Part shown: positions 1 to 14,244 of the stretch, piece by piece
Position numbering within the stretch: the first letter of the stretch is position 1
Layout of the letters: every line of letters starts with the position of its first letter
DNA from: a virus
Lineage: Duplodnaviria > Heunggongvirae > Uroviricota > Caudoviricetes
Reading direction: 5' to 3' (one strand)
Virus record (IMG/VR): IMGVR_UViG_3300029080_000085
DNA length: 14,244 bases
The notes under the pieces: generated by a model
What the model was told of the DNA's origin: nothing
Seen by the model: only the letters and a program-made list of their open reading frames with translations
Database searches by the model: none
Program-made: the position numbers and the translations under genes

Positions 1-228
1 TCAAACATCGTGGCGTTGACAGTTAAGACTGTTGGCATGTTCTGCAACCTGATTGAATCGATTGAAGTTGAATGCCTGGGTGGCGATTACCTGCCCCAGC
101 ATAGAGTTGTCACTTCGCAGAACGTCGTTATCGCTCTGAAGATTACTGGCGTGAGAGCAACTCTTGACGAGAGCGACCGAAAGGCCAGCAATAACGACAA
201 CGCCTATAAGATCCGGATTAATTTTCAT
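1..228 (-). CDS. Short Rz-like membrane protein (75 aa), possibly a truncated i-spanin or rzpQ-like
   Basis: ATG at 228 overlaps the endolysin stop (ATGA). N-terminal hydrophobic segment LIGVVVIAGLSVALV. Stop codon falls exactly at positions 3-1, so the ORF is complete but only about half the length of a typical Rz. Confidence 0.4.
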   Translation of the reverse strand: MKINPDLIGVVVIAGLSVALVKSCSHASNLQSDNDVLRSDNSMLGQVIATQAFNFNRFNQVAEHANSLNCQRHDV

Positions 229-767
229 TGCTCCAGCCCCCAGCACGCCAGTGCGCTTTCCTGATCGCGCCGCTCGACCTGCCCATAACAGCCATTCTTC
301 TGCCCTTTTGTCAGGCGGCAATCACGCCCACCATCTTTTATCCACCAGCGAATCGCCTCGCATGCCCCCTTACGATCATCGGCATTCAGCCGCTTATAAA
401 ACGTCGACGGGAAACACTTACCGGGGCCAATGTTATAGGGACAAAATGACGCTATACCCGCTTTCTGTGGTTCGGTCAGTGGCACTTTAATATTGCGCTC
501 CACCCATGCCAGCGCCTTATCCCGTTCAATGGCGTTAACCTGGTCGCATTTTTCCTTCGACAGTTTCATACCGGGAAAAACGGGTTTTCCATCCACCACC
601 GTGGCACCCCGACAGATGGTCCAGATGCCGGAACCATCGCGGTATGCCGTTGTGTGGTTACCTTCTTTTTCATTCAGAAACTGGTCGAGAATATCAGGCG
701 CAGGCGCACCGACGGCAATCAGTGCCAGAACGGCAGCCGACAGGCCGTATCTGATTTTTACGTTCAT
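225..767 (-). CDS. SAR endolysin (T4-lysozyme-like glycoside hydrolase, R21-like)
   Basis: 180-aa ORF with N-terminal signal-anchor-release-like hydrophobic stretch (LSAAVLALIAVGAPAP) followed by a lysozyme-like core (EGNHTTAYRDGSGIWTICRGAT); sits in a lysis cassette downstream of a pinholin. Confidence 0.8.
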   Translation of the reverse strand: MNVKIRYGLSAAVLALIAVGAPAPDILDQFLNEKEGNHTTAYRDGSGIWTICRGATVVDGKPVFPGMKLSKEKCDQVNAIERDKALAWVERNIKVPLTEPQKAGIASFCPYNIGPGKCFPSTFYKRLNADDRKGACEAIRWWIKDGGRDCRLTKGQKNGCYGQVERRDQESALACWGLEQ

Positions 768-872
768 GGATATTTATCAGGATTTATCGGTTTCTGAACC
801 CTGGATATGTTTATCTGTCCCGGCCTGTTGAATCAGGCAAGGAATAGTTAAATACAATAGAGAGGATTGTTT

Positions 873-1145
873 ATGGACAATAGCACCATTTCTCTACAGG
901 AGTTGCTCGACTGCATTTCCAAGCTTCGGGATGATGTAAATGCCCTTACTGTCGCATTTTCATATCTGGCATTCTCAATTCCCAAGGAACAAATGCAACC
1001 AACACTGGCATCGCTCCAGCTTGAATCACTCAACCCCAAATGGTCCCAGCAACAACAAAATTCTTTCAAGTGGCTGGCGGTATTACTGGAAGAAAAATAT
1101 GCTGGTGAAATTACCATTTCGGCGGAGTCTTCAGAGAACCAGTAA
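873..1145 (+). CDS. Hypothetical 90-aa protein, antisense to the late lysis operon
   Basis: Strong RBS AGAGAGGA 6-7 nt upstream of ATG 873. Convergent with and overlapping the 3' end of the minus-strand ORF 1111-1455 by 35 bp. No recognisable motif. Confidence 0.45.
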   Translation: MDNSTISLQELLDCISKLRDDVNALTVAFSYLAFSIPKEQMQPTLASLQLESLNPKWSQQQQNSFKWLAVLLEEKYAGEITISAESSENQ

Positions 1146-1455
1146 TTCTTCCCGGTAGCTTTCCTTTGTAGGTTATCCACACATTCTGCGCCTCTAAAAT
1201 TATGGGGCGCTTTTCCGGCGACAGCTCATCCCCTTCACATAACCCGGCAGCAACATCCAGGAAGACCTGTCTGATGCTCCTTCTGGCTGCTGCCTCATAA
1301 AACTCCAGCGCGGCACCTTCAACACGGTCCAGCGAGATGTCCAGGTCAAAAATTTCACCGTCAAAGCGTTCTTTGTCCCGTAACGCTAAAGTTACCGTAA
1401 CTTTATTCTCAAAATTGCGGATCCCTTTCACAATCAGTTCATATTTTTGAGTCAT
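1111..1455 (-). CDS. Hypothetical protein between holin and endolysin (YdfR-like, as recalled from the Qin prophage lysis cassette)
   Basis: 114-aa ORF starting 4 nt after the holin stop, with SD GGGGAGAG; position between holin and lysozyme matches the essQ-ydfR-rrrQ arrangement as I recall it. Similarity not verified by search. Confidence 0.55.
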   Translation of the reverse strand: MTQKYELIVKGIRNFENKVTVTLALRDKERFDGEIFDLDISLDRVEGAALEFYEAAARRSIRQVFLDVAAGLCEGDELSPEKRPIILEAQNVWITYKGKLPGRITGSLKTPPKW

Positions 1456-1459
1456 TGAA

Positions 1460-1675
1460 TTACTCTCCCCGTGCAGCCTTACGCTTGTCTTCTTTAATCT
1501 TGAAATAAAGGTTTGTCAGATACGTCAGCAAGCCAAATACCAGACTACCCAGCACACCTATTGCCGCCCACTGTGAGGGCGTGACTTTATCGAGCAACTG
1601 TAAAAACCAGTACCCGGCACTACCTGCTGAGGTGCCATAGGCGACACCCGTTGTTAACTTATCCATGGATTTCAT
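1460..1675 (-). CDS. Class II pinholin (S21-like) with dual-start motif
   Basis: 71-aa [29 protein letters not shown]...[17 protein letters not shown] closely resembles phage 21 / DLP12 EssD-type holins; Met1 and Met4 give the classic antiholin/holin dual start; SD GAGGTG upstream. Confidence 0.85.
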
Positions 1676-1710
1676 AACCCCACCTCGCAGATGCGGGTGC
1701 TGTGTAATGG

Positions 1711-1735
1711 AAATAAAAAGGCCACCTACGTGGCC
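1711..1735 (-). terminator. Intrinsic terminator downstream of the methyltransferase gene
   Basis: Perfect 6-bp stem GGCCAC-CTAC-GTGGCC (1720-1735) followed on the minus strand by a U-run (TTTTTATTT, complement of 1711-1719). Confidence 0.6.
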
Positions 1736-1741
1736 ACCAGA

Positions 1742-2794
1742 TTATTTCCCCACCAGCTCGTTTATCTCTTTCACTGTCTGGTTAAACCGCTCTGACTCAA
1801 GCTCAACACCTAAGGCCCGACGCCCCAGCGCCATTGCTGCTTTTATTGTGGAACCGGATCCCATAAAAAAATCAGCAACCAGATCACCAGGTCGACTACT
1901 GGCATTGATTATTTGCCGGAGCATATCCGCAGGTTTCTCACACGGATGTTTACCCGGGTAGAACTGAACGGGTTTATGCATCCAGACATCGGTATAAGGC
2001 ACGGAGACTGATACGGAGAAATAGCGCCGGAGAGATTTAAACTCATCCAGCAATTCAGAATATTTGCGATTCAGTGAATCATAAGATGCCACCAGCTGGT
2101 GGTGTGGTTGTTCCAGTTGTTGTTCCTGAAACTTCTCTGCCGCTATACGGGAAAACAGTGCCTGTAACTTCCGATAGTCAGCCTCATTCGGCAACTGCCA
2201 CTGACTGGCACCAAACCAGTGGGAAACCATATTTTTCTTACCTGTGGCTTCGGCAATTTGTTTTGCCGTTATACCCAGTTCGGCACGAGCATCCCTGAAA
2301 TACGATATCAGCGGTGCCATTATGTGCTGTTTGAGTTCCCTTTCTTTTGCCGCATAGCCGTCACTTTTGCCGCGATATGGCCCCTGGTAATGTTCAGCAA
2401 ACAGAACGCGCTCTGTGGCAGGAAAATATGCGCGCAGACTTTCTTTATTACACCCATTCCAACGTCCGGACGGCTTCGCCCAGATGATATGGTTAAGCAC
2501 GTTGAAACGTTCACGCATCATGATCTCAATATCAGATGCCAGGCGATGCCCACAGAACAGGTAAAGGCTTCCGGCAGGCTTTAACACCCGCCAGAACTGG
2601 GCCAGACAGTGGTCCAGCCACTTAAGGTAATCTTCGTCCCCTTTCCACTGATTGTCCCAGCCGTTGGGTTTCACCTTGAAGTACGGCGGATCGGTAACAA
2701 TCAGGTCAATGGAATCATCAGGCAGGGACTGAATAAAATGCAGGCAATCAGCGTTGATTAAATCAACACTGTTTATTTTTACAGTATTTTTCAT
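1742..2794 (-). CDS. DNA methyltransferase (beta-class N6-adenine/N4-cytosine family), no adjacent recognisable restriction enzyme
   Basis: 350-aa ORF with motif IV DLIVTDPPYF near the N-terminus and motif I FFMGSGSTIKAAMALGRRALGVELE near the C-terminus (order IV then I). Confidence 0.85.
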   Translation of the reverse strand: MKNTVKINSVDLINADCLHFIQSLPDDSIDLIVTDPPYFKVKPNGWDNQWKGDEDYLKWLDHCLAQFWRVLKPAGSLYLFCGHRLASDIEIMMRERFNVLNHIIWAKPSGRWNGCNKESLRAYFPATERVLFAEHYQGPYRGKSDGYAAKERELKQHIMAPLISYFRDARAELGITAKQIAEATGKKNMVSHWFGASQWQLPNEADYRKLQALFSRIAAEKFQEQQLEQPHHQLVASYDSLNRKYSELLDEFKSLRRYFSVSVSVPYTDVWMHKPVQFYPGKHPCEKPADMLRQIINASSRPGDLVADFFMGSGSTIKAAMALGRRALGVELESERFNQTVKEINELVGK

Positions 2795-2943
2795 GGATCA
2801 GTAAGCGTAACTCTGGTAGGCTCACTCTGCTTTTGCGCTAAAGCAGTGGGCCGTGGTTCGCTTGTGACCAGTAAGCATGAGCGAATGGCTGGCAGGTGCT
2901 ACCAACACCCACCAGCCGCCCATTTTCACAAATTAAAAGCCCT

Positions 2944-3138
2944 TCATTGCTGAAGGCGTCTGTAACAGCCGAACTGGTAATCTGCCAGCCCCGCCATAAC
3001 CAGCTGGGTCAGTATTAACTGACAGCGTTCGCGTGAAAGGTATGTGTTTTGTGCAATCTCCCCGACTGTTGCCGGTTCGATGCTTAATTCATTAAAAACA
3101 ACTTTCGCCGTTTCTGTCATATCTTGCTGTTTTAGCAT
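2944..3138 (-). CDS. Small putative winged-helix-like DNA-binding protein (64 aa)
   Basis: Preferred start ATG 3138 preceded by GAAGGGAAAAAG; the longer ORF-track start at 3162 lacks an RBS. Segment ATVGEIAQNTYLSRERCQLILTQLVMAGL resembles a recognition helix and wing. Fold assignment is inference. Confidence 0.35.
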   Translation of the reverse strand: MLKQQDMTETAKVVFNELSIEPATVGEIAQNTYLSRERCQLILTQLVMAGLADYQFGCYRRLQQ

Positions 3139-3257
3139 GTCTTTTTCCCTTCTGGTTAACATGACATACCAATAACTCTTGTCTAAAAAGCCAGCAAGAT
3201 AAACAGTCAGTATTCACGACCACCAGCGTGTTTACCGTACTGCACCAATGTTTAATT

Positions 3258-3281
3258 TATAAAAAAACCGCGAGAACGCGG
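3258..3281 (-). terminator. Intrinsic terminator downstream of the 176-aa moron ORF
   Basis: Perfect stem CCGCG-AGAA-CGCGG (3268-3281) followed on the minus strand by a 7-nt U-run (complement of A-run 3261-3267). Confidence 0.6.
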
Positions 3282-3319
3282 TAAGTATTGTTAAAAAACC
3301 AACAGTAATTTCACTCAAC

Positions 3320-3850
3320 TTATTTAATACATTCTTTTGCTTGCGCATAATAAATTTTATGAGTATTAGCAAGCTTAACGAAGTTATACTTAACTGCCCC
3401 TAACAGGGTTCCAACTCTTGTATGCCCTTCCATTAAATGGAGCCCTGTTGTATTACTTTTCAGCAAAGCTCGATCTATAAAAAATGGTGGTTCGCACCAT
3501 GTGCCAAAATTACACCAATGCGCTTTTATTTCATCATCCATAAATACATCACCTTTACGGGTCATGTAATCTTCAACGACCTCATGCAAAAAATCAGGGC
3601 AAGTAGCATTATCCCCGATAGTTAAAAAGTTTTTAGTGGGAAGTTCAATCAATTTCCATTCAATTTGGTCAATATCAAGATCCCCATAAAGCTTCTGAAA
3701 TCTGTCATCGCCTACCAATCCATAATAAATCTCCTGAATTACAGGAGAGGGGGCAATGATAGAATATTGCTCACGAAGTATTCTTTCAGCCTCAGGAGCT
3801 TCAAATATGGTTCTTTCTGAGAAAATAGGCAGAAGATCTCGGTATAACAT
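3320..3850 (-). CDS. Hypothetical 176-aa protein; AT-rich moron between Q and the lysis genes
   Basis: Clean ORF, visibly AT-rich relative to flanking phage genes, with its own downstream terminator and a possible SD (GGGG) 6 nt upstream. No family recognised; contains acidic/lysine clusters (GDLDIDQIEWK, GDVFMDDEIK). Confidence 0.6.
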   Translation of the reverse strand: MLYRDLLPIFSERTIFEAPEAERILREQYSIIAPSPVIQEIYYGLVGDDRFQKLYGDLDIDQIEWKLIELPTKNFLTIGDNATCPDFLHEVVEDYMTRKGDVFMDDEIKAHWCNFGTWCEPPFFIDRALLKSNTTGLHLMEGHTRVGTLLGAVKYNFVKLANTHKIYYAQAKECIK

Positions 3851-3882
3851 CCATATCCCCGTGTAAGAAAAAATAATTTAAC

Positions 3883-3902
3883 CCGCTCGGCTGCGGTTTT
3901 TT
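3883..3902. terminator. Terminator-like hairpin in the Q-proximal leader (possible tR'-region element), strand ambiguous
   Basis: CCGC-TCGGCT-GCGG followed by TTTTTT on the plus strand; on the minus strand the same hairpin is followed by GUUAAAUUAUUUUUUU. Only a 4-bp stem. Confidence 0.3.
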
Positions 3903-3943
3903 GGACTTATCAACGGTAGACATACAAAGCCCATCGTTGAGAA

Positions 3944-3972
3944 AATCTTATCCATGTTTTTTGAAAAATGCA
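3944..3972 (-). promoter_or_regulatory. Candidate pR'-like late promoter immediately downstream of Q
   Basis: Minus-strand TTGCAT (3972-3967), 16-nt spacer, TAAGAT (3950-3945). Position after Q matches the lambda pR'/qut arrangement. Hexamers only 4/6 each. Confidence 0.3.
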
Positions 3973-4004
3973 AGCATCATGTCGCTATCTTTGGTGAAAA
4001 TCAT

Positions 4005-4757
4005 TTATCTTGTCACTTTTCTCAATTGCGCTTCAGCATATGCTTCTTCCTGCCAGCACTTTGTAACCAGTTTATCAATGACGTCTGCATATCCTTTGTA
4101 CCACTGATAATCCGTCAGGTCTGTTACCAGATTCTGGACATGATGCCGCGCCAGTGTGGTTGGTAAACGGCTAAACCGATTTCCATTGCAACGCCCACAA
4201 ATCTTATAAACAGGCGTGCCATGAAGCCGGGTCCTTTTTTCATCCAGGACAATACCTTTACCCTTACACCCTCTGCACGCTGTGCTGACTTCTCCCTTAC
4301 CATGACAATGCTGACATAGTTCCTTCACCCACTCTTCCTTGATAACAGATTCCCCGCTTCTGGAGTGTTTCACCACTTCGCGCAATACATTATGAAATCC
4401 AGTACCAGCACAATGCTCACAGCGAGCCTTACTTGCCGCAGACCTGGAATAATCAGCAAAGGCAAAATTCACAAGGTAAGGAATAATCTGTAGCCGGGTT
4501 TCTTCACTCAATTTATTCAATGTCGGGTTATCCAGTGCCATCGCGTAATTGAGCAGACCTTCAATCGCAAACTGAGGATCCTGAACACCAACTTTTGCCA
4601 GGAATAAGGCAAACCCAAGCGGTGCTTTCGACTGCACCATCCCCTGCGCAGCCATCACATCCGTAATTGTTAAACCACCAGAGCCTGTCGCCGGTGCGTC
4701 ATCGCTCAATTTTGGAGATTTTGGGGAGTAATATTTCGGTAAGGCTTCAAGGTTCAT
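4005..4757 (-). CDS. Q: Late-gene antiterminator Q (lambda Q family)
   Basis: Strong recalled similarity to lambda Q: YYSPKSPKLSD...TDVMAAQGM, FAFADYSRSAASKARCEHCAGTG, CGRCNGNRFSRLP, C-terminal ...KVTR; CxxC zinc-finger pairs. Start at MNLEA (4757) preferred, with SD GGAGAA. Confidence 0.85.
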   Translation of the reverse strand: MNLEALPKYYSPKSPKLSDDAPATGSGGLTITDVMAAQGMVQSKAPLGFALFLAKVGVQDPQFAIEGLLNYAMALDNPTLNKLSEETRLQIIPYLVNFAFADYSRSAASKARCEHCAGTGFHNVLREVVKHSRSGESVIKEEWVKELCQHCHGKGEVSTACRGCKGKGIVLDEKRTRLHGTPVYKICGRCNGNRFSRLPTTLARHHVQNLVTDLTDYQWYKGYADVIDKLVTKCWQEEAYAEAQLRKVTR

Positions 4758-4770
4758 GCTCGTTCTCCAC

Positions 4771-5766
4771 TTACGCCAGTACACCTATTGCCAGCGCACG
4801 ATCGATAAAACGAAATATCAGCTCCAGCTGGGAGCCATACTTCTCTTCAAATGCCACGGTATCCGCATGCAGCTCGTCGTGATGCTTTCTGCACAAAGGC
4901 AACACAAAAAGGTCATGCGCTTTTGTTCCCATTCCACCCTGACCGTGACCTATCAGGTGGTGGGGATCATCAGCGGGCTTTCCACAACATGCACACGGCT
5001 GTGTCTTAACCCAGCGCGTGTACTTTTCATTAACCCAGCGGCGACGTTTTGGGCGTAACATAAAAGACTCCGGCGACTCCGGATCCACTTTCAGCGCCAG
5101 CACCTTTTTCGCCTTATCCTGGATGATGCTGGTGGCAGGAACCGAAGGCACAAGGTCACTTTCCCGGGTGACAGACGGCACAACAGGCTTCGGTAATCTC
5201 AGTGCCTTACGGGCTGCACTTTCCGGTAAGGCGTCCGCCAGGTCATTACGAATCAGCCACCAGCACAGTTCCGGCATTGTCACAACGTGACTGTCATCAA
5301 AACCGAGATCCCGACGCACAACAGACAACACCCAGCGGGCACAGTTATCCGTTGCCATTGATTCCAGCCGTTCCGTGAACTGATCGCGCAGCTGGTTATC
5401 GCAGTGCCAGCACAGACGGATTGCGCCCGGAGCGTGTCGCATTGTTGTCATGTTCTCGCTGTGCCAGTCGGAATGAAGCCACTGGCAGCCTTTTTCACGA
5501 AGTAACCAGCTTTCAAGACATTCCACGCCACCAGCACGACGGATCACTGCCTCATTGCGGAACACGGCCCGAACGGCAGGATCATCCGCCAGCGGTTGTG
5601 ATGCCGCGGGAACGGCACCACTGGCGAAAGATGAATAACGTTCCGGCTCAGGCTCCAGCAGGACACGCCCCTGCATAAACAAGGGCATCAGCTCTGAACC
5701 TGGCCTGAACAATACGATCCCCATACGCGGGGCAATTTCAGGGGTCAGTAGTGCTCTCACGGTCAC
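4771..5766 (-). CDS. DUF968-like (YdfU-like) protein with C-terminal HNH-like Cys/His motif
   Basis: 331-aa ORF; C-terminal CACCGKPADDPHHLIGHGQGGMGTKAHDLFVLPLCRKHHDELH; position just upstream of Q as in Qin (ydfU-quuQ). Likely GTG start, 1 nt after the upstream stop. Confidence 0.65.
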   Translation of the reverse strand: MTVRALLTPEIAPRMGIVLFRPGSELMPLFMQGRVLLEPEPERYSSFASGAVPAASQPLADDPAVRAVFRNEAVIRRAGGVECLESWLLREKGCQWLHSDWHSENMTTMRHAPGAIRLCWHCDNQLRDQFTERLESMATDNCARWVLSVVRRDLGFDDSHVVTMPELCWWLIRNDLADALPESAARKALRLPKPVVPSVTRESDLVPSVPATSIIQDKAKKVLALKVDPESPESFMLRPKRRRWVNEKYTRWVKTQPCACCGKPADDPHHLIGHGQGGMGTKAHDLFVLPLCRKHHDELHADTVAFEEKYGSQLELIFRFIDRALAIGVLA

Positions 5767-5767
5767 C

Positions 5768-6577
5768 TCAATGAACGGTATCGAGCAGCTTTAACAGCTC
5801 TGGGAATCGGGATTCGAAGAAATGCGGCTGCGTCTCGCGCGGATTTGCGGGACTGGTGATGTTCTTGCCGAACATGCAGCCTTTCGCCGTCAGCGACCAG
5901 AATTTTTTGATGTTGTTAATCGCTGTACGGCTGTATCGTTCGCGCTGTTCGACGATCCCCAGCTTCGCCATCTGGTGATATGCCTGATTAGCCGTAAGGC
6001 GGATACCATACTGTTTCAGCAGTGCACTCAGCGACAGCGTAGGGCGACTTGAGCCATCAGGCGCGTCAGCAGGAGCATCAATGGCATAGCGCGGTGCCAG
6101 ATTCGGTAAGCCAACAGCCTCCTGGAGTTTCTGACAGGCACCAAGCACAGATGAGTTAGACAGGTTTAACTCCCGGCGCATAAAGTCCAGCAGAATCACG
6201 CCAGCCTGCATCTTGTCAGCAGCCTGTCCGGATAACTTTTCCGGCGCGCTGGTTACCATATCGAAAGTACGGATCACCTTCAGATGGAATGACGGGCTGA
6301 TCCACATTGCATAGGCATACACCAGTTCCTTACAGACATACGTTCCCCGTTCATTTCCCCCATGAATCACACTCACCGGGTCAACACCCAAATTCTGGGT
6401 GTTGGTTAATTCATGAACAAGCTCAACAGTTTGTTGGCTGGAAAGAAACTTTCCTGGCTCCTTGGTTCTGGCATTTGCACCAGATGCTACTGCTGCGCGA
6501 TGCAGATCGTTCAGGCTGTAACGCCCATAAGCATCACGACGAACTTCAATACCATCAATGACCATCAGATTATTCAT
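5768..6577 (-). CDS. KilA-N domain protein with antirepressor-like C-terminal region
   Basis: N-terminal KilA-N-like signature (VIDGIEVRRDAYGRYSLNDLHRAA...GGNERGTYVCKELVYAYAMWISPSFHLKV); RBS GAGGAG upstream of ATG 6577. Confidence 0.7.
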   Translation of the reverse strand: MNNLMVIDGIEVRRDAYGRYSLNDLHRAAVASGANARTKEPGKFLSSQQTVELVHELTNTQNLGVDPVSVIHGGNERGTYVCKELVYAYAMWISPSFHLKVIRTFDMVTSAPEKLSGQAADKMQAGVILLDFMRRELNLSNSSVLGACQKLQEAVGLPNLAPRYAIDAPADAPDGSSRPTLSLSALLKQYGIRLTANQAYHQMAKLGIVEQRERYSRTAINNIKKFWSLTAKGCMFGKNITSPANPRETQPHFFESRFPELLKLLDTVH

Positions 6578-6596
6578 ACTTCGTTTCTCCTCTTAA

Positions 6597-6986
6597 TCAG
6601 GCAGCTGCACCCGCCGTTTTCTCGTACTTACTGATAGTGATCTCGACCTTCCCTTCCGGGATAACCGGTCCCCACTCCACCAGCATTCTTTTCACCTGAC
6701 TGTCGTCTTCCCACACCCCCGCGTGGGTCAGGGCGTCAAACAGCGCCTTGTTATAGTTGTCCAGATCGCGGATCCTGTTATCCGGAGGAAACAACACGAT
6801 CTCCACTGAAGCAGGTGCCGACGTTGGTTTCGGCAGACGACGTAACTGCTCAACTATTGCTGCGCACGCCGCGCTCTGGAATTTTCGCCCCGCCGCGCTT
6901 ATCAGGCTCTTACCAGCAAACGCCCCTTTGTTGGGGTGTCGCCAGTACGTGTTCACGCTGGGCGGAAAAGGCAGGATCAGCTTCAT
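6597..6986 (-). CDS. rusA: Holliday junction resolvase RusA
   Basis: 129-aa ORF with RusA hallmarks: LPFPPSVNTYWRH near the N-terminus, RDLDNYNKALFDALTHAGVWEDDSQV catalytic region; ATGA overlap with upstream ORF. Confidence 0.85.
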   Translation of the reverse strand: MKLILPFPPSVNTYWRHPNKGAFAGKSLISAAGRKFQSAACAAIVEQLRRLPKPTSAPASVEIVLFPPDNRIRDLDNYNKALFDALTHAGVWEDDSQVKRMLVEWGPVIPEGKVEITISKYEKTAGAAA

Positions 6987-7253
6987 ACTTTCAGGCCCCT
7001 CTCATGTAACCAGTGGGTTGCACGCAGCCTTGCGTTTTCCTCACCGGCAAGCAGTGAGCGGATAATCCCGACCGCCTCGCTGTCGTCGTCCTTCACCGCG
7101 GTATGAAGCGTGATGCCCCGGGCCACGCCACGCTTTATCGTGATGACGCCTTTTTTCTCCAGTGCGCGAAGATGCTCCACCGCTGCATTCACTGAACGGT
7201 ACAGGAAGCGCAATCAGTTGCGAGCGACGGTAGTGTGTTGTTAAACTGTTCAT
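6983..7253 (-). pseudogene. Frameshifted/truncated LexA-like winged-helix DNA-binding gene; possible deletion scar at the expected replication-module position
   Basis: ATG 7253 overlaps the CII-like stop (ATGA) and encodes MNSLTTHYRRSQLIA...; a second frame beginning after a TGA encodes LRFLYRSVNAAVEHLRALEKKGVITIKRGVARGITL, matching the LexA helix 3 and wing, and ends ATGA-coupled to rusA. No single frame spans both parts. Confidence 0.35.
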
Positions 7254-7813
7254 GCGTTAGTTTCTCCACAGTCACGACACGCCACGGCGCCCGGAGCTGC
7301 ACACTCGCGGGCGTCATTACTTTCTGAAATGCAAAAAATTTTGTAGACCAGTGCTGCATGCTCCTGCAGCTTCGAAATTGAGAGGTACAACTCGTCGTTA
7401 ATTGCTGTCTTCTCATGCGGTTCCACTACACCGTCTTCAATTGCTGAACGAATCTGTTTTGAATAACTGCCGATCTGTTCAATGACCTCCAGCAGGCGTT
7501 GGTTGATATCGGCGTTGTCCACATCCTCGACGTCAGGAAGAGACACAAAGACGCCATTTGCAGACTGCGCCACAGCATCAGCAATGAAGTGAGTGCCACC
7601 AGCACGCTGTAAAACCATTGCCCATCCCAGCGGGAAAATCTGATCGCCATCTGCACGAAGGCGGTTGAATAAAGCGTTTTCTGTTACATCGAGCCAGTCA
7701 GCCGCTTCAGCGTAACCACCCGGCAACGCCGCGATAGTTTTTCTGACAGCTTTCACGTACCACTCAGGCTGTTTTTCTATTTTCCAGTGATGCTTACCCA
7801 CGATTAGCCTCAT
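7250..7813 (-). CDS. CII-like regulatory protein (YdaT / phage 186 CII-like family)
   Basis: 187-aa ORF directly downstream of the cro-like gene; central region (LFNRLRADGDQIFPLGWAMVLQRAGGTHFIADAVAQ) resembles 186-CII-type regulators as recalled. C-terminal tail may be extended by rearrangement. Confidence 0.5.
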   Translation of the reverse strand: MRLIVGKHHWKIEKQPEWYVKAVRKTIAALPGGYAEAADWLDVTENALFNRLRADGDQIFPLGWAMVLQRAGGTHFIADAVAQSANGVFVSLPDVEDVDNADINQRLLEVIEQIGSYSKQIRSAIEDGVVEPHEKTAINDELYLSISKLQEHAALVYKIFCISESNDARECAAPGAVACRDCGETNA

Positions 7814-7844
7814 CGTTCTGTGGTTAAAAATTGAAAGTGTTCTG

Positions 7845-8045
7845 CTAATCTTTCGGATAGATATCCGGTCTTAAGTCAGATTTCGTAATTGCACCTGACG
7901 TGCATTGCTCAAGTTTTTTAGCCAGCACAAAACTGGCTTTTTTATAGCCATTGAAAACCAGCCGTAAGTAGCCAGGTGTTGAGCCAACTTTTCCGGCCAA
8001 CTCGCCCTGCTGTTCTTTGGTTAAAGAGTCCCAATACGCTTTCAT
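7845..8045 (-). CDS. Cro-like HTH regulator (YdaS family)
   Basis: 66-aa ORF MKAYWDSLTKEQQGELAGKVGSTPGYLRLVFNGYKKASFVLAKKLEQCTSGAITKSDLRPDIYPKD with the LRPDI motif; SD GGAGGT 9 nt upstream; divergent from the cI-like gene. Confidence 0.7.
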   Translation of the reverse strand: MKAYWDSLTKEQQGELAGKVGSTPGYLRLVFNGYKKASFVLAKKLEQCTSGAITKSDLRPDIYPKD

Positions 8046-8135
8046 ACAATATGTACCTCCGGTGTACATATTACATGATTGAAATGAACCTTCAAGATAC
8101 TTGTACCTTAACGGTACAAGGGTTTTAATTTCGTT
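8046..8135. promoter_or_regulatory. Divergent immunity control region (OR-like): two perfect operators TGTAC-N7-GTACA plus candidate pR and pRM
   Basis: Operators at 8052-8068 (TGTACCTCCGGTGTACA) and 8102-8118 (TGTACCTTAACGGTACA). Candidate pR on minus strand: TTGAAG (8095-8090), 16 nt, TAATAT (8073-8068). Candidate pRM on plus strand: TTGTAC (8101-8106), 17 nt, TTTAAT (8124-8129), placing the start near the cI ATG. Confidence 0.5.
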
Positions 8136-8810
8136 ATGAAAACAATCCATGACATCCGGCGGTCTAACGCCAGAAAACTGAGAGATGGTGTTGGCGGGAA
8201 TTCTTCCTTTGCCACTATGATTGATCGCGAGCCAACCCAGACCAGCAGGTTTATGGGAGATGGTGCTACTAAAAATATCGGTGACAGCATGGCACGACAC
8301 ATCGAAAAATGTTTCGACCTGCCTGTCGGATGGCTCGATCAAGAACACCAGACAACGAACATCACAAAAAAACCTGATGTTTCAATCACTAATAAACAAA
8401 TCACATTAGTCCCTGTCATATCATGGGTACAGGCCGGAGCATGGAAAGAAGTTGGATATTCTGAGGTTGATTTGAGCACAGCAGAAACGTATCCCTGCCC
8501 TGTACCCTGTGGGGAAATGACTTATATCTTGCGGGTGATAGGTGATTCAATGATTGATGAGTACCGCCCGGGAGACATGATTTTTGTCGATCCTGAAGTA
8601 CCTGCCTGCCACGGTGACGACGTTATTGCATTGATGCACGATACAGGTGAAACCACCTTCAAAAGGTTGATAGAAGATGGGACACAGCGTTATCTCAAAG
8701 CGTTAAACCCAAACTGGCCTGAGCCTTACATTAAGATCAACGGTAATTGCTCTATAATTGGTACAGTGATTTTCTCAGGAAAACCAAGAAGATACAAAAT
8801 CAAAGCCTAA
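8136..8810 (+). CDS. cI: CI-like prophage repressor with C-terminal LexA-type S24 peptidase domain
   Basis: 224-aa ORF; C-terminal S24 signature (VIGDSMIDEYRPGDMIFVD ... FKRL) with Ser/Lys dyad context and candidate cleavage site QAG-AW; N-terminal DNA-binding region; no SD upstream. Confidence 0.85.
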   Translation: MKTIHDIRRSNARKLRDGVGGNSSFATMIDREPTQTSRFMGDGATKNIGDSMARHIEKCFDLPVGWLDQEHQTTNITKKPDVSITNKQITLVPVISWVQAGAWKEVGYSEVDLSTAETYPCPVPCGEMTYILRVIGDSMIDEYRPGDMIFVDPEVPACHGDDVIALMHDTGETTFKRLIEDGTQRYLKALNPNWPEPYIKINGNCSIIGTVIFSGKPRRYKIKA

Positions 8811-8822
8811 TCAATGTTTATG

Positions 8823-8846
8823 AACCTGCTTCGGCAGGTTTTTTTA
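8823..8846 (+). terminator. Intrinsic terminator after cI
   Basis: ACCTGC-TTCG-GCAGGT hairpin followed by TTTTTTT. Confidence 0.6.
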
Positions 8847-8849
8847 TAC

Positions 8850-8893
8850 TTGACAATGTACCTTTGAGATACATAATGTACCCAAGCGAAACA
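8850..8893 (+). promoter_or_regulatory. pL-like promoter with overlapping operator half-sites (OL-like)
   Basis: TTGACA (8850-8855), 16-nt spacer, CATAAT (8872-8877); operator-like TGTACCTTTGAGATACA (8857-8873) inside the spacer and a weaker TGTAC-N7-AAACA at 8877-8893. Confidence 0.5.
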
Positions 8894-8966
8894 ACGAACA
8901 GGCAGGACGCCCACGAAGTAGCCGCCTGGGGCATATGAAGTCCAGGATGATTCGTTAGCAACAAAA

Positions 8967-9000
8967 AAGCGCCCTACAGGACGCTTAGCTCTTTAACAAT
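8967..9000 (+). promoter_or_regulatory. nut-like antitermination element: hairpin plus boxA-like sequence in the pL leader
   Basis: GCTCTTTAACAAT (8988-9000) matches the rrn-type boxA core (TGCTCTTTAACAAT as recalled); preceded by hairpin AAGCG-N10-CGCTT (8967-8986). Confidence 0.45.
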
Positions 9001-9044
9001 CTGGTCCCCATCAACAAGTAACTGATAACTTGAGGAGATGTGAA

Positions 9045-9251
9045 ATGCACAAAACAGAACCCAAAATCGTCGCGCCTGGCTACACAGATGAGGAAATTTA
9101 TGAGTGGATGACAAAGAAGCTGGCAGCTATAAACCAGCTTCGTGAAGTGCTGTCTTATCGACAGGAAACAATAGACTCCTTAAAAAAACTGGATCAGGAA
9201 ATCACGGTTTTATCACAGGATGTTACTTTAGATATTGTGCAGACAAATTAG
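9045..9251 (+). CDS. Hypothetical 68-aa acidic protein, first ORF of the pL-like transcript (not N-like)
   Basis: SD GAGGAG 6 nt upstream of ATG 9045; predicted helical/coiled segment (LAAINQLREVLSYRQETIDSLKKLDQEITVL); lacks an arginine-rich motif. Confidence 0.45.
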   Translation: MHKTEPKIVAPGYTDEEIYEWMTKKLAAINQLREVLSYRQETIDSLKKLDQEITVLSQDVTLDIVQTN

Positions 9252-9657
9252 GATCCCATTCATTTTCGTCAAAATCATCAAAGTGATGAATTTGTGATCT
9301 CCAGTCTCGATAATCTAAAAATTTCTGGGCGGTTACGCTTATTTTATCAAGTGTGAGTTCATCCTGAATTGAAAGAAGAAGTTCATCAAATTTCATCTCA
9401 TTAATCTGTTTTGGCATCCAGTGATGCTTCATCAGAATAAGGTGAACCAGAGCCTTTTTCCCATTCAACTGATTATAGGGAGTGCCGAATTTCTTCCGGT
9501 GCTCATGTAAGACAAGGTCCAAAAGAGTAAGTAATGTTGCCCTTGATTCAACTTTGCTTATTTCGACTGATGACACTACCCCACTGATTTCAATGCCCCG
9601 ATACTTTCCAACATTTTCACAGTGGGATTTGTACAGCGTATAGATATTACCGGACAT
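9223..9657 (-). CDS. Hypothetical 144-aa protein; AT-rich accessory gene antisense to the pL operon
   Basis: SD AAGGA 7 nt upstream of ATG 9657; visibly AT-rich; His-rich segments (LVLHEHRKK, MKHHWMP, RDWRSQIHH); 3' end overlaps the convergent 68-aa ORF by 29 bp. No family recognised. Confidence 0.6.
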   Translation of the reverse strand: MSGNIYTLYKSHCENVGKYRGIEISGVVSSVEISKVESRATLLTLLDLVLHEHRKKFGTPYNQLNGKKALVHLILMKHHWMPKQINEMKFDELLLSIQDELTLDKISVTAQKFLDYRDWRSQIHHFDDFDENEWDPNLSAQYLK

Positions 9658-9672
9658 TTCTTTTCCTTTTGC

Positions 9673-9721
9673 GTTGTTGGGGATAACCAGATTAACCGAA
9701 TCCTTGTTGTTGGGGAATAAC
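9673..9721. repeat. Two direct repeats GTTGTTGGGGA(A)TAAC upstream of the 144-aa gene
   Basis: Copies at 9673-9687 and 9706-9721, 33 bp apart start to start; on the minus strand they read GTTAT(T)CCCCAACAAC, resembling a DnaA-box-like TTATCCCCA. Confidence 0.4.
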
Positions 9722-9943
9722 TAGGTCCACCTCGCCTGATGTGGCTAAAAGCAGGCACATAACAGCTAAGTATTTTCAACCAGAGAGAATCCTTAGCGTT
9801 GTGGTGAATGCGGCTCAGCGCACGCGGGTTAAGGTTGAGGCTGACAGTCGACCTTCTGTGGATACCCACCCGCCTGGTGTGCAACCTTCGCCAGGCACCG
9901 GGAGGCACCCGGCACCACAACTTTATGCTGTGTGTAGTCTTGG

Positions 9944-9988
9944 CGGTACCAGCTTGTACCCTTGCTTCCGGCTGGTACCGTCCTTTTT
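9944..9988 (+). terminator. Strong hairpin with U-tract inside the GC-rich block (candidate tL-type terminator)
   Basis: Perfect 10-bp stem CGGTACCAGC / GCTGGTACCG (9944-9953 / 9971-9980), 17-nt loop, followed by TCCTTTTTA. Confidence 0.45.
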
Positions 9989-10201
9989 ACAAAACAGAGA
10001 AGAGCATCACCGGACGACGGGCTCATAACCCAATCCATCCGGGCGGCTGCCACCGCAGGTGTTCTTCTCTGTTTTGTGGAGAAACTAACCGCCCCTACGG
10101 GGGCATTTATGGAAATGTAATTGACTCAATAATCGCCGGACGGTGAGGGCTTCCTTTTACCGGAATTCAGCGCGGTGCAGCGCATATACGTGGAGAACAA
10201 A

Positions 10202-10738
10202 ATGTCATTTATTAAAACTTTTTCCGGGAAGCATTTTTATTATGACAGGATAAATAAAGACGACATCGTTATTAACGATATCGCGGTTTCCCTTTCAAAT
10301 ATCTGTCGCTTTGCAGGACATCTTTCACACTTCTACAGTGTCGCCCAACATGCGGTGCTTTGCAGCCAGCTGGTGCCGCAGGAATTTGCTTTTGAAGCTT
10401 TAATGCATGATGCAACAGAAGCATATTGCCAGGACATCCCCGCACCACTGAAACGACTTCTTCCTGACTATAAACGGATGGAAGAAAAAATAGACGCCGT
10501 AATCCGTGAGAAATACGGGTTACCTCCTGTTATGAGCACGCCAGTGAAATATGCCGATCTCATTATGCTGGCAACCGAACGCCGCGATCTCGGGCTTGAT
10601 GATGGCTCTTTCTGGCCTGTGCTGGAAGGTATCCCGGCAACAGAGATGTTCAACGTGATTCCACTGGCTCCAGGCCATGCCTACGGGATGTTTATGGAAC
10701 GCTTTAACGAATTATCGGAGTTACGCAAATGCGCATGA
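10202..10738 (+). CDS. HD-domain phosphohydrolase (YfdR-like)
   Basis: HD-type metal-binding motifs (RFAGHLSHFYSVAQHA ... LMHDATEAY...D); SD GGAG upstream of ATG 10202; first gene of a coupled operon ending in xis-int. Confidence 0.8.
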   Translation: MSFIKTFSGKHFYYDRINKDDIVINDIAVSLSNICRFAGHLSHFYSVAQHAVLCSQLVPQEFAFEALMHDATEAYCQDIPAPLKRLLPDYKRMEEKIDAVIREKYGLPPVMSTPVKYADLIMLATERRDLGLDDGSFWPVLEGIPATEMFNVIPLAPGHAYGMFMERFNELSELRKCA

Positions 10739-11091
10739 ATGTTTTCGAAATGGAAGGGTTTCTTCGTGGGAGATGTGTACCGCGAGATCTGAAAGTGAAT
10801 GAAACGGATGCTGAATACCTGGTGCGTAAATTCGATGCGCTTGAAGCTAAATGTGCAGCACAGGAAAACAAAGTAATACCAGTGTCAACTGAACTGCCAC
10901 CAGCAAATGAAAGTGTTTTGTTATTCGATGCTAACGGAGAAGGCTGGCTAATTGGCTGGCGTTCTCTCTGGTACACCTGGGGACAAAAAGAAACCGGAGA
11001 ATGGCAGTGGACATTTCAGGTCGGGGACCTTGAAAACGTCAATATCACTCACTGGGCAGTAATGCCAAAAGCACCGGAGGCTGGAGCATAA
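10729..11091 (+). CDS. Phage ea-region protein with DUF551-like C-terminus
   Basis: Trp-rich C-terminal region ending ITHWAVMPKAPE, typical of DUF551 as recalled; start overlaps upstream stop. Confidence 0.55.
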   Translation: MRMNVFEMEGFLRGRCVPRDLKVNETDAEYLVRKFDALEAKCAAQENKVIPVSTELPPANESVLLFDANGEGWLIGWRSLWYTWGQKETGEWQWTFQVGDLENVNITHWAVMPKAPEAGA

Positions 11092-11396
11092 TGACCACTT
11101 TTACCGACAAAGAACTGATTAAAGAAATTAAAGAGCGTATCAGCAGCCTTGACGTGCGAGACGATATTGAGCGCCGTGCTTATGAAATCGCACTCCTATC
11201 TCTGGAAGTAGAACCAGATGAACGCGAAGCTTATGAATTATTCATGGAAAAGCGTTTCGGTGACTTAGTAGATCGTCGGAGAGCAAAAAACGGCGATAAC
11301 GAATACATGGCATGGGATATGACTCTCGGTTGGATCGTCTGGCAGCAACGAGCTGGTATCCATTTTTCAACAATGTCACAACAAGAGGTGAAATAA
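11091..11396 (+). CDS. Hypothetical phage ea-region protein (101 aa)
   Basis: ORF translationally coupled to both neighbours (TAATG overlaps). Confidence 0.5.
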   Translation: MTTFTDKELIKEIKERISSLDVRDDIERRAYEIALLSLEVEPDEREAYELFMEKRFGDLVDRRRAKNGDNEYMAWDMTLGWIVWQQRAGIHFSTMSQQEVK

Positions 11397-11746
11397 TGGA
11401 GCCATACAGCCTCACACTCGATGAGGCCTGTCATTTTCTCAAGATATCCAGACCGACTGCCATTAACTGGATACGCACAGGGCGTCTTCAGGCAACACGC
11501 AAAGATCCCACTAAGAATAAATCTCCTTACCTCACAACACGACAAGCCTGCATTGCGGCTCTTCAGTCTCCGCTGCATACTGTCCAGGTGAGCGCGGGTG
11601 ATGGCATAACAGAGGAAAGAAAATGTCACTCTTCCGCAGAGGTGAAATATGGTACGCCAGTTTCACATTGCCGAACGGTAAAAGATTTAAACAGTCTCTT
11701 GGAACAAAGGACAAAAGGCAGGCGACAGAACTCCATGACAAGCTAA
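11396..11746 (+). CDS. xis: Excisionase (P22-type Xis)
   Basis: 116-aa [43 protein letters not shown]..., winged-helix Xis-like; SD AAGAGGTGA; 3' end overlaps the int start, as in lambda/P22. Confidence 0.75.
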
Positions 11747-12786
11747 AGGCTGAAGCATGGCGGGTCAGCAAACTTGGTGAAATACCTGATATAACGTTCG
11801 AGGAAGCTTGTGTCAGGTGGCTTGAAGAGAAAGCACATAAAAAATCACTGGACGATGACAAAAGCCGGATCGGATTCTGGCTTCAACATTTCGCAGGAAT
11901 GCAACTAAGAGACATTACTGAATCAAAAATTTATTCAGCAATGCAGAAAATGACGAACCGGCGTCATGAGGAAAACTGGAAACTCAGGGCAGAAGCATGC
12001 AGAAAAAAAGGGAAACCTGTTCCAGAATACACGCCAAAACCAGCGTCCGTTGCAACGAAGGCTACGCATCTTTCATTTATAAAGGCCCTACTAAGAGCCG
12101 CAGAGCGTGAATGGAAAATGCTGGATAAGGCACCAATTATTAAAGTGCCTCAACCAAAGAATAAACGGATCCGCTGGCTGGAGCCCCATGAAGCACAAAG
12201 GCTGATTGATGAATGTCCGGAGCCATTAAAGTCTGTTGTTGAATTTGCACTGGCAACAGGCTTAAGACGCTCGAACATCATCAACCTTGAATGGCAACAA
12301 ATAGATATGCAGCGCCGGGTGGCATGGATAAACCCGGAAGAGAGTAAATCAAACCGCGCAATTGGCGTTGCGCTGAATGATACTGCATGTCGCGTATTGA
12401 AAAAACAAATCGGGAATCATCACCGTTGGGTATTTGTGTACAAGGAAAGCTGTACCAAACCAGACGGAACGAAAGCGCCAACAGTAAGGAAGATGCGGTA
12501 TGACGCAAACACAGCCTGGAAAGCGGCGCTGAGACGGGCTGGTATTGATGATTTCAGATTTCACGACTTGAGACACACCTGGGCAAGTTGGCTGGTTCAA
12601 GCCGGAGTCCCGTTGTCAGTGTTACAGGAAATGGGAGGCTGGGAGTCTATCGAAATGGTTCGTCGATATGCTCACCTTGCACCTAATCACCTTACCGAAC
12701 ACGCACGGCAAATAGACTCGATCCTGAACCCATCGGTCCCAAATTTGTCCCAGTCAAAAAATAAGGAAGGTACTAATGATGTGTAA
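11623..12786 (+). CDS. int: Tyrosine integrase (P22 Int-like) targeting tRNA-Thr
   Basis: 387-aa ORF beginning [48 protein letters not shown]; catalytic region [39 protein letters not shown] (R...HxxR...Y); ends 14 nt from the tRNA. Confidence 0.9.
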
Positions 12787-12800
12787 CTTATTGATTTTAA

Positions 12801-12876
12801 TGGTGCCGATAATAGGAGTCGAACCTACGACCTTCGCATTACGAATGCGCTGCTCTACCAACTGAGCTATATCGGC
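12801..12876 (-). tRNA. thrW: tRNA-Thr (anticodon CGU), thrW-type; prophage attachment site
   Basis: Reverse complement is GCCGATATAGCTCAGTTGGTAGAGCAGCGCATTCGTAATGCGAAGGTCGTAGGTTCGACTCCTATTATCGGCACCA: cloverleaf-compatible, anticodon loop ATTCGTAAT, encoded CCA end. Confidence 0.9.
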
Positions 12877-12990
12877 CCTGAAAGGACATGTTCACGAACG
12901 TGAATCACGGTGGACAAGGTTAAAACTAACCGGGCGATGCGTCAATGGCCTTGTGAATCAAATGGCTACTTTTGCATCACCCGGTTTTAT

Positions 12991-14244
12991 TTACGCACGA
13001 ATGGTGTAATCACCAATACCGATCCACTTGTAAGTGGTCAGTGCTTCCAGCCCCATTGGGCCACGCGCGTGGAGTTTTTGTGTGCTTACCGCCACTTCCG
13101 CACCTAGTCCAAACTGGCCGCCGTCGGTAAAACGCGTAGAGGCGTTAACGTAAACAGCGGACGAATCCACTTCGTTAACAAAACGCTGGGCGTTGCGCAT
13201 ATCGCGGGTCAGGATCGCATCGGAGTGTTGTGTGCCGTGTTCACGAATATGGGCGATGGCATCGTCAAGATCACTGACGATTTTGACGTTCAAATCTAAT
13301 GACAGAAACTCATCGTCATACTCTTCCGCTTTAACAGCCACCACCTTCGCGGGGCCTGTCTGCAACTGCGCCAGCGCAGCTGCATCTGCGTGTAATGCCA
13401 CGCCGCTTTCCTCCATTTGTTTGCTTAATGCGGGCAGGAAGCTATCGGCGATGTTTTTATTCACCAGCAACGTTTCTACCGTATTACATGTGCTCGGACG
13501 CTGAGTTTTCGCGTTGACGATCACTTTTAATGCTTCAGCAATCTCTACACTTTCATCAACATAAATATGGCATACGCCTATACCACCTGTGATCACCGGG
13601 ATCGTCGACTGTTCGCGGCACAGTTTATGCAAACCAGCGCCACCACGCGGGATCAGCATGTCGATGTATTTATCCATACGCAGCATTTCACTGACCAGCG
13701 CACGGTCAGGATTATCAATCGCCTGCACGGCACCCACCGGTAAGCCACAGGATTTCAGGGCGTCCTGAATCACCGCCACCGTTGCCGCGTTAGTGCGACA
13801 GGTTTCTTTACCGCCACGCAGAATCACTGCGTTACCGGTTTTCAGGCACAGCGAAGCGACATCAACCGTCACGTTCGGGCGCGCTTCATAAATCACGCCA
13901 ATAACCCCCAGCGGTACGCGACGACGCTCAAGACGCAGGCCGCTGTCCAGTACGCTGCCATCGATTACCTGCCCCACCGGATCGGCGAGGTTACACACCT
14001 GGCGCACATCATCGGCAATGCCTTTCAGCCGTGCGGGCGTCAGTGCCAGACGGTCAAGCATCGCTTCGCCAAGGCCATTGGCACGCGCGTCAGCAACATC
14101 CTGGGCGTTAGCGTTGAGGATGATTTCGCTTTGTGCTTCCAGTTCATCGGCGATTTTTTCCAGCACGCGATTTTTTTCGCGGCTGGAGAGTTGCGCTAAT
14201 TTATACGAGGCTTGCTTCGCGGCAATGCCCATTTGTTCCAGCAT
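12991..14244 (-). CDS. proA: Gamma-glutamyl phosphate reductase (ProA), complete, start codon at the window edge
   Basis: 417-aa [41 protein letters not shown] ... [20 protein letters not shown], matching enterobacterial ProA as recalled; proA-thrW adjacency is the classical E. coli arrangement. Confidence 0.95.

What the first reader, a model, noticed from the sequence alone, without database searches (positions are those of the whole stretch)
873..1455. Antisense 90-aa ORF embedded in the lysis cassette, overlapping the YdfR-like gene
A strong-RBS ORF runs opposite to the late operon between the endolysin and the holin-proximal gene, and its 3' end overlaps the 114-aa minus-strand ORF by 35 bp. 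Being antisense to late genes it would be lysogen-expressed, and its transcription could interfere with lysis-gene expression. The canonical holin-YdfR-endolysin arrangement, as I recall it, has no such antisense gene, suggesting an insertion.
Basis: partly seen in the sequence, partly recalled or inferred. Interest (0 to 1): 0.5.

Follow-up and report, generated by a model that had tools for sequence, protein, structure and literature searches.

The report
Small moron gene inside prophage lysis cassette
The 90-codon reverse-strand ORF between the lysis genes is a real, conserved small-protein gene of unknown function: an ordinary "moron" (extra cargo gene) that about a fifth of complete E. 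coli genomes carry in prophages, with chromosomal relatives in Serratia.

Summary
ATG 873 to TAA 1145 (+) has a GAGG Shine-Dalgarno 7 nt upstream. It lies between the lysozyme gene (225-767, -) and the YdfR/DUF1327 gene (1111-1455, -) and overlaps the latter by 35 bp.

ORF length alone means nothing here, but the evolutionary evidence says it codes:
- dN/dS is about 0.3.
- The frame stays open in every divergent copy, while the wobble-sharing antisense frame acquires stops.
- A profile search finds 30-45 % identical homologues.

These homologues are chromosomal in Serratia (dinI-[gene]-bssS) and lie outside recognisable prophage DNA in Sodalis. In Citrobacter and one unidentified host they sit in prophage late regions, again antisense.

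Relative to K-12 Qin (ydfR overlaps rrrQ by 4 nt) and phage vB_EcoS-611R1, window ~839-1113 is extra, AT-richer DNA (41.5 % GC). So it fits the moron pattern.

It is not new as an object. PGAP annotates it (WP_000370545.1), it is PHROG 2411, and it occurs in 1139 of 5426 complete E. coli genomes.

The product is predicted to be a soluble, acidic, three-helix protein with no Pfam, PDB or defence-system match. Lysogen expression and interference with lysis genes remain untested. The promoter and terminator are only candidates.

The parts
873..1145 (+). 90-aa ORF (the small-protein gene; PGAP WP_000370545.1; PHROG 2411). The predicted product has three helices at residues 8-35, 38-52 and 59-77 and a disordered tail at 80-90.
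859..866 (+). Shine-Dalgarno AGAGAGGA. The GAGG at 862-865 ends 7 nt before the ATG.
   Evidence: Sequence. GAGGATT is conserved across divergent copies.
828..858 (+). Candidate sigma-70 promoter TTGAAT-19 nt-TACAAT. It is unverified: the spacer is too long, and the predicted start near 865 would fall inside the SD.
   Evidence: Own PWM scan: top percentile of the window, and only 2.7 % of 130-nt windows do as well. Not found by the strict scan. The TACAAT block is conserved.
839..1113 (.). DNA present here but absent from phage vB_EcoS-611R1. This is the moron-specific segment, at 41.5 % GC.
1111..1145 (.). 35-bp convergent overlap between the ORF's 3' end (disordered tail) and the 3' end of ydfR (...ITGSLKTPPKW).
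   Evidence: The homologous overlap segment is also found in Citrobacter L100.
1188..1214 (+). Plus-strand hairpin GCGCCUC(9 nt)GGGGCGC followed by UUUU, 43 nt after the stop. It is a candidate terminator lying inside ydfR coding DNA.
   Evidence: dG -13 kcal/mol, z -4.0. Also present in ydfR copies that lack the ORF, so it is not specific to the moron.
1111..1455 (-). YdfR-family (DUF1327) late gene, the convergent neighbour.
1460..1675 (-). P21-type holin (EssD/S21-like).
225..767 (-). Phage lysozyme (rrrQ-like endolysin). Separated from ydfR by 343 nt, instead of the 4-nt overlap seen in K-12 Qin.
848..1180 (-). 110-aa shadow ORF in the wobble-sharing antisense frame. Judged non-coding.
   Evidence: Same low dN/dS by construction, but 1-2 stops in L089, L091 and L093. 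No PHROG or Pfam hit.

Best explanation
The ORF is a moron: an autonomous small-protein gene acquired horizontally and lodged, in reverse orientation, in the variable slot between ydfR and the endolysin gene of a P21/Qin-type lysis cassette.

It encodes a ~10-kDa acidic (pI 4.3), soluble, three-helix protein. The family is uncharacterised and restricted to Enterobacterales. In Serratia its members are ordinary chromosomal genes (dinI-[gene]-bssS).

Shown:
- It is protein-coding and under purifying selection.
- It is extra relative to Qin-type cassettes and AT-richer than its flanks.
- It is widespread in E. coli prophages.
- It survives where ydfR has decayed.
- Its family exists outside phages.

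Inferred:
- It is transcribed from its own promoter in the ~100 nt upstream (candidate 828-858), independently of Q-dependent late transcription, and hence also in the lysogen.
- Its transcript ends at or beyond the hairpin at 1188-1214.
- The protein acts in trans, by binding a host protein, on host physiology. A stress- or SOS-adjacent role is suggested only by its neighbours in Serratia. It is not part of the lysis machinery.
- The 35-bp overlap with ydfR is a by-product of a poorly constrained, disordered C-terminal tail running into the neighbouring gene.
For: Coding:
- dN/dS is 0.28 in the ORF frame and ~1 in the non-wobble-sharing frames.
- On the same loci dN/dS is 0.32, against ydfR 0.35 and holin 0.11.
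- The frame is open, at 90 aa, in copies down to 76 % identity.
- The shadow frame is broken in divergent copies.
- The SD is conserved.
- The PHROG 2411 match has E 2e-59.
- Distant homologues share the core motif ELL..I..L...N.L..AFSYLAFS...ES.N.

Moron features (definition from PMC3714127):
- It interrupts DNA that is contiguous in K-12 Qin and in 611R1.
- GC is 41.5 %, against 47.5-54 % in the flanks.

Independence from lysis:
- Conserved chromosomal synteny rne-pyrC-dinI-X-bssS-solA in several Serratia species.
- No phage genes in the 10 kb around the Sodalis copy or in the metagenomic contigs.
- ORF intact while ydfR is a stop-containing remnant in L092/L093.
- ORF kept with S21 and ydfR in front of a different endolysin set in L089.

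Other prophage slots, always antisense: upstream of the holin in Citrobacter, and upstream of the terminase genes in L105.

Product:
- AF2 pLDDT 80, three helices, disordered tail at residues 80-90.
- No transmembrane segment, pI 4.3.
Against: - No expression data of any kind.
- The strict sigma-70 scan finds no promoter.
- The best candidate has a 19-nt spacer and would start transcription inside the SD.
- There is no canonical terminator. The only hairpin lies in ydfR coding DNA that also exists without the ORF.
- Some copies carry nonsense mutations (3 of 91 loci) or frameshifts (94-aa variants), so selection is not strict.
- Only 3 of 50,697 phage records carry it.
- No fold, Pfam, PDB or PADLOC match gives any handle on function. 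The host-physiology role therefore rests on gene neighbourhood only.
Confidence: 0.6

Rival explanations
1. Cis-antisense brake on the lysis cassette. The plus-strand transcript converges on ydfR and S. By RNA pairing or polymerase collision it damps leaky or early expression of the lysis genes, and the encoded peptide is secondary.
For: - The 35-bp convergent overlap, with no strong terminator until at least 1188-1214.
- The overlap segment travels with the ORF into Citrobacter, where an unrelated 63-aa minus-strand gene ends ...KITGSLRAPIKL, like YdfR.
- Antisense orientation in all three independent prophage slots seen.
Against: - Selection acts on the protein (dN/dS ~0.3).
- Chromosomal homologues have no lysis genes nearby.
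- The ORF is retained where ydfR is a pseudogene.
- Three of three antisense slots is not significant (p ~0.125 by my own estimate).
- Q-modified late transcription is expected to override a weak convergent promoter (general knowledge, not tested).
Confidence: 0.12
2. Phage-benefit protein acting on other phages or host defences. It would be a small acidic inhibitor (superinfection exclusion, anti-defence, or host-takeover factor) carried as prophage cargo.
For: - Small, acidic, all-helical and soluble.
- Lies in the moron-rich late region.
- Common in E. coli prophages.
Against: - No PADLOC hit.
- Conserved core-like chromosomal orthologues in Serratia, in a fixed non-phage neighbourhood, argue for a cellular rather than a phage-conflict role.
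- No structural analogue found.
Confidence: 0.15
3. Dedicated lysis accessory protein (for example a regulator of the pinholin, YdfR or the endolysin) that merely happens to be encoded on the other strand.
For: In E. coli it is always found beside ydfR and the holin. In Citrobacter it lies beside a holin.
Against: - Absent from functional Qin/611R1-type cassettes.
- Paired with a different endolysin type in L089.
- Homologues occur outside phages.
- No transmembrane segment or signal sequence.
- Opposite-strand placement removes it from late-operon control.
Confidence: 0.06
4. Not a gene. It would be a chance ORF in a non-coding spacer, or the real gene would be the 110-aa minus-strand ORF at 848-1180.
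For: - ORFs of this length are common by chance in the window.
- The minus-strand frame shows equally low dN/dS, 0.22.
- Some copies are disrupted.
Against: - The minus frame shares wobble positions, so its low dN/dS is an artefact. It has stops in L089, L091 and L093 and no family hit.
- The plus-strand protein has homologues at 30-45 % identity across genera.
Confidence: 0.03

Closest known systems
Phage lambda bor (a classical moron beside the lysis cassette; from my own knowledge of the lambda map, not tested here)
   Same: A small single gene next to the S-R-Rz lysis genes, transcribed opposite to the Q-dependent late operon, absent from some relatives, and regarded as lysogen-expressed cargo.
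   Different: bor encodes an outer-membrane lipoprotein with a signal sequence and lies downstream of Rz. This gene encodes a soluble acidic helical protein, lies inside the cassette between ydfR and R, and overlaps ydfR by 35 bp. Its expression in lysogens is not shown.
The alternative 86-aa antisense ORF (PHROG 2572, labelled 'DUF1823-containing') in the same slot of phages PhiR5_1 and PhiR63_1
   Same: Same position (between a DUF1327 gene and R), same orientation, similar size, and a convergent overlap with the DUF1327 gene.
   Different: - No detectable homology (BLASTP finds nothing; hhalign probability 0.3 %).
- It has a strong hairpin plus U5 15 nt after its stop, dG -19.6.
- Its Pfam DUF1823 score is below the cutoff (15.3 against 25).
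- Its family is almost confined to E. coli: 17 of 18 hits, plus one partial Salmonella hit at E 8e-5 covering 29 % of the query.
Uncharacterised Serratia/Sodalis/Chimaeribacter chromosomal small protein between dinI and bssS (for example P0084, P0102)
   Same: Same protein family: 30-40 % identity, same length, same conserved core. Also a stand-alone gene with its own SD.
   Different: In Serratia it is chromosomal, in conserved synteny, co-oriented with its neighbours and with no lysis genes nearby. In Sodalis ligni it lies in a different neighbourhood without recognisable phage genes. The C-terminal tail differs.
Phage cis-antisense regulators (lambda paQ and oop, P22 sar; from my own knowledge)
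   Same: Transcription opposite to a phage operon, with sequence overlap of the target gene's transcript.
   Different: Those are non-coding RNAs with defined, regulated promoters. Here the element is a protein-coding gene under amino-acid-level selection, and no antisense effect has been shown.

Membership tests
Moron (definition in PMC3714127) | An extra gene interrupts DNA that is contiguous in closely related phages. | tested here: met
   K-12 Qin: ydfR and rrrQ overlap by 4 nt. 611R1 lacks window ~839-1113.
Moron | G+C content differs from the flanks. | tested here: met
   41.5 % for 839-1113, against ydfR 47.5 %, holin 48.1 % and lysozyme 54.1 %.
Moron | Its own sigma-70-like promoter on one side. 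| tested here: inconclusive
   The strict scan finds none. The PWM candidate TTGAAT-19-TACAAT at 828-858 is top-scoring, but its geometry is poor.
Moron | A factor-independent terminator on the other side. | tested here: inconclusive
   No scan hit. The hairpin at 1188-1210 plus U4 has dG -13 and z -4, but it is part of the ydfR coding sequence and is present without the ORF.
Moron | Expressed from the repressed prophage. | not testable with these tools
   No transcriptome or ribosome-profiling data were reachable. Literature searches for the accessions and names returned nothing.
PHROG 2411 (phage protein family of unknown function) | Full-length profile match. | tested here: met
   E 2.2e-59, residues 1-90 of 90.
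Pfam DUF1823 (PF08853) | Score above the gathering threshold. | tested here: not met
   No hit for the 90-aa protein at E <= 1. Even the alternative 86-aa ORF, which carries that label, scores 15.3 against a cutoff of 25.
Known anti-phage defence proteins (PADLOC-DB) | Profile match. | tested here: not met
   0 families at E <= 1.
Holin / antiholin / spanin class lysis proteins | A transmembrane segment or signal sequence, and co-orientation with the late operon. | tested here: not met
   Maximum Kyte-Doolittle 19-residue score is 0.88, so no transmembrane segment. The gene is on the opposite strand.
Cis-antisense RNA regulators of phage operons | A non-coding transcript overlapping the target, with a demonstrated effect on it. 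| not testable with these tools
   The overlap exists (35 bp), but the element is protein-coding. No Rfam match in 1-3400. The effect is not measurable here.

The most novel reading that the evidence does not exclude
The gene doubles as a lysis lock. Its convergent transcript, or the acidic protein itself, would hold down ydfR, holin or endolysin expression in the lysogen or early after induction. The ydfR-R slot would then be a dedicated site for interchangeable antisense lysis-timing modules. Two unrelated ORFs occupy it in different phages, and the overlap segment moves with the ORF between genera.
Probability: 0.1. Interest if true: 0.6.

Novelty: new member of a known kind. Interest (0 to 1): 0.3.

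Why it matters
The practical gain is modest. The work turns an anonymous "hypothetical protein", present in about one in five complete E. coli genomes (including E. coli B derivatives), into a defined small-protein family. The family has a conserved core, a predicted three-helix fold, and chromosomal orthologues beside dinI and bssS in Serratia. That gives a tractable place to look for its function.

It also marks the ydfR-endolysin junction as a recurrent cargo slot with at least four states. In the forms that carry cargo, the ydfR-rrrQ translational-coupling arrangement of Qin is broken.

If the antisense placement did affect lysis timing, that would be of interest for prophage induction biology. 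Nothing here shows that it does.

Tried and rejected
- Homology between the 90-aa ORF and the alternative 86-aa ORF in the same slot. By eye, TFGELLALI resembles TFADLIALR, but BLASTP finds nothing and hhalign gives 0.3 % probability. Rejected.
- The minus-strand 110-aa ORF (848-1180) as the real gene. Its low dN/dS is explained by shared wobble positions. It has stops in divergent copies and no family match. Rejected.
- Function by sequence. Pfam, NCBIfam, PADLOC and PDB sequence profiles gave nothing.
- A structured RNA. There is no Rfam hit in 1-3400. The upstream leader fold is unremarkable, z -1.1.
- LexA or SOS control. I read the upstream regions of the window and of Serratia L095 by eye. 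dinI has a clear CTGT-N8-ACAG box, but the homologue and the window ORF do not. No formal scan was run.
- Literature searches for DUF1327, ydfR with holin and endolysin, ybl58, WP_000370545 and WP_000370546 gave no relevant paper.
- The search for related loci on genome contigs with the diverse alignment failed because there was no conserved stretch.
- The dN/dS control for the lysozyme gene failed because of length differences.

Full report
**1. What is in the window**

The window is the left half of a lambdoid prophage integrated at tRNA-Thr next to proA. It is 99.8 % identical to E. coli strain 210221272.

The late operon runs on the minus strand, in this order:
- Q-type antiterminator;
- two small ORFs;
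- N6/N4 DNA methyltransferase (1742-2794);
- a terminator-like hairpin (1735-1720);
- P21-type holin (1460-1675; Pfam Phage_holin_2_1, E 2e-35);
- YdfR/DUF1327 (1111-1455, E 8e-43);
- phage lysozyme (225-767, E 1e-23);
- a truncated Rz-like ORF.

The finding's ORF is on the plus strand, from ATG 873 to TAA 1145 (90 aa). AGAGAGGA lies at 859-866, so the GAGG ends 7 nt before the ATG. The 3' end overlaps ydfR by 35 bp, at 1111-1145.

**2. Is it more than chance?**

Length is not evidence. The same region contains several unsupported ORFs of 100 aa or more, including a 110-aa minus-strand ORF (848-1180) directly opposite this one.

Conservation is evidence.
- Among nine divergent copies, NG86 dN/dS over the non-overlapping part is 0.28 in the ORF frame and ~1 in four other frames.
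- The remaining frame, the minus-strand 110-aa ORF, scores 0.22. It shares third-codon positions with the plus frame, so the statistic cannot separate the two.
- That minus frame carries 1-2 stops in L089, L091 and L093, whereas the plus frame is open in all nine.
- On the same loci the ORF (0.32) is as constrained as ydfR (0.35), and less constrained than the holin (0.11).
- The ATG, GAGGATT and the 90-aa length are kept down to 76 % identity.
- The protein matches PHROG 2411 end to end (E 2e-59). The minus-strand ORF matches nothing.
- A library-wide profile search, followed by a profile-seeded search, found relatives at 30-45 % identity in Serratia, Sodalis, Chania, Gibbsiella, Chimaeribacter and Acerihabitans, and at 63 % in Citrobacter. 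All share the core ELL..I..L...N.L..AFSYLAFS...ES.N.

It is therefore a genuine protein-coding gene.

Selection is not absolute. Three of 91 retrieved loci have nonsense mutations, and frameshifted 94-aa variants exist.

**3. Insertion or not**

In K-12 Qin, ydfR (103 aa) overlaps the rrrQ start by 4 nt, so there is no spacer. Phage vB_EcoS-611R1 has a 63-nt spacer and lacks window ~839-1113.

Homology resumes at CGG.GGAGTCTTCAGAGAACCAGTAA. The last ~10 codons and the stop of the ORF therefore lie in DNA that belongs to the ydfR 3' end (...ITGSLKTPPKW).

The ORF-specific segment is 41.5 % GC. The flanks are 47.5 % (ydfR) and 54.1 % (lysozyme).

The slot has at least four states:
- tight coupling (Qin);
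- a short spacer (611R1);
- this 90-aa ORF;
- an unrelated 86-aa plus-strand ORF (PHROG 2572), found in PhiR5_1 and, unannotated, in PhiR63_1, together with a C-terminally extended DUF1327 protein.

The two ORFs are not detectably homologous.

**4. Distribution**

The ORF-specific DNA occurs in 1139 of 5426 complete E. coli genomes, at 1-3 copies, almost always chromosomal. PGAP annotates it as "hypothetical protein". E. coli B-DidR carries a copy 100 % identical over window 839-1113, annotated as WP_000370546.1, in its Rac prophage beside trkG.

Only three of 50,697 phage records encode it: Chlobot, vB_EcoS-783R2 and phiSTEC1575-Stx2k.

Contexts differ:
- E. albertii prophages, with the same order.
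- An Stx prophage in which IS66 abuts the ORF (L088).
- S21-ydfR-ORF followed by a different lysis set, Phage_holin_8, Phage_holin_3_7 and Peptidase_M15_4 (L089).
- A form where ydfR is reduced to a 40-codon remnant containing a stop, yet the ORF is intact (L092/L093).
- Citrobacter freundii, where the homologue sits antisense just upstream of an HP1-type holin. A 63-aa minus-strand gene overlaps its 3' end. That gene's tail...KITGSLRAPIKL, resembles the YdfR tail, so the overlap segment moves with the ORF.
- Another lambdoid contig, where it lies antisense upstream of the terminase genes.

**5. Outside phages**

In several Serratia species the homologue is a chromosomal gene in fixed synteny: rne-ABM-pyrC-dinI-[gene]-bssS-solA. 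It is co-oriented with its neighbours, follows a terminator after dinI, and has its own AAGGAG.

Sodalis ligni and a set of metagenomic contigs carry it among genes that are not recognisably phage-derived. The metagenomic contigs place it beside DUF892, DUF1883 and HxlR genes.

This argues that the protein has a cellular function that does not depend on lysis genes.

**6. The product**

The protein is 10.2 kDa, with pI 4.3 and no transmembrane segment. With the 40-sequence alignment, AF2 gives pLDDT 80. The model has helices at 8-35, 38-52 and 59-77 and a disordered tail at 80-90. The shallower alignment gave pLDDT 70.

The disordered tail is exactly the part that overlaps ydfR. This fits the overlap being a tolerated by-product rather than a designed feature.

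**7. Transcription signals**

The strict sigma-70 scan finds none in 1-3300. My looser PWM ranks TTGAAT(828)-19 nt-TACAAT(853) at the top of the whole window. Only 2.7 % of 130-nt windows do as well, and TACAAT is conserved. However, the 19-nt spacer is sub-optimal, and a start near 865 would remove the SD. A weaker option is TTTATC(783)-17-TATGTT(806).

Downstream, the only terminator-like element is the hairpin at 1188-1210 plus U4 (dG -13, z -4.0). It lies in ydfR coding DNA that also exists without the ORF. By contrast, the alternative 86-aa cassette has a strong hairpin plus U5 15 nt after its stop.

Promoter and terminator therefore remain candidates only.

**8. Interpretation**

By the published criteria for a moron (PMC3714127), two features are met: an extra gene interrupting contiguous DNA, and deviant GC. 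Two are inconclusive (promoter, terminator). One is untestable here (lysogen expression).

The best reading is a cargo gene encoding a small helical protein that acts in trans on the host. The convergent overlap is incidental.

It is weakened by protein-level selection, by the non-phage homologues, and by retention of the ORF where ydfR is dead.

One real consequence of the insertion follows from comparison with Qin: the endolysin gene is no longer translationally coupled to ydfR. Phages carrying this arrangement have nevertheless been deposited as phage genome records.

**9. Novelty**

The ORF is already annotated and already in a PHROG. Morons in reverse orientation beside lambdoid lysis genes are classical (lambda bor, from my own knowledge).

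Three things are new here: the evidence that it codes, the wider family with chromosomal members between dinI and bssS, and the description of the slot's alternative occupants. Interest is modest.

Noticed in passing
L004 1619-1879 (+); L003 ~1620-1880 (+), unannotated there: A second, unrelated 86-aa antisense ORF (PHROG 2572, E 4e-50) occupies the same ydfR-R slot in phages PhiR5_1 and PhiR63_1. It overlaps a C-terminally extended DUF1327 gene (183-211 aa). A strong hairpin plus U5 (dG -19.6) follows it, inside that extension. Its 'DUF1823' label is below the Pfam cutoff (15.3 against 25).
   Followed up: partly
L095-L098, ~5001-5282 (Serratia spp.): The family has conserved chromosomal orthologues in Serratia between dinI (which has a clear LexA box) and bssS, in the synteny rne-pyrC-dinI-X-bssS-solA. 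No source gives it a name or a Pfam family.
   Followed up: partly
window 768-1110, compared with L094 4555-4558: In K-12 Qin, ydfR and rrrQ overlap by 4 nt, a translational-coupling arrangement. Here the lysozyme start is 343 nt from the ydfR stop, and I see no obvious Shine-Dalgarno in front of it.
   Followed up: no
window 1-321 (-); L085 4733-6198: The Rz-like gene downstream of the lysozyme is truncated. In the closest genome, PGAP marks it as incomplete, next to an IS3-family transposase. The prophage's lysis cassette is probably defective.
   Followed up: partly
window 1720-1735 (-): A GC-rich hairpin plus T-run (GGCCACGTAGGTGGCC TTTTT) lies between the methyltransferase gene and the holin, on the late-operon strand. 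It is a terminator-like site inside the late transcription unit.
   Followed up: no
window 1742-2794 (-): A 350-aa N6/N4 DNA methyltransferase gene sits between the Q antiterminator region and the holin. This is a cargo position within the late operon. The same gene precedes the holin in L089.
   Followed up: no
L089 1285-3303: One E. coli contig has S21-type holin, ydfR and the 90-aa ORF, followed not by a lysozyme but by a second lysis set (Phage_holin_8, Phage_holin_3_7, Peptidase_M15_4). That gives two holin systems in tandem.
   Followed up: no
L100 5239-5430 (-), Citrobacter freundii: A 63-aa minus-strand gene unrelated to DUF1327 ends ...KITGSLRAPIKL, matching the YdfR tail ...RITGSLKTPPKW. 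It overlaps the 3' end of the ORF homologue. The overlap segment seems to move with the ORF as a recombination junction.
   Followed up: partly
L088 856-2500: In an Stx-encoding prophage (RIP and SLT_beta genes upstream), an IS66 element ends immediately upstream of the ORF's SD region. It replaces the endolysin side and the candidate -35.
   Followed up: no
window 848-1180 (-): A 110-aa GTG-initiated shadow ORF lies exactly antisense to the 90-aa ORF, in the wobble-sharing frame. It shows spuriously low dN/dS (0.22), which is a caution for frame-blind selection tests.
   Followed up: yes

What the first reader, a model, noticed from the sequence alone, without database searches (positions are those of the whole stretch)
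1711..3138. Orphan beta-class DNA methyltransferase with an upstream small putative winged-helix protein, bounded by terminators
The methyltransferase has canonical DPPY and FxGxG motifs but no recognisable restriction endonuclease beside it. A 64-aa ORF with a winged-helix-like segment sits upstream, and the unit ends in a strong terminator before the holin. It could be an anti-restriction orphan methylase, or part of an atypical R-M or modification-dependent module with the nearby 176-aa ORF.
Basis: partly seen in the sequence, partly recalled or inferred. Interest (0 to 1): 0.5.

Follow-up and report, generated by a model that had tools for sequence, protein, structure and literature searches.

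The report
Prophage M.EcoGII-type adenine methylase cassette
The gene is an ordinary, already characterised kind of prophage enzyme (a relative of M.EcoGII that methylates adenines without sequence preference, probably to shield newly made phage DNA from restriction), but it is preceded by a conserved folded RNA leader that no database describes and that may control this toxic enzyme.

Summary
A 350-aa beta-class MTase (1742-2794) follows a real 64-aa winged-helix gene (2944-3138). Intrinsic terminators flank them, in the late operon of a lambdoid prophage between antiterminator Q and the holin.

The MTase is not novel. It is 100% identical to the phage cdtI methylase, 81% to M.EcoGII and 89% and 70% to two reconstructed ancestors. 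All three of the latter are experimentally non-site-specific m6A methyltransferases, silent in lysogens and toxic. MTase plus leader occurs in 1269 of 5426 complete E. coli genomes.

The best reading is a Q-dependent anti-restriction cassette.

The 176-aa ORF is not a partner. It is an AT-rich moron inserted in the T-tract of tR', it occurs with or without the MTase, and it has a weak ParB/Srx-like fold.

The winged-helix gene is a frequent neighbour (56 of 76 species-level loci) but a dispensable one. Its function is unknown.

The unexpected part is the 149-nt "gap" between the two genes. It is a conserved structured leader:
- 53 covariance-model hits, from Escherichia to Vibrio phage VHML.
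- Compensatory changes in 21 of 28 pairs.
- No Rfam match.
- Alternative helices and possible occlusion of the Shine-Dalgarno-less start codon.

Its function is untested.

The parts
4005..4784 (-). Late antiterminator Q gene (context; defines the start of the late operon)
   Evidence: PF03589 Antiterm, E=4.3e-53. RefSeq annotates the identical region as an antitermination protein.
3945..3973 (-). Candidate late promoter pR' (TTGCAT-17 nt-TAAGAT). Inferred, not mapped.
   Evidence: The sequence is conserved with the Q-to-terminator interval of phage SfV. It is too weak for the consensus scan, which found no minus-strand promoter-like site in 1-5000.
3874..3896 (-). Remnant of the tR' hairpin, its T-tract disrupted by the ORF176 insertion
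   Evidence: Alignment with SfV: AACCCGCCGCTGAGCGGGTTTTTTT in SfV (annotated there as a terminator) against AACCGCAGCCGAGCGGGTTAAATTATTTTTT here.
3320..3850 (-). 176-aa ORF: an independent AT-rich moron, possibly ParB/sulfiredoxin-like. Not a partner of the MTase.
   Evidence: Family and composition: phrog_8867, unknown function. Only 14 homologues among 5.8 billion clusters. GC 0.35-0.40 against about 0.5 in the flanks.

Context: always the first gene after Q, with or without an MTase.

3267..3282 (-). Strong intrinsic terminator carried by the ORF176 cassette; functionally the first efficient terminator after pR'
   Evidence: ACCGCGTTCTCGCGGT followed by TTTTTTTATAA. It lies inside the segment that is absent from SfV.
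2944..3138 (-). 64-aa winged-helix protein gene (phrog_331, SfV orf47); a frequent but dispensable upstream neighbour of the MTase
   Evidence: Start and coding: SD AAGGGA 8 nt before the ATG. Codon-position differences 148:116:449.

Fold: AF2 pLDDT 88.8, H-H-H-beta-beta. Foldseek finds generic wH domains (OhrR/MarR, IclR, O-methyltransferase dimerisation domains, SelB RNA-binding domain), E about 2e-3, TM 0.7-0.8. Sub-threshold Pfam DprA_WH, TrmB and MarR_2 hits.

Synteny: upstream of the MTase in 56 of 76 species-level loci and 115 of 121 viral loci. Two alleles at 51% identity sit next to identical MTases.
2941..2956 (-). Terminator-like hairpin P0 overlapping the wH stop codon, immediately 5' of the leader
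   Evidence: CCTTCAGCAATGAAGG followed by GCTTTTAATT. An equivalent GC-rich hairpin with a T-rich tail precedes the leader in 37 of 53 covariance-model hits, including loci without the wH gene.
2795..2935 (-). Conserved structured leader of the MTase gene. Three-way junction: P1 2922-2918 with 2851-2847; P2 2917-2906 with 2898-2887; P3 2885-2880 with 2862-2857. P4 is 2846-2840 with 2833-2827. Alternative helices: 2923-2919 with 2881-2877, and 2853-2850 with 2821-2818. The P3 loop GGUCA (2869-2865) can pair with UGAUC (2800-2796) just 5' of the AUG.
   Evidence: Stability: MFE z=-3.0.

Distribution: covariance model R1 finds 53 copies directly upstream of MTase starts. These include untrained hits in Yersinia phage P840 (58 bits), Vibrio phage VHML (48 bits) and PhiR46_1 (36 bits).

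Covariation: 85.6% of cells paired against 29-53% when partners are slid; 21 of 28 pairs have compensatory changes; 0 of 500 shuffles reach this. Loop-to-start pairing is 88.7%. The alternative helix is 91.7% paired, and RNAalifold proposes a further alternative.

Selection: nucleotide identity 0.80 against 0.54 at third codon positions of the adjacent gene.

No Rfam match.
1742..2794 (-). 350-aa beta-class N6-adenine DNA methyltransferase of the M.EcoGII family (SfV orf48; identical to the phage cdtI methylase)
   Evidence: PF01555, E=2.2e-42. 100% identical to the phage cdtI gene. 81% to M.EcoGII, 89% to Anc291 and 70% to SUPREM. Weak HTH_3 hit at residues 167-193, inside the region where M.EcoGII's HTH-containing target-recognition domain is modelled (PMC11551740). 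No Shine-Dalgarno sequence before the ATG.
1720..1735 (-). Strong intrinsic terminator between the MTase and the holin
   Evidence: GGCCACGTAGGTGGCC followed by TTTTTATTTC. The equivalent site is annotated as a rho-independent terminator in SfV.
1460..1675 (-). P21-type holin S (context; first lysis gene of the late operon)
   Evidence: PF04971, E=2e-35.

Best explanation
The locus is a late-operon cassette of a lambdoid prophage integrated at thrW next to proA. Its core gene encodes a member of the M.EcoGII family: beta-class N6-adenine methyltransferases that methylate adenines in essentially any sequence context.

Proposed mechanism:
1. The cassette has no recognisable promoter of its own. 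It lies downstream of pR' behind two to three intrinsic terminators: the ORF176 cassette terminator at 3282-3267, hairpin P0 at 2956-2941, and the damaged tR'.
2. In the lysogen the toxic enzyme is therefore not made.
3. After induction, Q-modified RNA polymerase reads through these terminators and through the one at 1735-1720 into the lysis genes.
4. The MTase is then made late, together with the lysis and morphogenesis proteins. It methylates replicated phage DNA before packaging, and the progeny are protected against adenine-sensitive type I, II and III restriction in the next host.

What is shown and what is inferred:
- Shown here: family membership, gene order, the terminators, the absence of a promoter-like site, and conservation of the architecture.
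- Taken from the literature on close relatives: non-specific activity, toxicity and silence in lysogens.
- Inferred: Q-dependent expression and the anti-restriction benefit.

Two conserved accessories precede the gene:
- A 64-aa winged-helix protein of unknown role. It is frequent but dispensable.
- A roughly 140-nt structured leader that runs exactly up to the Shine-Dalgarno-less AUG. It most likely sets or gates translation of the MTase (inferred).

The 176-aa ORF is an unrelated moron inserted in tR'.
For: Family membership:
- PF01555 with DPPY before FxGxG.
- 81% full-length identity to M.EcoGII, 89% to Anc291 and 70% to SUPREM. All three were shown to be non-site-specific (PMC5778455; PMC11551740).
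- 100% identity to the phage cdtI methylase.

Published biology of the family:
- Prophage-borne, not expressed in the lysogen, deleterious when expressed, and presumed to be switched on at induction (PMC5778455).
- No motif assigned in lysogen methylomes (PMC6602927).

Context:
- Q, then wH, then MTase, then terminator, then holin. The order is the same in SfV, phiP27 and Stx2 phages.
- In more distant Yersinia and E. coli phages the MTase again lies directly upstream of the holin.
- Terminators at 3282-3267, 2956-2941 and 1735-1720, and no minus-strand promoter-like site in 1-5000.
- MTase plus leader is present in 1269 of 5426 complete E. coli genomes.

Leader.

wH gene.

ORF176 independence.
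Against: - No activity, expression or methylome data exist for this exact protein. It differs from M.EcoGII at about 19% of positions, so some sequence preference cannot be excluded.
- The M.EcoGII, Anc291 and SUPREM sequences were read from a machine-converted PDF supplement and contain a few recognition errors, so the identities are approximate.
- pR' and the read-through are inferred from lambdoid paradigms. The candidate promoter matches the consensus poorly (7 of 12).
- I found no paper in the held library showing hyper-methylated virion DNA or a restriction-evasion phenotype for this family.
- Extensive m6A would expose the phage to m6A-dependent type IV enzymes, so the net benefit depends on the host.
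Confidence: 0.75

Rival explanations
1. The small winged-helix protein is a dedicated regulator of the MTase. It could be a transcriptional controller binding the palindromic part of the leader DNA (GCTTTAGCGC(A/T)AAAGC). Alternatively, by analogy with Mu Com and mom, it could be a translational activator that binds the leader RNA and frees the start codon.
For: - Tight, conserved synteny across Enterobacterales: 56 of 76 loci and 115 of 121 viral loci.
- Predicted helix 3 (RCQLILTQLV) is conserved between the two alleles, which are otherwise 51% identical.
- A Foldseek hit includes the RNA-binding wH domain of SelB.
- The leader can occlude the region just 5' of the AUG.
- The precedent is Mu com/mom: a small protein gene upstream of a toxic, late, anti-restriction adenine-modifying gene (PMC6483171; PMC12707154).
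Against: - 20 of 76 loci keep the leader and MTase with unrelated genes upstream, and their leaders look no different.
- A terminator-like hairpin separates wH from the leader.
- The wH protein has no similarity to Com (a zinc finger) or to Xre-type C proteins.
- The fold is generic.
- In four viral loci wH is kept while the MTase has been replaced.
Confidence: 0.2
2. The MTase is a sequence-specific orphan enzyme with an epigenetic or regulatory role in the lysogen. This is what the reader's proposed lysogen methylome test assumes.
For: - Many orphan phage MTases are sequence-specific.
- This protein differs from M.EcoGII at about 19% of positions.
Against: - It falls inside the clade bracketed by three experimentally non-specific enzymes (PMC11551740).
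- Homologues give no motif in lysogen methylomes (PMC6602927).
- There is no own promoter, and terminators lie upstream.
- The position is in the late operon.
Confidence: 0.08
3. The MTase, the wH protein and the 176-aa ORF form one atypical restriction-modification or modification-dependent module.
For: - They are adjacent here.
- The 176-aa protein has a weak ParB/sulfiredoxin-like fold, a fold that recurs in DNA-modification-linked proteins such as DndB and the GmrSD N-domain.
Against: - ORF176 accompanies the same MTase in only 3 of 80 viral loci.
- Its homologues occur after Q without any MTase.
- It is a discrete AT-rich insertion with its own terminator, absent from SfV.
- No nuclease or defence-system model matches it.
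Confidence: 0.04
4. The conserved 'leader' does not act as a sense-strand mRNA structure. It could be an antisense RNA, a DNA-level site (operator or recombination hotspot), or simply a transcript-stabilising or processing element with no regulatory switch.
For: - Over the whole modelled structure, A.C mismatches (72) outnumber G.U pairs (23), so strand preference is not settled.
- The apex of P4 is a DNA palindrome in many copies.
- Mosaic junctions fall at or inside the element.
Against: - P2 keeps complementarity while its sequence changes almost completely (Proteus, Gilliamella, Yersinia phage, VHML). That fits a folded single strand, not a protein operator.
- The alternative helix AUGGG:CYCRU varies only through G.U to G-C and U-A to U.G, which favours the sense strand.
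- The element always ends exactly at the MTase AUG.
- No promoter-like site for an antisense transcript was found.
Confidence: 0.2

Closest known systems
M.EcoGII (and M.EcoGI) of E. coli O104:H4 C227-11, the non-specific adenine DNA/RNA methyltransferase (Murray et al. 2018, PMC5778455)
   Same: - Same family and length: 350 aa here against 349.
- 81% identity over the full length, including the central target-recognition region.
- Beta-class motif order.
- Encoded on lambdoid prophages.
- M.EcoGII-type genes (about 97% to the published sequence, locus L268) carry the same upstream leader.
   Different: It is a different allele, with about 19% of residues differing, and its activity has not been measured. 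The published work used the cloned ORF. In what I read of those papers, the upstream winged-helix gene, the leader and the terminator context are not described.
Phage Mu com-mom
   Same: - A toxic, late-expressed enzyme that modifies adenines to evade restriction.
- Silent in lysogens.
- Preceded by a small nucleic-acid-binding protein gene.
- The mRNA leader structure involves the start region (PMC6483171 abstract; PMC12707154).
   Different: There is no sequence or fold relationship. Com is a zinc finger and Mom is an acyltransferase-like enzyme. Here the small protein is a winged helix, it is separated from the leader by a terminator-like hairpin, it is dispensable in a quarter of loci, and no interaction has been shown.
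SfV orf47/orf48, phiP27 L23/L24, and the Q-to-stx interval of Stx2 phages
   Same: The same module is present: wH gene, a gap of about 150 nt, then the MTase, downstream of Q. Nucleotide identity is 96.5% in SfV. In phiP27 and Stx2a phages the proteins are 81-83% (MTase) and 90-94% (wH) identical.
   Different: In Stx phages, tRNA genes and stxAB follow the MTase. SfV lacks the ORF176 insertion. In those records the genes are annotated only as 'unknown', 'DNA methylase' or 'TrmB family regulator'.
Morons of lambdoid phages (extra genes with their own terminator inserted between conserved genes)
   Same: ORF176 is a discrete insertion with lower GC and its own terminator, placed between Q/pR' and the next late gene.
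   Different: No own promoter was detected. It appears to use the constitutive pR' transcript, because it replaced the T-tract of tR' (inferred).

Membership tests
M.EcoGII family of non-specific beta-class N6-adenine methyltransferases | N6_N4_Mtase (PF01555) catalytic domain | tested here: met
   E=2.2e-42, residues 29-341.
M.EcoGII family of non-specific beta-class N6-adenine methyltransferases | Beta-class order: catalytic DPPY N-terminal, central target-recognition domain, FxGxG C-terminal | tested here: met
   DPPY at residues 35-38 and FMGSG at 310-314. The order is as described for M.EcoGII in PMC5778455.
M.EcoGII family of non-specific beta-class N6-adenine methyltransferases | Close full-length similarity to M.EcoGII, including the four-helix HTH target-recognition domain (residues about 160-237) | tested here: met
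   81% identity with 2 gaps over 349 aa. 89% to Anc291 and 70% to SUPREM. Weak HTH_3 hit at residues 167-193. The reference sequences come from an OCR-read supplement.
M.EcoGII family of non-specific beta-class N6-adenine methyltransferases | Methylates adenine in any sequence context (also ssDNA and RNA) | not testable with these tools
   Inferred by bracketing between three tested enzymes. It needs LC-MS or restriction-protection assays on the cloned enzyme.
M.EcoGII family of non-specific beta-class N6-adenine methyltransferases | Prophage-encoded and silent in the lysogen | tested here: inconclusive
   Prophage late-operon position, upstream terminators and no promoter-like site fit silence. 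Expression itself was not measured.
Type II restriction-modification system | A cognate restriction endonuclease gene next to the MTase | tested here: not met
   The neighbours are a holin, a DUF1327 protein, the wH protein, ORF176 and Q. None matches a nuclease or defence model in Pfam, NCBIfam or PADLOC.
C-protein (controller) regulated R-M systems | An Xre-type HTH controller of about 80 aa, upstream of and co-transcribed with an endonuclease gene, with C-box operators | tested here: not met
   The small protein is a winged helix, with only sub-threshold DprA_WH, TrmB and MarR hits. There is no endonuclease, and a terminator-like hairpin follows the gene.
Mu com-mom type translational control | A small upstream protein that binds the leader RNA and opens a start-codon-sequestering stem | tested here: inconclusive
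   The arrangement is analogous, and a loop-to-start-region pairing is conserved (88.7% of cells). There is no homology to Com, binding is untested, and wH is absent from 20 of 76 loci.
Any described RNA family (Rfam 15), including SAM/SAH riboswitches | Match to a curated covariance model | tested here: not met
   No hit at E<=1 in the leader, either in the window or in five divergent loci.
ParB/sulfiredoxin-fold superfamily (for the 176-aa ORF) | ParB/Srx fold with the conserved (D/E)G-x-x-R loop | tested here: inconclusive

The most novel reading that the evidence does not exclude
The conserved leader (2795-2935, minus strand) may be an undescribed class of cis-regulatory RNA that gates translation of M.EcoGII-family methyltransferases. 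It would be a two-state switch: a three-way junction P1-P2-P3 with the P3 loop pairing to the start region, against the alternative helices AUGGG:CUCAU and AGGC:GCCU. The trigger could be a protein (possibly the neighbouring winged-helix protein, as Com does for mom) or a metabolite such as SAM or SAH. Either way, a lethal, genome-wide adenine methylase would be made only at the right time and dose.
Probability: 0.4. Interest if true: 0.65.

Novelty: already known. Interest (0 to 1): 0.38.

Why it matters
The MTase itself adds nothing new. It is one more copy of a very common prophage enzyme family whose founding member is a commercial reagent.

Two things are worth keeping:

1. The context gives a concrete, testable account of how such a toxic enzyme is kept off in lysogens and switched on at induction. 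It has no promoter, it sits behind several terminators, and it depends on Q read-through. The M.EcoGII paper left this as a conjecture.

2. The family carries a deeply conserved, structured 5' leader that is not in Rfam and that ends at a start codon with no Shine-Dalgarno sequence, often with a small winged-helix gene in front. If the leader is a regulatory switch, it would be a new RNA element controlling a DNA-hypermodification function in roughly a quarter of complete E. coli genomes and in many Stx-converting phages.

The case also shows that lysogen methylome sequencing cannot be used to dismiss such genes.

Tried and rejected
- Rfam at E<=1 on the whole window and on five divergent loci: nothing in the leader.
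- A leader peptide: the 34-codon ORF starting at the conserved AUGGGC is broken by indels and stops in other copies (by inspection), so it was rejected.
- A promoter inside the cassette: the scan found no minus-strand promoter-like site.
- A sequence-level family for the wH protein: only sub-threshold Pfam, NCBIfam and PADLOC hits, and nothing significant in PDB sequences. The fold search gives only generic wH domains. No DpnI-like m6A-reader match appeared among the top hits, so the idea that it is an m6A reader stays pure speculation.
- A sequence-level family for ORF176: nothing in Pfam, even at E<=10 over 10 members, and nothing in PDB.
- Deciding the strand of the leader from G.U against A.C counts: inconclusive. 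The count is 23 against 72, but many A.C cells come from doubtful or misaligned pairs.
- Co-variation between wH presence or allele and leader sequence: none seen.
- AlphaFold-database fold search: library not available.
- Literature search for in vivo hypermethylation of induced phage DNA by this family: none found in the held library.
- Supplementary tables of the M.EcoGII paper are not held. The sequence was taken from the SUPREM paper's supplement instead.
Full report
**What is there**

The window is a lambdoid prophage integrated at tRNA-Thr(CGT) next to proA. The landmarks are the tRNA at 12801-12876, the integrase at 11623-12786 and proA at 12991-14244.

Everything in the finding is on the minus strand, inside the late operon, between the antiterminator Q gene (4005-4784, PF03589) and a P21-type holin (1460-1675, PF04971). 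In transcription order the elements are:
- Q.
- A conserved promoter-like interval.
- The 176-aa ORF (3850-3320).
- A strong terminator (3282-3267).
- The 64-aa ORF (3138-2944).
- A weak terminator-like hairpin over that ORF's stop codon (2956-2941).
- A 149-nt gap.
- The MTase (2794-1742).
- A strong terminator (1735-1720).
- The holin.

The MTase has PF01555 at E=2.2e-42, DPPY at residues 35-38 and FMGSG at residues 310-314, which is the beta-class order.

**The methyltransferase is a known enzyme type**

Its protein is 100% identical to the 'putative DNA methylase' of phage cdtI. The DNA is 96-98% identical in SfV (orf48), mEp460 and Ayreon, and 100% identical in several E. coli chromosomes, where RefSeq calls it 'DNA-methyltransferase'.

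I took the M.EcoGII sequence from the supplement of the SUPREM paper (PMC11551740). That text is machine-read, so it contains a few character errors. Against it the window protein is:
- 81% identical over the full length to M.EcoGII.
- 89% identical to the reconstructed ancestor Anc291.
- 70% identical to SUPREM/Anc284.

M.EcoGII methylates adenine in any context. Its gene sits on a prophage, is not expressed in the lysogen, and is deleterious when expressed constitutively. The authors proposed that it is switched on as the prophage excises (PMC5778455). The ancestors are likewise largely non-sequence-specific (PMC11551740). [quoted passage not shown] Homologues gave no assignable motif in STEC lysogen methylomes (PMC6602927).

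The window enzyme lies inside this bracket, so non-specific m6A activity is the most likely property. It has not been measured for this allele. MTase plus upstream gap is found in 1269 of 5426 complete E. coli genomes, with up to 8 copies per genome.

**How it most likely works**

No sigma-70-like site was found on the minus strand anywhere in 1-5000. The cassette lies behind intrinsic terminators and in front of the lysis genes.

In SfV the same order is annotated: Q, terminator, orf47, orf48, terminator, S. The order recurs in phiP27 and Stx2a phages, where tRNAs and stx follow the MTase. In more distant Yersinia and E. coli phages the MTase is again directly upstream of the holin.

The simplest mechanism follows the lambdoid paradigm. 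pR' transcripts stop at the first terminators in the lysogen. Q-modified polymerase reads through all of them after induction, so the MTase is made late and methylates phage DNA before packaging. The anti-restriction benefit is the literature's presumption. I found no direct in vivo test in the held library.

**The small ORF**

It is a real gene:
- The ATG at 3138 has an AAGGGA sequence 8 nt upstream.
- Homologues from 15 species differ from it 148:116:449 at codon positions 1:2:3.
- Two alleles only 51% identical keep the reading frame next to identical MTases.

AlphaFold2 gives a confident minimal winged helix (pLDDT 88.8). Foldseek matches only generic wH domains (OhrR/MarR, IclR, the dimerisation wH of O-methyltransferases, the RNA-binding wH of SelB) at E about 2e-3. 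Its PHROG family (phrog_331) has no known function.

It sits immediately upstream of the MTase in 115 of 121 viral loci and 56 of 76 species-level loci from Escherichia to Xenorhabdus and Proteus. In the other 20 loci unrelated genes occupy the place: membrane proteins, a zinc-ribbon protein, a peptidase-like protein, an IS110 transposase. In four viral loci the wH gene is kept while the MTase has been replaced. It is thus a frequent but dispensable neighbour. A regulatory role is possible and unproven.

**The 176-aa ORF**

It is not part of the module.
- It accompanies the same MTase in 3 of 80 viral loci.
- It has only 14 homologues in the large protein collection.
- Those homologues always follow Q: with wH and MTase downstream in Hafnia, but without any MTase in Citrobacter and Enterobacter.

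Alignment with SfV shows a 630-bp, 35-40% GC insertion exactly in the T-tract of tR', bringing its own strong terminator. It probably rides on the constitutive pR' transcript in the lysogen. This is an inference.

**The unexpected part: the 'gap' is a conserved structured leader**

The 149 nt between the wH stop and the MTase ATG fold more stably than shuffles (z=-3.0). They are nearly identical next to both wH alleles and well conserved in phiP27 and Stx2a phages.

Across one-genome-per-species loci the same roughly 140-nt element precedes the MTase start, with or without the wH gene. A covariance model built from 36 copies found 53, all ending at the MTase AUG. These include untrained hits in Yersinia phage vB_YenS-P840 (58 bits), Vibrio phage VHML (48 bits; its MTase is only 48-49% identical) and PhiR46_1 (36 bits).

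Support for the structure:
- On the model-based alignment, 85.6% of cells form pairs, against 29-53% when partners are slid.
- 21 of 28 pairs show compensatory changes.
- No shuffle reaches the observed values. Related sequences can inflate that last control.
- By eye, P2 keeps 10-13 pairs while its sequence is almost completely replaced in Proteus, Gilliamella, the Yersinia phage and VHML.
- The invariant UGGGC/GCCCA helix (P1) shows the double changes A-U (Mixta) and G-C (Gilliamella).
- The leader's nucleotide identity to the window averages 0.80, against 0.54 at third codon positions of the adjacent gene.

Features that suggest a switch:
- The 5' strand AUGGGC has a second conserved partner (CYCRU), which varies only through wobble changes.
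- The 3' strand of P1 has a second partner (GCCU, 91.7% paired).
- The conserved P3 loop GGUCA can pair with UGAUC immediately 5' of the start codon, which has no Shine-Dalgarno sequence (88.7% paired against 18-38% slid).

Other observations:
- A terminator-like hairpin directly precedes the element in 37 of 53 copies.
- There is no Rfam match.
- Among 121 exact-pattern hits in viral contigs, 101 are followed by a full MTase. Most of the rest are contig ends or degraded genes. In four, recombination has cut the element after P2.
- Strand assignment from G.U against A.C counts is ambiguous.

I read the element as a cis-acting 5' leader that sets or gates MTase translation. Whether it is a switch, and what it senses, is untested. 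The nearest functional analogy is Mu com-mom (PMC6483171), without any homology.

**Verdict**

The finding as written describes a real but ordinary and already characterised kind of gene. The anti-restriction reading is supported, and the R-M or partner reading is not.

The leader RNA, and to a lesser degree the wH gene and the tR' insertion, are the parts that merit follow-up.

Noticed in passing
window 2795-2935 (-); also L002-L006 and L087-L166, directly upstream of the MTase starts: The 'intergenic gap' is a conserved structured leader of about 140 nt: a three-way junction plus a hairpin, alternative helices, and possible pairing to the start region. It is found upstream of M.EcoGII-family MTases from Escherichia to Vibrio phage VHML, and it is absent from Rfam 15.
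   Followed up: yes
window 3243-3896 (-), compared with SfV locus L295 3258-3512: The 176-aa ORF cassette (AT-rich, with its own terminator) is inserted exactly in the T-tract of the late terminator tR'. The ORF now lies between the constitutive late promoter region and the first efficient terminator, so it may be expressed in the lysogen.
   Followed up: partly
window 3320-3850 (-): The 176-aa protein has invariant GTWxEPP and EGHTRxGxLLG motifs and weak, concordant structural similarity to ParB/sulfiredoxin-fold proteins (ParB nuclease domain, PadC, sulfiredoxin, DndB-like, GmrSD-N). The family is rare (14 clusters) and always follows Q.
   Followed up: partly
window 2857-2878 and 2795-2808 (-): There is a direct repeat, GCTTACTGGTC / GCTTACTGATC, inside the leader: once in the P3 loop and once just before the ATG. 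The full repeat is specific to the E. coli-type copies. A GATC (Dam) site adjoins the start codon in most copies.
   Followed up: no
L183, L221, L247, L266 (viral contigs): In four phages the leader is cut after hairpin P2, and a 237-aa AT-rich gene of unknown function replaces the MTase while the winged-helix gene is kept. This marks a recombination junction inside the element.
   Followed up: partly
window 9768-9991 (+): A sub-threshold match to the Rfam sRNA STnc100 (43.4 bits against a gathering score of 47, E=9.5e-7), in the early region near the repressor genes.
   Followed up: no
window 11623-14244: The prophage end consists of the integrase (11623-12786, +), tRNA-Thr(CGT) (12801-12876, -) and proA (12991-14244, -). 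This is integration at thrW beside proA. From memory, it is the site used by CP4-6 in K-12.
   Followed up: partly
window 867-1145 (+) and 1111-1455 (-): A 92-aa ORF (phrog_2411, unknown function) lies on the opposite strand. It overlaps the 3' end of the DUF1327/YdfR gene, between the holin and the lysozyme. RefSeq annotates a slightly shorter form, starting 6 nt downstream, as hypothetical.
   Followed up: no
window 4005-4784 (-): The Q antiterminator carries CxxCxGxG repeats that give a sub-threshold DnaJ zinc-finger match (PF00684, 30.9 bits against a cut-off of 32.7) in addition to the Antiterm domain.
   Followed up: no
L287-L289 (Hafnia) and L004 (Yersinia phage P840): Some phages carrying this late MTase also carry a second MTase in the early region (MT-A70, another N6_N4_Mtase, or a Dam-like enzyme). 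In one Hafnia-type contig (L289) a HicAB toxin-antitoxin pair follows the late MTase; in the Yersinia phage a HicAB pair lies upstream of it.
   Followed up: no

Follow-up and report, generated by a model that had tools for sequence, protein, structure and literature searches.

A promoterless cargo cassette at the tR' terminator of a lambdoid Escherichia coli prophage and its predicted ParB/Srx-fold product

In lambdoid prophages, stx and other cargo occupy the slot that runs from Q through pR' and tR' to S, and the locus described here raises the question of what a 176-amino-acid gene in that slot encodes, how it is transcribed and what role it plays. In the window (the whole stretch of 14,244 nucleotides that was analysed) this gene, ORF176, lies on the minus strand at 3320–3850 and starts with ATG. 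The late-gene antiterminator Q adjoins its cassette immediately upstream on the same strand (259 aa, 4005–4784; PF03589 Antiterm, E 4.3e-53; phrog_127, E 4.5e-108; named ydfT or antitermination protein in RefSeq), which agrees with the placement directly downstream of Q given in an earlier note made from the sequence alone. The AT-richness reported there was also found, since GC is 0.37–0.39 across 3151–3900 and about 0.47–0.52 in the flanks on either side. ORF176 is a real gene under selection: an identical protein is annotated in RefSeq (WP_016242584.1, hypothetical protein), homologues form 286 cluster representatives at E<=1e-3, dN/dS against the 94% allele is about 0.33–0.39, and the AF2 model has a pLDDT of 93.7. 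In Pfam, NCBIfam, PADLOC and PDB sequences, neither single-sequence nor profile searches found a match (0 families at E<=0.1 in PADLOC-DB v2.0.0) and the sole database match was phrog_8867, of 'unknown function', so the earlier impression that the protein belongs to no recognisable family was correct. A literature search found no publications naming the accession, or ParB/Srx proteins together with prophages.

To define the bounds of the inserted segment, we aligned filled, empty and alternatively filled junctions together with ORF176-bearing alleles. The alignment delimits a promoterless cargo cassette of about 630 bp (3249–3879, minus strand) made of a Shine-Dalgarno sequence, ORF176 and a terminator. 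Its left junction is exact and falls directly after the GCGGGTT hairpin arm, at the tR' U-tract, and its right junction is ambiguous, from about 3267 to 3248. Comparison of gene content at the Q–S junction across related prophages showed that in near-identical E. coli prophages the same junction is empty, holds ORF176 or holds a 141-aa gene unrelated to it (ORF141). The cassette is thus variably present and foreign in base composition, and its insertion point coincides exactly with the U-tract of the tR' that follows pR'. These three junction states, together with homologues that elsewhere also stand first after Q (in prophages of Salmonella, Citrobacter, Hafnia and Enterobacter), corroborate the proposal of a cargo gene in the slot between Q and the lysis genes. 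Parts of the region were matched in 2870 genomes, and 90 genomes carry ORF176.

Upstream of the cassette, a putative late promoter of the pR' type, which includes a sigma70 pause element like that of lambda, was read from the sequence at 3930–3973 (minus strand). It is composed of a -35 element TTGCAT (3973–3968), a 17-nt spacer, a -10 element TAAGAT (3950–3945), 6 nt, AACGAT (3938–3933) and GGG, the same layout as lambda pR' (J02459; TTGACT-17-TAAATT-tgactc-AACGAT-GGG). The elements are kept in six related prophage junctions; a simple consensus promoter scanner scored the region below threshold. We infer that 3930–3973 may be active as a promoter. On the minus strand, the same kind of scan detected nothing resembling a promoter in the approximately 29 nt between the left junction and the ATG, and ORF176 would rely on the phage pR' for its transcription. 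The description of ORF176 as a self-contained moron therefore holds for its own terminator, its presence/absence pattern and its deviant GC, but not for a promoter of its own, since the relic hairpin and the ATG are no more than about 29 nt apart.

That relic is what remains of the tR' hairpin (AACCGCAGCCGAGCGGGTT, 3880–3898, minus strand). AAATTATTTTTTC stands in place of its U-tract, and its stem is also damaged in this window, with pairing of only 4 bp (-6.8 kcal/mol, z -0.2) and a negative result from the terminator scanner; a T-rich run is still present 6 nt beyond it. The cassette-free prophage L054 has the hairpin intact with the U-tract present (AACCCGCCACTGAGCGGGTTTTTTGT), the equivalent upstream tR'-type hairpin of L055 is likewise intact (-17 kcal/mol, z -3.4), and the 94% alleles of the ORF176 locus retain an intact stem. 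At the other end of the cassette, the scanner detected an intrinsic terminator, ACCGCG-TTCT-CGCGGT followed by T7 (3261–3282, minus strand; stem 3282–3267, T7 run to 3261), whose folding energy of -9.7 kcal/mol (z -2.76) was equalled by 2 of 200 shuffles. This is the strong intrinsic terminator that the earlier note had recognised, and the prophage probably uses it as its functional tR'. The pR' transcript in these phages is expected to be constitutive and to stop normally after about 50 nt. Because the U-tract and part of the stem of the upstream hairpin are lost, the transcript would here read through ORF176 as far as the new terminator. Since the tR' U-tract has been replaced and a new terminator follows the gene, the constitutive pR' transcript probably includes ORF176, and the protein would be made in the lysogen and then strongly again once Q acts. 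The T-rich run beyond the relic, the intact stem of the 94% alleles and the homologues behind an intact tR' described below speak against expression in the lysogen.

With regard to the product, two clusters of acidic and lysine residues, GDLDIDQIEWK and GDVFMDDEIK, had been suggested to represent a degenerate PD-(D/E)xK-type nuclease motif. Both strings are literally present in ORF176 and D59 is moderately conserved, but at eight of the nine candidate positions only 3–34% of 119 family members retain the residue, with E107 at 29% and D59 at 71%. The values are 23% for D57, 16% for D61, 13% for E64 and 12% for K66 in the first motif, and 3% for D101, 34% for D105, 4% for D106 and 3% for K109 in the second, which is located in an indel-prone loop, among the lower-confidence stretches of the model. 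Structure prediction revealed neither a nuclease fold nor a PD-(D/E)xK triad on a restriction-endonuclease-like fold, and returned ParB/Srx-fold matches instead. A nuclease of this type is hardly credible for ORF176.

The predicted architecture consists of an N-terminal helical extension (about residues 1–57) and a fold core (about residues 58–172). In a search of 48,164 chains with the AF2 model, the best eight matches were PadC, pNOB8 ParB-N, two sulfiredoxins, SbnI, BrxU (DUF262), free serine kinase and KorB, followed by Osa and SspE. A viral structure library again gave mostly ParB/Srx and GmrSD N-terminal domains, and an earlier, poor model of ORF176 had also matched ParB-N. On these models, ORF176 is predicted to have the ParB/Srx fold, a mixed sheet with a strand / GxxR-helix / strand core. 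The residues conserved family-wide cluster in an E-G-H-T-R loop at a strand-to-helix junction (codons at 3416–3430, minus strand), between predicted strand 137–141 and helix 143–155. Conservation over the 119 members is 98% for E141, 99% for G142, 86% for H143 and T144 and 100% for R145, and it is also high at W112 (100%), W118 (100%) and H164 (98%). From the fold topology, EGHTR would be the counterpart of the phosphate-binding GxxR motif known as Box II in ParB and GCHR in Srx, and also occurring as DGQQR. In sequence comparisons no link of ORF176 to ParB/Srx was detected by PF02195 scanning, PDB-sequence profiles or hhalign. PF02195 (ParBc) matched none of the 119 members even at E<=10, where the Pfam scan returned only weak CUE (7 members) and DUF1281 (4 members) matches; the profile search of PDB sequences with the family gave 0 matches; and hhalign gave a probability of 0.2% against a 12-sequence sulfiredoxin profile, a narrow one because nearly all its sequences are vertebrate (one is from an insect), and no signal against human sulfiredoxin alone. 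Longer family members share a C-terminal extension of about 90 aa that has no Pfam match, and the N-terminal 'extensions' of family members resemble miscalled starts.

The sulfiredoxins, SbnI and free serine kinase within the best eight structural matches are also what would be expected if ORF176 were an ATP-using small-molecule phosphotransferase, similar to these enzymes and conferring a metabolic or detoxifying trait on the lysogen. ORF176 shares the short length of sulfiredoxin and lacks a distinct DNA-binding domain, its invariant W65, W112, W118, Y55 and H164 could build a ligand pocket, and integron cassettes, in which some homologues reside, often bear small-molecule-modifying enzymes. 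However, the sulfiredoxin catalytic Cys is missing and His stands at that position (after the loop glycine His and Thr each reach 86%, and nowhere in the loop does cysteine figure among the commonest residues), the hhalign probability is as low as mentioned above, and no metabolic genes are linked to homologues at 13 distant loci. These data make a phosphotransferase of this kind quite unlikely.

The 13 distant loci were obtained from genomes by using a 28-sequence subset of the family alignment as query. Altogether, the family is spread widely but sparsely, with members in Enterobacterales, Vibrio, Planctomycetota, Campylobacterota and Acidimicrobiia. Within E. coli, the ORF176 gene itself is also carried by ETEC, APEC and IHE3034-type strains, and the Salmonella relative is present on at least 1,000 contigs, serovar Enteritidis included. 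The Vibrio homologue lies within an attC-like repeat array (superintegron cassettes), a type II-A retron and a type I restriction enzyme flank one homologue, Cas3 is encoded 4.5 kb from another, one is adjoined by a ParD/ParE pair, and one homologue-bearing prophage encodes an Abi_C protein about 3 kb away. Association with defence islands was seen at 2–4 of the 13 distant loci, and neither Pfam counts nor all-against-all BLASTP of 112 neighbours identified a conserved partner gene there. The ORF176 gene was found in 1 of 50,697 phage records, and the IMG/VR viral-contig matches examined have prophage gene content; this distribution fits a gene that serves the lysogen.

The same loci bear on the possibility that ORF176 is a late phage helper or anti-defence factor, that is, the first Q-dependent late product, which would serve lytic growth, not lysogen protection, and might neutralise host defence or manipulate nucleotide pools. 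In enterobacterial prophages the homologue invariably comes first after Q, and at two loci (L024 and L033) it stands behind a fully intact tR', so that there its expression would be Q-dependent only; in addition, phage ParB-fold proteins may have anti-defence or phage-host roles according to the authors of PMC12704722. Against this, homologues are also found in chromosomal integron cassettes and non-phage defence islands, the gene is nearly absent from sequenced phage isolates, and the E. coli cassette breaks the U-tract of the very terminator that would silence the gene in the lysogen. We consider this helper role unlikely.

Downstream of ORF176 follow a 72-aa ORF, an N6/N4 DNA methyltransferase, a P21-type holin, DUF1327 and lysozyme. 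The 72-aa ORF (2944–3162, minus strand; phrog_331, E 5e-35) is phage backbone outside the cassette, is also found in prophages without ORF176 and has weak winged-helix-like matches (DprA_WH / TrmB / MarR_2) under the Pfam cut-offs. The methyltransferase (1742–2794, minus strand; PF01555, E 2e-42; PADLOC MTase_II, E 3e-152) likewise belongs to the backbone, and the earlier note had considered it a conceivable partner. ORF176 could then assist or target a DNA-modifying enzyme as one of its subunits, as in a split ParB-methyltransferase fusion. Fusions of a ParB fold to a PF01555 methyltransferase are enriched in prophages (PMC12704722), DNA base-modifying dioxygenases can depend strictly on a phage ParB-like protein for their activation (PMC13229309), and ORF176, the 72-aa ORF and the methyltransferase occur together in 14 of 14 E. 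coli-type viral loci and also in the more distant L037. Nevertheless, the backbone of Q, 72-aa ORF and methyltransferase is common without ORF176 (L054 and L055, and the 2870 genomes against the 90), of the 14 viral loci from outside E. coli (L024–L037), 13 show no homologous methyltransferase within the flanks covered, none recurs beside the 13 distant homologues, and a strong terminator and another gene lie between ORF176 and the methyltransferase. An obligate partnership is not supported, and we regard a subunit role as very unlikely.

Taken together, we give about even chances to the reading that ORF176 is a single-gene cargo of lambdoid E. coli prophages, encoding a stand-alone, divergent member of the ParB/Srx superfamily with EGHTR as its P motif, read from pR' in the lysogen and involved in conflicts between mobile elements. 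The EGHTR loop may act as the phosphate-binding 'P motif' of the fold, and ORF176 would therefore bind a nucleoside triphosphate and perhaps hydrolyse it or transfer phosphate from it. Its relatives are lone genes in prophages, Vibrio integron cassettes and defence islands, and ORF176 most likely acts by itself in conflicts between mobile elements, to exclude superinfecting phages or to defend the host against phages. It might do this through consumption of nucleotides or through a nucleotide-dependent action on invading DNA, as is the case for the small plasmid protein Osa and the toxin ToxB, which have the same fold. Our best guess is a single-gene, nucleotide-binding conflict protein, for defence or exclusion, and a 'defence effector or toxin', our leading guess, may be right on grounds other than those of the earlier note. 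A bolder version, which is speculative and which we think rather improbable, is that the family represents a novel type of one-gene module that acts against phages or excludes superinfection: a lone ParB/Srx-fold NTPase of about 175 aa that has spread, as an independent cassette, through prophage late-promoter leaders, integron arrays and defence islands, and that in E. coli gained constant expression by tR' replacement, which would turn a '6S-type' leader RNA into an mRNA. The tR' replacement suggests a simple route by which promoterless cargo becomes expressed in the lysogen. Since the slot is that of Shiga toxin and the gene or its relatives occur in Salmonella, ETEC, APEC and IHE3034-type strains, a phenotype at the level of the lysogen would matter in practice.

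Among known systems, the stx-type cargo of lambdoid prophages resembles ORF176 in genomic position and in dependence on pR' and Q, but the ORF176 product is unrelated, and its cassette destroys the tR' U-tract and places a substitute terminator behind the gene. Osa, the fertility-inhibition protein of the IncW plasmid pSa (PDB 4OVB), has no detectable sequence similarity to ORF176 and lacks its N-terminal helical extension and EGHTR / W...TW signature. In comparison with sulfiredoxin (PF02195; PDB 6KY4, 1YZS), ORF176 has about 60 additional N-terminal residues and an inserted helical pair (85–115), and the catalytic Cys of FGGCHR is replaced in EGHTR; sulfiredoxin activity is rejected because this Cys is absent. 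The CTP switches ParB, Noc, KorB and PadC differ by an HTH DNA-binding domain and a C-terminal dimerisation domain, and ORF176 ends 5 residues after its last strand, which leaves no region for the Box III of canonical ParB. Its prophage neighbourhood contains no parA, and it has no HTH or ParB C-terminal Pfam matches; canonical ParB is rejected because the HTH domain and ParA are absent. The DUF262 / GmrSD architecture, in which a DGQQR-type NTPase is joined to a DUF1524 HNH-like nuclease domain, was not found in ORF176 either.

A further comparison is with the orphan ParB-CTPase-fold proteins, such as ToxB and the short single-domain ParB-like proteins of phages, which share with ORF176 the predicted fold and the enrichment on prophages and plasmids, and whose action, like that proposed for ORF176, requires no ParA, parS or HTH domain. 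Mobile elements are enriched in such orphan proteins, which use ATP, GTP or CTP as ligands (PMC12704722) and whose nucleotide specificity can move to ATP or GTP (PMC12704722; bioRxiv 10.64898/2026.05.05.722872), and ToxB, a CdiA toxin domain, is a ParB-fold ATPase toxin (bioRxiv 10.64898/2026.05.05.722872). ToxB has a cognate immunity protein, whereas the ORF176 family has no conserved neighbour at the 13 distant loci. The ParB-CTPase fold is increasingly recognised as a versatile nucleotide switch that is reused on mobile elements. Surveys of its orphan members start from PF02195, which misses the ORF176 family, and the family would thus add an unclassified ParB/Srx-fold branch with its own signature of EGHTR and W...TW.

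Read on the minus strand, the window covers the early-to-late regulatory half of a lambdoid E. coli prophage, and several complete genomes, such as those of swine strain 210221272 and of ETEC strains, show 100% identity to it over the region tested. From right to left, the annotated genes are an integrase (11623-12786) beside tRNA-Thr(CGT), a LexA/S24-type repressor (8136-8810), a CII-like gene, RusA, KilA-N and DUF968 genes, the Q antiterminator (4005-4784, minus strand; PF03589), the 176-aa gene studied here, ORF176 (3320-3850, minus strand), a 72-aa ORF (2944-3162, minus strand), an N6/N4 DNA methyltransferase (1742-2794) and, at the end of the series, a P21-type holin, DUF1327 and lysozyme. 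This gene order agrees with the location proposed in an earlier note, which placed the gene between Q and the genes for lysis.

Other parts of the window also deserve mention. Since the integrase region (11623-12876) abuts tRNA-Thr(CGT) and the next gene (12991-14244) is a host gene of the aldehyde dehydrogenase family, the prophage attachment site is probably at tRNA-Thr. GC content is low again (0.35-0.40) at 9151-9700, beside the repressor gene, where a 144-aa ORF (9223-9657, minus strand) without a Pfam match may be a further gene for cargo or exclusion, located in the immunity region. A 187-aa ORF of the early region (10175-10738) has a sub-threshold match to the YfbR-like HD 5'-deoxynucleotidases (E 3e-5; 24.2 bits, cut-off 25.9) and may encode a nucleotide-pool enzyme. 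The 72-aa ORF (phrog_331), for which RefSeq uses a later ATG (64 aa), shows only weak winged-helix-like matches; it always accompanies the methyltransferase, whether or not the prophage carries ORF176, and may regulate it.

ORF176 is a genuine gene and not an ORF artefact. Its frame, length and strand are as first described, and RefSeq has the same frame as a hypothetical protein (WP_016242584.1). The reported AT-richness was also found, with a GC content of 0.37-0.39 across 3151-3900 and about 0.47-0.52 on each flank, and the terminator after the gene is real by both a pattern scan and a shuffling test (-9.7 kcal/mol, six G+C-rich pairs followed by seven U, matched by only 2 of 200 shuffles). 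A profile built from eight close relatives and run against 1.84 billion proteins retrieved 286 cluster representatives (E<=1e-3), mostly 165-185 aa long and aligned over nearly the full length. Comparison with a 94%-identical E. coli allele gave a dN/dS of about 0.33-0.39, and the AlphaFold2 model, calculated from a 119-sequence alignment, reached a pLDDT of 93.7 and a pTM of 0.89.

Searches with the single protein and with profiles revealed no match in Pfam, NCBIfam, PADLOC or PDB sequences, and the sole database match was PHROG 8867, of unknown function. Two acidic and lysine-containing strings had been proposed as a degenerate PD-(D/E)xK nuclease motif. This proposal did not survive the alignment: the candidate residues checked, with the exception of D59, are kept in just 3-34% of the 119 members, and the second string sits in a loop with insertions and deletions even between close relatives. 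The structural model points elsewhere. Among 48,164 chains, the eight best matches (PadC, the pNOB8 ParB N-terminal domain, two sulfiredoxins, SbnI, the DUF262 protein BrxU, a free serine kinase and KorB) are followed by Osa, Atu1540, SspE and Spo0J, all of them ParB/Srx-fold proteins, and a Foldseek comparison with viral models gave the same picture. On the basis of the model, it is highly probable that the core of the protein (residues about 58-172) has a ParB/Srx fold; compared with the minimal fold, ORF176 has an additional bundle of helices at the N-terminus (1-57) and two inserted helices (85-115).

Residues conserved across the family are P34, Y55, W65, W112, T117, W118, P122, E141, G142, H143, T144, R145, L149 and H164, giving the signature W-x4-T-W-x3-P ... 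L-H-L-V-E-G-H-T-R-x-G-x-L-x-G ... H-x-x-W-x-G. The model places E-G-H-T-R at the junction of strand 137-141 and helix 143-155. The Box II of ParB (GERR), GCHR of Srx and DGQQR of DUF262 are equivalent motifs in the ParB/Srx fold, and its position in the topology, read with established knowledge of the fold, suggests that the EGHTR loop is their counterpart. One alternative for the function of the protein is phosphorylation of a small molecule, as by SerK, SbnI or Srx; a free serine kinase, SbnI and sulfiredoxins are among its best structural matches. Two specific identities were ruled out: ORF176 is not a sulfiredoxin, because the catalytic Cys is absent, and it is not a partition ParB, since HTH and dimerisation domains are both lacking, Box III would not fit and there is no partner ParA. 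Alignment of the family with a sulfiredoxin profile by hhalign gave a probability of 0.2%, and PF02195 matched no family member even at E<=10.

Variation within the family was also observed. One subgroup of about 255-295 aa (P0020, P0057, P0058, P0061, P0093 and others) has in common some 90 additional, helical residues at the C-terminus (W..V....PF..WL ... W), which match nothing in Pfam, and another has E-G-R-T-R in place of E-G-H-T-R. Weak matches to the CUE domain, a three-helix ubiquitin-binding bundle (7 of 119 members, best E 0.005), and to DUF1281 (4 of 119) may lie in the helical extension at the N-terminus (about residues 30-57 of ORF176 and their counterparts in relatives) and are probably mere helical-bundle resemblance.

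The 1.3-kb region was matched in part in 2,870 of 5,426 complete E. coli genomes and carried whole by only 90. Sampling down the ranking of these matches uncovered three states of the same junction: empty (locus L054, with 252 bp from Q to the 72-aa ORF), filled by ORF176, and filled by an unrelated 141-aa ORF (locus L055). The empty junction reads TTGCAT-17 nt-TAAGAT, TTTCTC, AACGAT-GGG, a short leader and a strong hairpin with a U-tract (AACCCGCCACTGAGCGGGTTTTTTGT), and pR' of lambda reads TTGACT-17-TAAATT, TGACTC, AACGAT-GGG. At lambda pR', AACGAT is the sigma70-dependent pause element where Q engages. The window reproduces this layout at 3930-3973 (minus strand), with AACGAT 6 nt from the -10 hexamer, as in lambda. 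Because the layout is shared with lambda, the E. coli junction element is, on sequence grounds, a pR' with a short leader and the terminator tR'. The promoter has the lambda layout even though this prophage's Q belongs to the PF03589 type and shows a DnaJ-like CxxCxGxG zinc-finger match.

In the ORF176 alleles, foreign DNA begins directly behind the 3' arm of the tR' hairpin, so that the U-tract is replaced by AAATTATTTTTTC. The tR' stem in the window (3880-3898) has also lost one C and gained one substitution, leaving four pairs (-6.8 kcal/mol, no better than shuffled), and the pattern scanner called no terminator there. ORF176 starts 29 nt further on, preceded by the Shine-Dalgarno GGGGA; its cassette closes with a strong terminator of its own, and from about 3248 the sequence is again homologous to the empty site. 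The ORF141 cassette is flanked by two good tR' copies, which suggests that the terminators are recombination points for cargo exchange. This alternative cargo, corresponding to about 3249-3879 of the window, is a 141-aa hypothetical protein (WP_000217632.1; NZ_CP010121.1, 2073-2498) with no Pfam match and an N-terminus that looks lipoprotein-like by eye.

Lambda pR' is constitutive, and for this reason the normally short pR' transcript should run on in this prophage, across ORF176 and as far as the new terminator. ORF176 would then be expressed in the lysogen through the disrupted tR', and Q would later drive read-through into the genes for the methyltransferase and lysis. The tR' stem is intact in the 94% alleles, the Salmonella homologue lies behind a promoter-like site with nothing terminator-like called in between (a weak hairpin of 4 bp, followed by a U-run, is visible by eye), and loci L024 and L033 keep an intact tR' before the homologue. 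Because of these differences the family gene is in general only "first in the late operon", and the predicted leak into the lysogen would be specific to the E. coli arrangement. The late-operon position speaks for the rival explanation of a phage-serving late or anti-defence factor, against which stands the predicted lysogen expression.

The family gene was found at 28 viral-contig loci, in E. coli-type prophages at 93-100% identity and in others at 47-54%. At every non-E. coli locus examined, the homologue directly follows the gene for a Q-like protein with no BLAST match to the Q of the window, labelled antitermination protein Q in the only record with annotation. The downstream genes vary (holin and lysozyme directly, Gifsy-type cargo, or the 72-aa ORF and methyltransferase), so the methyltransferase, suggested earlier as a partner, is not an obligate one. 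This counts against the rival explanation of ORF176 as an accessory subunit for DNA modification, for which precedents exist (PMC13229309; PMC12704722).

The Salmonella version is present on at least 1,000 contigs, and among 50,697 deposited phage records only one, a Salmonella prophage, has a homologue. In V. parahaemolyticus, V. vulnificus and V. alginolyticus, a 41%-identical relative is embedded, in some cases as two copies, in arrays of attC-like repeats about 130 nt long, which identify it by sequence as a superintegron cassette. In three V. parahaemolyticus contigs (L004-L006), the array has five to six such repeats and holds two copies of the homologue no more than 3.4 kb apart, beside a SnoaL_2 cassette. 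One-genome-per-species sampling added thirteen loci from Planctomycetota, several Proteobacteria, Aliarcobacter and Acidimicrobiia. Neither Pfam counts nor BLASTP revealed a family common to their 112 neighbours, among which are transposases, integrases, Cas3 (L039) and two Lamassu LmuB-like matches. At another of these loci, in a Ca. Accumulibacter MAG (L044, 6084-14418), a type II-A retron (NDT effector and RT) lies 87 bp upstream of the homologue, and a type I HsdR and a HEC-05 candidate defence gene lie downstream, so that the region looks like a defence island. Other contexts include a ParD/ParE pair, a HIRAN protein and a prophage with an Abi_C protein. The family thus occurs as a solitary gene, tied to no particular partner, on mobile or variable DNA of many kinds and often near defence genes, a pattern expected of a single-gene conflict module, with small numbers and by association, not proof.

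All database names encountered for the family were "hypothetical" or "uncharacterised" protein, and literature searches with the protein accession, or for "ParB Srx" with "prophage", found nothing; the family is uncharacterised and was missed by the Pfam model on which a recent survey of the fold relied. It is best filed as a new divergent branch of a known superfamily that travels as cargo in a familiar prophage slot; the earlier note was right about a real, unusual cargo gene and wrong about its fold. ORF176 offers a structural lead, a testable transcriptional arrangement and a suggestive distribution, with a function that is only predicted.

From the gene, cassette, junctions, fold-level assignment and conserved loop established here, a mechanism can be proposed, with steps in descending order of confidence. 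The protein would bind a nucleoside triphosphate through the EGHTR loop; orphan ParB-fold members on mobile elements bind CTP, ATP or GTP (PMC12704722). It would act alone, without a partner, and may benefit the lysogen, since it is restricted to temperate elements and integrons, lies near defence genes and disrupts tR'. The benefit might come through nucleotide hydrolysis or nucleotide-dependent action on DNA, for which Osa and ToxB are the precedents. Osa blocks DNA transfer. It is a 188-aa plasmid protein with the same ParB/Srx fold as ORF176 (PDB 4OVB), and ToxB is a ParB-fold ATPase toxin (bioRxiv 10.64898/2026.05.05.722872).

What the first reader, a model, noticed from the sequence alone, without database searches (positions are those of the whole stretch)
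6983..7253. Replication module apparently missing; a frameshifted LexA-like winged-helix remnant bridges the CII-like gene and rusA
In lambdoid genomes the interval between cII and the nin/rusA region normally carries the replication genes, typically well over a kilobase. Here only about 270 bp remain, encoding a LexA-like helix-3/wing peptide (NAAVEHLRALEKKGVITIKRGVARGI) split across two frames, with ATGA coupling to both neighbours. This suggests a deletion or fusion event, and a prophage that may be replication-defective (cryptic or helper-dependent).
Basis: partly seen in the sequence, partly recalled or inferred. Interest (0 to 1): 0.45.

Follow-up and report, generated by a model that had tools for sequence, protein, structure and literature searches.

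The report
Deletion scar replacing prophage replication genes
The 270-base stretch is the scar of a roughly 2-kb deletion that removed the replication genes of an e14/SfIV-like prophage and fused the stumps of two unrelated genes out of frame, which is an ordinary way for prophages to decay.

Summary
Between the cII-like gene ymfL (7250-7801, minus strand) and rusA (6597-6986, minus strand) lie only 263 bp, read in two frames. This is not a frameshifted gene. It is a deletion junction at window 7197-7201, a 5-bp microhomology CGGTA. The first 19 codons of ymfM are fused out of frame to codons 37-108 of a 108-aa LexA-like winged-helix gene.

Compared with intact relatives, 1,836 bp (phage SfIV) or 2,531 bp (prophage of E. 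coli ES4) are missing. The lost DNA holds the rest of ymfM/DUF4222, the only O-like replication initiator with its iteron-like repeats, a PerC-like gene and, in ES4, a Dam gene. No replication gene remains in the window.

The junction occurs in 1 of 5,426 complete E. coli genomes, also at thrW, and in no sequenced phage. The prophage is therefore almost certainly replication-defective, although that is inferred and not tested.

A side result may matter more. In relatives, the deleted O-like gene has a nucleotide-precise, recurrent deletion endpoint (GGT-TA-CCC). It joins at least 19 different partners, including both K-12 cryptic prophages e14 and CPS-53. This is unexplained.

The parts
7250..7801 (-). 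ymfL, the cII-like regulator. It is intact, and its stop codon overlaps the ymfM start (ATGA).
   Evidence: Pfam Phage_CP76 E 1.4e-13. phrog_101 'CII-like transcriptional activator' E 2e-70. Called as a 183-aa gene on the identical contig L005.
7197..7253 (-). ymfM stump: the first 19 codons (MNSLTTHYRRSQLIALPVP) of the e14/SfIV ymfM (gp40) reading frame.
   Evidence: These residues are identical to the N-terminus of K-12 e14 YmfM and SfIV gp40. The DNA aligns with SfIV from window 7197 rightwards.
7197..7201 (.). Deletion junction: the 5-bp microhomology CGGTA. It is present at both parental sites and once in the product.
   Evidence: Three-way alignment of the window with the LexA-like side and the ymfM side of SfIV and ES4.
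6983..7201 (-). Stump of the LexA-like gene: codons 37-108 plus the stop. It keeps the stretch that aligns to helix 3 and the wing of LexA, plus the 40-aa tail, and lacks residues 1-36.
   Evidence: The full-length 108-aa relatives (ES4 WP_000210170, SfIV gp43) match LexA_DNA_bind positions 1-65 (E 2.9e-19) and E. coli LexA residues 2-69 (PDB 1lea, E 7e-16). The remnant matches profile positions 37-65 only.
7041..7253 (-). Chimeric 70-aa ORF: 19 ymfM codons followed by 51 codons of the LexA-like gene read out of frame. It probably has no function.
   Evidence: Translation. No Pfam hit. All six nucleotide differences from the PCP06173 copy change the protein in this frame. The exact protein is found only on two contigs whose DNA is identical to the window.
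6597..6986 (-). rusA, intact. Its start overlaps the stop of the LexA-like frame (ATGA).
   Evidence: Pfam RusA E 6e-15. The same overlap is present in intact relatives.
7845..8045 (-). cro-like gene (ymfT type), intact.
   Evidence: Called as a 66-aa gene on the identical contig L005, with a weak YdaS_toxin hit. Annotated as Cro/ymfT in relatives.
8136..8810 (+). cI-type repressor with an S24 peptidase domain, intact. The immunity region is therefore preserved.
   Evidence: Pfam Peptidase_S24 E 1.5e-26. Aligns with SfIV gp37 within the 98.3%-identical block 7197-10088.

Best explanation
Window 6987-7249 is the scar of an internal deletion in the early-right operon of an e14/SfIV-like lambdoid prophage integrated at thrW next to proA.

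Recombination between two copies of the pentamer CGGTA joined codon 19 of ymfM to codon 37 of a 108-aa LexA-like winged-helix gene. One copy lay in ymfM and the other in the LexA-like gene, 1.8 to 2.5 kb apart. The mechanism could be replication slippage or microhomology-mediated end joining.

The event may have happened in one step or in two. In the two-step route, an earlier deletion first fuses the O-like gene to the LexA-like gene, and a 529-bp deletion between CGGTAC repeats follows.

The deletion removed:
- the rest of ymfM (the e14 SOS-inducible division inhibitor) and the overlapping DUF4222 ORF;
- the family's only replication initiator, an O-like HTH_36 protein whose gene contains seven 15-bp iteron-like repeats that are the presumed origin;
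- a PerC-like regulator, and depending on the ancestor a Dam methylase;
- the first 36 codons of the LexA-like gene.

The fusion is out of frame. It yields a 70-aa nonsense chimera and a LexA-like stump with no start signal, and neither is expected to function.

Shown: the junction, the missing genes, the rarity of the allele, and its presence in independent assemblies.

Inferred: the prophage cannot replicate on its own. The immunity region, int/xis, rusA, Q and the lysis genes remain, so induction would be abortive and the element is a cryptic prophage.
For: 1. Flank alignment. Window 6617-7201 matches SfIV (L003) 4586-5169 at 97.8%. Window 7197-10088 matches SfIV 7001-9892 at 98.3%. The 5-bp overlap is CGGTA, and 1,836 bp of SfIV or 2,531 bp of the ES4 prophage are absent.

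2. Content of the missing interval in SfIV and ES4:
- YmfM/gp40.
- DUF4222 (PF13973, E 5e-19).
- O-like initiator (phrog_391, E 2e-134; HTH_36, E 5e-11) with a 15-bp x 7.3 tandem repeat.
- PerC-like gene (PF06069).
- Dam (PF05869), in ES4 only.
- The 5' third of the LexA-like gene.
The SfIV paper calls orf41-45 the replication module (PMC3851460).

3. Frame arithmetic. 57 nt + 219 nt - 5 nt = 271 nt, which is not a multiple of 3.

4. Every window ORF scanned against Pfam or PHROGs, 19 in all, lacks a replication hit.

5. Rarity.
- The LexA-like 3' end joined to rusA is present in 2,183 of 5,426 complete E. coli genomes.
- The junction is present in one piece in only one genome, PCP06173, where PGAP already marks both stumps as partial pseudogenes.
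- There are 0 junction matches in IMG/VR, JGI metagenomes and GTDB representative genomes.
- No phage record covers the region in one piece.

6. No sign of selection on the chimera. Its six nucleotide differences from PCP06173 are all non-synonymous in the chimeric frame, and there is no Shine-Dalgarno sequence before the TTG of the LexA-like stump.

7. Signs of further decay.
- PCP06173 carries the same junction plus extra deletions, ymfL'::'yfdP and gp46'::terminase'.
- K-12 e14 shows the same kind of loss of this O-like gene.
Against: - Replication was not tested.
- The prophage continues beyond the window's left end, and a second replication system there cannot be excluded from sequence. 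However, the identical 11.7-kb contig ends at the same place, and intact relatives have only this one module.
- The window and PCP06173 share the junction but differ at 23 of 1,017 flanking positions, one of them 4 nt from the microhomology. The allele is therefore either old and overwritten by recombination, or it arose twice.
- One-step and two-step origins cannot be told apart.
Confidence: 0.9

Rival explanations
1. A sequencing or assembly frameshift inside a single intact LexA-like gene.
For: Two overlapping frames, with a LexA-like match in only one of them.
Against: The upstream frame is ymfM, not a LexA-like gene. Residues 1-36 of the LexA-like protein are absent in every frame. About 1.8 to 2.5 kb is missing relative to intact relatives. 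The same junction is present in a complete genome (PCP06173) and in an ENA contig and a Logan contig.
Confidence: 0.01
2. A natural module variant of a viable phage: a short conserved gene sits here and the replication functions are encoded elsewhere or supplied differently.
For: The operon stays continuous, with ATGA overlaps at both ends. The DNA beyond the window's left end was not seen.
Against: The arrangement is found in 1 of 5,426 genomes and in no phage or IMG/VR contig. The 70-aa product is mostly an out-of-frame reading and is not conserved between the two carriers. No replication family is hit anywhere in the window. Sequenced phages of this group (SfIV, SfII, SfV, PhiR29 and others) hold the two halves of the query at separate places in their genomes, and SfIV carries the O-like gene between them.
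Confidence: 0.03
3. A helper-dependent satellite (PICI-like) that lost or never had replication genes and uses those of a helper phage.
For: int, xis, the repressor and cro are intact, and there is no replication gene.
Against: The element keeps a full lambdoid late-control and lysis set (Q, holin, lysozyme, spanin start) and is collinear at 96-99% identity with complete phages apart from the deletion. The presumed origin (the iterons) is deleted along with the initiator, so a helper's initiator would have nothing to act on. Nothing satellite-specific, such as a primase-helicase or capsid-redirection genes, was found.
Confidence: 0.04
4. The scar results from the site-directed deletion process seen in relatives (the hot spot GGT-TA-CCC in the O-like gene) and not from a random microhomology event. 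A first deletion ran from the hot spot to the LexA-like CGGTA site. A second removed the remaining 529 bp between CGGTAC repeats.
For: The LexA-side endpoint is identical to that of the hot-spot deletions in LZHX12 and IMG/VR contig L013. L013 has the same immunity type, at 98.7% identity. That first-step junction and the ymfM site share the 6-bp sequence CGGTAC. Partner sites of the hot spot are enriched for (C)GG(N)TA, which both window sites fit.
Against: The window keeps no hot-spot sequence, so the intermediate is hypothetical. A single 5-bp microhomology event explains the data equally well. The flanking haplotypes do not single out LZHX12 or L013 as ancestors.
Confidence: 0.35

Closest known systems
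Cryptic prophage e14 of E. coli K-12 (ymfK, ymfT, ymfL, ymfM, then the pseudogene oweE/ymfN)
   Same: It has the same immunity and early-right module: an S24 repressor, cro, ymfL and ymfM, with the 3' end of ymfL and the start of ymfM 100% identical to the window. It is also defective because a deletion destroyed the same O-like initiator gene.
   Different: In e14 the first 78 codons of the O-like gene survive and are fused to the terminase gene. ymfM is intact there and functional as the SfiC division inhibitor (bioRxiv 10.1101/2020.11.19.390815). In the window the O-like gene is gone entirely, ymfM is cut after codon 19, and rusA, Q and the lysis genes are retained. e14 sits in icd (from memory). 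This element sits at thrW.
Serotype-converting Shigella phages SfIV, SfII and SfV (viable relatives)
   Same: They are 97-98% identical over rusA, the LexA-like 3' part, ymfL, cro, cI, and the region through xis and int, with the same gene order. SfIV gives the undeleted state.
   Different: They carry the full interval gp40-gp43 (YmfM, O-like 'primosomal protein', PerC-like, LexA-like 'transcriptional repressor'). The window lacks 1,836 bp of it. It also lacks the yfdP-yfdQ block and has a different Q and lysis region.
LexA repressor N-terminal DNA-binding domain (PF01726; PDB 1lea, 1jhh, 3jso)
   Same: The intact 108-aa phage protein aligns to LexA residues 2-69 (E 7e-16). The remnant keeps the stretch that aligns to recognition helix 3 and the wing (helix assignment from memory of the LexA structure).
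   Different: Neither the intact phage protein nor the remnant has the S24 self-cleavage domain. The remnant also lacks helices 1 and 2, so it should not fold as a winged helix. The function of the intact protein is unknown (phrog_362 is labelled 'transcriptional repressor' by annotation only).
Lambda O/P replication module
   Same: It occupies the same position in the early-right operon, between the cII-like gene and the nin/rusA-Q region. The initiator gene contains iteron-like repeats, as lambda O contains ori (lambda part from memory; repeats).
   Different: This family has one O-like protein (HTH_36 with a DnaD/primosomal-like C-terminus) and no P-like helicase loader gene. The 'normal' interval is about 2 to 2.5 kb and also holds regulatory genes (PerC-like and LexA-like).
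Deletion hot spots at replication arrest or initiation sites (terB in E. coli; the nick sites of the M13 and pC194 origins; work of Bierne, Michel and Ehrlich, from memory)
   Same: This precedent applies to the side observation only. One deletion endpoint is fixed to the nucleotide next to origin-like repeats, and there are many variable partners with 2-6 nt of imperfect homology.
   Different: No nickase or arrest protein is known for this phage family. The window itself no longer contains the hot spot. The link is an analogy, not a test.

Membership tests
LexA_DNA_bind winged helix (PF01726) | A complete domain of three helices plus wing (65 profile positions) | tested here: not met
   The remnant matches profile positions 37-65 only. 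Full-length relatives match 1-65 (E 2.9e-19) and LexA residues 2-69. The window holds a fragment of a family member, not a functional member.
LexA/S24 self-cleaving repressors | A C-terminal Peptidase_S24 domain | tested here: not met
   There is no S24 hit in the remnant or in the intact 108-aa relative. The prophage's true S24 repressor is the separate gene at 8136-8810.
Lambdoid replication module | An O-like initiator gene with internal iterons between the cII-like gene and the rusA/Q region | tested here: not met
   It is present in SfIV, ES4 and at least 120 IMG/VR contigs. It is absent from the window, where no ORF hits a replication family.
Microhomology-mediated deletion | The same short sequence at both parental breakpoints, kept once in the product, with collinear flanks | tested here: met
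   CGGTA is found at L004 9238 and 11769 and once at window 7197-7201. The flanks are collinear and in the same orientation.
Cryptic (defective) prophage | Loss of a function essential for lytic growth, judged against viable relatives | tested here: met
   The sole initiator gene and the iteron array are deleted relative to the viable phage SfIV.
Cryptic (defective) prophage | Failure to replicate or produce phage on induction | not testable with these tools
   This needs mitomycin C induction with qPCR or plaque assay.
Programmed ribosomal frameshift gene | A two-frame arrangement that is conserved, with both parts belonging to one protein family | tested here: not met
   The two frames derive from different genes. 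The arrangement occurs in 1 of 5,426 genomes. The out-of-frame part is not conserved.
Hot-spot deletions of the O-like gene (e14/CPS-53 type) | One endpoint within GGT-TA-CCC of the O-like gene | tested here: not met
   The window junction joins ymfM to the LexA-like gene and no O-like sequence remains. Only the LexA-side endpoint is shared with hot-spot deletions.

The most novel reading that the evidence does not exclude
The loss of the replication module here is one outcome of a stereotyped, sequence-directed decay pathway of e14/SfIV-like prophages.

A break or nick at one precise position of the O-like gene (GGT-TA-CCC, 76 bp from the iteron-like repeats) may mark the start site or a collapse site of in-situ replication from the prophage origin. 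It repeatedly seeds deletions to (C)GG(N)TA-like partner sites.

The prophage's own origin would then generate the lesions that inactivate it. This would explain why K-12's e14 and CPS-53 and at least 17 other elements are all broken at the same nucleotide. The window's scar would be a second-step derivative of such a deletion.
Probability: 0.2. Interest if true: 0.55.

Novelty: new member of a known kind. Interest (0 to 1): 0.22.

Why it matters
The scar itself matters little. It shows that this thrW prophage is a decaying, replication-dead element that still keeps its immunity, integrase, RusA, Q and lysis genes. That is useful for annotation, because both ORFs should be marked as pseudogene fragments, and for predicting that induction will not yield phage. 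It also removes ymfM, the e14-type SOS division inhibitor.

The wider point is the recurrent, nucleotide-precise breakpoint in the same replication gene across many E. coli prophages, including two textbook K-12 cryptic prophages. If a defined mechanism causes it, it would give a concrete, testable route for how prophages are disarmed and domesticated.

Tried and rejected
1. Frameshift within one gene. Rejected by translating both frames against YmfM and the full LexA-like protein.

2. A conserved short protein. The exact-sequence look-up found only two contigs, both with DNA identical to the window.

3. Junction searches in GTDB representatives, IMG/VR and JGI metagenomes all gave 0 hits.

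4. A hairpin at the hot spot or at the window's parental sites.
- The DNA fold z-scores are -0.8 and -1.0 at the hot spot, which is unremarkable.
- The LexA site gives +0.6.
- Only the ymfM site folds better than shuffled sequence (z -3.3), and that alone explains nothing.

5. A BstEII-type restriction cut (the hot spot lies in GGTTACC). Rejected because the phage genomes hold many GGTNACC sites.

6. RusA (cuts 5' of CC), type IA topoisomerase (C at -4), gyrase consensus, Dcm/Vsr at CCTGG, invertase quasi-sites and IS608-type TTAC cleavage. I compared each by eye with the junction sequences, using consensus sequences from memory. None fits all junctions, and none was tested rigorously.

7. A second deletion in the window (yfdP-yfdQ missing at 10088/10091). 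Its ends lie at two hairpin-like sequences and do not use CGGTA. It may be a module difference and not decay.

8. One search used a wrong IUPAC code (D includes the native A).

9. The e14 genome paper (Mehta et al. 2004) could not be retrieved. Two literature searches on e14, deletions and ymfN found nothing relevant.

Full report
**Context**

The window is the regulatory half of a lambdoid prophage at tRNA-Thr thrW (12801-12876) next to proA. The genes run as follows:
- int (11623-12786, plus strand), xis and yfdR-type early-left genes;
- an S24 repressor (8136-8810, plus strand) and cro (7845-8045, minus strand);
- the cII-like gene ymfL (7250-7801, minus strand);
- the region of the finding;
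- rusA (6597-6986), a KilA-N gene, a DUF968/HNH gene and Q (4005-4784);
- a DNA methyltransferase, holin, DUF1327, lysozyme and the start of a spanin.

The immunity and early-right genes are those of K-12 e14 and of Shigella phages SfIV, SfII and SfV.

**Checking the observation**

- The gap between rusA and ymfL is 263 bp.
- Two overlapping minus-strand ORFs in different frames fill it: 7041-7253 (70 aa) and 6983-7213 (76 aa, TTG start).
- ATGA overlaps sit at both ends.
- The 76-aa frame matches Pfam LexA_DNA_bind, but only profile positions 37-65 (E 3.6e-6).
- The quoted LexA-like peptide lies wholly in that frame.
- The other frame starts MNSLTTHYRRSQLIALPVP, which is the exact N-terminus of YmfM of e14 and of gp40 of SfIV.

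The 'two frames' are therefore two genes, not one frameshifted gene.

**What it is**

Local BLAST against intact relatives gives a clean picture.
- Window 6617-7201 aligns with SfIV rusA and the 3' two-thirds of gp43, the LexA-like gene of 108 aa.
- Window 7197-10088 aligns with the start of SfIV gp40 (ymfM), then ymfL, cro, cI and beyond.
- The two alignments overlap by five bases, CGGTA (7197-7201). Both parental sites carry this pentamer and the window has it once.
- The skipped DNA is 1,836 bp in SfIV and 2,531 bp in the thrW prophage of E. coli ES4, which has an extra Dam gene.
- 57 nt of ymfM plus 219 nt of the LexA-like gene minus the 5 shared bases gives 271 nt. The fusion is therefore out of frame.

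By my own rough calculation, a microhomology of five or more bases at a random junction has a probability of about 0.004. The junction therefore has the signature of slippage or microhomology-mediated joining.

**What was lost**

- The rest of ymfM and the overlapping DUF4222 ORF.
- The only replication initiator of this phage group: 313-328 aa, HTH_36, phrog_391 'replication initiation O-like' at E 2e-134. Its gene contains a 15-bp x 7.3 tandem repeat that I take to be iterons and the origin, by analogy with lambda O (inference).
- A PerC-like regulator.
- In some relatives, a Dam methylase.
- Codons 1-36 of the LexA-like gene.

The SfIV paper assigns orf41-45 to the replication module (PMC3851460). 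ymfM is the e14 gene that causes SOS-inducible filamentation (bioRxiv 10.1101/2020.11.19.390815). Every window ORF that I scanned lacks a replication family hit.

**Is either stump functional?**

Probably not.
- The intact LexA-like protein aligns with LexA residues 2-69 (PDB 1lea, E 7e-16). The stump starts at residue 37. It lacks helices 1 and 2 (structure recalled from memory) and has no Shine-Dalgarno sequence before its TTG.
- The 70-aa chimera is 19 YmfM residues followed by an arginine- and glycine-rich out-of-frame reading.
- Between the window and the only other carrier, all six nucleotide differences change the chimera's sequence.

**How common is it?**

- The LexA-like 3' end joined to rusA occurs in 2,183 of 5,426 complete E. 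coli genomes.
- A 101-bp probe across the junction is matched in one piece in one genome only. That genome is PCP06173, a seawater isolate from the Galapagos, and its copy is also at thrW. PGAP already flags both stumps there as partial pseudogenes.
- The junction is absent from 50,697 phage records as a single piece, from IMG/VR, from JGI metagenomes and from GTDB representative genomes.
- Two public contigs that encode the same 70-aa ORF are 100% identical to the window over 11.6 kb and 5 kb. They confirm the sequence but represent the same lineage.
- PCP06173 differs from the window at 23 of 1,017 flanking positions and by 2.8% in proA. It has further deletions, ymfL'::'yfdP and gp46'::terminase'.

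The allele is either old and overwritten by recombination or has arisen twice. Either way, it sits in elements that are decaying.

**Consequences (inferred)**

With the initiator and the presumed origin gone, the prophage cannot replicate on its own. The repressor, cro, ymfL, int, xis, rusA, Q and the lysis genes look intact, and the operon stays continuous. Immunity and perhaps excision should therefore persist, and induction would be abortive. Ribosomes on the chimera stop at 7041, 55 nt before rusA, so the original translational coupling of rusA to the LexA-like gene is lost. rusA has its own purine-rich stretch upstream.

**Side discovery in relatives**

Other deletions of this interval drew attention because their endpoints coincide.
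- LZHX12 joins the same LexA-like CGGTA site to codon 78 of the O-like gene.
- PapRG-04-4 joins a PerC-like CGGTA site to that same O-like position.
- K-12 e14 joins the terminase gene to it.

Pattern scans gave the following.
- IMG/VR: 11 contigs with a non-native base immediately before TACCCTGG..., plus three e14-type contigs.
- Metagenomes: five more.
- Controls: identical scans at three positions 30 to 56 nt away found none.
- Intact copies: at least 120 IMG/VR contigs have the intact site, and 79 of the 80 fetched are intact.

The partners map collinearly to many genes: PerC-like, LexA-like, KilA-N (two sites), DUF968 (two sites), holin, a lysis gene, terminase, and head, tail, baseplate and tail-fibre genes. 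K-12's other cryptic prophage, CPS-53, keeps the opposite side of the gene and is cut at the same TA.

That makes at least 19 distinct junctions within a 5-nt window, GGT-TA-CCC, which lies 76 bp from the iteron-like repeats. Partner sites are enriched for (C)GG(N)TA. GG sits just before TA at 7 of the first 10 mapped sites, against about 1 in 16 expected.

I could not explain this. There is no unusual hairpin. GGTNACC sites are common in these phages, so a BstEII-type cut is not the cause. Several enzyme consensus sequences recalled from memory do not fit all junctions. Precedents exist for fixed deletion endpoints at replication arrest or nick sites (terB, M13 and pC194 origins; from memory), so a break linked to the origin is my leading guess.

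The window's junction does not include this site. It does share its LexA-side endpoint with the LZHX12 and L013 type. That junction and the ymfM site share CGGTAC, 529 bp apart. A two-step origin is therefore as plausible as a single 5-bp event.

**Verdict**

The 'frameshift' label is wrong. As a biological object it is an ordinary prophage deletion scar of the kind typified by e14, so interest is low. The recurrent breakpoint in the deleted gene, seen only in relatives, is the part worth following up.

Noticed in passing
L004 11240-11246 (O-like gene of the ES4 prophage); also L001 9603, L007 2320, L009 2976, L011-L024, L089, L145-L152. The site is not present in the window.: A nucleotide-precise recurrent deletion endpoint, GGT-TA-CCC, in the O-like replication gene, 76 bp from its 15-bp repeats. 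At least 19 different partner sequences are joined there, in both orientations. Three control positions 30-56 nt away gave zero junctions, and at least 120 intact copies exist in IMG/VR. Partner sites are enriched for (C)GG(N)TA. The mechanism is unknown.
   Followed up: partly
L009 2976 (e14) and L150 3101 (CPS-53), both from E. coli K-12 MG1655: K-12 carries the N-terminal 78 codons of this O-like gene in e14, fused to the terminase gene. It carries the C-terminal remainder in CPS-53, fused upstream of yfdP. Both are cut at the same TA, but the partners differ, so this is not a reciprocal exchange.
   Followed up: partly
window 10088-10091: Relative to SfIV, ES4 and LZHX12, the window lacks about 1.3 kb holding yfdP and yfdQ. 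The two ends lie at hairpin-like GC-rich sequences (GCCCCTACGGGGGC remains in the window). PCP06173, which shares the main junction, still has yfdQ, so this loss or module difference is independent of the main deletion.
   Followed up: partly
L002 (PCP06173) 9384-9914 and 1165: The only other genome with the same scar has 2.3% diverged flanks, 2.8% diverged proA, a different Q and lysis region, and two more internal deletions (ymfL'::'yfdP with TA microhomology, and gp46'::terminase'). The scar is either ancient with later recombination, or it is recurrent.
   Followed up: partly
L009 3199-3557; L003 6719-7057: The ymfM ORF (112 aa, annotated in K-12 and SfIV, no Pfam family) and a DUF4222 ORF (59 aa, PF13973 at E 5e-19, called by PGAP) overlap in different frames on the same DNA. 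Which product accounts for the published ymfM filamentation phenotype may deserve a check.
   Followed up: no
L004 11060-11168: A 15-bp tandem repeat (CAGATTTTGATGCGT, 7.3 copies, 90% matches) lies inside the O-like gene and encodes a repeated SKSDA-type peptide. The copy number differs between SfIV and ES4. It is presumed to be the iterons and origin.
   Followed up: no
window 2944-3850 (minus strand): Two genes of unknown function sit between Q and the DNA methyltransferase: 176 aa (phrog_8867) and 72 aa (phrog_331). This position is variable among relatives and looks moron-like.
   Followed up: no
L008 (E. coli 300033) 1884-2193: Another independent deletion of the replication interval, with different endpoints. 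The O-like gene is cut at L004 11297 and joined to the LexA-like gene at L004 9152. Loss of this module is therefore recurrent even away from the hot spot.
   Followed up: partly

What the first reader, a model, noticed from the sequence alone, without database searches (positions are those of the whole stretch)
8850..9251. pL-like promoter and leader with an rrn-type boxA but no recognisable N protein
Downstream of cI there is a near-consensus promoter (TTGACA-N16-CATAAT) with an operator in the spacer, then a leader carrying GCTCTTTAACAAT, which matches the NusB/NusE-binding boxA core as I recall it, preceded by a hairpin. The first ORF is a 68-aa acidic protein lacking an arginine-rich motif. 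This suggests either N-independent (host-factor or RNA-based) antitermination or an unconventional small antiterminator.
Basis: partly seen in the sequence, partly recalled or inferred. Interest (0 to 1): 0.5.

Follow-up and report, generated by a model that had tools for sequence, protein, structure and literature searches.

The report
Undescribed phage leader RNA plus boxA
Right after the repressor-controlled early-left promoter of this E. coli prophage lies a 64-base folded RNA, conserved in hundreds of phages and in the K-12 e14 prophage but in no RNA catalogue, followed by a ribosomal-RNA-type boxA; together they probably let transcription run through stop signals without the usual phage N protein.

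Summary
There is a cI-operator-controlled pL promoter (8850-8877), a perfect boxA (8988-8998, GCTCTTTAACA), a preceding hairpin, and an acidic 68-aa first ORF with no arginine-rich motif.

A 64-nt structured RNA (8893-8956) starts about 10 nt into the transcript. It has a closing helix P1, a mini-hairpin P2, an invariant joiner CACGAAGUAGCCG and a hairpin P3 with a conserved loop.

- Covariation: 11 of 14 pairs show compensatory changes in two sequence sets.
- Spread: 206 distinct contexts; 34% of complete E. coli genomes, including K-12 e14 upstream of ymfJ; lambdoid phages of many Enterobacterales and Aeromonas; T5-like Providencia phages.
- It sits at the head of early operons that lack N.
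- It matches no Rfam family and is unrelated to HK022/HK639 put RNA.

A consensus boxA follows the element in 34 of 206 contexts and never precedes it. The hairpin is best read as the terminator of a convergent cargo gene.

Most likely function (inferred, about 0.45): an N-independent, RNA-based antitermination leader reinforced by boxA/Nus factors. Two strong terminators lie between pL and xis/int.

The parts
8822..8841 (+). Intrinsic terminator ending the cI (ymfK-like, LexA-family) transcript
   Evidence: Stem of 8 pairs followed by a T run. The same feature is annotated as a terminator in SfV.
8850..8877 (+). pL-type sigma-70 promoter TTGACA-N16-CATAAT; transcription start inferred near 8884
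   Evidence: 11 of 12 match. The identical promoter lies upstream of ymfJ in K-12 e14, where ymfJ and intE are induced late in the SOS response (PMC11002266). The start site is inferred, not measured.
8857..8873 (.). OL operator TGTACC-N5-GATACA inside the promoter spacer and -10; a weaker copy lies at 8877-8893
   Evidence: Same 17-bp inverted repeat as the two sites in the cI-cro interval at 8052-8068 and 8102-8118.
8893..8956 (+). Conserved structured leader RNA. P1 8893-8898/8951-8956; P2 8901-8903/8909-8911 with GGA-containing loop; invariant joiner CACGAAGTAGCCG 8912-8924; P3 8925-8929/8942-8946 with conserved loop GGCATATGAAGT 8930-8941; joiner ATGA 8947-8950
   Evidence: Covariance model R1 scores 93.5 bits, E 7e-31, and this is the only copy in the window. 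Covariation in alignment A1: 94.6% of cells paired against 70% in shuffles and at most 43% when slid; 11 of 14 pairs have double changes. RNAalifold gives the same fold independently. Confirmed on bacterial-genome matches that do not overlap A1, though those were found with a 20-base pattern from this family and aligned to model R1. No Rfam match.
8967..8986 (-). Hairpin with a bulged A; on the minus strand an intrinsic terminator (AAGCGTCCTGTAGGGCGCTT + TTTTTT), most likely for the convergent gene
   Evidence: In all 24 contexts that have this hairpin, a minus-strand ORF of 129-216 aa from varied families lies just beyond boxA.
8988..9000 (+). rrn-type boxA GCTCTTTAACAAT, the presumed NusB/NusE binding site
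   Evidence: Only match to GYTCTTTAANA in the window, with 0.04 expected. A consensus boxA lies within 300 nt downstream of the element in 34 of 206 contexts, 31 of them within 60 nt, and in none of the 300-nt upstream stretches. It occurs in several unrelated spacer contexts.
9045..9251 (+). orf68, first ORF of the operon: acidic, no arginine-rich motif, function unknown
   Evidence: PGAP CDS WP_000549623.1; phrog_1744, E 6e-35; no Pfam or PADLOC hit; composition.
9223..9657 (-). Convergent cargo gene orf144 (ECs1072 family phage-associated protein), which pL transcription must cross in antisense
   Evidence: NF033230, 157.8 bits; phrog_5286; PGAP annotation.
9942..9990 (+). Strong intrinsic terminator on the pL strand, the 3' end of the STnc100/PasD-like sRNA region
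   Evidence: 13-pair stem followed by CUUUUU; -23 kcal/mol, z -3.95. STnc100 match at 9768-9991, 43.4 bits.
9992..10082 (+). Second long hairpin followed by UUUUGUGG on the pL strand, upstream of the yfdR-like, xis and int genes
   Evidence: -40.4 kcal/mol, z -4.87.

Best explanation
The region is the leader of the cI-repressed early-left (pL) operon of an N-less lambdoid prophage of the SfV/SfIV/e14 type. Its nascent transcript carries two cis-acting signals that take the place of N and nutL.

The first is a 64-nt three-helix RNA that begins about 10 nt after the start site. I propose that it folds at the RNA exit channel and converts the elongation complex to a terminator-resistant form. That is the job put RNA does in HK022, done here with an unrelated sequence and fold.

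The second is an rrn-type boxA 32 nt further on. I propose that it loads the NusB/NusE (Nus factor) complex and protects the transcript from Rho while it runs untranslated and antisense through the convergent cargo gene.

Together they would let pL transcription pass the hairpin at 8967-8986, orf144 in antisense, and the two strong terminators at 9942-10082, and so reach the yfdR-like, xis and int genes.

Shown: the promoter and operator, the RNA family and its fold, its fixed place at the head of early operons, its association with boxA, the absence of N, and the downstream terminators.

Inferred: that the RNA acts on RNA polymerase, that boxA binds Nus factors here, and that the outcome is antitermination.
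For: 1. The fold rests on covariation in two sets: A1 and the bacterial-genome set A2. RNAalifold agrees.
2. Fourteen bases (GCCCACGAAGTAGC) are identical in every homologue found by BLAST, from Escherichia to Aeromonas and Providencia phages. That points to a conserved host machine as the partner.
3. Position. In all 16 annotated lambdoid phages examined, the element is on the repressor's strand, downstream of it, at the head of the kil/recE/recT/gam/exo operon. A promoter scoring at least 9 of 12 lies within 60 nt upstream in 91 of 202 contexts, against 2 of 173 controls. The gap from the -10 hexamer to P1 is mostly 12-15 nt.
4. It occupies the slot that N/nutL or putL occupy elsewhere. No lambda N, P22 gp24 or put-like sequence was found in 216 element loci totalling 1.79 Mb. 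SfII, SfV and SfIV have the element and lack N; SfI, Sf6 and SfX have N (PMC3851460) and were not among the element hits.
5. Mosaic breakpoints flank the element, and the first ORF downstream is highly variable. It therefore works without a linked phage protein.
6. Consensus boxA is enriched just downstream, in unrelated spacers, including T5-like phage PR1 where it starts 9 nt after the element.
7. Terminators lie on the pL strand before xis/int. In SfV a terminator is annotated after the first ORF.
8. In K-12 e14 the same promoter and element precede ymfJ. Both ymfJ and the distal intE are induced late in SOS (PMC11002266).
9. Precedent: HK639 is annotated with a single putL-like RNA at the same position.
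Against: - There is no functional data for this RNA.
- It has no detectable similarity to put in sequence, topology or model score, so the analogy rests on position only.
- There is a single copy per phage and none downstream of pR, unlike HK022.
- Only 17% of contexts carry a boxA, so the two signals are not obligate partners.
- In at least four contexts (L034, L063, L078, L117) another conserved block precedes the element; in L063, the one read in full, the element then starts about 75 nt into the transcript.
- The single sequence is not unusually stable, and its minimum-energy fold differs from the consensus.
- A-C mismatches outnumber G-U pairs in the helices, so the strand assignment rests on promoter and gene orientation, not on pair types.
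- My crude terminator count downstream against antisense was uninformative.
Confidence: 0.45

Rival explanations
1. boxA alone is the antitermination (anti-Rho) signal, as in rrn operons and CRISPR leaders. The structured RNA has a different role: a stable 5' fragment or protein sponge, for example for CsrA, or a processing or stability element.
For: - boxA matches the consensus perfectly and is enriched downstream of the element.
- The P2 loop always contains GGA (AGGAC, AUGGA, AAGGAAA, AGGAA, AGGAU).
- A second GGA in CCAGGAUGA lies 40 nt away in most members. This resembles paired CsrA sites; that comparison is from my own knowledge of the SELEX consensus.
Against: - 83% of contexts have no boxA, yet all keep the element.
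- The second GGA is missing in ZF40, L099 and pAEv1818.
- CsrA binding would not explain the 14 invariant bases.
- No terminator or shared processing site follows the element; the sequence diverges right after P1.
- A 5' stabiliser needs only a simple hairpin at the very 5' end, whereas P1 starts after a single-stranded tail of about 5-9 nt.
Confidence: 0.25
2. The element is a sensor: a riboswitch-like aptamer, or a binding site for a host protein or RNA. It would tune early-left expression to host physiology and feed into the lysis-lysogeny or excision decision.
For: Its architecture is typical of aptamers: variable helices that covary, around invariant joining strands and a conserved loop. 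It is conserved across distant hosts.
Against: - There is no conserved expression platform. The bases after P1 differ between relatives, and no alternative pairing with a terminator or Shine-Dalgarno sequence is shared.
- The distance to the first ORF is very variable.
- No Rfam riboswitch model matches.
Confidence: 0.15
3. The 68-aa acidic protein is an unconventional small antiterminator that acts with the leader.
For: It is the first ORF after the leader and is a conserved phage family of unknown function.
Against: - It has no arginine-rich motif, a net negative charge and no known domain.
- It travels as a module with the convergent orf144.
- The element and boxA occur with many other first ORFs: 137 distinct N-termini among 176 contexts. 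SfV and e14 carry the same promoter and element without orf68.
Confidence: 0.03
4. The conserved inverted repeats act at the DNA level, as a protein-binding site or a hairpin in single-stranded DNA, rather than as RNA.
For: Compensatory changes preserve inverted repeats in DNA just as well. A-C mismatches are more frequent than G-U pairs.
Against: - The element keeps a fixed orientation and a short, fixed distance downstream of a promoter in unrelated phage backbones, including T5-like phages.
- The invariant bases are in the unpaired strands and are asymmetric.
- It is associated with boxA, an RNA signal, on the same strand only.
Confidence: 0.03

Closest known systems
HK022 put RNA (putL/putR) and the HK639 putL-like RNA
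   Same: Both are cis-acting structured RNAs of about 65-70 nt. Both lie just downstream of the early-left promoter of a lambdoid phage that has no N gene, ahead of terminators. HK639 is annotated with a single left-operon copy (PMC9378689).
   Different: - No sequence similarity, and the covariance model finds nothing at the put sites.
- Put is a V of two long stems with a triplex and no closing helix (PMC9378689). This RNA has a closing helix, a 3-bp mini-hairpin, a 13-nt invariant joiner and one 5-bp hairpin.
- Put needs no Nus factors, whereas this RNA is often followed by boxA.
- Its function is untested.
rrn operon antitermination leader (boxB-boxA-boxC) and other Nus-factor/boxA targets (suhB leader, CRISPR leaders)
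   Same: boxA matches GYTCTTTAANA perfectly. From my memory of the rrn leaders, the 13-nt stretch GCTCTTTAACAAT is the same as theirs. It lies in an untranslated leader, preceded by structured RNA, ahead of long untranslated RNA (PMC5725501, PMC7665894).
   Different: - It sits in a phage early operon under repressor control.
- No GU-rich boxC is evident.
- The hairpin just before boxA reads as a convergent gene's terminator.
- In suhB, boxA represses expression rather than promoting it, so the sign of the effect here is not certain.
Lambda/P22/phage 21 N-nut antitermination
   Same: Same genomic slot and a shared boxA; presumably the same goal of read-through of early terminators.
   Different: There is no N protein, no boxB with a GNRA-like loop after boxA, and no second site in the right operon.

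Membership tests
Lambda-type N/nut system | N protein with an N-terminal arginine-rich motif encoded at the head of the left operon | tested here: not met
   orf68 has 2 Arg and a net negative charge. It has no Pfam, PADLOC or NCBIfam antiterminator hit. No lambda N or P22 gp24 homologue was found in 216 element loci (the query sequences were recalled from memory). Relatives are reported to lack N (PMC3851460).
Lambda-type N/nut system | boxB hairpin with a GNRA-like pentaloop a few bases 3' of boxA | tested here: not met
   After boxA the only predicted hairpin is CAAGU/ACUUG with an 8-nt loop overlapping the ribosome-binding site. The sequence after boxA differs among relatives.
Lambda-type N/nut system | Second nut site downstream of pR/cro | tested here: not met
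   No second boxA and no second copy of the structured RNA anywhere in the window.
rrn-type Nus-factor/boxA antitermination | boxA matching the gamma-proteobacterial consensus GYTCTTTAANA on the transcribed strand of a leader | tested here: met
   GCTCTTTAACA at 8988-8998, about 105 nt after the inferred start. It is the only match in the window, with 0.04 expected, and it is conserved and enriched in relatives.
rrn-type Nus-factor/boxA antitermination | Binding of NusB/NusE and dependence on NusA, NusG and SuhB; resistance to Rho | not testable with these tools
   This needs ChIP, gel shift or mutant-host reporters. One hint: mEp237 and mEp460, which carry the element, bear the name of the mEp collection, which was described as Nus-dependent (PMC11893012).
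rrn-type Nus-factor/boxA antitermination | GU-rich boxC downstream of boxA | tested here: inconclusive
   AATCTGG follows boxA in most hairpin-type relatives, but there is no UGUGUGGG-like run. My recollection of boxC is from memory only.
HK022 put RNA family | Sequence and secondary-structure homology to putL/putR | tested here: not met
   blastn-short finds only chance 9-12-mers. R1 gives no hit at HK022 put or at the annotated HK639 putL-like RNA. No put-like sequence occurs in the element loci.
HK022 put RNA family | Two long stems forming a V, with a triplex in stem I and no closing helix (PMC9378689) | tested here: not met
   The covariation-supported fold is P1 closing helix, P2 (3 bp) and P3 (5 bp), with long conserved single strands.
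HK022 put RNA family | Position just downstream of an early promoter in a lambdoid phage without N | tested here: met
HK022 put RNA family | Acts in cis on RNA polymerase through the beta-prime zinc-binding domain, without host factors | not testable with these tools
   This needs rpoC (for example Y75N) hosts and purified-polymerase assays.
Any Rfam 15 family | Covariance-model match at or near the gathering score | tested here: not met
   There was no match at 8893-8956 at the gathering threshold or at E up to 5. RefSeq annotates nothing there in the listed E. coli hits (12 rows shown) or in K-12 e14.
Riboswitch or attenuator | Expression platform (terminator or Shine-Dalgarno sequester) that competes with the aptamer's closing helix | tested here: not met
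   The sequence immediately after P1 is not conserved between relatives, and no shared alternative pairing was seen.

The most novel reading that the evidence does not exclude
The 64-nt element is a second class of polymerase-modifying antiterminator RNA, structurally unrelated to put. It would be far more widespread than put: a third of complete E. coli genomes including K-12 e14, many Enterobacterales and Aeromonas phages, and even lytic T5-like phages. Unlike put, it could cooperate with a boxA/Nus-factor complex, forming an RNA-only equivalent of the N-nut complex.
Probability: 0.4. Interest if true: 0.85.

Novelty: new variant of a known kind. Interest (0 to 1): 0.72.

Why it matters
RNA-mediated antitermination in phages is known essentially from one family, put of HK022 and its close relatives. 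How the many lambdoid phages without N express their early operons is usually left open, or guessed to be put-like (for example PMC12315714).

This leader offers a concrete candidate:
- It is strongly conserved and supported by covariation.
- It sits in that exact slot in hundreds of phages and prophages.
- It is present, unannotated, in the e14 prophage of E. coli K-12, so it can be tested at once with standard genetics.

If it modifies RNA polymerase, it would be a new natural ligand of the elongation complex and a new partner for the Nus/boxA machinery. If it does something else, it is still a widespread, undescribed phage RNA whose invariant 14-base core implies a conserved host target.

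The boxA result also extends Nus-factor regulation to prophage early operons. It suggests a reason for it: crossing convergent cargo genes without Rho termination.

Tried and rejected
- Rfam at the gathering and permissive thresholds: nothing at the element.
- Single-sequence folding of the leader and of the element: not more stable than shuffles, and the minimum-energy fold differs from the consensus. The fold therefore rests on covariation.
- Search for a second copy of the element or boxA in the window, the putR/nutR analogue: none.
- Homology to put: rejected.
- Home-made intrinsic-terminator count within 2 kb downstream of the element, against the antisense strand: too permissive, with more hits on the control strand. 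I discarded it.
- Home-made arginine-rich-motif scan of downstream ORFs: it picked up mostly spurious GTG-start frames and no recurrent N-like family.
- Hammerhead or other ribozyme core: the joining strands (CA, CACGAAGUAGCCG, AUGA) do not fit CUGANGA/GAAA, and no Rfam ribozyme matches.
- AgvB-type anti-sRNA: the flank is CA-rich, but AgvB is in Rfam and did not match.
- Tertiary pairing between GCC of the joiner and GGC of the P3 loop: weak support only (CG 41, UG 11, UA 2, other 3 at the one variable pair).
- Tandem duplication of the element in loci where block 2 precedes it: there is only one element per locus.
- Literature search by the invariant sequence found nothing relevant.
- King et al. 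2011 (PMC3187212) and Mehta et al. 2004 (PMC331406) could not be read. A prior mention there cannot be excluded.
Full report
**Setting**

The window is a lambdoid prophage integrated at tRNA-Thr(CGU) next to proA. It is closest to Shigella phages SfIV and SfV and to E. coli prophages of the e14/CPS-53 type.

- The repressor (8136-8810, +) has a Peptidase_S24 domain and is annotated ymfK/LexA family.
- cro (8045-7845, -) and a CII-like gene (7813-7250, -) point the other way, followed by a Q-type late antiterminator at 4784-4005.
- The stretch after cI on the + strand is therefore the pL side, which runs to xis and int (11312-12786).

**Checking the observation**

- Promoter: TTGACA-N16-CATAAT at 8850-8877 is an 11 of 12 match, 9 nt after the cI terminator.
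- Operator: a 17-bp site TGTACC-N5-GGTACA occurs twice between cI and cro. It occurs again, with one mismatch, across the spacer and -10 of this promoter, and a weaker copy covers the start region. The promoter is therefore repressor-controlled.
- boxA: GCTCTTTAACAAT lies at 8988-9000. It is the only match in the window to the consensus GYTCTTTAANA derived by Baniulyte et al. (PMC5725501). The expected number is 0.04.
- Hairpin: the hairpin at 8967-8986 is real.
- First ORF: 9045-9251 encodes a 68-aa protein with 12 acidic and 8 basic residues and only two arginines. It is a full-length member of phrog_1744, function unknown, and has no Pfam or defence-system match.

A megablast of 8800-9700 against phage records showed that about 65 nt just after the promoter are shared with phages that share nothing else in this interval. 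These include SfII, phiNP, a Klebsiella phage, Pantoea AH07, Yersinia YeP1-3, ST64B, mEp460 and Pectobacterium ZF40.

A more sensitive search with 89 nt found 51 records. They include Gifsy-like phages (mEp237, SPN3UB, SEN34), an Aeromonas phage, and T5-like Providencia phages, where the match lies in the terminal repeat.

A 20-base pattern found 111 stretches in one-genome-per-species bacterial contigs. Of the 100 of those stretches searched with the model, 97 gave full-length matches of at least 69 bits, one per locus. The genera include Escherichia, Klebsiella, Enterobacter, Citrobacter, Kosakonia, Kluyvera, Yersinia, Serratia, Xenorhabdus, Photorhabdus, Pantoea, Atlantibacter and Buttiauxella.

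In complete E. coli genomes the element occurs in 1845 of 5426, up to four times per genome. No feature is annotated under it in the rows listed. It is present in K-12 MG1655, in prophage e14 between ymfK and ymfJ (about 1,202,108-1,202,180, minus strand). There it sits behind the very same promoter as in this window, again unannotated.

**The fold**

I aligned 57 distinct sequences (A1). They support the following structure, in window coordinates:

- P1: 8893-8898 with 8951-8956
- P2: 8901-8903 with 8909-8911; its loop varies in length but always holds GGA
- Joiner: CACGAAGUAGCCG at 8912-8924, nearly invariant
- P3: 8925-8929 with 8942-8946
- P3 loop: GGCAUAUGAAGU at 8930-8941, conserved
- Joiner: AUGA at 8947-8950

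Measured on this structure:

- 94.6% of cells form standard pairs, against 70.1% in shuffles (0 of 500 reach it) and at most 43% when partners are slid.
- 11 of 14 pairs show changes on both sides. All the variable pairs are in P1 and P3; P2 does not vary.

RNAalifold, run without my structure, returns the same helices. The bacterial-genome set gives the same numbers: 93.6% against 69.5%, and 11 of 14 pairs. That alignment was fitted to the model, which leans it towards the structure.

The single sequence is not unusually stable, and its minimum-energy fold differs from the consensus. Covariation, not energy, carries the case. A possible extra contact between GCC of the joiner and GGC of the P3 loop has only weak support.

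**Not a known family**

- Rfam 15 has no match at the site, even at E up to 5.
- HK022 putL and putR, and the annotated putL-like RNA of HK639, resemble each other but not this element. blastn-short finds only chance words. The covariance model R1 gives 93.5 bits here and nothing at the put sites. No put-like sequence occurs in 216 element-bearing loci.
- The put structure solved by cryo-EM is a V of two long stems with a triplex (PMC9378689). This RNA has a different topology.
- A full-text search for the invariant sequence found nothing relevant.

**Context**

In every annotated lambdoid phage I examined, the element is on the repressor's strand, 100-300 nt after it. It sits at the head of the operon that carries kil, recE/recT/gam/exo and, further on, xis and int. 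No N is annotated in any of them.

In T5-like phage PR1 the element follows a strong promoter at the head of the pre-early genes that end in A2.

A promoter scoring at least 9 of 12 lies within 60 nt upstream in 91 of 202 contexts, against 2 of 173 control segments. The distance from the -10 hexamer to P1 clusters at 12-15 nt, so the RNA usually starts 5-10 nt into the transcript.

Mosaic breakpoints hug the element. SfV shares 8800-8956 and then diverges, while phages Kati, 569R4 and 689R6 share only from 8893 on. The first ORF downstream has 137 different N-termini among 176 contexts. The element therefore needs no linked phage protein. Its invariant core across distant hosts points to a conserved host partner.

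The SfIV genome paper states that SfII, SfV and SfIV lack N, whereas SfI, Sf6 and SfX have it (PMC3851460). The first three carry the element and the last three were not among the hits.

**boxA and the hairpin**

A perfect consensus boxA lies within 300 nt downstream of the element, on the same strand, in 34 of 206 distinct contexts. In 31 of these it lies within 60 nt. There is none in the 300 nt upstream, one further upstream, and 14 on the opposite strand in 1.68 Mb.

It occurs in unrelated spacers:

- the window type, after the hairpin;
- Xenorhabdus and Kluyvera prophages, without any hairpin;
- PR1, where CGCTCTTTAAAAAT begins 9 nt after the element.

boxA is therefore selected on this strand in its own right.

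The hairpin tells a different story. It is always preceded by an A run, which is a U tract on the other strand. In all 24 contexts that have the hairpin, a convergent minus-strand ORF of 129-216 aa lies just beyond boxA, and these ORFs belong to several unrelated families. On the minus strand the hairpin scores as a good terminator; on the plus strand it is weak. It is best read as the terminator of a variable cargo gene inserted head-on into the left operon. Here that gene is orf144 of the ECs1072 family.

This suggests why boxA is there. pL transcription must cross the cargo gene in antisense and untranslated, which is the situation in which Rho terminates and in which boxA/Nus complexes are known to protect RNA (PMC5725501, PMC7665894). 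This step is inference.

**Need for read-through**

On the pL strand, two strong terminator-like structures lie between orf144 and the yfdR-like gene:

- 9942-9982 plus a U tract (-23 kcal/mol, z -3.95);
- 9992-10074 plus UUUUG (-40.4 kcal/mol, z -4.87).

The first is the 3' end of an STnc100/PasD-like sRNA. The genes for xis and int lie beyond them. SfV has an annotated terminator after its first left-operon ORF. In K-12, ymfJ (next to the element) and intE (the far end of the same operon) are both induced late in SOS. That behaviour is attributed to the CI-like repressor (PMC11002266), and it agrees with long-range transcription from this promoter.

**Mechanism proposed, and its rivals**

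The best-supported reading has two parts. The structured RNA is an N-independent, cis-acting modifier of the elongation complex that works like put without being a put. boxA adds Nus-factor protection against Rho. I put this at about 0.45.

The main rival, at 0.25, keeps boxA as the only antitermination signal. It gives the RNA another job, such as a stable 5' fragment or a protein sponge. Two GGA motifs 40 nt apart resemble CsrA sites, but some members lack the second one, and CsrA would not explain the invariant core.

A sensor role (0.15) fits the aptamer-like conservation pattern but lacks any shared expression platform.

The 68-aa protein as antiterminator (0.03) and a DNA-level role (0.03) are disfavoured by the comparative data.

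**Weaknesses**

- There is no functional evidence.
- There is a single copy per phage.
- Only 17% of contexts have a boxA.
- In some loci another conserved block precedes the element; in L063, the one read in full, the element then begins about 75 nt into the transcript.
- A-C mismatches outnumber G-U pairs, so the strand is assigned from promoter and gene orientation.
- Two older papers that might mention this region could not be read.

**Verdict**

The leader holds an apparently undescribed, widespread structured RNA together with a bona fide-looking boxA. It is directly testable in E. coli K-12.

Noticed in passing
window 9768-9991 (+), with hairpins to 10105: An STnc100-like sRNA region scores 43.4 bits (gathering score 47, E 2e-7) and ends in a strong terminator. 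A second 83-nt hairpin with a U tract follows. STnc100 is reported to be related to the prophage sRNA PasD (bioRxiv 10.64898/2026.05.13.724894). Here it replaces the yfdP/yfdQ genes found in close relatives.
   Followed up: partly
L012, L013, L015, L017 and about 60 other loci, 10-90 nt after the element; L063 2640-2690 (-), before it: There is a second conserved leader block, roughly GCGCAG[CU]AGGU..AACGUUCCGC[CU][AG]GCC.GGCGA.AAGG. It follows the element in Gifsy-like phages (mEp237, SPN3UB, SEN34, PHB10). In L063 it lies between the promoter and the element, and L034, L078 and L117 show the same upstream flank. It looks like an independent module of unknown function.
   Followed up: partly
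L251 6109-6181 (-) = NC_000913.3 about 1,202,108-1,202,180: E. coli K-12 MG1655 prophage e14 carries the same pL promoter and a variant of the structured RNA (75.3 bits) between ymfK/cohE and ymfJ. Nothing is annotated there.
   Followed up: yes
L014 1498-1600 (+) (Providencia phage PR1, terminal repeat) and L089: T5-like lytic phages carry the element directly followed by boxA (CGCTCTTTAAAAAT). It sits behind a strong promoter at the head of the pre-early genes leading to A2, so the element is not restricted to temperate phages.
   Followed up: partly
window 9045-9657: orf68 (+) and orf144 (-, ECs1072 family) overlap by 29 nt at their 3' ends and always travel together as a module. In other prophages the same slot, just after the leader hairpin and boxA, holds different convergent ORFs of 129-216 aa. 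It looks like a hotspot for lysogen-expressed cargo. No PADLOC match.
   Followed up: partly
window 6983-7813 (-) compared with L002 and L139: The right operon here appears shortened relative to SfIV and E. coli 1428. The CII-like gene is followed by a 76-aa fragment and then rusA, without the replication genes seen in the relatives, so this prophage may be defective.
   Followed up: no
L020 7055-7115 and L164 6702-6755: Some copies of the element have lost most of the P3 hairpin (62 and 36 bits) while keeping P1, P2 and the invariant joiner. In L020 the hairpin and boxA still follow.
   Followed up: no

What the first reader, a model, noticed from the sequence alone, without database searches (positions are those of the whole stretch)
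9223..9721. AT-rich 144-aa gene antisense to the pL operon, next to the immunity region, with paired upstream direct repeats
This ORF lies where lambda carries rexAB/sieB-type exclusion genes, but is oriented against the early-left transcript, so it would be expressed mainly in the lysogen when pL is repressed. It is visibly AT-rich compared with neighbouring phage genes, has a good RBS, shows no recognisable domain, and is preceded by two 15-16 bp direct repeats (DnaA-box-like) spaced 33 bp apart. That is the profile of a horizontally acquired lysogen-expressed accessory or defence gene.
Basis: partly seen in the sequence, partly recalled or inferred. Interest (0 to 1): 0.7.

Follow-up and report, generated by a model that had tools for sequence, protein, structure and literature searches.

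The report
Antisense prophage accessory gene with partner
The 144-codon gene is a real, catalogued but uncharacterised prophage "moron" (ECs1072 family) inserted backwards into the early-left operon of an SfIV-like E. coli prophage. It usually travels tail-to-tail with a small YdfC-like gene, so it is a good but unproven candidate for a lysogen-expressed function that is switched off when the phage goes lytic.

Summary
ORF 9223-9657 (-) encodes 144 aa, is AT-rich (GC 0.38 vs 0.48), has a good Shine-Dalgarno sequence, lies antisense to pL (8850-8877 +) next to cI, and is preceded by two 33-nt-spaced repeats.

The protein is not an orphan. It matches NCBIfam NF033230 (ECs1072 family) and PHROG 5286, and is 100% identical to Shigella phage SfIV orf36. 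It is a soluble all-alpha protein (AF2 pLDDT 91) with no match in Pfam, PADLOC, PDB or BFVD.

Family members always lie antisense inside prophage lytic operons: next to the repressor, between Q and the lysis genes, or in a P2-like early operon. The ST64B member is STMMW_20121, published as transcribed from its own promoter in lysogens.

New here: in 8 of 10 contexts, and 77 of 80 viral contigs, the gene converges on and overlaps a small YdfC-like gene.

The repeats are not gene-specific and are not convincing DnaA boxes. They belong to a conserved flank that also precedes an unrelated antisense gene in a sister prophage. The slot holds at least five alternative cargos.

A defence role remains untested.

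The parts
9223..9657 (-). CDS, 144 aa, ECs1072-family (NF033230 / phrog_5286) soluble all-alpha protein
9658..9672 (-). 5' UTR with Shine-Dalgarno AAGGA (9664-9668), 6 nt before the ATG. This stretch is cargo-specific: homology to the sister prophage L011 resumes only at 9673.
9673..9687 (.). Proximal direct repeat GTTGTTGGGGATAAC. On the gene strand it reads AATCTGGTTATCCCCAACAAC. It marks the right boundary of the exchangeable segment.
9706..9721 (.). Distal direct repeat GTTGTTGGGGAATAAC, 33 nt from the first. It lies in flank DNA shared with L011, L001 and L003.
8998..9018 (.). Inverted, degenerate copy of the repeat motif (AATCTGGTCCCCATCAACAAG) at the left boundary of the exchangeable segment, upstream of the partner gene
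   Evidence: (I3/I4)
9045..9251 (+). CDS, 68 aa, YdfC-family / phrog_1744 small acidic coiled-coil protein in the pL direction. It is convergent with the 144-aa gene and overlaps its 3' end by 29 bp.
9116..9141 (-). Terminator-like hairpin plus T-rich tail for the minus strand, about 80 nt past the stop codon and inside the partner gene. Conserved in L003. Likely 3' end of the ECs1072 mRNA (inferred).
8850..8877 (+). pL promoter (TTGACA-16-CATAAT) with flanking operator repeats
   Evidence: (D1)
8967..8999 (+). Hairpin (8967-8986) followed by rrn-type boxA GCTCTTTAACAA (8988-8999) in the pL leader. On the minus strand the same hairpin is followed by a T-run, making it a second antisense terminator.
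9768..9991 (+). STnc100/PasD-like prophage sRNA element, conserved flank downstream of the slot

Best explanation
Shown by sequence comparison: the 144-aa ORF is a genuine accessory ('moron') gene of the ECs1072/PHROG-5286 family. It sits in a variable slot directly downstream of cI/pL in an SfIV-like prophage at thrW-proA. It is half of a recurrent convergent pair. A small YdfC-like coiled-coil gene is read with the lytic operon and runs tail-to-tail into the larger gene, which is read against the operon.

Shown only for the ST64B homologue: the larger gene is transcribed from its own promoter in the lysogen.

Inferred for this locus: the soluble all-alpha protein is made while pL is repressed. 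When pL, or pR'/Pe in the other slots, fires, head-on transcription through the 3' overlap lowers expression of the 144-aa gene and raises the YdfC-like partner. The partner acts as its cognate modulator or inhibitor.

Most likely role (inference, untested): a lysogen-benefit effector, probably superinfection interference or abortive infection, whose activity must be turned off for the prophage's own lytic growth.

The upstream repeats are not part of the protein's mechanism. They belong to the conserved slot boundary or expression platform that is shared by different cargo genes.
For: 1. Family membership and reality of the gene.

2. Antisense placement in every context examined:
- repressor-proximal early-left operon: window, SfIV, L003, L004, L007, L018, L020;
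- Q-to-lysis slot: ST64B, L005/6 and most of 81 IMG/VR loci;
- P2-like early operon: L021.

3. Published lysogen transcription. The ST64B ORF is a full-length member (hhalign 99.9%, E 4.5e-36). It is STMMW_20121 by identical geometry: 435 bp, 162 bp from the holin, 71-bp overlap with the next gene. That gene is reported as transcribed from its own TSS in almost all conditions (PMC7067206). ECs1072 itself is on a Sakai microarray list of growth-phase-regulated genes (PMC2241611).

4. The partner. A convergent, 3'-overlapping YdfC-like ORF is present in 8 of 10 distinct contexts and in 77 of 80 IMG/VR loci. Early-slot and late-slot partners are related: BLASTP E 8e-5 and hhalign 83%, E 8.9e-6.

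5. Reciprocal expression trend in ST64B Table S5. STMMW_20121 goes from 269 TPM (InSPI2) to 113/105 on peroxide/NO shock. The partner goes from 108 to 148/258 and the holin from 16 to 33/32. In late stationary phase the values are 4.9 versus 101.

6. Variable slot with unrelated cargo.

7. A precedent for life-cycle-coupled antisense gene pairs is Tha/Ith (PMC11087260).
Against: - No phenotype data exist for any family member.
- There is no PADLOC, Pfam, PDB or BFVD similarity to any known defence effector.
- No consensus promoter was found upstream of this copy.
- The partner family is broader than the ECs1072 family. Nineteen phages carry ydfC-like genes in dicB-type operons without an ECs1072 gene, so early-slot co-occurrence could partly be positional.
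- Two contexts (L002, L007) lack a partner, and the L003 partner has a frameshifted C-terminus.
- Co-divergence of the two proteins is only borderline (Mantel r 0.46, p 0.059).
- In ST64B lysogens both genes are expressed, so expression is not strictly mutually exclusive.
- The expression evidence comes from a homologue with about 27-32% identity in a different slot.
- The 77/80 IMG/VR count is highly redundant.
Confidence: 0.4

Rival explanations
1. Toxin-antitoxin-like or addiction module. Both proteins are made in the lysogen. One is growth-inhibitory and the other neutralises it, stabilising the prophage or triggering abortive infection when the balance is disturbed. Convergent 3'-overlapping transcripts tune the ratio.
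For: In ST64B lysogens both genes are expressed at similar levels from a region that is otherwise silent. The 3' overlap of 29-113 bp is conserved. Both proteins are small and soluble. The pair occupies three different operon types.
Against: No similarity to any TA family in Pfam, NCBIfam or PADLOC. In the window the partner lies directly behind repressed pL with no evident promoter of its own. Family members exist without a partner. The partner family exists widely without the larger gene.
Confidence: 0.2
2. Prophage-intrinsic regulator. The antisense transcription unit, and possibly its protein, dampens leaky read-through of pL, pR' or Pe in the lysogen, or times early/late expression after induction. 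It benefits the phage's own lysis-lysogeny control rather than host defence.
For: The gene is always embedded antisense in regulatory-proximal parts of lytic operons: just after pL/boxA, just after Q, and just after Cox. Two minus-strand terminators insulate cI/pL from the antisense transcript. Owen et al. class STMMW_20121 as 'accessory or regulatory'.
Against: Sister prophages with the same repressor, pL and downstream genes lack the gene or carry unrelated cargo, so it is dispensable for that regulatory circuit. The protein is under purifying selection and has a conserved fold, so the product matters and not only the act of transcription. No DNA-binding fold was detected.
Confidence: 0.15
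3. Stand-alone moron that alters host physiology or fitness (stress tolerance, virulence, metabolism), unrelated to phages. The YdfC-like neighbour is only positional.
For: Antisense, AT-rich, variable presence, and expressed under nearly all infection-relevant conditions in Salmonella. In L005/6 the neighbour on the same strand is a universal-stress-protein gene. Partner-less copies exist.
Against: The partner recurs outside early-left operons, where YdfC-like genes are not otherwise expected (ST64B, L005, P2-like L021). The protein has no signal peptide and no TM segment, and no similarity to known effectors.
Confidence: 0.15
4. One reading: the paired repeats are DnaA boxes that regulate the gene or titrate DnaA.
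For: The proximal repeat contains TTATCCCCA, 8/9 to TTATCCACA. Related copies read ATATCCACA, one at the left slot boundary in L011 and one upstream of the gene in L002.
Against: The distal copy (TATTCCCCA) does not fit the box, and the mismatch in the proximal copy is at a core position. The L011 and L002 versions form a 10-bp palindrome, TGGATATCCA, which is more typical of a dimeric regulator site or a recombination boundary. The motif brackets the swapped segment in inverted orientation. It is absent upstream of most family members.
Confidence: 0.03

Closest known systems
STMMW_20121 locus of Salmonella prophage ST64B (Owen et al. 2020, PMC7067206)
   Same: Same protein family (hhalign 99.9%). 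Same length (144 aa), antisense to lytic genes, and convergent with and overlapping a small YdfC-like gene (sb50/STMMW_20131). Published own TSS and lysogen expression.
   Different: About 27-32% identity. It lies in the Q-to-holin slot rather than next to cI. It has no upstream repeats. Its function is equally unknown.
Tha/Ith of Staphylococcus aureus prophages (Rostol et al. 2024, PMC11087260)
   Same: A lysogeny-side gene and a small gene on the opposite strand with overlapping transcription, next to the immunity region. Expression of the two is coupled to the lysogeny/lysis switch.
   Different: Tha is a HEPN RNase in the cI operon, and Ith is the antisense gene with its own promoter. Here the larger protein is the antisense one, has no HEPN motif or fold, and neither protein is related to Tha or Ith. 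Function and inhibition are untested here.
Lambda RexAB / SieB and P22 SieA/SieB exclusion genes
   Same: Immunity-proximal, lysogen-expressed, and dispensable for phage growth (established knowledge).
   Different: RexAB are co-transcribed with cI, and RexB and SieB are membrane proteins. The 144-aa protein has no TM segment and no sequence or profile similarity.
BstA/aba of Salmonella prophage BTP1 (PMC8585504)
   Same: A repressor-adjacent, lysogen-expressed defence with built-in self-immunity for the carrying prophage. This is a conceptual parallel, taken from the abstract.
   Different: BstA is about 300 aa and its self-immunity is a DNA element. There is no homology (PADLOC negative).
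YdfC of the Qin prophage dicBF operon (ydfABC-dicF-dicB)
   Same: The 68-aa partner is about 40% identical to phage YdfC-family proteins (E 2e-9). It has the same position after the repressor, and an sRNA gene follows it: DicF there, STnc100/PasD-like here.
   Different: In dicB-type operons there is no ECs1072-family gene converging on ydfC. YdfC function is unknown.
e14 ymfJ/ymfI and the 171-aa gene of APEC E123 (same slot)
   Same: They occupy the same slot between the same cI (ymfK type) and the same downstream DNA, and also have a minus-strand gene. ymfJ/ymfI are again a convergent overlapping pair.
   Different: The proteins are unrelated.

Membership tests
NCBIfam NF033230 'ECs1072 family phage-associated protein' / PHROG 5286 | Full-length match to the family HMM above the curated cutoff (70 bits) | tested here: met
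   157.8 bits, residues 4-144 on model positions 2-142. phrog_5286 E 1.5e-90 over 1-144. All 55 aligned relatives hit phrog_5286.
Prophage moron / accessory locus | Variable presence between conserved phage modules | tested here: met
   Same cI and same downstream DNA with unrelated or no cargo in L011, L012, L013, L015-L017.
Prophage moron / accessory locus | Deviant base composition | tested here: met
   GC 0.379 against 0.483 for the window.
Prophage moron / accessory locus | Own promoter and terminator, transcribed in the lysogen | tested here: inconclusive
   Minus-strand terminator-like hairpins at 9141-9116 and 8986-8967, but no minus-strand sigma-70 consensus. A TSS and 60-270 TPM are shown only for the ST64B homologue. 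ECs1072 appears on a microarray list.
Known anti-phage defence systems (PADLOC-DB 2.0) | Match to a defence-protein HMM | tested here: not met
   No hit for the protein, its partner or any of 55 relatives.
Known anti-phage defence systems | Protection phenotype against phage challenge | not testable with these tools
   Needs plaque or EOP assays. No report was found in the literature searches.
Tha/Ith-type antisense defence-inhibitor pair | HEPN (Rx4-6H) RNase effector | tested here: not met
Tha/Ith-type antisense defence-inhibitor pair | Small overlapping gene on the opposite strand next to the immunity region | tested here: met
   The 68-aa gene at 9045-9251 (+) overlaps 9223-9251. The arrangement recurs in other contexts.
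Tha/Ith-type antisense defence-inhibitor pair | Small protein inhibits the larger one | not testable with these tools
Needs co-expression or binding assays.
Type III toxin-antitoxin (ToxIN-like) | Tandem repeat RNA antitoxin, then a terminator, then an endoRNase toxin of Kid/MazF-like fold | tested here: not met
   Only two imperfect 33-nt units, with no terminator between the repeats and the ATG. The repeats are shared with unrelated cargo and absent from most relatives. The fold is all-alpha.
Lambda RexA/RexB, SieB | Sequence family match; membrane topology for RexB and SieB | tested here: not met
   No Pfam or PADLOC match. The maximum 19-residue hydropathy is 0.84, so no TM segment.
HD / HDOD phosphohydrolase superfamily (weak fold lead) | H...HD...D metal-binding motif and significant structural match | tested here: not met
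DnaA box (TTATCCACA / TTWTNCACA) | Match of both repeats to the box | tested here: not met
   The proximal copy TTATCCCCA differs from the box at a core position. The distal copy TATTCCCCA does not fit. Binding is not testable here.
YdfC family (partner gene) | Sequence similarity to annotated YdfC proteins over the full length | tested here: met
   39-41% identity over residues 1-66, E 2e-9 to 3e-9, to ydfC genes of 19 phages. phrog_1744 E 7.8e-35.
Rfam RF02076 STnc100 (neighbouring element) | Score at or above the gathering threshold (47 bits) | tested here: inconclusive
   43.4 bits, E 9.5e-7, full model 1-206 at 9768-9991 (+).

The most novel reading that the evidence does not exclude
The ECs1072-family protein and its convergent YdfC-like partner form a previously unrecognised two-gene prophage immunity module found in at least Escherichia, Shigella, Salmonella and Klebsiella phages. 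The effector has a new all-alpha fold and is made in the lysogen. The small partner is encoded in the lytic operon and provides self-immunity. Head-on overlapping transcription flips the balance at induction. This would be a Gram-negative analogue of Tha/Ith built from unrelated proteins, and it would also give the first function for the YdfC family.
Probability: 0.25. Interest if true: 0.75.

Novelty: new member of a known kind. Interest (0 to 1): 0.5.

Why it matters
Prophage morons next to the immunity region have repeatedly turned out to be defence or exclusion systems, for example Rex, SieB, BstA, GiPD474 and Tha.

This family has about 76 clusters at 50% identity and occurs in hundreds of E. 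coli genomes, in the serotype-converting Shigella phage SfIV and in Salmonella ST64B. It is transcribed in lysogens in the one case where that was measured. Its predicted fold has no counterpart in the PDB or BFVD searches run here.

The recurrent tail-to-tail pairing with a YdfC-like gene gives a concrete hypothesis that can be tested cheaply. It also suggests a role for YdfC, an uncharacterised gene of the well-studied dicBF operon.

The slot itself has conserved boundary repeats and at least five alternative cargos, three of them antisense. It is a compact natural system for studying how cargo is exchanged in lambdoid prophages.

Tried and rejected
1. Pfam, PADLOC and a profile search of PDB sequences gave nothing for the protein, for the 55-member alignment, or for the alternative cargos.

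4. HEPN was rejected: no Rx4-6H motif.

5. The type III TA reading of the repeats was rejected (see the membership table).

6. The DnaA-box reading was rejected as unsupported.

7. Literature:
- Gifsy-1 STM14_3218-3220 and GiPD474, both immunity-region cargos, were checked and are different proteins.
- 'ECs1072' appears in only one paper, in a microarray table.
- The accession WP_000016389 appears in none, and is not in the DefensePredictor supplements.

8. The search for related loci with the broad alignments failed because no stretch was conserved enough. Single-protein scans worked only for the ST64B type.

9. YmfJ, YmfI and the 171-aa protein were tested for homology to the pair and are unrelated.

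10. The consensus promoter scan found no minus-strand promoter upstream of the gene. Manual inspection found none either.

11. A co-divergence (Mantel) test of the two proteins was only borderline (p 0.059).
Full report
**Where the window comes from.** The 701 bases around the finding are 100% identical to many E. coli chromosomes. In RefSeq the ORF is annotated 'ECs1072 family phage-associated protein'. It lies inside a lambdoid prophage that ends with xis/int, tRNA-Thr and proA (tRNA at 12804-12876). The protein is 100% identical to orf36 of the serotype-converting Shigella phage SfIV.

The regulatory layout is clear:
- a CII-like gene at 7250-7813 (-), and cro on the minus strand;
- an S24-type repressor at 8136-8810 (+) with its terminator at 8822-8841;
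- an 11/12 sigma-70 match at 8850-8877 (+), embedded in TGTACC-type operator repeats that also occur between cro and cI.

Everything from there to int is on the plus strand.

**The observation.** All elements are present:
- the ORF 9223-9657 (-), with an ATG start;
- AAGGA 6 nt upstream of the ATG;
- GC of 0.379 against 0.483 for the window;
- GTTGTTGGGGA at 9673 and 9706, so the period is 33 nt and the similarity spans about 28 nt.

The repeat alone is weak statistically, because 12% of shuffled windows have a comparable close 11-mer repeat. It is, however, conserved in relatives.

The ORF is a real gene. dN/dS is 0.23 against an E. albertii allele. An exhaustive profile search finds 76 clusters at 50% identity, all about 145-155 aa. 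AlphaFold2 with a 55-sequence alignment gives an all-alpha model with pLDDT 91.1 and pTM 0.84. The protein is soluble and mildly acidic, with no TM segment.

**What the protein is.** It has no Pfam domain but is not an orphan. It scores 157.8 bits against NCBIfam NF033230 and E 1.5e-90 against PHROG 5286, both of unknown function. The following searches gave nothing:
- PADLOC, for the protein or any relative;
- a profile search of PDB sequences;
- Foldseek against BFVD.

The most conserved positions in the 55-sequence alignment are R54 (preceded by H or Y at 53), L64, G66, A69, H72 and the invariant W134. Among closer relatives R39, W80, F126, D128 and P136 are also conserved. There is no HEPN motif and no HD motif.

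**Genomic behaviour of the family.** Every context I could read puts the gene on the strand opposite to the surrounding lytic operon. There are three kinds of place:
- between the repressor and the early-left genes: window, SfIV, L003, L004, L007, L018, L020;
- between the Q antiterminator and the lysis cassette: L005/6 and ST64B, plus most of 81 IMG/VR loci, where Q and/or lysis homologues lie on the opposite strand within 3 kb;
- inside the early operon of a P2-like prophage, L021/22.

The ST64B copy is unannotated in AY055382 but is a full-length member (hhalign 99.9%, E 4.5e-36). Its geometry matches STMMW_20121 of S. Typhimurium D23580 exactly: 435 bp, 162 bp from the holin, and a 71-bp overlap with the next gene. 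Owen et al. 2020 single this gene out as transcribed from its own promoter in almost all conditions and as a candidate accessory or regulatory gene (PMC7067206). Their Table S5 gives 60-270 TPM in 16 of 17 conditions, against less than 40 for the flanking lysis genes and less than 8 for the upstream genes. This is the only direct expression evidence for the family. For ECs1072 itself there is one microarray listing.

**The slot.** Sister prophages with the same repressor and the same downstream DNA carry different things between pL and the conserved STnc100-like region:
- the ECs1072 pair;
- an unrelated 171-aa minus-strand gene (APEC E123, L011);
- the unrelated convergent pair ymfJ/ymfI (e14 of K-12, L013);
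- a 91-aa plus-strand gene, alone or with a ClpX-zinc-finger gene (L015-L017);
- nothing (L012).

None of these is related to the ECs1072 family or to a known defence protein.

blastn breakpoints show that L011 shares window 8400-9004 and 9673-10102. The exchanged segment is therefore 9005-9672, which is the YdfC-like gene plus the 144-aa gene with its own RBS. The paired repeats (9673-9722) lie in the shared flank and precede the unrelated 171-aa gene as well.

The exchanged segment is bracketed by inverted copies of one motif, AATCTGG(A/T)TATCC(A/C)CAACA. In L011 both copies are nearly perfect, and the left one contains the full palindrome TGGATATCCA. In the window the left copy (8998-9018) is degenerate. 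The e14 and O157 variants break at 8956/8959 and 9727 and lack the repeats.

Against the E. albertii prophage, the ORF is 77.6% identical (dS 0.75) while the 5' UTR, the repeats and the flanks are 92-100% identical. So alleles of the gene are swapped inside a conserved frame.

I therefore read the repeats as slot-boundary or shared expression-platform sequence, not as part of this gene and not as DnaA boxes. In the proximal copy the single mismatch to the DnaA box falls at a core position, and the distal copy does not fit. The motif is absent upstream of most family members.

**The partner.** This is the main new point. The 144-aa gene converges on, and overlaps by 29 bp, a 68-aa gene at 9045-9251 (+) (phrog_1744). 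A related small ORF has the motif EPxI...TxEE(I/L)xEW(M/L) followed by a coiled coil. It lies in the same convergent, 3'-overlapping arrangement (29-113 bp) in these contexts:
- L003, where its C-terminus is frameshifted;
- L004 and L018/19;
- the P2-like L021;
- the late-slot loci L005 and ST64B (sb50).

L020 also carries one, but separated from the family gene by a longer partner-like ORF.

It is missing in L002 and L007. Early-slot and late-slot partners are detectably homologous: BLASTP E 8e-5 and hhalign 83%, E 8.9e-6. Among 80 IMG/VR loci with ST64B-type genes, 77 have a partner-HMM hit in the convergent position, although these loci are highly redundant.

The partner is a YdfC-family protein, about 40% identical to phage ydfC genes (E 2e-9). 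YdfC-like genes also occur without any ECs1072 gene in repressor-proximal ydfC-dicB-type early operons of 19 phages. The partner family is therefore broader, and early-slot adjacency could be partly positional. The recurrence in late operons and in a P2-like operon argues for real linkage. A Mantel test of co-divergence is borderline (r 0.46, p 0.059).

**Mechanism.**
- Shown: antisense placement, variable slot, purifying selection, a minus-strand terminator-like hairpin 80 nt past the stop codon inside the partner gene (9141-9116), and a second one at 8986-8967 that insulates pL/cI.
- Shown for a homologue only: own TSS and lysogen expression.
- Inferred: the protein is made while the lytic operon is silent. 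Firing of pL, pR' or Pe transcribes the partner head-on into the gene, lowering its expression and raising the partner.

ST64B Table S5 shows a trend in this direction. From InSPI2 to peroxide/NO shock, the conditions in which ST64B lytic genes rise, STMMW_20121 falls from 269 to 113/105 TPM. The partner rises from 108 to 148/258 and the holin from 16 to 33/32. In late stationary phase the values are 4.9 against 101. However, both genes are expressed in lysogens there. That fits the late-slot partner being the first gene after Q, in the position where lambda's late promoter sits, a promoter known to be constitutive (established lambda biology).

The closest mechanistic precedent is Tha/Ith in S. 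aureus prophages. There a defence gene and a small opposite-strand inhibitor gene form a life-cycle switch (PMC11087260). The proteins are unrelated, and the polarity is reversed: in that system the small inhibitor is the antisense gene.

I commit to a lysogen-expressed effector with a lytic-operon-encoded modulator, most likely acting in superinfection interference, at confidence 0.4. A TA-like module (0.2), a prophage-intrinsic regulator (0.15) and a stand-alone host-fitness moron (0.15) are not excluded.

**Novelty and verdict.** The gene belongs to a catalogued uncharacterised family, and one member was already flagged as a candidate accessory gene in 2020. I therefore file it as a new member of a known kind, a prophage moron. 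Three things appear to be new: the cross-slot, always-antisense behaviour; the recurrent convergent pairing with a YdfC-like gene; and the finding that the upstream repeats belong to a shared slot boundary. Its accessory-gene reading is supported, its defence reading is untested, and its DnaA-box and 'gene-specific repeats' details are not supported. Interest is 0.5.

Noticed in passing
window 9768-9991 (+): Sub-threshold but significant Rfam match to the prophage sRNA STnc100 (43.4 bits, gathering score 47, E 9.5e-7, full model). A 2026 preprint relates STnc100 to PasD. The element is conserved across all slot variants. It overlaps ORFs that RefSeq annotates as 'frameshifted hypothetical protein' or ymfH, which are therefore probably not genes. 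Its position after a YdfC-like gene parallels dicF after ydfC in Qin-type operons.
   Followed up: partly
window 8967-8999 (+): The pL leader carries a hairpin followed by a perfect rrn-type boxA (GCTCTTTAACAA; 0.07 expected by chance with up to one mismatch). This is the hairpin-then-boxA order of rrn antitermination leaders. No N-like arginine-rich protein is encoded downstream. On the minus strand the same hairpin reads as an intrinsic terminator.
   Followed up: partly
window 10090-10105: Relative to SfIV and many E. coli prophages, the window lacks about 1.3 kb carrying yfdP-yfdQ. The two homology blocks overlap by 12 nt (10091-10102) inside a GC-rich hairpin, which suggests deletion between two copies of that hairpin.
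   Followed up: partly
window 3150-3900; ORF 3320-3850 (-): This is a second markedly AT-rich stretch (GC 0.37-0.39). It holds a 176-aa ORF with no Pfam match, directly downstream of the Q antiterminator (4005-4784, PF03589). That is the other classic moron slot, where ST64B-type phages carry their ECs1072-family gene. Here the ORF is on the same strand as the late operon.
   Followed up: partly
L013 (E. coli K-12 e14) 886-1473; L011 (APEC E123) 926-1441: The same slot in e14 holds ymfJ (+) and ymfI (-), another convergent pair with a 63-bp 3' overlap. In APEC E123 it holds a 171-aa minus-strand coiled-coil-like protein driven by the same repeat-containing flank. Three unrelated minus-strand cargos in one slot suggest a general hotspot for antisense cargo genes.
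   Followed up: partly
L004 4756-4832 (-): In a divergent prophage the space between the family gene and the next early-left gene holds a tRNA-Arg(TCT) gene in the pL direction. Nearby is a GACTACACAC motif that also occurs in the window's STnc100-like region and in L007.
   Followed up: partly
L020 4233-4805 (-) and 4849-5070 (-): One prophage carries two partner-like genes in tandem: a 73-aa YdfC-like gene, and a 190-aa protein whose C-terminal part has the same LTxxxLIxWL motif. The longer one overlaps the family gene by about 227 bp.
   Followed up: no
L005/L006 6935-7372 (+): In the Q-to-lysis slot of this prophage, a universal-stress-protein (Usp) gene lies on the same strand as the ECs1072-family gene. 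Both are antisense to the late operon, so the slot can hold several antisense cargo genes.
   Followed up: no

What the first reader, a model, noticed from the sequence alone, without database searches (positions are those of the whole stretch)
9722..10175. GC-rich, ORF-free, hairpin-dense ~450 bp block between the accessory gene and the ea operon
Composition shifts sharply to GC-rich and all overlapping ORFs look like Arg/Pro-rich junk without RBSs. The block contains several perfect inverted repeats: GCCTGG/CCAGGC, CCGGG/CCCGG, a 10-bp stem CGGTACCAGC/GCTGGTACCG followed by a U-tract (9944-9988), and GCCCC-TACG-GGGGC (10091-10104). It could be a tL-type terminator cluster crossed only by antiterminated transcripts, a structured ncRNA, or a scar from deleted early-left recombination genes.
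Basis: seen in the sequence. Interest (0 to 1): 0.55.

Follow-up and report, generated by a model that had tools for sequence, protein, structure and literature searches.

The report
STnc100-like RNA in prophage leader
This GC-rich gap in an E. coli prophage is neither junk nor a gene: it holds a divergent, unannotated member of the poorly understood STnc100 family of prophage small RNAs, then a terminator and a second conserved RNA hairpin, just upstream of the phage's early-left (excision-side) genes.

Summary
It is the non-coding leader of the early-left operon of an SfII/SfV/ST64B-type prophage at tRNA-Thr.

Positions 9798-9921 fold into a five-way-junction RNA (P1-P5) with a pseudoknot between P3 and the P4 loop. 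It matches Rfam STnc100 at 43.4 bits (gathering score 47, E 6e-8). A model built from it finds canonical STnc100 in return. Covariation is strong: 94.7% of cells paired against about 44% when partners are slid, and 24 of 31 pairs change on both sides. The pseudoknot has at least 12 different sequence solutions.

A conserved GU-rich linker and a strong intrinsic terminator (T1, 9942-9988) follow. Next comes an unannotated three-way-junction hairpin, B (9984-10082), which also covaries. The last ~85 bp of the finding (10091-10175; the matching segment runs on to 10201) is the yfdQ-yfdR spacer, because yfdP and yfdQ are absent here.

The function is not shown. The most likely reading is an STnc100/EcOnc27/PasD-type small RNA ended at T1, with T1 also attenuating the operon. 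A cis-acting antitermination role cannot be excluded. I rate it a new variant of a known kind, of moderate interest.

The parts
8850..8877 (+). Context: sigma-70 promoter-like site TTGACA-16-CATAAT just after the cI terminator. It is the candidate early-left (pL-type) promoter feeding the leader.
   Evidence: 11 of 12 consensus matches. The same promoter sits after the same cI gene in an Stx2c phage (L004 3060-3087). Its use is inferred, not shown.
8989..9000 (+). Context: rrn-type boxA GCTCTTTAACAA, directly after hairpin 8967-8986, on the leader strand.
   Evidence: Read. An exact copy is present in 39 of 249 fetched loci. In the four loci I checked against element A (L016, L022, L023, L119) it lies on A's strand, about 800-950 nt upstream.
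9734..9756 (+). Upstream hairpin U2, GCCUG-AUGUGGCUAAAAG-CAGGC, followed by the conserved single strand ACAUAACAG.
   Evidence: Conserved in SfII, phiES15, L052, L083, L138 and L066. L066 has GCCUU/AAGGC, a compensatory change. Weak on energy alone (z -0.5).
9765..9797 (+). Helix P0: a 13-bp hairpin abutting P1. In relatives it is a long-range helix enclosing a 50-140-nt insert.
   Evidence: -10.6 kcal/mol, z -4.9; I2. Relatives show GAGAGCACUC/GAGUGCUCUC, AGGGCAUUUG/UGAAUGCCCU and GAAAGAUGCUUA/UAAGUGUCUUUC.
9798..9921 (+). Element A: the STnc100-superfamily RNA core.
- P1: 9798-9806 / 9913-9921
- J: AAU, 9807-9809
- P2: 9810-9825
- P3: 9826-9829 / 9868-9871
- Pseudoknot: 9831-9837 / 9882-9888
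- P4: 9872-9879 / 9889-9896
- P5: 9898-9912
   Evidence: Rfam RF02076 at 43.4 bits, E 6e-8. Own model R1 scores 144.9 bits here and 50.2 bits on canonical STnc100.
9922..9941 (+). Single-stranded GU-rich linker UUUAUGCUGUGUGUAGUCUU. It is a candidate seed or protein-binding site.
   Evidence: GCUGUGUGUAGUC or a close variant is kept in the Escherichia, Salmonella and Cronobacter lineages and in the L059/L089-type IMG/VR lineage (host not identified), although the terminator that follows differs. Unpaired in the MFE fold apart from a 5-bp outer helix, GUGUA 9932-9936 with UUACA 9987-9991.
9942..9988 (+). T1: intrinsic terminator. 13-bp stem 9942-9954 / 9970-9982, U-tract 9984-9988.
   Evidence: -23 kcal/mol, z -4.7. 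67 of 86 distinct early-left-type units have a hairpin plus U-tract within 125 nt, with unrelated stem sequences.
9984..10082 (+). Element B: a 25-bp basal stem (20-bp core 9989-10008 / 10058-10077) carrying a three-way junction, with a conserved arm GACGGGCUCAUAACCCAAUCCA and a variable arm. Not in Rfam.
   Evidence: z -6.8. 93.9% of cells paired against about 50% when slid; 6 pairs change on both sides; the G-U pairs work only on the + strand. No Rfam match at E<1. Present in Salmonella, Klebsiella and Stx phages.
10091..10201 (+). yfdQ-yfdR-type intergenic spacer and 5' UTR of yfdR, including the GCCCC-UACG-GGGGC hairpin at 10091-10104. This is the junction left by the absence of yfdP and yfdQ.
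   Evidence: Window 10091-10210 is 93% identical to the K-12 yfdQ-yfdR spacer plus the first codons of yfdR. Relatives carry yfdP and yfdQ between B and yfdR.

Best explanation
The block is the non-coding leader of the early-left (yfdR...xis-int) operon of an SfII/SfV/ST64B-type prophage. It is made of RNA modules.

Module A (9798-9921) is a divergent early-left subfamily of the STnc100 / EcOnc27 / PasD family of prophage small RNAs. It folds as a five-way junction with a P3-P4 pseudoknot. With the flanking P0 hairpin, the conserved linker and terminator T1, it should yield a discrete RNA of about 190-225 nt.

By analogy with its Hfq-bound relatives, this RNA most likely acts in trans as a regulatory RNA. 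Base pairing through the only conserved single-stranded stretch (9922-9941) is the simplest route.

T1 should also stop most transcription before the early-left genes, so it acts as an attenuator. Element B lies only on read-through transcripts. It is most simply a processing or stability hairpin of the RNase III type, like the one in the lambda N leader.

Shown here: the identity, the fold, the terminator-like structure and the genomic position. Inferred: that the transcript exists, its ends, Hfq dependence, trans action and RNase III cleavage.
For: - Homology: full-length match to RF02076 at 43.4 bits, E 6e-8 and 9.5e-7 over the whole window. A model built only from early-left members recovers canonical STnc100 downstream of stx2 (L008, 50.2 bits) and 125 units across Enterobacteriaceae.
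- Fold: 94.7% of cells paired against 40-47% when slid; 24 of 31 pairs change on both sides; covariation score 0.44 against 0.118 in shuffles. P2 flips from C-G to G-C between the subfamilies. The pseudoknot is kept by at least 12 different sequences in early-left members and many more in canonical ones.
- RNA gene behaviour: canonical units occur as tandem arrays of 2-3, each with its own terminator. Many have a -10-like hexamer just before P1.
- Terminator: T1 has z -4.7 and a U5 tract. A terminator is present in 67 of 86 distinct early-left units, with unrelated stems.
- Literature: EcOnc27/STnc100 and PasD are Hfq-bound, and PasD stability depends on Hfq (PMC4104026, PMC12711010, PMC8550237, bioRxiv 10.64898/2026.05.13.724894).
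- Position: cI, then terminator, then promoter, then leader, then yfdR...int in the window, SfII, ST64B and phiES15. The unannotated Stx2c phage shows the same layout from its sequence and ORFs.
Against: - The score is below Rfam's gathering threshold. Other early-left members score 30.7-51.3 bits.
- I found no sigma-70-type promoter within about 100 nt upstream of A in the window. The RNA would have to be cut from, or terminated out of, a long pL transcript that crosses an antisense accessory ('moron') gene.
- 19 of 86 distinct early-left units have no terminator. Some run straight into an RBS and ORF (L039, L066, L109) or a long hairpin (L017, L105). That fits a cis-acting leader better than a free small RNA.
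- The invariant parts are the helices and junction (P1, J, P2, P5), not a seed. A pseudoknotted five-way junction is far more elaborate than typical Hfq small RNAs.
- No complementary target lies in the window.
- There are no expression data for this locus.
Confidence: 0.55

Rival explanations
1. Cis-acting elongation-control RNA that works like HK022 put. The folded A core, alone or with Nus factors recruited at the upstream boxA, modifies the RNA polymerase that made it. That polymerase then reads through T1 and later terminators into the yfdR...xis-int genes. No N protein is needed.
For: - A always points the same way as the genes that follow it. It sits in operon leaders: early-left in the window, SfII, ST64B, phiES15, L059, L095 and L125; upstream of a DnaB operon in L039 and L109; upstream of a single accessory ('moron') gene in L017 and L105.
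- A strong terminator stands between the promoter and xis/int. I saw no N-like ORF in the leaders.
- 19 of 86 units lack their own terminator.
- The invariant structured core and pseudoknot suggest recognition by a macromolecule.
- A consensus boxA lies on the same transcript.
Against: - No similarity to put: the STnc100 model finds nothing in the HK022 nun-cI-cro region.
- There is no second, nutR/putR-like copy in the right operon of the window.
- Canonical relatives look like autonomous, terminator-ended, sometimes tandem RNA genes in the Q-controlled late region, where a cis antiterminator is not needed (PMC4104026).
- T1 differs between lineages with no matching change in A.
Confidence: 0.2
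2. A passive structured leader. The hairpins only protect a long untranslated transcript from Rho and nucleases, and provide an attenuator (T1). The RNA has no specific function of its own.
For: The leader is about 1.3 kb long, untranslated, and crosses an antisense gene. boxA upstream points to a need for protection from Rho. T1 and B are strong simple hairpins.
Against: Passive structure does not explain near-invariant P2, P5 and junction sequences across many genera. It does not explain a pseudoknot kept by compensatory change, or tandem stand-alone copies elsewhere.
Confidence: 0.1
3. A ligand- or factor-sensing attenuator of the riboswitch type. The five-way junction with loop-loop contact is an aptamer that decides whether T1 forms.
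For: The architecture recalls complex aptamers: a multi-helix junction, a loop-loop pseudoknot and invariant junction-proximal bases. A terminator follows about 20 nt after P1.
Against: By inspection, I found no alternative pairing between the 3' strand of P1 or the linker and the 5' arm of T1. T1 is replaced by unrelated terminators, or is absent, in other lineages while A stays the same. Canonical copies are stand-alone units.
Confidence: 0.05
4. A protein-coding gene (the 112-aa ORF 9808-10146, annotated as SfII_35), or a decayed remnant of one.
For: An ATG ORF spans the block. It is annotated as a hypothetical protein in SfII and as a frameshifted pseudogene by PGAP.
Against: - No Pfam or NCBIfam match.
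- The product is Arg/Cys/Gly-rich.
- The frame is broken by 1-nt and 20-nt indels in ST64B.
- No CDS is called in ST64B or phiES15.
- Substitutions follow base pairing, not codons.
- Only 10091-10201 is a true deletion junction.
Confidence: 0.03

Closest known systems
STnc100 (Rfam RF02076), also called EcOnc27 / sRNA103: a prophage small RNA of Salmonella and E. coli, best known downstream of stx2B
   Same: - Same architecture: P1 closing helix (U)GGUG/CACCA, AAU joiner, P2 hairpin, P3, P4, near-identical P5 CACCGGGAGGCACCCGGCACCA, then a linker and an intrinsic terminator.
- The P3-P4 loop pseudoknot is also seen in canonical members.
- Prophage-borne and widespread in Enterobacteriaceae.
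   Different: - Scores below the family's gathering threshold: 43.4 against 47.
- P2 is GCGGC...GC.CGC instead of CCCCC...GGGG, so the pairs are flipped.
- It lies in the early-left leader next to cI, not in the late accessory-gene ('moron') insertion site after Q/stx (PMC4104026).
- It has no evident promoter of its own and instead carries an upstream P0 helix.
- It is followed by element B.
PasD1 / PasD2: Hfq-dependent prophage small RNAs of EPEC E2348/69
   Same: Zhu, Shabalina and Storz report that PasD shares ancestry and structure with STnc100 (bioRxiv 10.64898/2026.05.13.724894). It is prophage-encoded and its stability depends on Hfq (PMC8550237).
   Different: PasD lies near Q and lpxR in the late region. 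I did not have a PasD sequence, so I made no direct comparison.
HK022 putL / putR antiterminator RNAs
   Same: A structured RNA in the leader of an early operon, in a lambdoid phage with no obvious N protein, upstream of terminators (PMC9378689). This is a resemblance of position and possible mode of action only.
   Different: put RNAs are about 70 nt with two stems. No sequence or model similarity was found. put occurs in both early operons, whereas the window has a single A copy.
Lambda nutL / N-leader region (boxA, boxB, RNase III hairpin)
   Same: Same order along the transcript: repressor-controlled leftward promoter, then boxA, then structured RNA, then a long perfect hairpin before the first gene. 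The layout of the lambda leader is from my own knowledge.
   Different: boxA lies about 800 nt upstream of A, not next to a boxB. No N-like gene is present. RNase III cleavage of B was not tested.
DicF (Rfam RF00039)
   Same: Weak resemblance between T1 with its 5' flank and the DicF terminator hairpin (19.4 bits, E 0.17).
   Different: Far below the threshold of 48 bits. It is most likely similarity between terminator hairpins only.

Membership tests
Rfam RF02076 STnc100 | Covariance-model score at or above the curated gathering score of 47 bits | tested here: not met
   43.4 bits at 9768-9991(+). The gathering-mode scan of the window reports only the tRNA. Other early-left members score 30.7-51.3 bits, and only L066 passes.
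Rfam RF02076 STnc100 | Statistically significant, full-length alignment to the model | tested here: met
   Model positions 1-206 of 206 are matched. E is 6e-8 for the 901-nt search and 9.5e-7 for the whole window.
Rfam RF02076 STnc100 | Reciprocal detection: a model built from this element finds canonical STnc100 | tested here: met
   R1, built from 11 early-left sequences, hits L008 19509-19639 at 50.2 bits, E 1e-11. That site lies inside the 149.5-bit Rfam STnc100 hit at 19482-19693.
Rfam RF02076 STnc100 | Shared secondary structure (P1-P5 multi-helix junction) supported by covariation | tested here: met
   94.7% of cells paired against 40-47% when slid, and 24 of 31 pairs change on both sides, over 116 distinct sequences. 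Caveat: this alignment was fitted to the model. Independent single-sequence folds give the same topology.
Rfam RF02076 STnc100 | Stand-alone gene: its own promoter just upstream of P1 | tested here: not met
   No promoter-like site lies at 9660-9800 on the + strand. Canonical units show -10-like hexamers 3-8 nt before P1; the window does not. This is a consensus scan only.
Rfam RF02076 STnc100 | Intrinsic terminator a short linker after the core | tested here: met
   T1 at 9942-9988: -23 kcal/mol, z -4.7, U5 tract.
Rfam RF02076 STnc100 | Location in the late-region accessory-gene ('moron') insertion site, downstream of Q/pR' or stx | tested here: not met
   It lies between cI and yfdR...xis-int. 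The canonical copy in an Stx2c phage lies after stx2, next to the tRNAs (PMC4104026).
Rfam RF02076 STnc100 | Hfq binding and trans-acting base pairing | not testable with these tools
   Known only for relatives: EcOnc27 by CLIP and PasD by RIL-seq and northern blot.
HK022 put-type antiterminator RNA | Homology to put (about 70 nt, two stems) | tested here: not met
   There is no STnc100-type hit in HK022 27.4-30.2 kb, the region holding nun, cI and cro. A is 124 nt with five helices. I did not compare it directly with a put sequence.
HK022 put-type antiterminator RNA | A copy in each early operon (putL and putR) | tested here: not met
   The 14.2-kb window, which includes the cro-cII-O side, holds only one copy.
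HK022 put-type antiterminator RNA | Terminator read-through in cis that depends on the beta' zinc-binding domain | not testable with these tools
   Needs reporter fusions or in vitro transcription.
Lambda-type nut site | boxA immediately 5' of the RNA structure that binds the antiterminator | tested here: not met
   The UGCUCU-rich motif next to P1 in relatives is the 3' strand of helix P0. It is degenerate in the window (GAAUCCUUAGC). The true boxA is at 8989-9000, about 800 nt upstream.
Lambda-type nut site | A cognate N-like arginine-rich protein encoded nearby | tested here: inconclusive
   The small ORF 9030-9251 is acidic and looks like a coiled coil. The first ORFs after A differ between lineages, and none is Arg-rich at its start. 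I ran no profile search for N.
   Only T1 qualifies. The hairpin at 10091-10104 is followed by AUUUAUGG. The scan lists it as terminator-like on the - strand only. The other repeats are P4, P5 and the stem of B.
Type III toxin-antitoxin RNA array (considered because relatives form tandem arrays followed by a terminator and a gene) | A conserved toxin gene directly downstream of the RNA repeats | tested here: not met
   Downstream ORFs fall into many unrelated clusters. By my reading of their N-terminal sequences these include a porin-like protein, a holin-like protein and a YfdP-like protein, among others.

The most novel reading that the evidence does not exclude
The STnc100 superfamily, this early-left variant included, may be more than a base-pairing small RNA. 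It may be a tertiary-folded RNA whose near-invariant P2/P5/junction surface binds a macromolecule: RNA polymerase, a Nus factor, the ribosome, CsrA or a phage protein. Its fold is a five-way junction locked by a P3-P4 pseudoknot. In the early-left leader it would then act in cis as a new, put-independent class of RNA antiterminator or elongation switch. That switch would govern expression of xis, int and the accessory genes after induction. Element B would be a further new RNA motif on the read-through transcript.
Probability: 0.2. Interest if true: 0.8.

Novelty: new variant of a known kind. Interest (0 to 1): 0.45.

Why it matters
Annotation:
- DNA matching this block occurs in 3003 of 5426 complete E. 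coli genomes. In 414 of them the match covers at least 80% of the block. It is also present in the Shigella serotype-converting phages SfII, SfIV and SfV, and in Salmonella ST64B.
- It is currently annotated as a hypothetical protein, as a frameshifted pseudogene, or not at all. Rfam-based pipelines miss it because it scores just under threshold.

Biology:
- It places an STnc100-type RNA, followed by a strong terminator, between the repressor-side promoter and the excision and early-left genes. That is the position where lambda uses N/nutL and HK022 uses putL.
- This makes it a testable candidate for how these N-less phages control leftward expression.

For the family as a whole:
- The pseudoknotted five-way junction seen here is a structural feature missing from the Rfam consensus line I saw. 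It would also be missed by the RNAalifold consensus published for PasD and STnc100, because that method cannot predict pseudoknots.
- The family includes the RNA downstream of stx2 that was recently linked to features predicting clinical outcome (PMC12711010).
- This degree of structure argues that the family does more than simple seed pairing.

Tried and rejected
- **put homology.** Rfam in E-value mode on the HK022 nun-cI-cro region found no STnc100-like hit.
- **boxA next to P1.** Relatives carry R-UGCUCU-YYYC directly 5' of P1. I first read this as a nut-type boxA. It pairs with an upstream GAGAGCA-type strand to form helix P0, with covariation, so I dropped that reading.
- **Riboswitch-type switching.** By inspection, I found no alternative pairing between P1 or the linker and T1. 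T1 is swapped or absent in other lineages.
- **RNAalifold on a plain MAFFT alignment.** It recovered only the invariant helices and showed no covariation, because the variable P3 and P4 were misaligned. I replaced it with constrained folds, helix tables and a model-based alignment.
- **A second, nutR-like copy in the window.** None at E<1 with Rfam or E<0.01 with R1.
- **A target for the linker within the window.** Nothing above chance.
- **Type III toxin-antitoxin analogy.** No conserved downstream gene.
- **K-12 CPS-53 as a tractable homologue.** It lacks A, T1 and B, and shares only the yfdQ-yfdR spacer.
- **'Tandem copy' upstream in L117, L054 and L123.** Only the first 15 nt (GUUGUGGUGAAUGCG) are shared. 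It is not a full unit.
- **Variant A' in Stx2c phages (L004 3372-3495).** It holds the same position and starts with the same GUUGUGGU-AAU, but neither Rfam nor R1 detects it. Homology is unresolved.
- **Literature.** Searches for ST64B small RNAs and for processive-antitermination RNA elements in prophages gave nothing usable. One preprint that mentions PasD could not be opened.
Full report
**Where the block sits**

The window is a lambdoid prophage of the SfII/SfIV/SfV/ST64B type, integrated at tRNA-Thr next to proA. The local order on the + strand is as follows.
- A LexA-like cI gene at 8136-8810, then its terminator at 8822-8841.
- A strong promoter-like site TTGACA-16-CATAAT at 8850-8877.
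- A hairpin at 8967-8986, followed by a consensus boxA at 8989-9000.
- An ECs1072-family accessory ('moron') gene on the minus strand at 9223-9657.
- The block under study.
- yfdR at 10202-10738, then further early-left genes, xis, int and attachment at tRNA-Thr.

The same layout (cI, terminator, promoter, variable spacer or accessory gene, block, early-left genes) is seen in SfII, ST64B, Cronobacter phiES15 and an Stx2c phage. The block is therefore the leader of the early-left operon. That is the position of pL-nutL-N in lambda (lambda layout from my own knowledge).

**Check of the observation**

GC rises to 0.54-0.56 across 9751-10200, from 0.35-0.44 on either side.

Folding energies exceed dinucleotide shuffles:
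- z -2.8 for 9768-9991
- z -4.7 for the terminator hairpin
- z -6.8 for 9975-10115

Mechanical ORFs do overlap the block. One is annotated as SfII_35 and as a PGAP 'frameshifted' pseudogene. They match no protein family. Their frame is not kept in ST64B, which differs by 1-nt and 20-nt indels. ST64B and phiES15 carry no CDS there.

**Element A (9798-9921)**

An Rfam scan in E-value mode gives a full-length match to STnc100 (RF02076) at 9768-9991(+). The score is 43.4 bits against a gathering score of 47, with E 6e-8. No other family matches the block.

An IMG/VR scan with two conserved strings returned 120 loci holding 32 distinct cores. A GTDB scan with the P5 string returned at least 120 loci. 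These came from Escherichia, Shigella, Enterobacter, Klebsiella, Raoultella, Citrobacter, Kosakonia, Buttiauxella, Trabulsiella, Superficieibacter, Pantoea, Erwinia and others.

Constrained single-sequence folds of the distinct cores converge on one topology:
- P1: GUUGUGGUG/CACCACAAC
- An AAU joiner
- P2: GCGGCUCAGCGCACGC
- P3: GGGU/ACCC, with a variable insert
- P4: a variable hairpin
- P5: CCGGG-AGGCA-CCCGG

P1, P3 and P4 are kept by different sequences in different lineages. For P4 these include GCCUGGUG/CGCCAGGC, GAUCGCA/UGCGAUC, GGCGUUAAUUG/UGGUUAACGUC and GCUCUGGUU/GACCAGAGC.

A 7-nt stretch at the 5' side of the P3 insert is complementary to the P4 loop. This pairing is preserved by many sequence solutions:
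- AAGGUUG:CAACCUU (window, ST64B)
- AAGGCUG:CAGCCUU (phiES15)
- CAGUUA:UAACUG
- CAGUUAA:UUAACUG
- UGGUUAA:UUAACCA
- UGGUUAG:CUAACCA
- AGACUGACA:UGUCAGUCU

Per-sequence shuffle p values are mostly 0.0005-0.07. One variant has a G-U pair that works only on the + strand (L068).

Pair counts support the fold. On an 11-sequence alignment that includes the pseudoknot, 98.1% of cells pair, against 35-43% when the partners are slid. A covariance model built from those 11 sequences finds 125 units. Among them is the canonical STnc100 downstream of stx2 in an Stx2c phage, at 50.2 bits.

On that 116-distinct-sequence alignment:
- 94.7% of cells pair, against 40-47% when slid.
- 24 of 31 pairs change on both sides.
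- The covariation score is 0.44, against 0.118 in shuffles.

The caveat is that this alignment is fitted to the model. P2 flips from C-G pairs in canonical members to G-C pairs in the early-left members, which defines the variant. The pseudoknot is also detectable in most canonical members, with many sequence solutions.

**What surrounds A**

Immediately 5' of A lies hairpin P0 (9765-9797, z -4.9). In relatives P0 becomes a long-range helix enclosing 50-140 nt.

Further upstream lies a conserved hairpin, U2 (9734-9756). It carries a compensatory change in L066.

On the 3' side, the linker UUUAUGCUGUGUGUAGUCUU is conserved across genera, even where the terminator after it differs.

T1 (9942-9988) has a 13-bp stem at -23 kcal/mol and a U5 tract. 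A hairpin plus U-tract follows 67 of 86 distinct early-left units. The other 19 lack one. Some run straight into an RBS and ORF, or into a long perfect hairpin.

**Element B (9984-10082)**

B has a 25-bp basal stem whose 5' arm includes the U-tract of T1. The stem carries a three-way junction. Across E. coli, Salmonella, Klebsiella and other variants, 93.9% of cells pair against about 50% when slid. Six pairs change on both sides, and several U-G or G-U pairs are valid only on the + strand.

B has no Rfam match. The T1+B segment is the most widespread part of the block: query positions 241-403 are about 94% identical in many Stx2 phages. There the segment follows a different structured RNA, A', which starts with the same GUUGUGGU-AAU.

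**The 3' end of the block**

Window 10091-10210 is 93% identical to the K-12 CPS-53 yfdQ-yfdR spacer. Relatives carry yfdP and yfdQ between B and yfdR. The GCCCC/GGGGC hairpin and the sequence after it are therefore a junction where those two genes are missing. They are not part of the conserved RNA.

**How it most likely works**

Canonical family members behave like autonomous RNA genes. They form tandem arrays of two or three units about 255 nt apart, each with its own terminator. Many have a -10-like hexamer 3-8 nt before P1, and some also have a -35 at 17 nt. Published work shows that EcOnc27/STnc100 and PasD are Hfq-bound and have many RNA partners. The simplest reading is that A plus T1 yields a discrete regulatory RNA, and that T1 also attenuates the operon.

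Several points argue against a purely trans role:
- The window copy has no evident promoter.
- Some early-left units lack terminators.
- A always points the same way as the downstream genes, in leaders of several operon types.
- The invariant parts are structural, not a seed.

These points keep a cis-acting, put-like role alive. However, A is not related to put, and there is no second copy in the right operon.

A consensus boxA lies on the same strand, about 800-950 nt upstream of A in the loci I checked. Exact copies are present in 39 of the fetched loci. That suggests the long untranslated leader is shielded from Rho by Nus factors, independently of A. This is an inference.

**Verdict**

The block is real, structured and non-coding. 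It is a divergent, mostly sub-threshold subfamily of a known but poorly understood prophage RNA family, placed in an unusual position (the early-left leader). It is coupled to a terminator and to an undescribed RNA hairpin motif. The fold, with a family-wide pseudoknot, is more elaborate than reported for this family in the sources I could read. The function remains inferred.

Noticed in passing
window 8967-9000 (+): A hairpin, AAGCGCCCUACAGGACGCUU, is followed at once by a perfect rrn-type boxA, GCTCTTTAACAA, downstream of the promoter-like site at 8850-8877. On the minus strand the same hairpin looks like the terminator of the accessory-gene cassette. The exact boxA occurs in 39 of 249 fetched loci. 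In the four loci I checked against element A (L016, L022, L023, L119) it lies on A's strand, about 800-950 nt upstream.
   Followed up: partly
window 8850-8881 (+); L111; L004 3060-3087: The pL-like promoter carries ATGTACC twice. In relative L111 it has a perfect TGTACC-N5-GGTACA palindrome between the -35 and -10 elements, a likely operator for the LexA-like cI. The T1 stem also contains two GGTACC palindromes, at 9945-9950 and 9974-9979. That may be coincidence.
   Followed up: no
window 9673-9687 and 9706-9721: Direct repeats GTTGTTGGGGATAAC and GTTGTTGGGGAATAAC lie 33 nt apart (start to start), between the start codon of the minus-strand ECs1072-family gene (9657) and the conserved leader RNA. 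They could be an operator or iteron of the accessory-gene promoter, or part of a weak hairpin at 9702-9725.
   Followed up: no
window 9223-9657 (-) and 9030-9251 (+): An ECs1072-family phage-associated gene (NCBIfam NF033230, 157.8 bits) lies antisense inside the early-left leader. SfII and L117 carry different minus-strand genes at the same spot, so this is a hot spot for accessory-gene insertion. The overlapping 73-aa + ORF is acidic, looks like a coiled coil, and is of doubtful reality.
   Followed up: partly
window 9801-10120; L001 4083-4421: Public annotation places a 'frameshifted hypothetical protein' (PGAP) and the CDS SfII_35 across the RNA. Both are probably spurious.
   Followed up: yes
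L157 6369-7002, L168 2833-3209, L194 1919-2300, L153 3444-3784, L156: In Superficieibacter and Enterobacter genomes, canonical STnc100 units form tandem arrays of 2-3 copies about 220-270 nt apart. Each has its own GC hairpin and U-tract terminator.
   Followed up: partly
L039 6680-6808 and 6309-6438 (-); L109: One phage lineage carries two paralogous units in a non-coding leader of about 900 nt, upstream of a small membrane ORF and a DnaB-like helicase operon. The second paralogue has P2 GCGCAGGCUGAUGCGC and a different P5, and scores 25.5 bits with R1.
   Followed up: partly
L004 3372-3495 (Stx2c phage): A different structured RNA, A', occupies the position of A in front of the same T1+B module. 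It starts GUUGUGGU-AAU and closes with ACCACAAC, but lacks the P5 motif. Neither Rfam nor R1 detects it.
   Followed up: partly
L017 and L105: In these IMG/VR contigs an early-left-type unit, followed by a long perfect hairpin, precedes a single 286-aa ORF. That ORF lies between what look like terminase and portal genes on the opposite strand. I infer those identities from the N-terminal sequences only and ran no family search.
   Followed up: no
L003 909-1097 (-), L004 914-1102 (-), L008 9494-9682 (+): ST64B and the Stx2c phage carry C4-antisense (about 80 bits) and IsrK (60-64 bits) RNAs in the rightward operon. The window, although it has a related immunity region, has neither.
   Followed up: no
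L093 (promoter ends about 10 nt before P1); L117 6161; L054; L123: A strong promoter, TTGACA-17-TACATT, is fused so that transcription would start at GUUGUGGUGAAUGCG. In L093 this 15-mer continues into the full A core. In L117, L054 and L123 it continues into unrelated sequence and an ORF. The shared 15-mer therefore looks like a recombination joint.
   Followed up: partly
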